A stretch of 30,090 nucleotides of DNA from Vermamoeba vermiformis (lineage: Eukaryota). Positions 1 through 30,090 of this stretch are shown here, one piece after another (the stretch's first letter is position 1; each line of letters opens with the position of its first letter). Below the pieces are notes generated by a model that searched no databases, was not told the DNA's origin, and saw only the letters and a list, made by a program, of their open reading frames with translations. Location of the stretch: assembly GCA_045837725.1 (NCBI GenBank), contig JBEWZL010000163.1, positions 620,001 to 650,090 of the forward strand, given 5' to 3'. Made by a program: the position numbers and the translations under genes.

Positions 1-93
1 AAAAGCTCGCTCGATCCCGATCCATAATTACCACGAATGATTCGATTAATATCAAATTACTTCAATCAAATACTTATATATTTTTTCAAACAG

Positions 94-3000
94 GTACTCG
101 ACTCAGAGATTCCCATTATCGATTTAGAAGAGGTGACACTTACCGATAACGAAGAAAAAAACGTAAGAAATTATTTCAAAGCCTCCATTTACTCAATAAT
201 TAATTATTGACTGTTATTTATATTTAGCTACAATTAAATTTTAAAGATCAAGTGCAATACCAAATCAAAACATCAGCGACCGAAGAGATAGTTATCTCGC
301 TGTTAAAAACATTCAGAGAAATCACCGCATCGCAGCACCCAATCACCGTCAACAAAAAATTCAAAAAAGTGCACAAGAAAATGTATGTAGACAACAAATC
401 GACATCTTTGTGTTGATTGAAAACTCATCACGTACTGTTTTTAGCTTGAAGTTGACGCAAGAGAAACACATTGCCGATGGATTCTTAGTCAAATACGACA
501 CGTATTGCAATTATTTTAAAACACCAATCAGACGAGAGTAAGCAAAAAATACACTTTTTCATGTTCTTTCAACGAACAATTGAGCACTAACCATTTTTAT
601 TTTAGGGTCCATAGGTTCATCGAGGTCAGTTTTAAACGCTTATTGTATTATTAATTATGGTCTTATTTATCTTATGTTACAGGCGTTGGTTGAAAAAAAC
701 GATCACGACTTGGATCTGACGAATTGTCCTGGCATTGACAACAAATCCGAAATCGCTATCAATATCAACACTGTAATATTACCGTTAATGTACAATACTT
801 ATTTTAGAGGCCTAGAACTAAGGTAAGCAAAACACGAAAAAATAATCGAAATTTTGAAGATAAGCCGGACTGACGTTTCCTTTTTAGGAATGTTCCGCAA
901 CGAGAATTGACCGTTGTTTTGGGACAAATGTTGAATAAGAACACAACATTGGCTAAAATCGTTTTGCAAGGCATTGATGCCGTTGACGTGAGCGGTATTG
1001 GTCTCGCATTGAGTAAAAACAAAGACAATAAGGTATGATATTACAAAAATGCATATATTGTATAAATGCTCGTATATTAATTGAATTTTTGCTTTCTTAG
1101 GTCGAAATACTGGATCTGTCGAACAATAGCGTGGATCGAGGATTCATTGCCGTAGCAGCGTCGTTTATCTACCAGCAACATGGTGTCAAAATACTCAACT
1201 TTGAAAATTGCAATTTGTCTGCTAAATCAGTCACTGCATTGTTCGAAGCACTCGCGAAAAACTATGCAATGTCTTTGAGCATCCGCGAGCTGTATCTTGG
1301 CGGCAACAAATTCGACGAATTTACTATGAACGCTATGTGCCACTGGCTCGATCAAGGCAAAGGTAAGCATTGTATCCATTTCATTCGTTTATTTGACGAA
1401 GAAATTTCCTTTTCCGTACTTGGGTTCAAAATTTCATTTCTACAGTTAAATTTTCCTTTTTTGGATTAAGAATTTAGGATACAAAGCTTTGTTGCTCATT
1501 TTTCCGAAATTTTATAGGTTACTTAGCGCTACGAAAGATCTCGCTCGCAAACACCGTTGTAGATCTGAATCGAACGCTCAAGCTCTTGTTATTCAACGTT
1601 CATATGGAGTACTTCGACTTCAGCGGCATTAAAATAACCGACGAGACTATTGCCGTAACTTTTGCCGACTTAATTAATGCGAGTTACGAATTGAAAACCC
1701 TCAAGTTATCGACTTGCCATTTGACGATCAAGGTTATCGAGACCGTCGTTGGTGCCATAATGAAGAACAAGAAATTGAACAAAGGTAATATTAGTCATAT
1801 CATTACTCGCCTCACGTTATTAACTATTTTTTTCAGTGAATCTGGATCTGTCTGGCAACGAAATTGGTCCCGCCGGAGCATTGCAACTCGTTAAGACTAT
1901 GAAAGAGCCGTCTTGTTTCTCTACAATCAACTTCGCTGATTGCAAGCTGAAAGCTAAAGGTAAGCTCGTCAGATCCAAAGCTTAATATCCGTTACATGAA
2001 GCTTCTAATATGATTCAAAGCTTTTAATCCAATTCAAACTACTATTCAGTGCTAATTGATATTATTTTAGGTGTCTCGGCACTAATAGACATCATGACGG
2101 ACTCACTCGACTCGCTGATCTTGGACGAAAACATCTCGTACGACGAGATTGAATCCATGTGCAAGAGACTAGCGGACTTGGCCGTTAAATACTCGCTCAA
2201 ACGACTAAGCATTGCTGGCGGCAAGACGTCTTTCAAAAAGTACCTGAATCCGTTCTTCTTGTACTTGCAATTTTCGGAGAACTTGTTGGAACTCGATTGC
2301 AGTGCCAACGCTCTTGGAGATATTGGTGCAGTAGCACTATCGGAGATGCTATTTGAAAACAGCTCAATCGTCTCGCTTATTATTGACGGAAATAACTTTA
2401 CTCTGGTACGTCGGATCTGCGTTGTTTCTTGAAGATTATATTAACCTGGCTTATTTAGAGCGGCTATCAAACTCTATTGAACGCGTTAAGGCACAATAAG
2501 AGCGTCTTTAATATTCCTTATCCGTTCAAAGACATTGAAAGGTGAGCACATCCGAAACCAAAGTCAAGCGAATCGATTTAATAATTGCCCATTCCTTATA
2601 GACTTGACTCTCGCCAAAAGATGGAAGTAATTCAAATATGGCTTCACATTCAAGCGATATTGAACAAGAATAAGTCCAAAAACAATTTAGAACGCGTTGG
2701 AGATTTCGTTGTGTTCAATACACCGGTCAAATCACCGACTACACCTGATGGTCTTAATGTATTATATACCCCCTTAGCGACCCTTCCTCAAGTAAGTTTC
2801 TTCCAATCAATAACAGTTCCAGTACACGATTTTTCCAAATTTGGAAATTTATCGTCAAGCCATTATAATTTAACCCCATGCTTCGAATACATTAATAATA
2901 TTTTCTATAGCACTTGAAGCAAGTCTACATGCCGACACTAGAAGAACAATTGCTCGGCAGAATAGATCTGAACCAGCTTGGCAAAGGCACAAGTTTTTCC

Positions 3001-3645
3001 GCTGATTTTGGCGTTCAAAAATCTTACTCGAGTGCGGCACTCTCTCCACGCAGTATTTCCGCCGATAATTCCGAGAATAGAGACAGTGCCCGCGAATCAA
3101 CTTCTTTGCCTTCGTTAACCAAGTCGTTGGGCACGGAGAAATTGGATTCACCTAAAAAGGCAAAAAGTCCGAGAAGCAAGTCACGCAAAAAAATTACGCT
3201 CGATACCGATAAGATCGATGGTCCTAAAAAGGAAGTGCGCATTGACTCGCCGCGAAAAGAAGTTAAAATTGATAGTCCAAGAAAGGAAAAAAGCGACAGT
3301 AATAGTCCCAAAAATAGCAAAAGTGACAACAAACTTGACAGCCCGAGAAATAATGCAAAGACTGATAGTCCCAGAAAGGAAAAAAGCGACAGTAATAGTC
3401 CCAGAAACAGCAAAAATGACAGCAACAAAACTGAAAGCAGCCCGCGCAAAGAAACCAACACCAGATCTGAGGCCAACAATACTACTACTAATAATAGTAC
3501 CACCGCTAATGGTACTGGCACACCGCGTAAAATTGAATTTACGGAGTACAGCCCGCGCAAGATTGAACCTGGCGCCGCTGAATTTGAACGCAATGAGGCC
3601 GCTGATTCGAGTGAAGAAACTGCCCTGAAACGTTCTTCAAAATGA
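94..3645 (+). CDS. CARMIL-like PH + leucine-rich repeat protein with SPRK-rich tail (multi-exon, 5' end outside window)
   Basis: Spliced exons give VLDSEIPIIDLEEV... and DGFLVKYDTYCNYFKTPIRRE (CARMIL-like linker). Many RI-type LRRs follow (ELYLGGNKF, LKTLKLSTCHL, LLELDCSANALGDIGA, SLIIDGNNFT). The last exon is basic and Ser/Pro-rich, with the stop at 3645. Confidence 0.75.
3271..3402 (+). repeat. Coding direct repeat (about 40 nt, 93-nt offset) within SP(R/K)K peptide repeats
   Basis: gatagtcc(a/c)agaaaggaaaaaagcgacagtaatagtccc occurs at 3271 and 3364, encoding DSPRKEKSDSNSP twice. Confidence 0.85.
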
Positions 3646-3860
3646 AATTTATGCTGTATGAATAATCCTTATAAACCTTTTATTTATTGAGTAGTCCATC
3701 TCGCGCGGTGCAAAAGATAAAATCTTATTTTTTGGTTTTGCACCATTTTACTTTCTTTGTTACATATTGACCAACTTTCTTTTAGTTGAATTTTGCATCA
3801 ATCTCGGGGTTTTTTTCTGGTCGTTCAGCTGCCAGCCAAAATTCTTTCGCTGTTGCTGTG

Positions 3861-6575
3861 TTAAAATCGCCCAAATATCTCCGCGTTGATTAGTGTTTGC
3901 CCAAATTGCTGCGATGTCAGAGAATATTCTCGTGTGTCTTCGTTTTGTTCGAAAACCAGATCCGTCTTGAAGATCTGACCCTGATCTGCTAACCAACCAG
4001 GAAATACAGCGTAGAAATTAGGTGCCGAGGCAGTATATTGCACCACCAAGCGGAATTTCTCAAATACGAGCTGACTGTTGAGCACAGGTGTTGCGTGCAC
4101 TAATCCGCAGCCGATGACAGGGAACAGCCAGTGCGTGACATTGCCGTCAACAACAACGAACGAGTACTTCTCTGGTGGACTGGAACTTGACCTGAAGAGT
4201 TCGTTAGATAACCAAACATTAAACCGGGTGCAATGAAAATATAATAAGCATGTCCTTCAAAAAAATAAAGTTGCTTGGAGTAACGCAAGCACTAATCAAG
4301 TCGTACGGGGTACGGAAAGCGAAAATAAAAGTAGCGGAGAGGCCGCACCCGGAATTGAACCGGGATCCTCGGAATCAAAATCCGATATAATAGCCATTAT
4401 ACTATGCAGCCCTTGTTGGAGGCGGCGGTTTTCATTTTTTGCTCCGAGCCATCCCCGGCTGCACTGACGCGAAAAACAAAAACGTCGGGTGTTTTACAAT
4501 CCGATCTTTGATGTCCCTTGCACAGCTTGCTGTTCTTGTGTGACAGTTTCCAATTAAAAAGCAATTGGTGCACAGCAGGGACTATGCTAGCCTATAGCTT
4601 GCAACCGAAAAAAAATTGCGAAGGGGAAATAGCAAGGTCGAGTGCGCACTTTCCCAGATCGGATGCAGCGCAAAAGGCAAAAAACAAATTCCGATACCGG
4701 GAGTCGAACCCGGGTTTCATGGGTGAGAGCCATGTGTGCTGCCGCCTACACCATATCGGAATGGTTGAATATGTCGAGCAAAATTTTTACCACCTCATTC
4801 GAGAATTGATGGGATAGGATTCCTTTAGAAAACGACGGCTGTCTTACCTGGTTGTGTATTCGAAATAGCACTTTGCGAAACTGCTCTTGATGGTAACTTG
4901 CTTCGACTCGCCAGGTTCGATGATTAGCTCGGTTGTAGGCGCATAGGAGTCACTTTTGATCAAAGGTGTTGAAGCAGATCCAGGACTCTTTTTAGGGCTG
5001 AGCCTTGACGCCTTTTTAGGTACATCGGCGATCATCATTTTGTTTTGGGGTGAGAACAGTACGGGATTATAGAATGTAGCAAGAATATTATTACTCGAAT
5101 AAATTCCGCTGCCCGAATTGAACCTTGCAGTACTTATTAGCACCAGCAATATCAGGCACGAAATAACTTACTGTCCAGTTCCTGCTCCTGCCGCAATTAG
5201 ATTAACACCAAATGTTGTGGCCCACGCATTTTGCATCTGTGCGGATCCGTTAGTAATTGCCACATTGTGATACTATTTGACCTAAATTACATACCTCTGT
5301 CCCTGTCAACAATAGCGAAGTATCAAATAAATTGACCCACCAGGTGCTGAACACGAAGTTCTGAATTCCCATGTCTAACAACTTGTTTGTGGGTGTCTCG
5401 AACATAATGTCAAAACAAATCATCATGCCGAATCTAACTCCGAAGCTCGTGTCAAAATACATTGCATCAGGAACGAGCGGTGCATTAAACTCCGGTTCAT
5501 AGTACTAAAAACCTAGTTAATCACCACGAACTCTCTGTTACAATGGCACGTACCAAATGAGACTTGTGATACTTGGCCAAGATCTGATATATATTGTTAA
5601 TACAGTAATTATGATACCAATTGATTAGGTCGTACTTGTCCGGTCTCATCGAAAGCTACTTGCGTGTTGTACATCCAGTGTCCATCGCTTGGACAGTTCG
5701 ATGACTGCGTAATATTACATGGAACTAAGTCGCCCATATTAATAACCAATACCATGTTGTATTTCCTTGCCAAACAACTCGCGGTGTAAGTCACTTTTGC
5801 CGCATCCTGTTCGCGGTACAAAATCGTTAGTTTAAAAAATAATAGAGCTAAAAGAGCTACAATAGACTATAGGACTAAAAAAAAGAATATATCTTTCTCG
5901 AACATCTTTCGTAACTACGATGGAAGTCACGAAATGGAAAAGAAAGAATGAACGAAGATCTGAGTTTAGGAAAACGTACTTGCTGCTCAGAATCTCCTCG
6001 CCAATCAATGCACGGGTTAGCTGGTGCAATGGAAGGGTCAGGTATTATTTCCATATAAGGAAAAGCAGTCTTTCTAAACATCGCGTTGTCACGTTAGAAA
6101 TTGCGTACGAAGTGTCAAAAGCTAGATTATTATGGTACCTTGATACTAATAACGGACTGTATAGTCCATATTCAGGAAATACAATTATTTGAACACCAGC
6201 GTTAGAAGCGTTAAGCATAAAGGCCTAAACGAAACGGATGAGTTGTTGAATATTGGATCTCGCTTGCAAAATATTTAATAATTATTTAGATATTAGCTAT
6301 ATTTATCATACAATTAATTGCGATATTTTCTGGTATTATTTATTTATTAGACGAGCTCTTACCTCATAACTCGCCAGATTGGTCATCATAATCTGTTGAG
6401 CTTCCTTCTTCGTCAAAACCTCGTAAGGGCTTTTTGCCCTGACAGGATTAAACTCGACTACAGCGGCACGATATCTTTCTGACTGTTGCTGGAAACTCGA
6501 TCCAGTCGCGCTGTTTACGCACGCACACAAGAGTGCACTCAACACTAAAATAATAGTGTGCCCTAGAATTGCCAT
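3861..6575 (-). CDS. Vanin/pantetheinase/biotinidase-family carbon-nitrogen hydrolase, secreted (multi-exon)
   Basis: Signal peptide [19 protein letters not shown], then [17 protein letters not shown] (catalytic E), [18 protein letters not shown] (K) and [11 protein letters not shown] (C). Last exon 3861-4191 reads [13 protein letters not shown]...VFEKFRL...[11 protein letters not shown]...EIFGRF, matching the Vanin C-terminal domain pattern. Confidence 0.9.
4340..4411 (-). tRNA. tRNA-Gln (TTG)
   Basis: Acceptor stem GGCTGCA/TGCGGCC, anticodon arm TCGGA-TT TTG AT-TCCGA, T arm GGTTCAATTCC, 72 nt, followed by a T-run terminator. Confidence 0.95.
4689..4760 (-). tRNA. tRNA-Glu (CTC)
   Basis: Acceptor stem TCCGATA/TATCGGA, anticodon arm CATGG-CT CTC AC-CCATG, T arm GGTTCGACTCC, 72 nt, followed by a T6 terminator. 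Confidence 0.95.
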
Positions 6576-6900
6576 TTGTTGAGGCGTGACATAGTTTGTT
6601 TAAAGTTACGAAATATGTTGTTGTTGTACGTTCAATTTTAAACGGGGCGAAAAACCGGAATAAATTTGATAAACCGTCGGCCGTTAATAAGGCATTAGCC
6701 TCGCGTCACACCAGGAACCCCCAACTGAAGGATTGTATACTAAGTGGTTGTAATAAAGAGGCGAACGGTAGTTGAAACTGGAGCTTATTTCGTCTCGCAA
6801 ATATTGTACGAGGTACATCCGGTGAAAAAAAGATTCGTTTACTTGCTAGACAATATAATTATATATAAAACAGACCAAGAGTTATTCTGAATATCCTCCC

Positions 6901-9468
6901 TTACATTCTCGCCGATCGACTGATAATTGTCGGTTAGTACTAGTAAACTTTCCAGCCTTCAACAACAAATGCACTACTTACTTTTTAGGCAAGTCGAACG
7001 GTCCTTCGTTGGACGCTGTGCCTCCGCTGGTTGTAATCTCCGTGGCACTAGCAATGAAACAGTTAGTCACAGTGTTTTGTAAGGCGTCGAAAGTAGGCTG
7101 TGATACATACGTAGTAGATTTGGCTAGCTTTTCAGCAGCATTTCTTCGTCGACCGAACAAGGACGGTTTCGTGGCCAACAACTTCTCTTTGCCCTTGTTG
7201 TCGTTGTCGCGGTTCTCCATAGCAATGTACACTCGCTTTTCGAGACCAGTGTAGATCTAAAGAGCATACGTTAGCACAAAATTAAACCAAGTTGCTTTTT
7301 GACACGTGTCAAAGTGTCTTCTGCACGGATCCATACCTGTCTGGGGCGGTAGATCTTCATGCCAGCAGGGTCTTGCAAGGCTTCAACCCAGTGAGCTAAC
7401 CAGCCTGCAACTCTAGGAATGCAGAACAAGACAGGGAACATATCGGTAGGGAAGCCCATGGCGTTGTAGATCAAACCAGAGTAGAAGTCGACGTTAGGGA
7501 ACAACTTGCGGCTGATGAAGTACTCGTCAGCCAAGGCTTGTTTCTCCAACTCGATGGCGATCTCCATCAACGGGTTCTTTCCGAGCACGTCAAACACCTC
7601 GAAAGTGATGTCCTTCATGACCTTGGCACGAGGATCGTAGTTCTTGTAAATGCGGTGACCGAAGCCAAACAAGATCTTCTTCTTGTCCTTGACGTCTTGC
7701 AAGAAGGCAGGAACGTTGGCGGGTGAGCCGATTTGTTCCAACATTCGCAAAACAGCTTCATTGGCACCACCGTGCAAGGGACCGTAGAGTGCACCAGCGG
7801 CACCAGAGACGGCAGTGTACGGATCAACGAGAGTCGATGAAATTTGACGCATAGTCGCGGTACTGCAGTTCAACTCGTGATCAGCGTGCAAGATCCAGAT
7901 CTTGTCAAGAGCCTGTTTTGAACGATTTAAATCAGCTTACTATTATATTTCACGATACTGGGACCTCGTAATATTATAGGGGCCGGTACTTACTCTGGCG
8001 AGCACGGGGTGAGGGCGGTAATTGTTCTCAGACAATCTGTCCAACATGTACATAAAGTTCTCGACGTACGACAGGTAGTTGACGGGGTTGTTGTAAGGTC
8101 TAAATATTAAATATAATACCATTAGTACCGAATTCATAGCACGCGCTACGCTTGCAAATAAATCGAATTTACAATTGCAGATTAAATGTACGGAAGAAAA
8201 TAAAATTTGGCTTCAGTCACTTACCGACCAATGCGATGTCTGTAGGCGCAAGCGGCAATAGTGGGAATCTTGCCCAAAATTCTGAAGATTTGTTTGTTGC
8301 GCATAGCAGGATCTTGGTAGAGATCTGAGCCTTGCAAAGCAGGATTCGCATCCGGATAGAAAGTACCCATGGCAGAGATCGAGCTGACCAACATACCCAT
8401 AGGATGAGCGTCGTATCTGAATGTTTGCATCAATTCGACCAAGTTCTCGTGGATGAAAGTGTGGCGCATAATGGTAGTCTCCCATTGCTTCTTTTGAACC
8501 TAATCCACAAAAACAATTAATAAAAAACTCCTACAATATATACCGTATATTATTATGATCTTTTTTATATCGATAGCGAGTTTATCGTAAAAATAAAAGT
8601 TTCGATTTTGACGGGCGAGTTCAAGTCACCGTAAATCGCTCGGTAATTGCACGAATAACTCCGTTTAAATATCTTTAATTACCTTGTTAGGGAGTTCGCC
8701 ATAAATAAGCAAGTAAGCGACCTCCAAGAAAGTGGATTTCTCGACGAGTTCTTCAATGTCGTAGCCGCGGTAAGTCAAAACACCCTTATCTCCGTCAATC
8801 TTGCAAATTTTAGATTTGCAGCAAGCGGTATTGAAGTAGCCACCGTCATAAACCCTAATAAAGTGCGTTAGGTTCTCGAAGGATCCAGCGACAGAAATTG
8901 CAAGTTGCATAAATTCAGAAAAATGCTCTAAAAGATTGCAAATATGAATTGCTTGATGTATATCGAATATAGATATGATTTTAATTACTTAGAAAATTAA
9001 AAGAAAATTACTTACACCAAGCCGACATCGTCAGGATCTGCCGTCTTGATATTTTTGAAGTCAGTAGCGTTGATGGCATTTTGGCCAATAGGAACGGTGT
9101 ATTCCTTGCCAGTTCTAGAGTCCTTAACGGAAAGCTTCTCTCTGTAGCAAAAATGAATTTATTAGCGAATATTCAATCTCGAACTTGAAGCTGCACCAGA
9201 AAAAATTTGCGCTCAAATGGCATAAAAAAATCGATAAAATAATAGAGGTATTATGTTTAACATTAAAACTTTAAAATAAAGCCGGAGAACCAAAAAGTTC
9301 CCAGCCAGATTAGATGCCTTTTCGTAAATTAATCCTTAGAGGGAATAATTGTTATCAATATATGTCAACTAAACTCTTCAATTAAATTTCTTTTCATCAT
9401 CAATGTACGAGACCGCATTAAGCGACGTTTACTTACTTTGCTTCTTCTTTACGTGGAGCAGATGCCAT
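6901..9468 (-). CDS. Citrate synthase, peroxisomal/bacterial-like type (multi-exon)
   Basis: Motifs [67 protein letters not shown] and IYRPRQ. Probable ATG at 9468 ([10 protein letters not shown]). A terminal exon at 6901-6919 gives ...PKNRSARM*. Confidence 0.95.
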
Positions 9469-9801
9469 TGCGTGTTAGTTTGTTGGATTAATAAATTAAT
9501 ATAGCCCGCGAAGCAAGTGGTGCTCTGTTTAATTGGGAGATTGGTTTTTGATTTTTTCCCTTCGGTCATTCGTTTTGACGGGCCGGCTGAATTTCACCGG
9601 AAATTTGACTGAATGTGATTTGATTGATACGTGGTACACTTCCTCGCACCACCAGACCAGTTAGAAAGATACATTGCTGGAAGTAGGCATTTTTAGACTA
9701 TGCAGTGATAAACGATTCATTATAATTAATCAGTAGTTCAAATCTGGAAGGGAAACAACGCTACGCGTTTCCTATGACTGATTTTATTTTATGTGAATGA
9801 T

Positions 9802-11042
9802 TTAATAAGTCTTAGTACAGACGTGACCGATGCAGCGGATCTTCTCCTTGCCGGTGAAGCCAGTGCAGAAATCAGGGCACTGAATGGACTCGTCGACAAA
9901 CTTCCTGTTGCCAAAGAAGCATTGTTCTGGTTAACAATTAATTAATAATTAATAGGTTGTATACTTGAGAATTATTATTGTCCGATCGCAACACGTGCTC
10001 AAAATTTTATCGATAAATTTAACCAAAGTAACCGCTTTTTCGCTGGCCCATTTGGGGAGACTAAAAGTCTATTTTCAGTTTGTAAATTACCTGTGTAAAT
10101 GTTAACACCACAAGCGCAGTCCTGATCCGAGTTGCATTTTTGTTCTTGATCCAGCGCAACAATCTTATAAATAGGTAGTCAATAAATTTATCCCGCTAAG
10201 TATTATACAAGCATATTGAAACAAAGTTATTTGAAAATATTGATAGTACACATGCTACGGCAGTGGGATTACATTGCCGGCTGGTTATCATTGTGAATCA
10301 TTATTGGCGTCGTACCTGTTTGCACTGTCCTCTAATGCATTTAATCTCCAAATTGTTGAACAATCCGCTGCAAAAATCAGGGCACTGCGAGTCAGTGTTG
10401 ACGTATTTCTTGTTGCCATAGAAACACGCGTCTATCGTTACAAATCACATTAGAGACTCAACAACGCACTATCTTATTCGTATAGCATTCGTACCTGTAT
10501 AGATATTAATACCACATGCACAATCATCGTCAGTAGAGCAAAGGTTTTGGTCATCTGTGTTCACGATCTGGGCGCACTCGCCGTCCACGCAACGAATAAC
10601 CAGGTTGCCCAAGAAACCAGTGCAGAAGTCTAAAGTAAATCTATTAGAAACTGCGAGTCCAAAACCCCAAAGGGTCCCGTTAGTGGATCATTGGATCGGA
10701 AATTTGTTTCAACGGAAAAGACATGGGTTGCAATTGTTTAATTAGCACGTCTTTGCAAATACTCTATGTATTAATAATATTGCATAACTCAGCAAGCGTA
10801 TTACAATTAAATTAAAATTCTTGAAAGGTTTCGTGCTGATCGAACGTCTTAAATTAGTTCTTACCGGGGCAATGTTTAGTGGTGTCGATATATTTGTAGT
10901 TTCCAAATGCGCAATCGCCACTGGTCTTATTCACACCGCATGAGCAATCGGAATCAAGGCGGCAGGACAGCTGATTTGGTTGTGCTTGGGACAACATCGC
11001 CAAAGCTGTAATAACGCTAATAAATAAAAAGACGCGATACAT
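9802..11042 (-). CDS. Secreted protein with three tandem eight-cysteine domains
   Basis: Signal peptide MYRVFLFISVITALAMLSQA, then 3x C-x2-D-x-DC-x-CG-x-N...C-x2-GN-x2-(Y/F)...CPDFC-x-G...I-x-C...C over five exons. Stop TAA at 9802-9804. Confidence 0.85.
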
Positions 11043-11277
11043 AGTTTTGTCAGTGGTCACTAGTTGCTGATTAGTATGATAATGTAAAAATAAAACTCGA
11101 ATATAAATCTTGGGGACAGCTCAACCAGGGCGCCCCAAAAGTGTACAAAGCCGGACTCTTAATTTCAGAATTCGCATGCGAAAAGGTTTAATTACGCAAT
11201 TAACATGAAATTGTCACTTATTTGTCGAACTATTATGTCTGGCAGATAAGTTCTTACGTGGATCGCGGATTCGCATC

Positions 11278-12117
11278 TCAAACGCTGGCTTGAGCCTTTG
11301 CTTCTTGATGTGCGCTGTAAGTTTGAATAATCCATGAGGGCAGGATCATTTTCTGGCACCAAGCTAATGGCCACATCATCACCTTGCCGAGCAAACCCTT
11401 CACGTGCACAACGGTTGAGATCGTAACAGCCTTGGAGCCATCAGGACTACGAGAAATTAAAATTAAATTACGTTACCGTGTAATATATACGAATGGACAC
11501 TTACGTTGGTCTAGTATCGGCCATCAATTGAGGCTGTTGCTTCTCATCCATCAAAAATGAAATTCTTACGTCAAACAGTTTGTCGTCATAGCCAAGAACA
11601 ATTTCCTTCTCCGATCGACTGCGAACTAAGAATGCTGCTTTGCCTTCGCCTAAATCATAATCAACTCGCTCGTTTTTAGCCTGAAATGAAAGTAAGTAAG
11701 TCTTTCGATCATTTAGCACGCAATCTGCACGTGGACTCACCAACGATTGAATAGTCTTCTTAGAGTCCAATAGTAATTGAACTACGCGTGGAGTATGGCC
11801 GAAGAACTCTTTGGCGTATTGATCCACGGACTCGATCCATTTATCGTTGACCGGAGCAACAAACGAATCCACATAATTAAAGTGTTTTTTAATATTCTCC
11901 GTTTGAATAATGCTCGTAGTTGGAATATGATTAGGCACCTCAGTGAGGTGGTTCGATCTCATCTGGTAATTACGGTATTGCCATGTCCCCACCAAAGCTG
12001 CCTATTAAACAATATTAAATATTTTAGAAAAAGAAGCAATTAATGCAAGTAGATCTAGCAAAATTAAGCACGTACTCCTCCAACAAAAATCGCTCTTGAT
12101 AACAGACCAGAAAGCAT
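11278..12117 (-). CDS. DUF2867-like protein with N-terminal hydrophobic/targeting segment (3 exons)
   Basis: Spliced: MLSGLLSRAIFVGG|AALVGTWQY...YVDSF...FLVRSRSEKEIVLGYDDKLFDVRISF...AVTISTVVHVKGLLGKVMMWPLAWCQKMIL. The EIVLGxDDK and TVVHxxxxxG pattern resembles DUF2867. Confidence 0.7.
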
Positions 12118-12428
12118 GCTCGTCGTGATTGAAAAAATTAAAATTGAGGAAATTGACGGGCAAAATTGAACTTTCTTCTGAACTAGCCGTTAACCAGCTC
12201 AAAAATTTGAGCGGGAACTGGATGCAGGCAAAAAATTGACAATTTCCTTGCCTTTCATTTTAAGCACCCTGCACCCTTTCACCACAACTGTATTGCATGA
12301 GTTTGTTGCTCTCGGAAGCGGAAGGAATTGTCGATAAAATTAGCTCCGTTTGTTAGGTACCCGCTCGCGCACCAGTTCCGTCAACCTAAAGGCACAACGG
12401 GCACTGTTCGTAATAACTTTAAGACGAC

Positions 12429-13525
12429 ATGGAGACTAACAACAAAAACTTTAATAAGACGGTGATATTTTTTGGTTGGCAAGGCAGCTTACCTCGCCAT
12501 AGAGCCAAATACCAACAGCTCTGGGAAGATCTCGGCTTCAATACAATCTCCTTAGGCTTTCGCTTCGACCATTTAGTAAATAAATATGCGGGTACGTTGT
12601 GGCGTTGTTTGAATTATCTGAGCCGTCAGCTTACGGAATTAATTTCATAAATCCGTAAAAAAATCTAATAATTTCCTGCTCTCCATTCGCAATCAACAAT
12701 TACCTTAAAATTCATTAGTCAAGGTAATCTCTCGAAAACTATGCGAAGTTCTTGTCAAGGAACAGCTCGATCGACAGCCATTGGTTAGTAAGTGTCTGAC
12801 TTTGTCCTTTAGTTGATTACTAACGAGATCAGTTCACATATGTAGCAACGGTGGCTTGCATAATTATTTTGGCTTCTTGGACGAAGTGAGAAATAATCAG
12901 GTACGATGTCATCACATTTTGCGATCGCGTGCACTTTCTGTCCCATCACGAGAATCTAATAAACTTTCAAGGAATATGTTCACATTGAGGCGAATTTAAA
13001 GGGCTACATATTCGATAGCGCTCCTGGACGACATGACATCCCTACTCTCGCTAAACTCACGGCAGTAAATTTTGGCAAAGTAAGCAAAATTAAATCCGCG
13101 AACGCCGGTTAATTTCTCGTAGATACTAGGTTATGTGGCATTCATATTAGGTTATTTTTATATGATTCTTGCAAAGATCATGGGTGTCGTTTTGAGATCA
13201 TTTTGGCTAAGCGACTATGAAAGATACGTTGATCATCGTTTTCGACAATATGTAAGCGAACATGTGTATCAACGGTCATGTGCGCTAAATGTCATTTTTT
13301 TTTAAGGTTGGCAAGAAGCATCCCGTGCTATTCTTGTACAGCAAGGCAGATCCGTTGATTCAGCACGATTATATTGACGATTTAATCATCAGAATGAAAT
13401 CAGACGGTTGTAACATATCTAGCCTTCGTTGGGAAGACACGCCGCACGTTGGCCATTACCAAAAAAAGCCAGAAGAGTACAAAGCTAAGATCCAAGAGTT
13501 TGTGACCGCATTACGGCTTGAATAG
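12429..13525 (+). CDS. TMEM53/DUF829-family alpha/beta-hydrolase-fold protein (multi-exon)
   Basis: VIFFGWQG...AKYQQLW, HICSNGG, GYIFDSAPG, PVLFLYSKADPLI and WEDTPHVGHYQKKPEEY. Confidence 0.88.
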
Positions 13526-13699
13526 AGCTCATAGAGCAATAAAAACACCGTTATTCTTAAAAAAATAGCAACTCTAATTTTAACACGTGTAGCAAAGTGA
13601 CCACAACATCACGTGCTGACAATCGAGAAAACAAAAGCAGAAAAAAATCAGACACCGCTATTTTGTTGTTCACATTACCATATCTACACCACTAACGAC

Positions 13700-16202
13700 A
13701 TGTCGGAAGAGCATAACAACAATAACGAGGCTAAGCAAGGTGAGTTTTTTCGGTTTCCCTGCAAGTGGACGTTCGGTCTCATCTGTTCGTTTACATTGCG
13801 ATCAACGATCCGTGTTCCCCGAAATTTATCGTTATAGTTTAGCTTCTCTATTATTTGATCTTAATTTGCACAATATAATAACATTTTTTTCTCTAGCCGA
13901 AGAGCCACTCGTCGATGAGGAATCTGAAGAGGAAGAGATCGACCGTTCTGGCATGAAGGCCGATTTTGAAGGCTGGCTCGAGAAGAAGGGTGACAAGGGT
14001 CCTATCAAGTTGTTCGCCAAGCGTTACTTCAGACTCTACAAAAACGAGAATCTCCTCTGCTATTTCAAAACTGATAAGAACTTCAAGCAGTTGGGTGCCA
14101 TCGGCTTGACTGGTATTCTCCTCTGCGAGAAGACTAAGGAGAAGACTGGTTTCAACATTGTTATGAAGGTACGGCTTTAACGATCCTGATCCTGCGTTCA
14201 AGGAATCCCTAACCATTCCAAATTTAGACTAGCGCCCGTGTTTACCGTCTTCAAGCTAAGGATGATGCCACTAGAACAGCATGGATGGACAAGATTCAAC
14301 CGTTCATCAAGTCATACAGCGCTCCTCCTCAATTGGGCAAAGGTACGAAAGTCGGATTACGTTGTGGAGGACCTCCAAAATTAACAAAAAATTTATTATT
14401 CAGCTCGCAAAAAGAAGTCTGCCGCTCTCTACCCAATCCGCTTCGTCCAATATTTCACCGAAATTGAGGGCTCGAAATCCATTCGCTATTCTCCTCACGA
14501 CATTTCCCAAGGTGCTTCTTGGGTAAGTTCTAGTGAAAATAAGATGATCAATGATATAGTTGATCTAATGATCATTATCAGACCCCTGAAGAAGGTCAAA
14601 ACTTCCTTTACTTGAATGGCAACAGTTTGGCTACCGTCCACGAAGTCCGCAAGATCTCTTTGGACGGCGAGAAGAGCGTCTGGATCGAGAACTTGCCCAA
14701 GACTTTGAAGGATACTCAAGATTCTATTACTGCTCACTCCTTGACTGATGCTCATACTTACACCGTCCACCAAACGTGAGTCCTCAAACACGCAGAAAAT
14801 TCAACCGAATATTTAATTTAATTGGTTTTATTAGTTTCTACAAGGACGACAAGGTTGAATCTGAGTTGTTGAAGAAATTGGTCGGCAAAACTATTTCTGT
14901 TTCAGTTCCTCGTCGCGATGCTTTCCCCGAGCCCGCCACCTTCAAGGGTGAATTGATTTACGATCTCCACGAGAACCGTTACGCTCTCTACGACAAGGCC
15001 GGCGACAACAGCGTTCACTTCATCAACATTGGCGAGCCCATCTCTTACCACTTGCACGAGAACAACAAGGCTGAGCCTATTTTGTTGAACAAGGCTCAAA
15101 AGCAGACTTTGTTCTACGAACCTAGCTTGCACTTGAAGATGGAGACTGCCAACCCTGATCACCTCCTCGAGTTGTCTTACAGTACGTATTACCACGAGCC
15201 TTTAACGCCTTTACTAATCACCCCGTAGACATCAAGGACTCTTTCGAGTGGCACGTTGCTTACAACGCTGTCTTGAACAACACCGAGAACACCATGGAGT
15301 TGGTCGGTTACGTTGACATTAAGAACAAGACTGGCAAGCACTACGAGAATGCTCAAATCATGCTCATTTCCAACCCTGCTACCGCTGGCAAGAAGGAAGA
15401 GACTGAAAAGGAGCAATCCCTCACCGACAAGGCCAAGGATGCTGGCAAGGACGCCGGTGAAAAGAAGGCCAAGGGCATGATGGGCGGTCTCGGTGGCGCT
15501 TTATCGCTTTTGGGCGGTGGTGCTGAAGAGGCTCCTGAACCTCCCAGACCTAAGGTCTACACTTACCACGTTCCTCAAGCGGTCACTTTGATCGACGATC
15601 ACCGCAAGCAAGTCAAGTACATCCAATCCAACAAGGTCGCTATTACCAGCTACGACTTGGTTAGATTCGACACTCCTGACTATGCCATCAAGCCCAAGAT
15701 CGGCAAGGACGACGGTGCCAACGTCAAGGGCAACGTCGATACTGTCATTGAGTTCCTCAACACTCAAGAGAACGGTCTTGGTTTGCCTCTTCCTGGCGGT
15801 TCATTCAACGTTGTTCGCCGTGAGAAGTCTGGCTTTGGTGTCCAGCAACTCGCTCAAGCTTCAATTGGCCACTACGAGCCTAACTACATTGTCACTGTTC
15901 CCCTCGAGTCTCTTGAACACGTCAAGGCCACTCGTAAACAGACTGGTTTCAACTTGGACAAGGAGAAGTTCTACATGGTCGAGACTTTTGACATCACCAT
16001 CGTGAACGGTCGTATGGTGCCTGTTGACCTCGTTGTTGAAGAGTCCATGTACCGCTGGCAGACATATGAGATCACTCAAACCAACATTCCTCTCGTTCCT
16101 CACCAACACCCGCGCAAGGTTAGCTGGAGAGTGCACTTGGATGCCTATGAAGACGTGACTATTTCCTACACTGTCTTCTACAACCAATTCTACGTCGATT
16201 AA
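13700..16202 (+). CDS. PH domain fused to DUF4139-like domain (multi-exon, strong codon bias)
   Basis: PH domain: FEGWLEKKGDKGPIKLFAKRYFRL...RVYRLQAKDDATRTAWMDKI. DUF4139-like part: FEWHVAYNAVL...GYVDIKNKTGKHYENAQIMLIS, YTYHVPQAVTL, NGLGLPLPGG, VVEESMYRW. Confidence 0.8.
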
Positions 16203-16438
16203 ATTCGCACGTTGGCGCAGCTAAGTGATAATTAGCATATGCTCAGCGCTACTAGTATATAAATATTGTAACACATAATAAAAATTAAATTCGAACACAA
16301 ATTGGTGCAAGGTTTATTAATGCACTCGGAGAATCGGATTGGACTTCAATGTCCATAGCTTCCACGTTGTCTTTCTCGTTGACTTGTGTGTTGGTGCGAA
16401 GGCGCATCACTATTGTTACTAATCATGATTTGTCTTTT

Positions 16439-17019
16439 CTAGTTTTCGGCATCCGGTTGAAGCACTATTTGGAGGTGGTTTAACTTCCTAACTAATCCTG
16501 AGGGATTATTTAGCGTATGGACATAGCCTCCATCCGGTTTAGAATACGAAAGAAGCCCGCCATCATCGCTGAACTTGATCTGTTATGGAAAATCGTAAGA
16601 AAGTTTCGCGAGAAGCTAGCTGAGTTCCGGCGTACCACGTAGACTTTATCTTTAGCGACTGGAGTAGTATATGAATTAATCTATGGCAGCAAATGGTCAA
16701 TCTAACGTGTAAAACTTCGACTCGAATACAAAATTGACTCACCTGAAGATCTGGCCTTTCTAAAAATTCCTGTGGCGTCAAAGAATTTTTGCTACTATCC
16801 TTCTTACGCAGTACGTATCTACGAACGACAATTATGAATATTGGTGACGTGTGGATGCGATCCAAGGAGAAACTGACTTTCTCAACGGATAATAGCGGTA
16901 ATTATAATTTATTTATTTAATTTTTAAAAATATTTGTGGTATCAAACTTACCTTCCTGGACAATTTGGAATTTCTTTCCAACCGTATTTATTCAATAGTC
17001 CGTTAAAACTTAACTCCAT
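16439..17019 (-). CDS. Small conserved-looking hypothetical protein (about 110 aa, 4 exons) with WxxIPNCPGRY and GGLLSY...YVHTLN motifs
   Basis: Canonical splicing gives MELSFNGLLNKYGWKEIPNCPGRYVLRKKDSSKNSLTPQEFLERPDLQINSYTTPVAKDKVYVIKFSDDGGLLSYSKPDGGYVHTLNNPSGLVRKLNHLQIVLQPDAEN*. The ORF track shows only one exon of it. Confidence 0.8.
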
Positions 17020-17306
17020 TGCGATTCCAAGCGCCAATTAATCGAATATAGCAAATGTGATAATGCTTACTATTTGTTTTTGTTGTGTTTGCGCTTGTTG
17101 GTTTAAATGCAAATTCGTAATTCAATTTTACGTAAGTTTGACACAGACACACATCTTGTCTACTGCCCAATACTTAATATTACTGATTACCTCTTTGCTA
17201 GCACTTCAACAATACTCGAGTAATGTTGAAAAAGAAAGACATTTGTCAACCAAGTTGTTCTTTATTTACACTATTAAACACGATGCACGAGCGACCACTC
17301 ACTGCC

Positions 17307-18256
17307 TCAATTAAGTATCGTCAATCTACTCAGCATTTCCTCTAAATAAATGAACGGTTAGAATATGATAATACGATAGTTATAGTACGCGGTTAAAGGT
17401 ACCTTTTTGAATGAAGCCGTTCTCGTAGAGTTCTTTCAGTTTGTTCCTATCATCCTCCGTTATGCTACTAGGCACATTGTATGGCGATGATACGCGCGCA
17501 GGTACTGCTCGAATGTCTTCAAACCTGAAAATCAGGGGTCAGATCCATTGGTCAAAACGATGTCACTTTTGACGACACGCTTCTTAACATTATTAACCAT
17601 ACCTTCCACTTCGAGTATACCAGTCGTATTTCTGCGACTGCTGTTGTAGCGAGTAAGACAAGCTGATCTCGTTTGAAATGACGGTAGCAACGGATGTGAT
17701 ATTCTCAGGGCTGATTCTCGCAGCGTTTTGAGAGCTGTATTGCTGTTGAATATTGCTCCAATAAGACGAAGCGTCACTTGGAGGAGCTAATTGCGCAGCG
17801 TGTGACGAGGTCTTTGGGCGAGATGTGATTTTGTAAATTAACGCATTGTCCGACGATATTCTTCCATAAATCGACTTATTCGTGCACGCAAACGAAGCAA
17901 GCGAATCAGCATCAAGATAATTGACTACAAGGTGGAAGAACTAGCATACGATTATTTTAGATCCGTTTGCCAACGATTTAAAAAATTGTAAACCGGAAAT
18001 TCTACTTACTTTACTATCGCCAAATTGATCCTTAAATGTATTATAAATTTCTGCTGGATTTGTTCGAGGGATGTCCTCAGTTCCGAGCTGACGTCGCACC
18101 GAACGACCAGAGAAAGCTAAAATTAAATAAATATTACTGTTATTACGTAATATAGACAAAGGTGCATAGACTATGAATAAATTCGTCGAGGCTTTGCAAA
18201 AGTGAAAGCCTTCGTCGTTCCAAGCTCGGATGCACCTCGTACTTACCATTACCCAT
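17307..18256 (-). CDS. Putative N-myristoylated protein with F-box-like motif and C-terminal SHOCT-like motif (5 exons)
   Basis: A 10-nt first coding exon ATGGGTAATG|GTAAGT joins to give MGNAFSGR. Then FFHLVVNYLDADSLASFACTNKSIY (F-box-like), and the protein ends KLKELYENGFIQKEEMLSRLTILN* (SHOCT-like). All splice phases are compatible. Confidence 0.65.
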
Positions 18257-18929
18257 CCTAGTTGTTGCCTTATTGCAAGTTGATTTATTAACAATGATTT
18301 TTTAGGCTGTTTTTGACGTCAAGACAATTACGCGTCTTCTGATATTCTGGCTGCTCCTGTTCCCATAACATTTTCCAATTTGCGCAAATCTTACGTTTCC
18401 TTCCTCGTCTCGTTTGCTATTCTATTTACGAAATTGTGCGGGAATACAGAGGTCTTCCACGCTCATCCTCATCCGCATCTTCAACAATTCTTATTGCCGC
18501 AAAACTTAAGGTCGCATTATAACAGCAATAATTTTAATAATACTCAACACGTAAATTGGTTGCTTTTGTGTATTTTTAAAAGATTCTGTTGTCAAAAAAT
18601 CTCTCGATCCAACCTTCACTAAATTATCTAGAAACGATAAATTATTTGCGCGCAGCTTGCCCTGTACCGTTGCAAGTACTTGCTCAGCAAGTCGGGCAGT
18701 AAAAAGAAGAGAGCGATCCTGCGTGCAATAAGTATGCTAGGCTAGCAACGCAGGTTAAGCTTAGCTTGTTCTATTATTAAATGGTGCTCATGTTAATGGT
18801 GCTACAGCGGAATAACAATGGTGATTTGTTATTTCGCCTGTTTTGCCCGGGCAAAACACCCATAACGAAAAAAAGTTGCGTCAAAAATTTTGTGTTATTC
18901 TTCTCTCGCTTCAATCTTGCAGAATAGAA

Positions 18930-20051
18930 TAGGCTTATTATGAAACGGCAACGAAGATAGTACGACCAGCCGTGTTTGTGGGCAGCCATTTCGAAGCATC
19001 TGCACCAACTCACAAATATTAATTTTATCCTCGGGCAACGTGCTCCGAACAGGCATTTAATATTATTTTGCCAAGAAATGCCAGACCACATCACCACAAT
19101 GCAGCGTGGGCAATAACAAATCAAATCAGACCAGCTGTGGACAACCTGCACCGTGCCCGTGACAAATCTATTGACAACCCAACGTGTTCAATGCCTGGAA
19201 GCAGATACTTTTACTCAGCAACGTACTATATAGCTTCGAAGGAAGAATATGGAGCAAAAGTTTGTTAATCCAAGCCCAGCCCAAACGCATCTACTTCAAG
19301 TTTGGATCAGATGGCGGTTTTAACCAGCTCCGTAGTTCCAACTAACTTCAAAGTACCCGCACCACAATAGCGAATGAACATAGCAAGTTTTACGACAGAA
19401 GCAGTTGAACTGATAATCCATCCAATATCAAAACTTACGCACGTGCCATAAACTCATCTCGTCTTAGTTACGCCATCCCTGCGTGCCTGACAGAAATAGA
19501 GTGGTCAATAAGACGTGCTATCACTACTATTTGATTAGATAGTACGCATAGGTTATTGAAATATCAGCCAATTGGAAGAGAGGATTTTTTTTGTAGATCA
19601 AAAATATTCATTCATTGGCGTTCCTGAAGACGAACACACGAGCAATAACGTTAGGCAAGATATTTTATATGGAGCCTAACGTTAATCGTAAGTACTTAAG
19701 CCATTTAAAGGCCATAGAGATATTTATTTATTGATTAAATTTGTTTTTTTAGATGTGTTTCCCTTCGCACCATGGTTGCTCCTACTTGTTATCCAAATAA
19801 TCAAATTTATGCCACTACACCAGAAAATGCTACAGTTTCGTCATTATTTCGCCGTTCCTCGTGCTCACGAAGCAGCTGAACAGCTAAGCCTCGATCTACT
19901 TGAAAACTTTTACCCTCTAACAATCCTGGATTGGCGCGAAATTGAAAAGTACGGCAGTTGGCACTTTCTGAAGACAAGAGCTCTTGAAATGGGATGGACA
20001 CTGGACGAGGAGTCGAACAATGATTGCTATTTGCTCTCTTTCTTGCATTAA
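18930..20051 (+). pseudogene. Possible decayed gene fragments
   Basis: One frame reads protein-like (AYYETATKIVRPAVFVGSHF...FYPRATCSEQAFNIILP) but has scattered TAA/TAG stops, followed by an exon-like ORF at 19731-20051. No family recognised. Confidence 0.3.
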
Positions 20052-20764
20052 TAAATTACTAATTTATTAATATTATGTTATTATAGGCATACGCCATATA
20101 TGGATAGGAATCATTAATATAATAGTTACGCTAATCACGAAATTATTCAAATTTGATAATTTTTACTGCCAAGGCTTCCCTGAATATGAGTACCGCGTTA
20201 TACTTCCGCACTAGCGTTATTTATTAGGGTACGTAAGTATATTAACGTTTAAAGCAACGAGTATATTCGTCTAGACCAAAACGCTGTCACGATCGAACCT
20301 AATTTTCCTAATCAGAAGCAAGCTTAAATTGGTGCGCCTCGTGGGGTACGGGCAACGTATTGCTACGGTTTTTTCGATACGAAGGCTATAATAGCTCCTG
20401 TATTGGGGTTCATTGAATTGAAGATTTTCTCTGGATAAGATCCCACGGTTTAAGACAATTTTTCAACCTTAGATGTTCGGTTGCGCTAATAATGGCTTGT
20501 ACTAGCTTTCGTACCGGTTTGCGTACGTCTAATTTGAATAGAAGACCAAAAATAGTAAAAGCATTGCGATCTGAAAATAGAAGCATTTTTTTAAAAATTG
20601 GAACGGTTAGTTTCGGGTTTTTGACATCGTAGAAAGATGATTTATCGTCCCTAATATGTAGCAAAAATTGTCGTTCGTAAATTGAACGTCACTTATTATT
20701 TGACAGGTCCCTCCCAATTTTAATGACCGTTTTTTTTTTGACTGAACAACACAGACGAAACTAT

Positions 20765-22308
20765 ATGGTAGAGAATAGTAAAATAGACGGAATTAAGAGT
20801 GACATAGGCATAGCAGAGAACGCAGCGTCAACGAAACGCAAAATCGACGAGATCTTGCAATCCGACGACAACGAGGAGTAAGTTTACTTCGATTTTACGA
20901 AATATTAATTTATATAGAATTATTATAATATTATTATTCTAACCCTTTAGAGAAACTCTTATTTCCGTGAAAATAAAATTCTTATAAGCTTCTTTCCAGG
21001 CAAAATCCATCGAAACGCGCGAAAGTGGAATATAATAATAATAATGAAGTTTGGGCTCCGCATTATGGGCTTTATCCGCCGAATGCAATAGACGGATCGC
21101 ATCTCGATCTCTCCGACGAATATTCCCTTCCGTCCAATGCAAATAGCAATGTTGAAATGGAGCACGTTCAAAATAGCAACGAATCATATATTATTTCAAG
21201 CAACGAGATGACGATCCGGTTCATTAGCGTCAAAAAACTCGGATCCAAACTCAAAAACCACGCGCTGTACAAGAAAGTAATGCATATAGGAGAACATTTA
21301 AACGACGGTCAAATATTAAAATCCAGAACGGCTTATTGGCTATTGGTCGATTCTCCATGCGGCCTTGGATTACGCGCCCTAGGAAATTCGTTAACAGGAC
21401 TTAAAGCGAACAAAGAGTGGCTGGTATTACAAATCAAAGAACGATTAGACATTGAAAATGCATCCCTGTTTCAAATATATGCCCCAAAGCAAGCTGGATA
21501 TCATGAATTGACGTTTTCGGACGGCATCCGAAGGACGATCAGAATTGTTCAAGTTGTGACGGACTCGCATAGCGATGGAACGTAAGTTACTAGCATAACC
21601 TTAATCATATTTAAATAATTAAATACGTTGCGTTCTGATTGTTGAACTTTTTTAACCAGGGATCCGACGGAGCAGGCAACGAACGAAACAGAACAATCAA
21701 ATAATGATAACGCAGCGCCATCGAACTCATTCGACATTAACGCAATCGTACTGTTATTTAATGAAGGTCAATTGCGGATACTACAAGAAGTTTTGAGGCG
21801 ATTAAAGTTCAGTCCAGAAATCGAGTCGCGAAATCTCCAATTGTGGCGACGACACAGCGTGCGCACATCAAGCATATTAATTTACAAGAATTTCAGCGTG
21901 CAGTATTTGCTCAATTTCAGAGAATATTTGACGCTAGCCGATGGCGTGCTGCTATTACTGCCTCCTCAAAGTGAAAAAGATTACGAGCTGTCAGAGATTG
22001 GTGACATCAAGTTATCGTGTGCGACATTTGATTCGCACGAAACTGCGCTATTTTTAGACCAATCGATGGATGTGCAGTACGCACTCGCTGCCAGCAAAAG
22101 TGAGCGCGAACATCACAGCTTGTTAACGATAAGTGCTGTACATAGTGGTGGAGCGAATTCGATAGCATATTTGGAGAAATATTTGAGTGCCTGGCTAGCC
22201 ATCAACTTGAGACCAAAAGTCGTGCAAAGACTGAACTTGTATCAATGTTTCCACTTTGAAGAGGAAGTCAATCCAATTGTAGATTTACCATTTGTTGTAC
22301 ATGGCTAA
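20765..22308 (+). CDS. Hypothetical protein (3 exons, basic NLS-like N-terminus)
   Basis: ATG at 20765 (MVENSKIDG...TKRKIDEIL) splices in frame to ORF 21025-21585 and then to 21772-22308 via GTAAGT...CAG introns. No family recognised. Confidence 0.65.
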
Positions 22309-22422
22309 TAAATAGGTCTGAATAATGATGGCCTTAACCTCTTTATCAGTCAAAAGGTCGTAGGCATTAGAGATTCATTTAAGTAGTATTTTATTCGCAA
22401 TGATAATTGAAAGCATGAGTCT

Positions 22423-23759
22423 CTATGAATCAGGAGTTGATTCATTCAGAGCACTAATGACTGGAGCAAATCCATAGAAGGCAAGGTACAATGGAGACAC
22501 TACTGCATTGGCTGGAATGGTGCACAATCTGGCTTTTCTGTTCTCAACATCAGCTTGGCTAAGTCCTTTGGCACTGCCAAGTGTATCCATGCAAGTCTTA
22601 ACCTAAATAGAGTTAGTTAATGTAAACCAACAAAGTTTTCACTCACATCAACAACAGAAACTGCTATTGGTGCCAGAGTTGCATAATAAAAATTTGGGTT
22701 TTCCAAAGTGGCCAGGGCAATTCTGGCTATTGCTTCAGGATTTGGCTGCAAATGGTTAGAAATTTGTGAACAGCTGCAAATATTACCATAGGCTGGTACT
22801 GTGTTGCTTGTAGCCCCAAGAATATTTGTCTTCCATCAGTTGTGGTTAGGGGTACAACAACATTGGCAAATTCAGAGTTTGTTACATCAACTGTCACTAC
22901 TTGGGCTTCATGTATTTTGTTTAAAAGATCAGCGGACTGATCTGAAATTCTTCTGGAGAGTTGTACAACTCCTTTCCAAGCAGCCTACACAAGTTCTTAA
23001 TGACAGGGTATTGAATTATTTAGGCATACCTTCGCTGTTTTAATGCCTTCGATATTTAAGACTGGAGTGTCCATTTCCAGAATAGACTGCAGTTCAATTT
23101 GACTCAGTTTTGTTTCCAACTGTTGTACTGTCTGTTGCACGTACAAACTTATTGCTGTAGCTTTCTCAAAAAGTGAGCCCTTCATTGAATTGTCAAAGTT
23201 GAGCTGCTTGGCCATATCAGGGTGAAGAATTAGAGAGCCAAGGGTCATTTCCAAGCATTTCCAGTCTTCTGTTGATCCAATTTTGTTCTTTACAACTGTC
23301 AAAGGCTTCATGAGGATGTCATCGAGCAAGAAGAATGGTCGTGTGTAGTGCTTCTTAGTTTCGCTTATTTTGAGCCAATGAACCAAGTATCCACATTCTT
23401 CTAAGTCAGCTGGGCAATAGCTAATACCTTCACTTGCCACATCAGTTTGTTGGGTAAGACACAAAGCAGCTTTGATGTCTAGCAACTCAAGTCTATCTGC
23501 AGTAGGTTGTGGCACATTTGCAGGCCAGTGAGAAAAGTCCTCACCATAAGTTTCCCAAATTTTGTCTCTCACTTTGGTCTCAATCTCCAGTAATAAATTG
23601 ATGGCCTGTTCTGGGTCAGTACCCCACAATAAGGTTTCTGCTTGTGGAACTCTGTCATAAATCTCCTCCACCATGTATGAAATTGCTCTTGGGATGCCAA
23701 AAGTGCGAATGAAGGTATGTAACAACATTTCAGAAGTCTTTGGATGCAGTGTTGGTTTT
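22423..23759 (-). pseudogene. 5'-truncated Crinkler/RHS-like (NTPase + restriction-endonuclease-fold) gene, C-terminal four exons
   Basis: TFGIPRAI, GSLFEKAT, NSEFANVV...IFLGLQAT and terminal AFYG resemble CR-effector NTPase-REase C-termini. The first visible exon starts at a splice acceptor, and no upstream exon is seen before the transposon. Confidence 0.5.
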
Positions 23760-24027
23760 CTGACAAAAGTTAGCGTTCAGTCAGTAAGAGTGTAGTAATC
23801 TTGCTTGTGTTGGTTTCCAGTAGACACTTGTCGTGGAAGCACTTTCACTACCATAGTTGAGGTCGATTTCCACTACGAGATTGAAATCTCGATCTCGTCA
23901 AATCTCGCGAGACAGAGTCCTCTGTGAGATATCGTTTTGACTACATGCATTACCTCAGCGAGATCGGACCAGTGGGTGTGATGGTATTATTACGTGACAA
24001 TCAAGGATCTGCAATAATTTATCGAAA

Positions 24028-24061
24028 GGTATTGTAAAAACCCATTTGGGTGTATTTCATT
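24028..24061 (+). repeat. Inner part of left terminal inverted repeat
   Basis: GGTATTGTAAAAACCCATTTGGGTGTATTTCATT matches the reverse complement of the window end, GGTATTGTAAAAACCCAGTTGGGTATATTTCATT. Confidence 0.92.
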
Positions 24062-24144
24062 TATTCTTTGTGTGTAAAGTTTTCTTTTGCTTTTCTATTG
24101 TTCTTCAGTTTATTAGGCAGAATTAGCTAACACCAGAATAAATA

Positions 24145-25585
24145 TCAAAGTTTGTTTGCAAGTAAGAAGGCAGTACGGAATGAGCTGTCTGCCTCTGCTT
24201 GCTGCTGTTGTTGTAGAATTGTCATGAACTGGGCCTGTTGCTGTGCCATAGAGTGTCTGTGCTGCATTTGCTGCAACTCCAGTATACTTTGGAGATATTG
24301 GTTGCTTGCATTGTTTGCAGTATTCAACACAGAAGTGGGAACTGGGCTGGGTGTCAATCCTGTAGTTTGAGGACTCAAGTGGACAGCTGGAACTCCAACT
24401 AATTCAGTTGTGTTAGTGGCAGCAGTGGGTGCAGCTTGCGGTGGTGGGAGCTTTGGTAATGTTGGCTTGTGAATGGACTTTGTCTTGTTCTTAAGTGGGA
24501 TAACTTCATCTTCTGACTCTGATGCAGACAAACTTTGCAATTGTCGTCATTTGACCAAAGAAGGCTCTACTACAGCAATAGGTCTCTTCTGATCTTTAGC
24601 AACAAGTCCCTTGCTTGCTCCTGTAAACGTCTTTGTCAAAACCTATCGGTAATAGAATTTGCTACCTTTTTTGCTTGGCGCAGCTGGCTTTACCAGTGTT
24701 CTTGAGGCACGTACTGGCTGGGTCCTAGAAGCCTTTTTTGCTGGCTCTGTTTTCACAGTAGGTTTTGGAGAGACTTTTCTAGTCTGGACAACGTAAATAA
24801 ATAGGGTTATATTGTTTCTGACATACCTTTGCTGCATAATAAGCCTTAAACAATTCATCCAGGCACTCTTTTTGACTATTGCTAGCTTTGCCTTCAACTG
24901 ACTCGACATCACTGAACTTGACTTCAATTACAGATTTAAGGGAAGGATCTGCAAGGAGAACCTTGTTGAATTGCTTATTGCGAATGATGAATAGCACTGT
25001 ATGCAAGCCAATGACATTTTTTACAACCACTGTATCTCCAACTTCGACAGCAAAGTCATCCATCCGCCGAGTCACTTTATAATAATAATTGCCATTCCAA
25101 GGCTCTCCGTGGTACTTGTAGAACTCAGTATATACCTCTAAATCAGCAACAAGTCAGAGTTGATCCAATAATGCCTTATTACTTACCTTTGTTATCGGCA
25201 GAGTTCAGCCCGCCGAAGGAAGATTTTTCTTCTTGGACACTGTCATTGCTTACTATAATTGATTTATGTATGAGTAATACTTACAATAATAAATTAATAT
25301 GTACCTTCATTATTGGAATTACCAATAGGAATTTTGGTTTGCCGATCAGGATTGAGGGACTCAATTTTTTCTTCTAGCCATTAAAAATTAGTTTCCTTAT
25401 AAATAAAGAGACATCATAATGTTGGGAAAATTATAGAATAATTAAGAGAGTTAATTACCAGCTATTAATGATTCCCGAGTGGATTTTGGACTGGGCGGGG
25501 GATTTTGCTTTGGCTGCTGGGCTTCACTGTCAACTGATGCAGCAGTAGGGTTGTCAATTAATACCTTGTCAGTATCCTCACTCAT
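24145..25585 (-). pseudogene. Transposon accessory gene: BAH/SH3-like segment, K/P-rich linker and Q-rich helix, with one in-frame TGA
   Basis: Six phase-compatible exons from MSEDTDK (ATG 25585) through YYYKVTRRMDDFAVEVGDTVVVK to ...FRTAFLLANKL*. There is an internal AAA-TGA-CGA with the TGA at 24547-24549. Confidence 0.7.
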
Positions 25586-26433
25586 TGTGGTGTTCATGTA
25601 ATGATTTCCGAGGACAATTGGATTTGGTTACCCATAAAAGGAAATTAACCAGGGCACTTGCTACGGAGAAGTTATTTGACCATTATTTCATTCCAATAAT
25701 AACATTAAACAACACCTATAGTTCAAATCACCTATTATATACCTCATACAACACATCATTATCAAGGCAACTCAATGGATTCAAAACTAATGTAAGTCAA
25801 GGTGGATTTAACTTTACATCTTGCTCGGAAATTATTACATATGAAGACATATATCAATTTATAATTATATATGCATTATAATAATTTAAATATGCTAGTT
25901 TAATGGCTATTTTGAATTTTTGAGGAGAAAATTGATCGGCATAATTTCATATCCAGCTCGGAAATTGTTAGGTATCAACATAATACATAATAATAACATA
26001 TGTATGCTGCTTATATTATATATATCCCATATCTATCATTTTGGGGCTGATCATTGCATATTCAAAAAGCCTATTATCTGTTCTGTCTCGTGCACCAGTC
26101 AAATCCTTGCCGTAAGAGGGTTTTCAATCTATAGTATCATTACTAATTAACCAAATTGTTTCAAACATGGTGTATGCATTTGTACATATACAATGAGCAA
26201 TACTAAAGCTTTGATATATATTTTAAAGATGGTTTTGCTAGTTCAGTTCTGCCGATCTAGATCTGACAAGATCCACTACTCATGAGTAAAAGAGAATTGA
26301 AGTAACTCCTATCCCTATTCATTGTGCTTACAATTATTTATGCTATTAGTAATGGCAGTAGCTGGACTATTGAGTTGATGCAAGTAAAGTTCTCTCGGGT
26401 CATCTTTGTTGACAATTTCTGTGCCTTACCCAG

Positions 26434-26803
26434 ACTTTGCCGAACTCTATTAAGTATATATATGGTATTACAATACCTCATGTAGTTTATATATGCAATT
26501 GATTTTGGTAAGAAAAATCATGATTGCCCAACACTGGTGTAACGTAACTTTAACTTCAACTTCGTGTGCAGCACGACTTTGCCGAACTCAACTAAATATA
26601 ATGCTGGCAGTTATTCATTGCATCTAATATATATATAGCACTGTTATGGCTAGCTAAAATCGTAGGGGTTCACAGTGGTGCGCATCAACCCTCTTGCTGC
26701 TGACGTAAAACAGCACTACTTTGCCGAACGACTCTTACTATTCTATGCTATTGATCATCATATAATGATACAAAATTGACCAACAATATAGATTTTAAAA
26801 ATC
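26434..26803 (+). repeat. Degenerate tandem repeat with 142-bp period
   Basis: ACTTTGCCGAAC at 26434, 26576 and 26718; AAAATC at 26514, 26656 and 26798. Confidence 0.85.
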
Positions 26804-26844
26804 ACTATTCATGTGCAGTTCATTAATACTGTTACTTCAGGAAA

Positions 26845-29800
26845 ATGACATTCCAAGGCTTTCAATGGGGCTCTAACAGTAAGTTAAGCACTATTAATAG
26901 AATGACCTAACAATGGTAGATATGAATGACCTATGCACTATTGAGACAGTTGGCTTCGTTCTTCGGCTAGTGCTGCAAAAATTGCCAGGACACAAGTTTG
27001 AGAGTGACTTTTTTAAACTATTGACGGGTTGGATTAATAATGGACCACTATCCAATGAAAGGCTACACCAATTAAAATTGGATCTGATAGATGCCCTTGG
27101 TCCTGTTGTAGGCTGGGTGCCTTGCAAGACTTATGTCTCAATTGGTGCAATACTCACGGCAGCTTTCAAAACTCTGTCAATTGCCGAATCAGCATTATTT
27201 GTCTCTACTCTTAAAGTTGTTAGCCACTGCAAATGTCCTACAACAACAAAGCTATTTCATCAAGTGGCAGTTTTTGTTGAAGAAAAACTGACTGACAGTA
27301 CACTCTCACTCCAAGCTGCACTCAACCACTTAGCAGACTACAACTGCCAGCTACCCATCAACTGCTATGATTGTGGAATACAACCTGTTGAACATCGTAA
27401 GTTCAATTAGAAGAAATGAATTTGATATTAAACTGTGTAGGTACATTGGAGTTGCCACAAGTTTTGACTGTCGAGTTAGGAAGACTCAAAAGGCAATTTA
27501 GCAACCCAAATATAACCATCGAGCCAGTTTTAACTGTCAACAATTGTCAGTATGACCTATTAGCTGTAATGATGTGCACTGGAGCCCACACTACATGCTA
27601 TTTTGTGCAACAGTCAGTCTTGTATTTCTATGATGGCATGCAAAATGAAGGAATTGCCACTCCAGTGGCAGAAACACTTGAAACAAGCAAATCTAAGATA
27701 TATTATGACCACATTGTGTACTTAAAACGACAGGTAATTTAACCTGGTTTAGTTCTTCTAAGCATTAACTCTTGTTAGAATTCTGCACCTGTTTCGAAAG
27801 CCATCAATGCAAAAGACCTATTTACTACCTTGCAAGTGCAGCCAGAAAGTACCCCAATTGCCTCGCAGAATCTGTTCCAAGTCCTAACAAAGAATATCAT
27901 TCCATCTGAAAAACTCAAGTCATTAAAAAAACAAAAGTTACTTGGGGCTGATTCAATTAACAAAGGTACTTATAACTTGCAAATTTTAGATCTAACTAAC
28001 ATTTTCCAGTTGCAGCTACAAACTGTTGTAAGGCTAGATGTACTGAACTCTTCACTACCAGCCAGATTCTGGAAAGCCGCAAGATGGTGGCTGAGCTCAA
28101 TGACAGTCAGAAAACTAAGTGGCTGATGAAATTTTTTGAAACAAACATGAACATTGATAGCCCAGCTGTTGCTTTCCTGGTAGGAGGTGTATCAGTTTGT
28201 CAGCTTGCATTTTGCAGAGTTTATGGAGTGTCTGTCGACAAGGTTATTCAATGCAAGCAACAATACCTAAATGGAACAAAGGCTCATATGCATGGTAATT
28301 GCTTTTGGGTGTATGACTCCCCAAAGAGAGACTCAGTAGCCGCTTGGATCCAAAACTATTGCAATACATATGGTGATTATGTGCCAACTAAAGATGAAAT
28401 TCACTTACCATCACACATGACGTAAGTTCTTGTTCTGATACTGTGATTGCTAACCAATGCAAGTGTGAAGGAATGGTACAATCTGTTTTCTGGTGAATTT
28501 GCCAATCTTCACCCAGGAGCTGACACACCAAGCTATGAAACTTTCAAGCAGGTCAAGCGCAAATGGTTTGCAGTAAGTTACTATGTGCATCTTTCAATTT
28601 TGCTAAAGATTTTAGAATGTTAAATGCCCGAAGGAGACTCGACTTGGCAAATGTTCAACCTGTTTATTGATTAAACAACGGCGACTACAGTGCCCTTCAG
28701 AAGATAAGCTGTTGCAATTGAAACAGCAGATGAATGAACACATAGATTATATTACAAAGGACAGACAGATGTATCGGCAAAGAGCAGATATTGCCATTAA
28801 GCAACCCTTCTTGAAGATGAGCATCATTACAGACAAAAGTGGCAGTTTTCAACTTCCTCAGCACCATCCAATGCCAAAAGAATGGGCGAATATTAACCTT
28901 TTGCAAGCAAGCTTTGTAGGCTTCATTAACCACGGACTGAACAAGAAAGAGTTAGTGTTTTTCAAGGAGTCTGATTACATTGCAGATGCAGACTTTTACA
29001 TCTCACTCCTGTTCCATCATTTGAAAGAATCTTTGCTATCAATTCAACCACAAAATAGACCAACAACACTGTATTTACAAGTAGATAACAGTGCAGCTGA
29101 AGGCAAAAATCAATATTTGCTTCAATTTGCAGCATTACTAGTGCACAATGAGTGGTTTGAAGAGGTTTTCATTCATTATTTACAACCTGGCCACACACAT
29201 GAAGATATTGACCGACTATTTCAACCATTTCATACTTACTTCCAATGGAAAGTTATTGAAACTATGAATGATGCTATTACATTTGCAAAGTCAATCTATC
29301 CCAAGGATGTGTATATTCATGAACTCCAATGGCCCATTCTTTCCTGGAAAAAGTGGTTTCTCACATTCTGCTCATCAATGAGTGGTCACAAAGACAAATA
29401 TGCTTTTTGGCTAAAGAAAGGACTTGATGGCACTCCAACACTCCTGTTCAAACAAAAATCTCTCGATGAAAATTGGATTGAAGTTGAAGAATCAGTGTTT
29501 AGTCATTCTCCGTCAGCCGAACCTGTAGCACTTCAACCAAACCCTGTGTCCAAGGAGTTGATAGCCACAATAGTGACAAAGACCTCTAAATTTCTTTCTG
29601 AAAAGGTGAGGATTGTACTTTACTATTCAGTTACTAACATGTTGCAGGGCATCGAATATTACAAAGGTCTGGAGAGAACAGAAGAGGTGAAAGTTATGAC
29701 AGAATTGTTCCAGATTGGCCAAGTTAAACGTGAAGGACCAGAGCTTGTGGTCTCATCAGAAAAAGAACCAACAATGGTCAATTTAAAGAAGCGTAAACGG

Positions 29801-30044
29801 CAGGTTGAAGGTACCTTCAAATCATAGGTTTATTCTTAATTGTTACTCATTTTTGTTTGCAGATGAGGCAGAATGGGTAGTTAAAAGTATTATAGACCAC
29901 CGAAAAGTTGGACGTAAGTTAGAGTGGCTGGTACTTTGGGACGGAGGACAACAGTCCTGGGAGCCACGTAATTGCTTCATAGATGCAGACCAAAGCAAGA
30001 ATGAAGTATGGGCTGACTATGAAAAGAAGAGATTGAGCAAATGA
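26845..30044 (+). CDS. USP-like peptidase - DDD/E transposase - chromodomain fusion (948 aa, 9 exons)
   Basis: Exons 26845-26878, 26920-27396, 27441-27733, 27779-27965, 28010-28421, 28464-28572, 28616-29605, 29648-29810 and 29863-30044 total 2847 nt with no stop. Peptidase: FQWGSNNMNDLCTIET, two Cys pairs, YDLLAVMMCTGAH, YFYDGM. Transposase: CCKARC, VCQLAFCRVYGVS, KCSTC, IITDKS, LYLQVDNSAAEGKN, PGHTHEDIDRLF. Chromodomain: WVVKSIIDHR...WLVLWDG...SWEP. Confidence 0.88.
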
Positions 30045-30056
30045 TAGTCTAAAATT

Positions 30057-30090
30057 AATGAAATATACCCAACTGGGTTTTTACAATACC
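30057..30090 (-). repeat. Inner part of right terminal inverted repeat (truncated by window end)
   Basis: Reverse complement of 24028-24061 with 2 mismatches. It begins 13 nt after the transposase stop. Confidence 0.92.

What the first reader, a model, noticed from the sequence alone, without database searches (positions are those of the whole stretch)
26845..30044. Intact transposase fused to both a USP-like cysteine peptidase and a chromodomain
Seen: nine exons splice with compatible phases into one stop-free 948-aa ORF. Its N-terminal ~270 aa have a Cys motif (NDLCTIET), CKC and CYDC Cys pairs, a His motif (AVMMCTGAH) and an Asp motif (YFYDGM). The middle is a DN..KN/GHTHEDID transposase and the C-terminus is a chromodomain with aromatic residues kept. 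Known: USP-fold peptidases remove ubiquitin or UBL modifiers, and chromodomains read methyl-lysine and steer chromovirus integrases to heterochromatin. Peptidase cargo is known in some DNA transposons, such as ULP1-like genes in MULEs. Inference: one polypeptide may read a histone mark, erase a ubiquitin/SUMO mark and transpose. I do not recall this three-part architecture being described. Superfamily (Sola1-like vs CMC/Chapaev-like) is uncertain.
Basis: partly seen in the sequence, partly recalled or inferred. Interest (0 to 1): 0.8.

Follow-up and report, generated by a model that had tools for sequence, protein, structure and literature searches.

The report
Transposase with deubiquitinase-like and chromodomain modules
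This is an apparently intact jumping gene of a microbial eukaryote. Its cutting enzyme carries an extra module shaped like a ubiquitin-removing protease at one end and a histone-mark reader at the other, a three-part build I could not find described.

Summary
Nine GT..AG-bounded exons (26845-30044, +) give one stop-free 948-aa ORF. Exon lengths are kept exactly in diverged relatives, and dN/dS is 0.05-0.25 in every exon tested.

- It runs from about 24017 to beyond 30090, at least 6.07 kb.
- The 5' TIR is at 24028-24065. Its inverted partner is at 30053-30090, 8 nt after the stop, and is cut by the window end.
- A second, unknown gene lies on the minus strand.
- Three phased 12-bp boxes lie between the two genes.

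Evidence for the three modules:
- **C-terminus:** matches HP1/CBX chromodomains (E 5e-4), but only 2 of 3 cage aromatics are present.

No transcript evidence was obtained. I found no description of this architecture. Related precedents are OTU/Ulp1-transposase fusions, one C19-IS5 fusion, and chromodomain integrases. Verdict: new variant of a known kind.

The parts
24017..24065 (+). 5' terminal inverted repeat (core GGTATTGTAAAAACCCATTTGGGT at 24028-24051)
   Evidence: 24028-24065 is the reverse complement of 30053-30090 in 35 of 38 positions. The 24-nt core occurs twice in the window, in inverted orientation, and 0 of 100 shuffles gave 2 or more matches. The same end is found in L005 (5') and L004 (3'), where the likeness runs out to about 24017.
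24145..25597 (-). Second gene of the element, multi-exon, function unknown. ATG at 25597. Open pieces at 25627-25454, 25153-24782 and 24546-24148. Stop at 24147-24145.
   Evidence: tblastn of the three pieces against L006 gives 65%, 82% and 71% aa identity, where the DNA is about 70% identical. No Pfam family reaches its cut-off. The Atlas gives no usable hit, best score 0.82. The exact splice model was not settled.
26434..26729 (+). Three boxes ACTTTGCCGAAC exactly 142 bp apart (26434, 26576, 26718) in the region between the two divergent genes
   Evidence: 3 exact matches; 0 of 100 shuffles reach 3. The same three boxes, allowing up to 2 mismatches, lie with the same 142-bp spacing in 5 of the 6 loci: L001, L003, L004, L005 and L006. 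L002 starts too late to show them. The rest of each unit is only 31-50% alike.
26845..27733 (+). Exons 1-3: USP-like Cys-His-Asp domain, aa 1-268. Candidate triad C17, H220, D235. Zinc-ribbon cysteines C115, C117, C160, C163.
   Evidence: C17 and all four zinc cysteines are kept in every relative that covers them. H220 and D235 are invariant in 4 of 4 sequences. Structure-search and co-folding results are. dN/dS is 0.09-0.12.
27779..27965 (+). Exon 4: poorly conserved linker, aa 269-330
   Evidence: Same length (187 nt) and no stop in L001 and L003. dN/dS against L003 is 0.21.
28010..28572 (+). Exons 5-6: Cys-rich N-terminal region of the transposase, aa 331-504. Presumed DNA-binding (inference).
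   Evidence: tblastn shows the region in L001, L003 and L004. Its likeness to the N-terminal parts of the intronless DUF7869 proteins P0001 and P0014 rests on my reading of their sequences, not on an alignment. dN/dS is 0.093.
28616..29605 (+). Exon 7: DUF7869 catalytic core, aa 505-834. D577, D661, and E700 or D703.
   Evidence: Pfam PF25273, E 5.1e-39. D73, D157 and D199 of the exon are invariant in 9 of 9 sequences; E196 is K in L001 and P0010. The model's top 12 structural matches are all mariner transposases or retroviral integrases. dN/dS is 0.047.
29648..29810 (+). Exon 8: spacer with a basic KKRKRQ stretch, aa 835-888
   Evidence: Translation. dN/dS against L004 is 0.25. A nuclear-localisation role is inference.
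29863..30044 (+). Exon 9: chromodomain, aa 889-948, and the TGA stop
   Evidence: PDB phmmer: the first 12 rows are 10 HP1/CBX and 2 cpSRP43 chromodomain chains, E 4.6e-4 to 0.016. Pfam Chromo E 0.0065, below its cut-off. 92% aa identity and dN/dS 0.057 against L004.
30053..30090 (-). 3' terminal inverted repeat, cut off by the end of the window
   Evidence: It starts 8 nt after the stop codon. In L004 the same repeat follows the stop and runs about 11 nt further out.

Best explanation
The finding is the transposase gene of a TIR-bounded cut-and-paste DNA transposon of about 6.1 kb, from about 24017 to just past 30090. The copy looks intact. The element has two genes transcribed outwards from a central 1.25-kb region that holds three phased 12-bp boxes.

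The 948-aa product has three parts:
1. An N-terminal domain with a USP-type build. A cysteine sits at the start of the first helix of a helical 'thumb'. A CxC...CxxC zinc ribbon follows, then a sheet carrying His220 and Asp235.
2. A Cys-rich region followed by a DUF7869 RNase-H-like core, with D577, D661 and E700 or D703. This part cuts and joins DNA at the TIRs.
3. A C-terminal chromodomain.

The likely working is inferred, not shown. The chromodomain tethers the transposase to nucleosomes that carry a histone mark. The core excises and integrates. The USP-like domain removes ubiquitin or a ubiquitin-like modifier, either from the transposase itself (stabilising it) or from chromatin or repair factors at the site.

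Shown here: the ORF, its conservation and selection, the TIRs, the family match of the core, and the chromodomain likeness. Supported only by models: the USP fold and triad geometry, and the RNase H fold.
For: ORF and selection:
- Nine-exon, 948-aa ORF.
- Exon lengths are identical and intron lengths differ in relatives.
- There are no stops in L001 exons 2-7.
- dN/dS is 0.047-0.25 in all eight exons tested; exon 1 was not tested.
- The whole architecture, aa 1-948, is present in L004 at 50-92% aa identity per piece.

Transposon:
- 35 of 38 TIR positions match.
- The core occurs twice in inverted orientation, against 0 of 100 shuffles.
- The same ends are present in L004 and L005.
- The L005 5' end has a different flank from the window's.
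- Decayed copies exist. L003 and L004 have a 2-nt deletion in exon 2, and L003 has a nonsense codon in exon 3.
- An intact exon 2 of that lineage also exists (P0007).

Core:
- PF25273, E 5e-39.
- Invariant D/D/D in 9 of 9 sequences.
- The Foldseek best hit is the IstA transposase, E 5.8e-3.

USP-like domain:
- 23 of the 50 rows shown are titled USP, Ubp8 or USP-like. PAN2, OTU and coronavirus PLpro rows also appear.
- The matched chain ranges begin about 4 residues before the catalytic Cys of those enzymes. The Cys numbers are recalled, except C450 of USP35, which is in the row title. This places model Cys5 (C17) on that residue.
- Co-fold of the exon-2 and exon-3 pieces: score 0.63 against a best of 0.01 among 3 controls. 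That mark was reached by 51 of 78 solved complexes and 2 of 108 mismatched pairs. On eukaryotes it was reached by 39 of 65 solved pairs with no like complex among older structures (71 of 105 in all) and by 2 of 126 unrelated pairs. The runs agree in at least 62% of contacts and the partner pLDDT is at least 73.
- The contacts include Cys5 with residue 50. The interface covers residues 48-52 (with H49) and 63-66 (with D64) against helix residues 5-17.

Chromodomain.
Against: - No transcript evidence was obtained, so one mRNA for all nine exons is inferred from phase, conservation and selection only.
- The N-terminal domain has no sequence match to any family: Pfam at E<=1, PDB, Atlas. Against 1.84 billion representatives it found only 3 close fragments and one spurious hit.
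- The exon-2 model is poor: mean pLDDT 57, with residues 94-158 below 50. Foldseek found nothing for it.
- The co-fold pass may reflect the model's memory of solved USP structures. It was run without my alignments and with a zinc ion riding along, which makes the calibration counts rough.
- The chromodomain is below Pfam's cut-off and lacks the third cage aromatic.
- No copy was seen with both ends and both flanks, so there is no target-site duplication, no empty site, and no copy count in the source genome.
- The third catalytic residue is ambiguous.
Confidence: 0.72

Rival explanations
1. The USP-like module is a pseudo-enzyme. It keeps the fold and perhaps ubiquitin or UBL binding, or a protein-protein contact, but does not cleave anything. 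It would serve to dock the transposase on ubiquitinated or SUMOylated chromatin or on a host factor.
For: The sequence is too far from real USPs for any profile or PDB match. The usual His-box GHY reads (A/S)HT here. Non-catalytic USP-fold proteins are among the structural matches (PAN2, ranks 14 and 35).
Against: C17, H220 and D235 are kept in every lineage that covers them, under dN/dS of about 0.1. The co-fold puts the Cys helix against the His and Asp loops. Pseudo-enzymes usually lose at least one triad residue (general knowledge).
Confidence: 0.22
2. There are two gene products rather than one. A 268-270-aa USP-like protein comes from exons 1-3, and a separate transposase-chromodomain protein comes from exon 5 onward. 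Exon 4 would not join them in the mature mRNA.
For: Exon 4 is the least conserved piece, at 37% aa identity to L001. Retaining intron 3 would end the reading frame 2 codons after exon 3 (sequence). The intronless relatives P0001 and P0014 have the transposase part without any USP-like part.
Against: Exon 4 has the same 187-nt length in L001 and L003. The GT/AG pair is kept in L003, while the mapped acceptor reads AA in L001. The exon is stop-free in both, with dN/dS 0.21 against L003. All phases fit. The order and spacing of all nine exons are kept in L004.
Confidence: 0.12
3. This is a domesticated, immobile host gene derived from a transposase. It would act as a chromatin-bound deubiquitinase or DNA-binding factor and not as a working transposon.
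For: There is strong purifying selection on all parts. L006 is colinear with the window from 24147 to 27058. Copy number in the source genome is unknown.
Against: The colinear stretch lies inside the TIRs, so it is element sequence and not host synteny. The TIRs are kept at 35 of 38 positions and lie 8 nt from the stop. Both candidate acidic triads are intact in this copy. Relatives include frameshifted and nonsense copies and a 1.1-kb TIR-bounded segment without the genes. These features are typical of a transposon family. The L005 5' flank differs from the window's.
Confidence: 0.1
4. The protease acts in cis, as coronavirus PLpro does on its polyprotein. It would cut the 948-aa precursor into a free protease and a free transposase.
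For: PLpro-type viral proteases share the fold and appear among the matches at ranks 27, 30, 34, 38 and 41.
Against: There is no Gly-Gly in the linker, aa 269-330 (translation). The only GG pairs lie inside the transposase N-terminal region and inside the chromodomain. Nothing else points this way.
Confidence: 0.05

Closest known systems
Ginger1 transposases with OTU or Ulp1 protease domains, and the Ulp1-carrying Mutator elements (Bao, Kapitonov and Jurka 2010, PMC2836005; abstract and passages read)
   Same: A TIR cut-and-paste element whose DDE-type transposase is fused to a cysteine protease of the ubiquitin/UBL-removing kind. The authors already proposed that the ubiquitin pathway takes part in transposition.
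   Different: There the protease is OTU (pfam02338) or Ulp1 (pfam02902) and sits at the C-terminus. The core is a Gypsy-integrase-like domain with a GPY/F motif. No chromodomain is reported. Here the protease-like part is USP-shaped and N-terminal, the core is DUF7869, and a chromodomain closes the protein.
Trichomonas vaginalis protein XP_001314237.1, transposase_11 (IS5-like) plus Peptidase C19, as cited in PMC2836005 (passage read; the source paper PMC7187635 is not held)
   Same: The only mention I found of a USP/C19 domain joined to a DNA transposase.
   Different: It belongs to a different transposase superfamily (IS5/pfam01609). Its C19 domain is recognisable by profile, which this one is not. 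No chromodomain is mentioned. I did not see or compare the sequence.
C-terminal chromodomains of mobile-element recombinases: chromovirus (Gypsy) integrases (cited in PMC6839031), Polinton/adintovirus integrases (PMC8502044) and the Kirc tyrosine recombinase of Enterprise (PMC8092012); passages read
   Same: The chromodomain is at the very C-terminus of the enzyme that inserts the element. In LTR elements it is believed to steer integration to particular chromatin.
   Different: Those are retroviral-type integrases or a tyrosine recombinase. None has a deubiquitinase-like module. Here only 2 of 3 cage aromatics are present.
Intronless DUF7869 proteins P0001 (708 aa) and P0014 (569 aa)
   Same: They share the same Pfam core (161 bits each) at 29-31% identity. 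The three invariant Asp and the HTH..ID motif are kept. By eye they also have a Cys-rich region before the core.
   Different: They have no USP-like N-terminal domain and no chromodomain.
Tc1/mariner transposases (Mos1, Metnase/SETMAR catalytic domains)

Membership tests
USP / peptidase C19 | Catalytic Cys at the N-terminus of the first helix of a helical thumb subdomain | tested here: met
USP / peptidase C19 | His and Asp/Asn from a C-terminal palm sheet facing the Cys | tested here: inconclusive
   H220 and D235 are invariant in 4 of 4 sequences. The co-fold score is 0.63 against a best control of 0.01, with Cys5 touching residue 50 and with loops 48-52 and 63-66 in the interface. No coordinates were available to measure a triad, and the pass may come from the model's memory of USP structures.
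USP / peptidase C19 | Zinc-ribbon 'fingers' between the Cys and His boxes (two Cys pairs) | tested here: met
   CxC at 115/117 and CxxC at 160/163 are kept in all 5 relatives that cover them. That USP fingers carry such pairs is recalled. This part of the model has pLDDT below 50.
USP / peptidase C19 | Match to the family profiles (Pfam UCH PF00443 or UCH_1 PF13423) | tested here: not met
   No Pfam family at E<=1 for the exon-2 or the exon-3 piece. The domain had to be searched as two pieces. It is therefore filed as USP-like and not as a C19 member.
USP / peptidase C19 | Isopeptidase activity on ubiquitin or a UBL | not testable with these tools
   Needs an enzyme assay.
Chromodomain (PF00385) | Profile match above the curated cut-off | tested here: not met
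   16.8 bits against 25.1, E 0.0065. The L004 copy gives the same value.
Chromodomain (PF00385) | Sequence likeness to solved chromodomains | tested here: met
   The first 12 rows of the PDB search are 10 HP1/CBX and 2 cpSRP43 chromodomain chains, E 4.6e-4 to 0.016 among 177,635 sequences.
Chromodomain (PF00385) | Three-residue aromatic cage for methyl-lysine | tested here: not met
   W893 and W914 align to the first two cage positions. The third aligns to G917 (alignments; cage positions recalled from HP1).
DUF7869 (PF25273) | Profile match above the curated cut-off | tested here: met
   134.3 bits against 26, E 5.1e-39, covering profile positions 2-190 of 192.
DDE/D cut-and-paste DNA transposon | RNase-H-like catalytic core with three conserved acidic residues | tested here: met
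DDE/D cut-and-paste DNA transposon | Terminal inverted repeats bounding the gene(s) | tested here: met
   35 of 38 positions match. 0 of 100 shuffles give two core matches. The ends are shared with L004 and L005.
DDE/D cut-and-paste DNA transposon | Target-site duplication and several copies at different sites | tested here: inconclusive
   4 of 4 ends are flanked by TA, but no copy shows both ends with host flanks. The source genome is not held. Relatives come from metagenome contigs, so one genome cannot be told from several species.
Tc1/mariner superfamily | Match to the Tc1/mariner transposase profiles | tested here: not met
   Exon 7 matched no family above its cut-off other than DUF7869; the only other row at E<=1 was a sub-threshold microprotein family.
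   No Sola or CMC profile is at hand. Bao et al. 2009 is not held.

The most novel reading that the evidence does not exclude
The element encodes a nucleosome-directed enzyme that couples three acts. The chromodomain docks on a methylated histone tail. The USP-like domain strips ubiquitin, or a UBL such as SUMO, from the same or a neighbouring nucleosome or from repair factors. The DDD core then cuts or inserts DNA there. That would make it a transposase that edits the chromatin mark at its own target or excision site. The three boxes spaced at 142 bp, about one nucleosome apart, could be part of the same chromatin-level control.
Probability: 0.18. Interest if true: 0.8.

Novelty: new variant of a known kind. 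Interest (0 to 1): 0.6.

Why it matters
Protease domains of the ubiquitin/SUMO system have been seen fused to transposases for two decades: Ulp1 in Mutator elements, and OTU or Ulp1 in Ginger1. Nobody knows what they do in transposition.

This family offers a compact, apparently intact test case. It has a clear candidate triad (C17/H220/D235), a separable chromatin-reader module, defined TIRs and natural broken relatives. The role of the protease could therefore be tested by mutation in an excision/integration assay.

The work also gives the Pfam family DUF7869 a function, as the catalytic core of a TIR transposon. It adds a cut-and-paste, non-integrase transposase to the mobile-element enzymes that carry a C-terminal chromodomain.

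Tried and rejected
**Sequence searches for the N-terminal domain that found nothing**
- Pfam at E<=1 on the exon-2 and exon-3 pieces.
- PDB phmmer at E<=10 gave only chance rows.
- The ESM Atlas gave no usable hit.
- HMMER against 1.84 billion representatives gave 4 hits. Three are close exon fragments (P0002-P0004). The fourth is a bacterial repeat protein, P0005, which I judge spurious.

**Structure searches**
- Foldseek against the PDB with the exon-2 model found no match at E<=0.001. The top rows are ferritin/Dps-type helical bundles at E>=1.
- PDB phmmer with exon 7 found nothing.

**Expression**
- No RNA holder is listed for the stretch.
- Three RNA raw-read runs with the same species label (X22-X24, about 46-48% of each read) laid 0 reads on 26000-30090. 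By the tool's own words this is no test, because the organism was not shown to be in those runs.

**Genome and relatives**
- The source genome is not held, so no copy census, empty site or duplication could be sought.
- The search for longer relatives of exon 7 found only P0001.
The two-row alignment A2 worked.

**Literature**
- 'DUF7869' appears in 0 papers.
- Searches combining transposase with ubiquitin-specific protease, ubiquitin carboxyl-terminal hydrolase, peptidase C19 or deubiquitinase domain gave only the Ginger paper's one sentence.
- Searches for a chromodomain on a cut-and-paste transposase gave only integrases and a tyrosine recombinase.
- Bao 2009 and Gladyshev 2009 are not held. 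The main text of Majorek 2014 has no Sola entry.
- Supplements were not opened. The Sola1-3 profiles in them could settle the superfamily.

**Earlier notes of this scan:** none for this genome, the sequence or DUF7869.

**Ideas dropped**
- CMC membership: the third acidic residue lies only 38-41 residues after the second. CMC cores have a long insert there (recalled).
- A ciliate-type genetic code: the standard code gives the whole ORF, and the introns carry TAA and TAG.
- Reading exons 2 and 3 as one piece for folding: intron 2 is 44 nt here, 46 nt in L001, and holds a stop in L003, so the two pieces were co-folded instead.

**Second gene:** no family found.
Full report
**1. The observation**

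The window is eukaryotic DNA of about 40% G+C with very short introns. It has nine exons between 26845 and 30044 on the + strand, 948 codons, a TGA stop at 30042-30044, and introns of 41-52 nt.

The model is not a chance product. Relatives fetched from metagenome contigs keep the exon lengths exactly while intron lengths drift. L001 exons 2-7 are 477, 293, 187, 412, 109 and 990 nt, and L001 introns are 43-50 nt. Donor and acceptor dinucleotides are mostly kept. L001 has no stop in exons 2-7.

dN/dS against the closer lineage (L003/L004) is low throughout:

| Exon | dN/dS |
|---|---|
| 2 | 0.09-0.12 |
| 3 | 0.093 |
| 4 | 0.21 |
| 5 | 0.093 |
| 6 | 0.093 |
| 7 | 0.047 |
| 8 | 0.25 |
| 9 | 0.057 |

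dS for these comparisons is 0.6-2.1. Against L001, dS is saturated. The 5' end is the least sure part: the exon-1 ATG is present in L004 and L005 but not in L001.

**2. What surrounds it: a transposon**

Comparing the window with the fetched loci showed that the likeness does not stop at the gene. It also showed that a short stretch near 24020-24073 matches, in reverse, the DNA just after the stop codon of L004.

- Within the window, 24028-24065 is the reverse complement of 30053-30090 in 35 of 38 positions.
- The 24-nt core occurs exactly twice in 30 kb, in inverted orientation. None of 100 shuffles gave two matches.
- The 3' repeat starts 8 nt after the stop and is cut by the window end.
- In L004 the 3' repeat runs about 11 nt further out, which puts the window's 5' end near 24017.

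The unit is therefore a TIR-bounded element of at least 6.07 kb.

Between the 5' TIR and the finding lies a second gene on the minus strand, from the ATG at 25597 to the stop at 24147-24145. Its three open pieces are 65%, 82% and 71% identical in protein to L006, where the DNA is about 70% identical. It matches no family.

The two genes diverge from a 1.25-kb region that holds the box ACTTTGCCGAAC three times, exactly 142 bp apart. The same three boxes with the same spacing are present in all 5 loci that cover the region, although the units are otherwise only 31-50% alike.

**3. Signs of a transposon family**

- The relatives fall into several lineages, with 72-89% protein identity in exon 7.
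- L001 is nearly identical to L002. L003, L004 and L006 are nearly identical to each other (99%). L005 is 95-97% like that lineage.
- L003 and L004 carry a 2-nt deletion in exon 2. L003 also has a nonsense codon in exon 3. An intact exon 2 of the same lineage also exists (P0007).
- The L001/P0010 lineage has lost the exon-1 ATG and reads RHTHKDID where the others read GHTHEDID.
- L005 has a 5' TIR with a flank unlike the window's. It also has a second TIR copy in the opposite orientation 1.1 kb further on. The segment they enclose has no long ORF and no likeness to the element. How that arrangement arose is unexplained.
- All four ends seen are flanked by TA. This fits a TA duplication, but TA could equally be the first bases of the repeat.
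- The source genome is not held, so copy number and duplications remain open.

**4. The core**

Exon 7 matches Pfam DUF7869 at E 5.1e-39. In an alignment of 9 sequences, including two intronless proteins at about 30% identity, D73, D157 and D199 of the exon are invariant. These are D577, D661 and D703 of the protein. E196 (E700) is replaced by K only in the lineage that also lost its ATG. The third catalytic residue is therefore either E700 or D703.

**5. The chromodomain**

The exon-9 piece finds HP1/CBX and cpSRP43 chromodomains as the first 12 rows of a PDB sequence search, E 4.6e-4 to 0.016. It is below Pfam's cut-off. It is the best conserved part of the protein, at 92% identity to L004. 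W893 and W914 align with the first two cage aromatics of HP1, and the third position is G917. Methyl-lysine reading is therefore possible but not assured. cpSRP43-type chromodomains, the second-best match, bind other peptides (recalled).

**6. The USP-like domain**

No sequence method recognises aa 1-268. Because intron 2 is not a multiple of three, the domain could only be handed to the tools as two pieces.

The exon-2 piece, folded with 6 relatives, gave a poor model: pLDDT 57, with residues 1-93 at 61-86 and the rest below 50. Foldseek found nothing.

The Foldseek-independent search of 48,161 chains gave a different picture:
- 23 of the 50 rows shown are titled USP, Ubp8 or USP-like.
- PAN2, OTU deubiquitinases and coronavirus papain-like proteases are also listed.
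- The matched ranges start about four residues before the catalytic cysteine of those enzymes. This puts Cys5 of the piece (C17) on that residue. The cysteine numbers are recalled, only range ends are given, and the mapping assumes no early gap.

Co-folding the exon-2 and exon-3 pieces with a zinc ion scored 0.63 against 0.01 for the best of three controls.
- That mark was reached by 51 of 78 solved complexes and 2 of 108 mismatched pairs.
- The runs agree in at least 62% of contacts, and the partner pLDDT is at least 73.
- The interface joins helix residues 5-17 to residues 48-52 (with H49 = H220) and 63-66 (with D64 = D235).
- Because USP structures are solved, the pass may come from the model's memory. 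Here that would itself indicate likeness to USPs, but it is not independent proof.

C17, the four zinc-ribbon cysteines, H220 and D235 are kept in every relative that covers them.

I rate the USP fold at about 0.8 and catalytic activity at about 0.55. Because no family profile matches, I call the domain USP-like and not a C19 member.

**7. How it most likely works**

- Shown: the ORF, the selection on it, the TIRs and the family of the core.
- Model-level: the two folds and the triad neighbourhood.
- Inferred: the core cuts at the TIRs and integrates the element. The chromodomain tethers the enzyme to marked nucleosomes, as proposed for chromovirus integrases (cited in PMC6839031). The USP-like domain removes ubiquitin or a UBL from the transposase or from chromatin or repair proteins, as Bao and colleagues suggested for OTU/Ulp1 fusions (PMC2836005).

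**8. Comparison and novelty**

Known precedents:
- OTU or Ulp1 domains on Ginger1 and Mutator transposases.
- One C19 domain on an IS5-like transposase of Trichomonas vaginalis, in one sentence of PMC2836005.
- C-terminal chromodomains on Gypsy and Polinton/adintovirus integrases and on the Kirc tyrosine recombinase.

My searches found no cut-and-paste transposase with a chromodomain, none with both modules, and nothing on DUF7869. The library lacks most subscription journals and Repbase Reports, and supplements were closed. A prior description therefore cannot be excluded.

I rate this a new variant of a known kind. Each idea has a precedent, but the combination, the orphan USP-like domain and the family itself appear undescribed.

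**9. Limits**

- No RNA evidence was obtained (see Tried and rejected).
- There was no access to the source genome.
- The relatives come from metagenome contigs, so paralogues in one genome cannot be told from orthologues in related species.
- The superfamily is unresolved.

Noticed in passing
window 26434-26729; L001 934-1229; L003 968-1263; L004 530-825; L005 3420-3715; L006 2469-2764: Three boxes ACTTTGCC(G/A)AAC lie exactly 142 bp apart upstream of the transposase ATG in every lineage. A second small box, (C)AAAAAT(C), lies about 77 nt into each unit. The rest of each unit is only 31-50% alike. The spacing is kept where synonymous sites are saturated, so it looks selected. It could be a binding array for an element protein or a nucleosome-phased promoter.
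   Followed up: partly
window 24145-25597 (- strand): A second, multi-exon gene lies inside the element and is transcribed away from the transposase gene. It is 65-82% conserved in protein in L006 and has a Gln-rich C-terminus. No Pfam or Atlas relative was found. The exact splice model was not settled.
   Followed up: partly
L005 1241-2345: A 1.1-kb segment is bounded by two inverted copies of the TIR and flanked by TA on both sides. It has no long ORF and no likeness to the element's interior. On one side only, it abuts element-internal sequence. It may be a non-autonomous relative caught in a rearranged copy, or an assembly chimera.
   Followed up: partly
window 26178-29924 (DNA run X2): Contigs of the best DNA run hold a second variant of the whole stretch. 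For example, there are 8 differences in 163 nt at 26927-27089, at about half the word depth of the main variant (1185 against 2374). It could be a second copy, an allele or a second strain. It was not resolved.
   Followed up: no
L001 and P0010: One lineage has lost the exon-1 ATG and changed GHTHEDID to RHTHKDID, yet it keeps exons 2-7 open. P0010 stands for 11 member sequences. It is either an inactive lineage that is still young or one mobilised in trans.
   Followed up: partly
window 7271-7936 (- strand) and other ORFs at 1100-23800: The rest of the window is gene-dense host DNA. For example, there is a citrate-synthase-like ORF (my reading of the translation, not searched). The element sits about 240 bp from the nearest long host ORF (22997-23776, - strand). 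This is not what one would expect for a heterochromatin-seeking element.
   Followed up: no
(runs X4-X9): Contigs of aquifer, water and soil metagenome runs hold 27-58% of the sampled words of 26400-30090.
   Followed up: no
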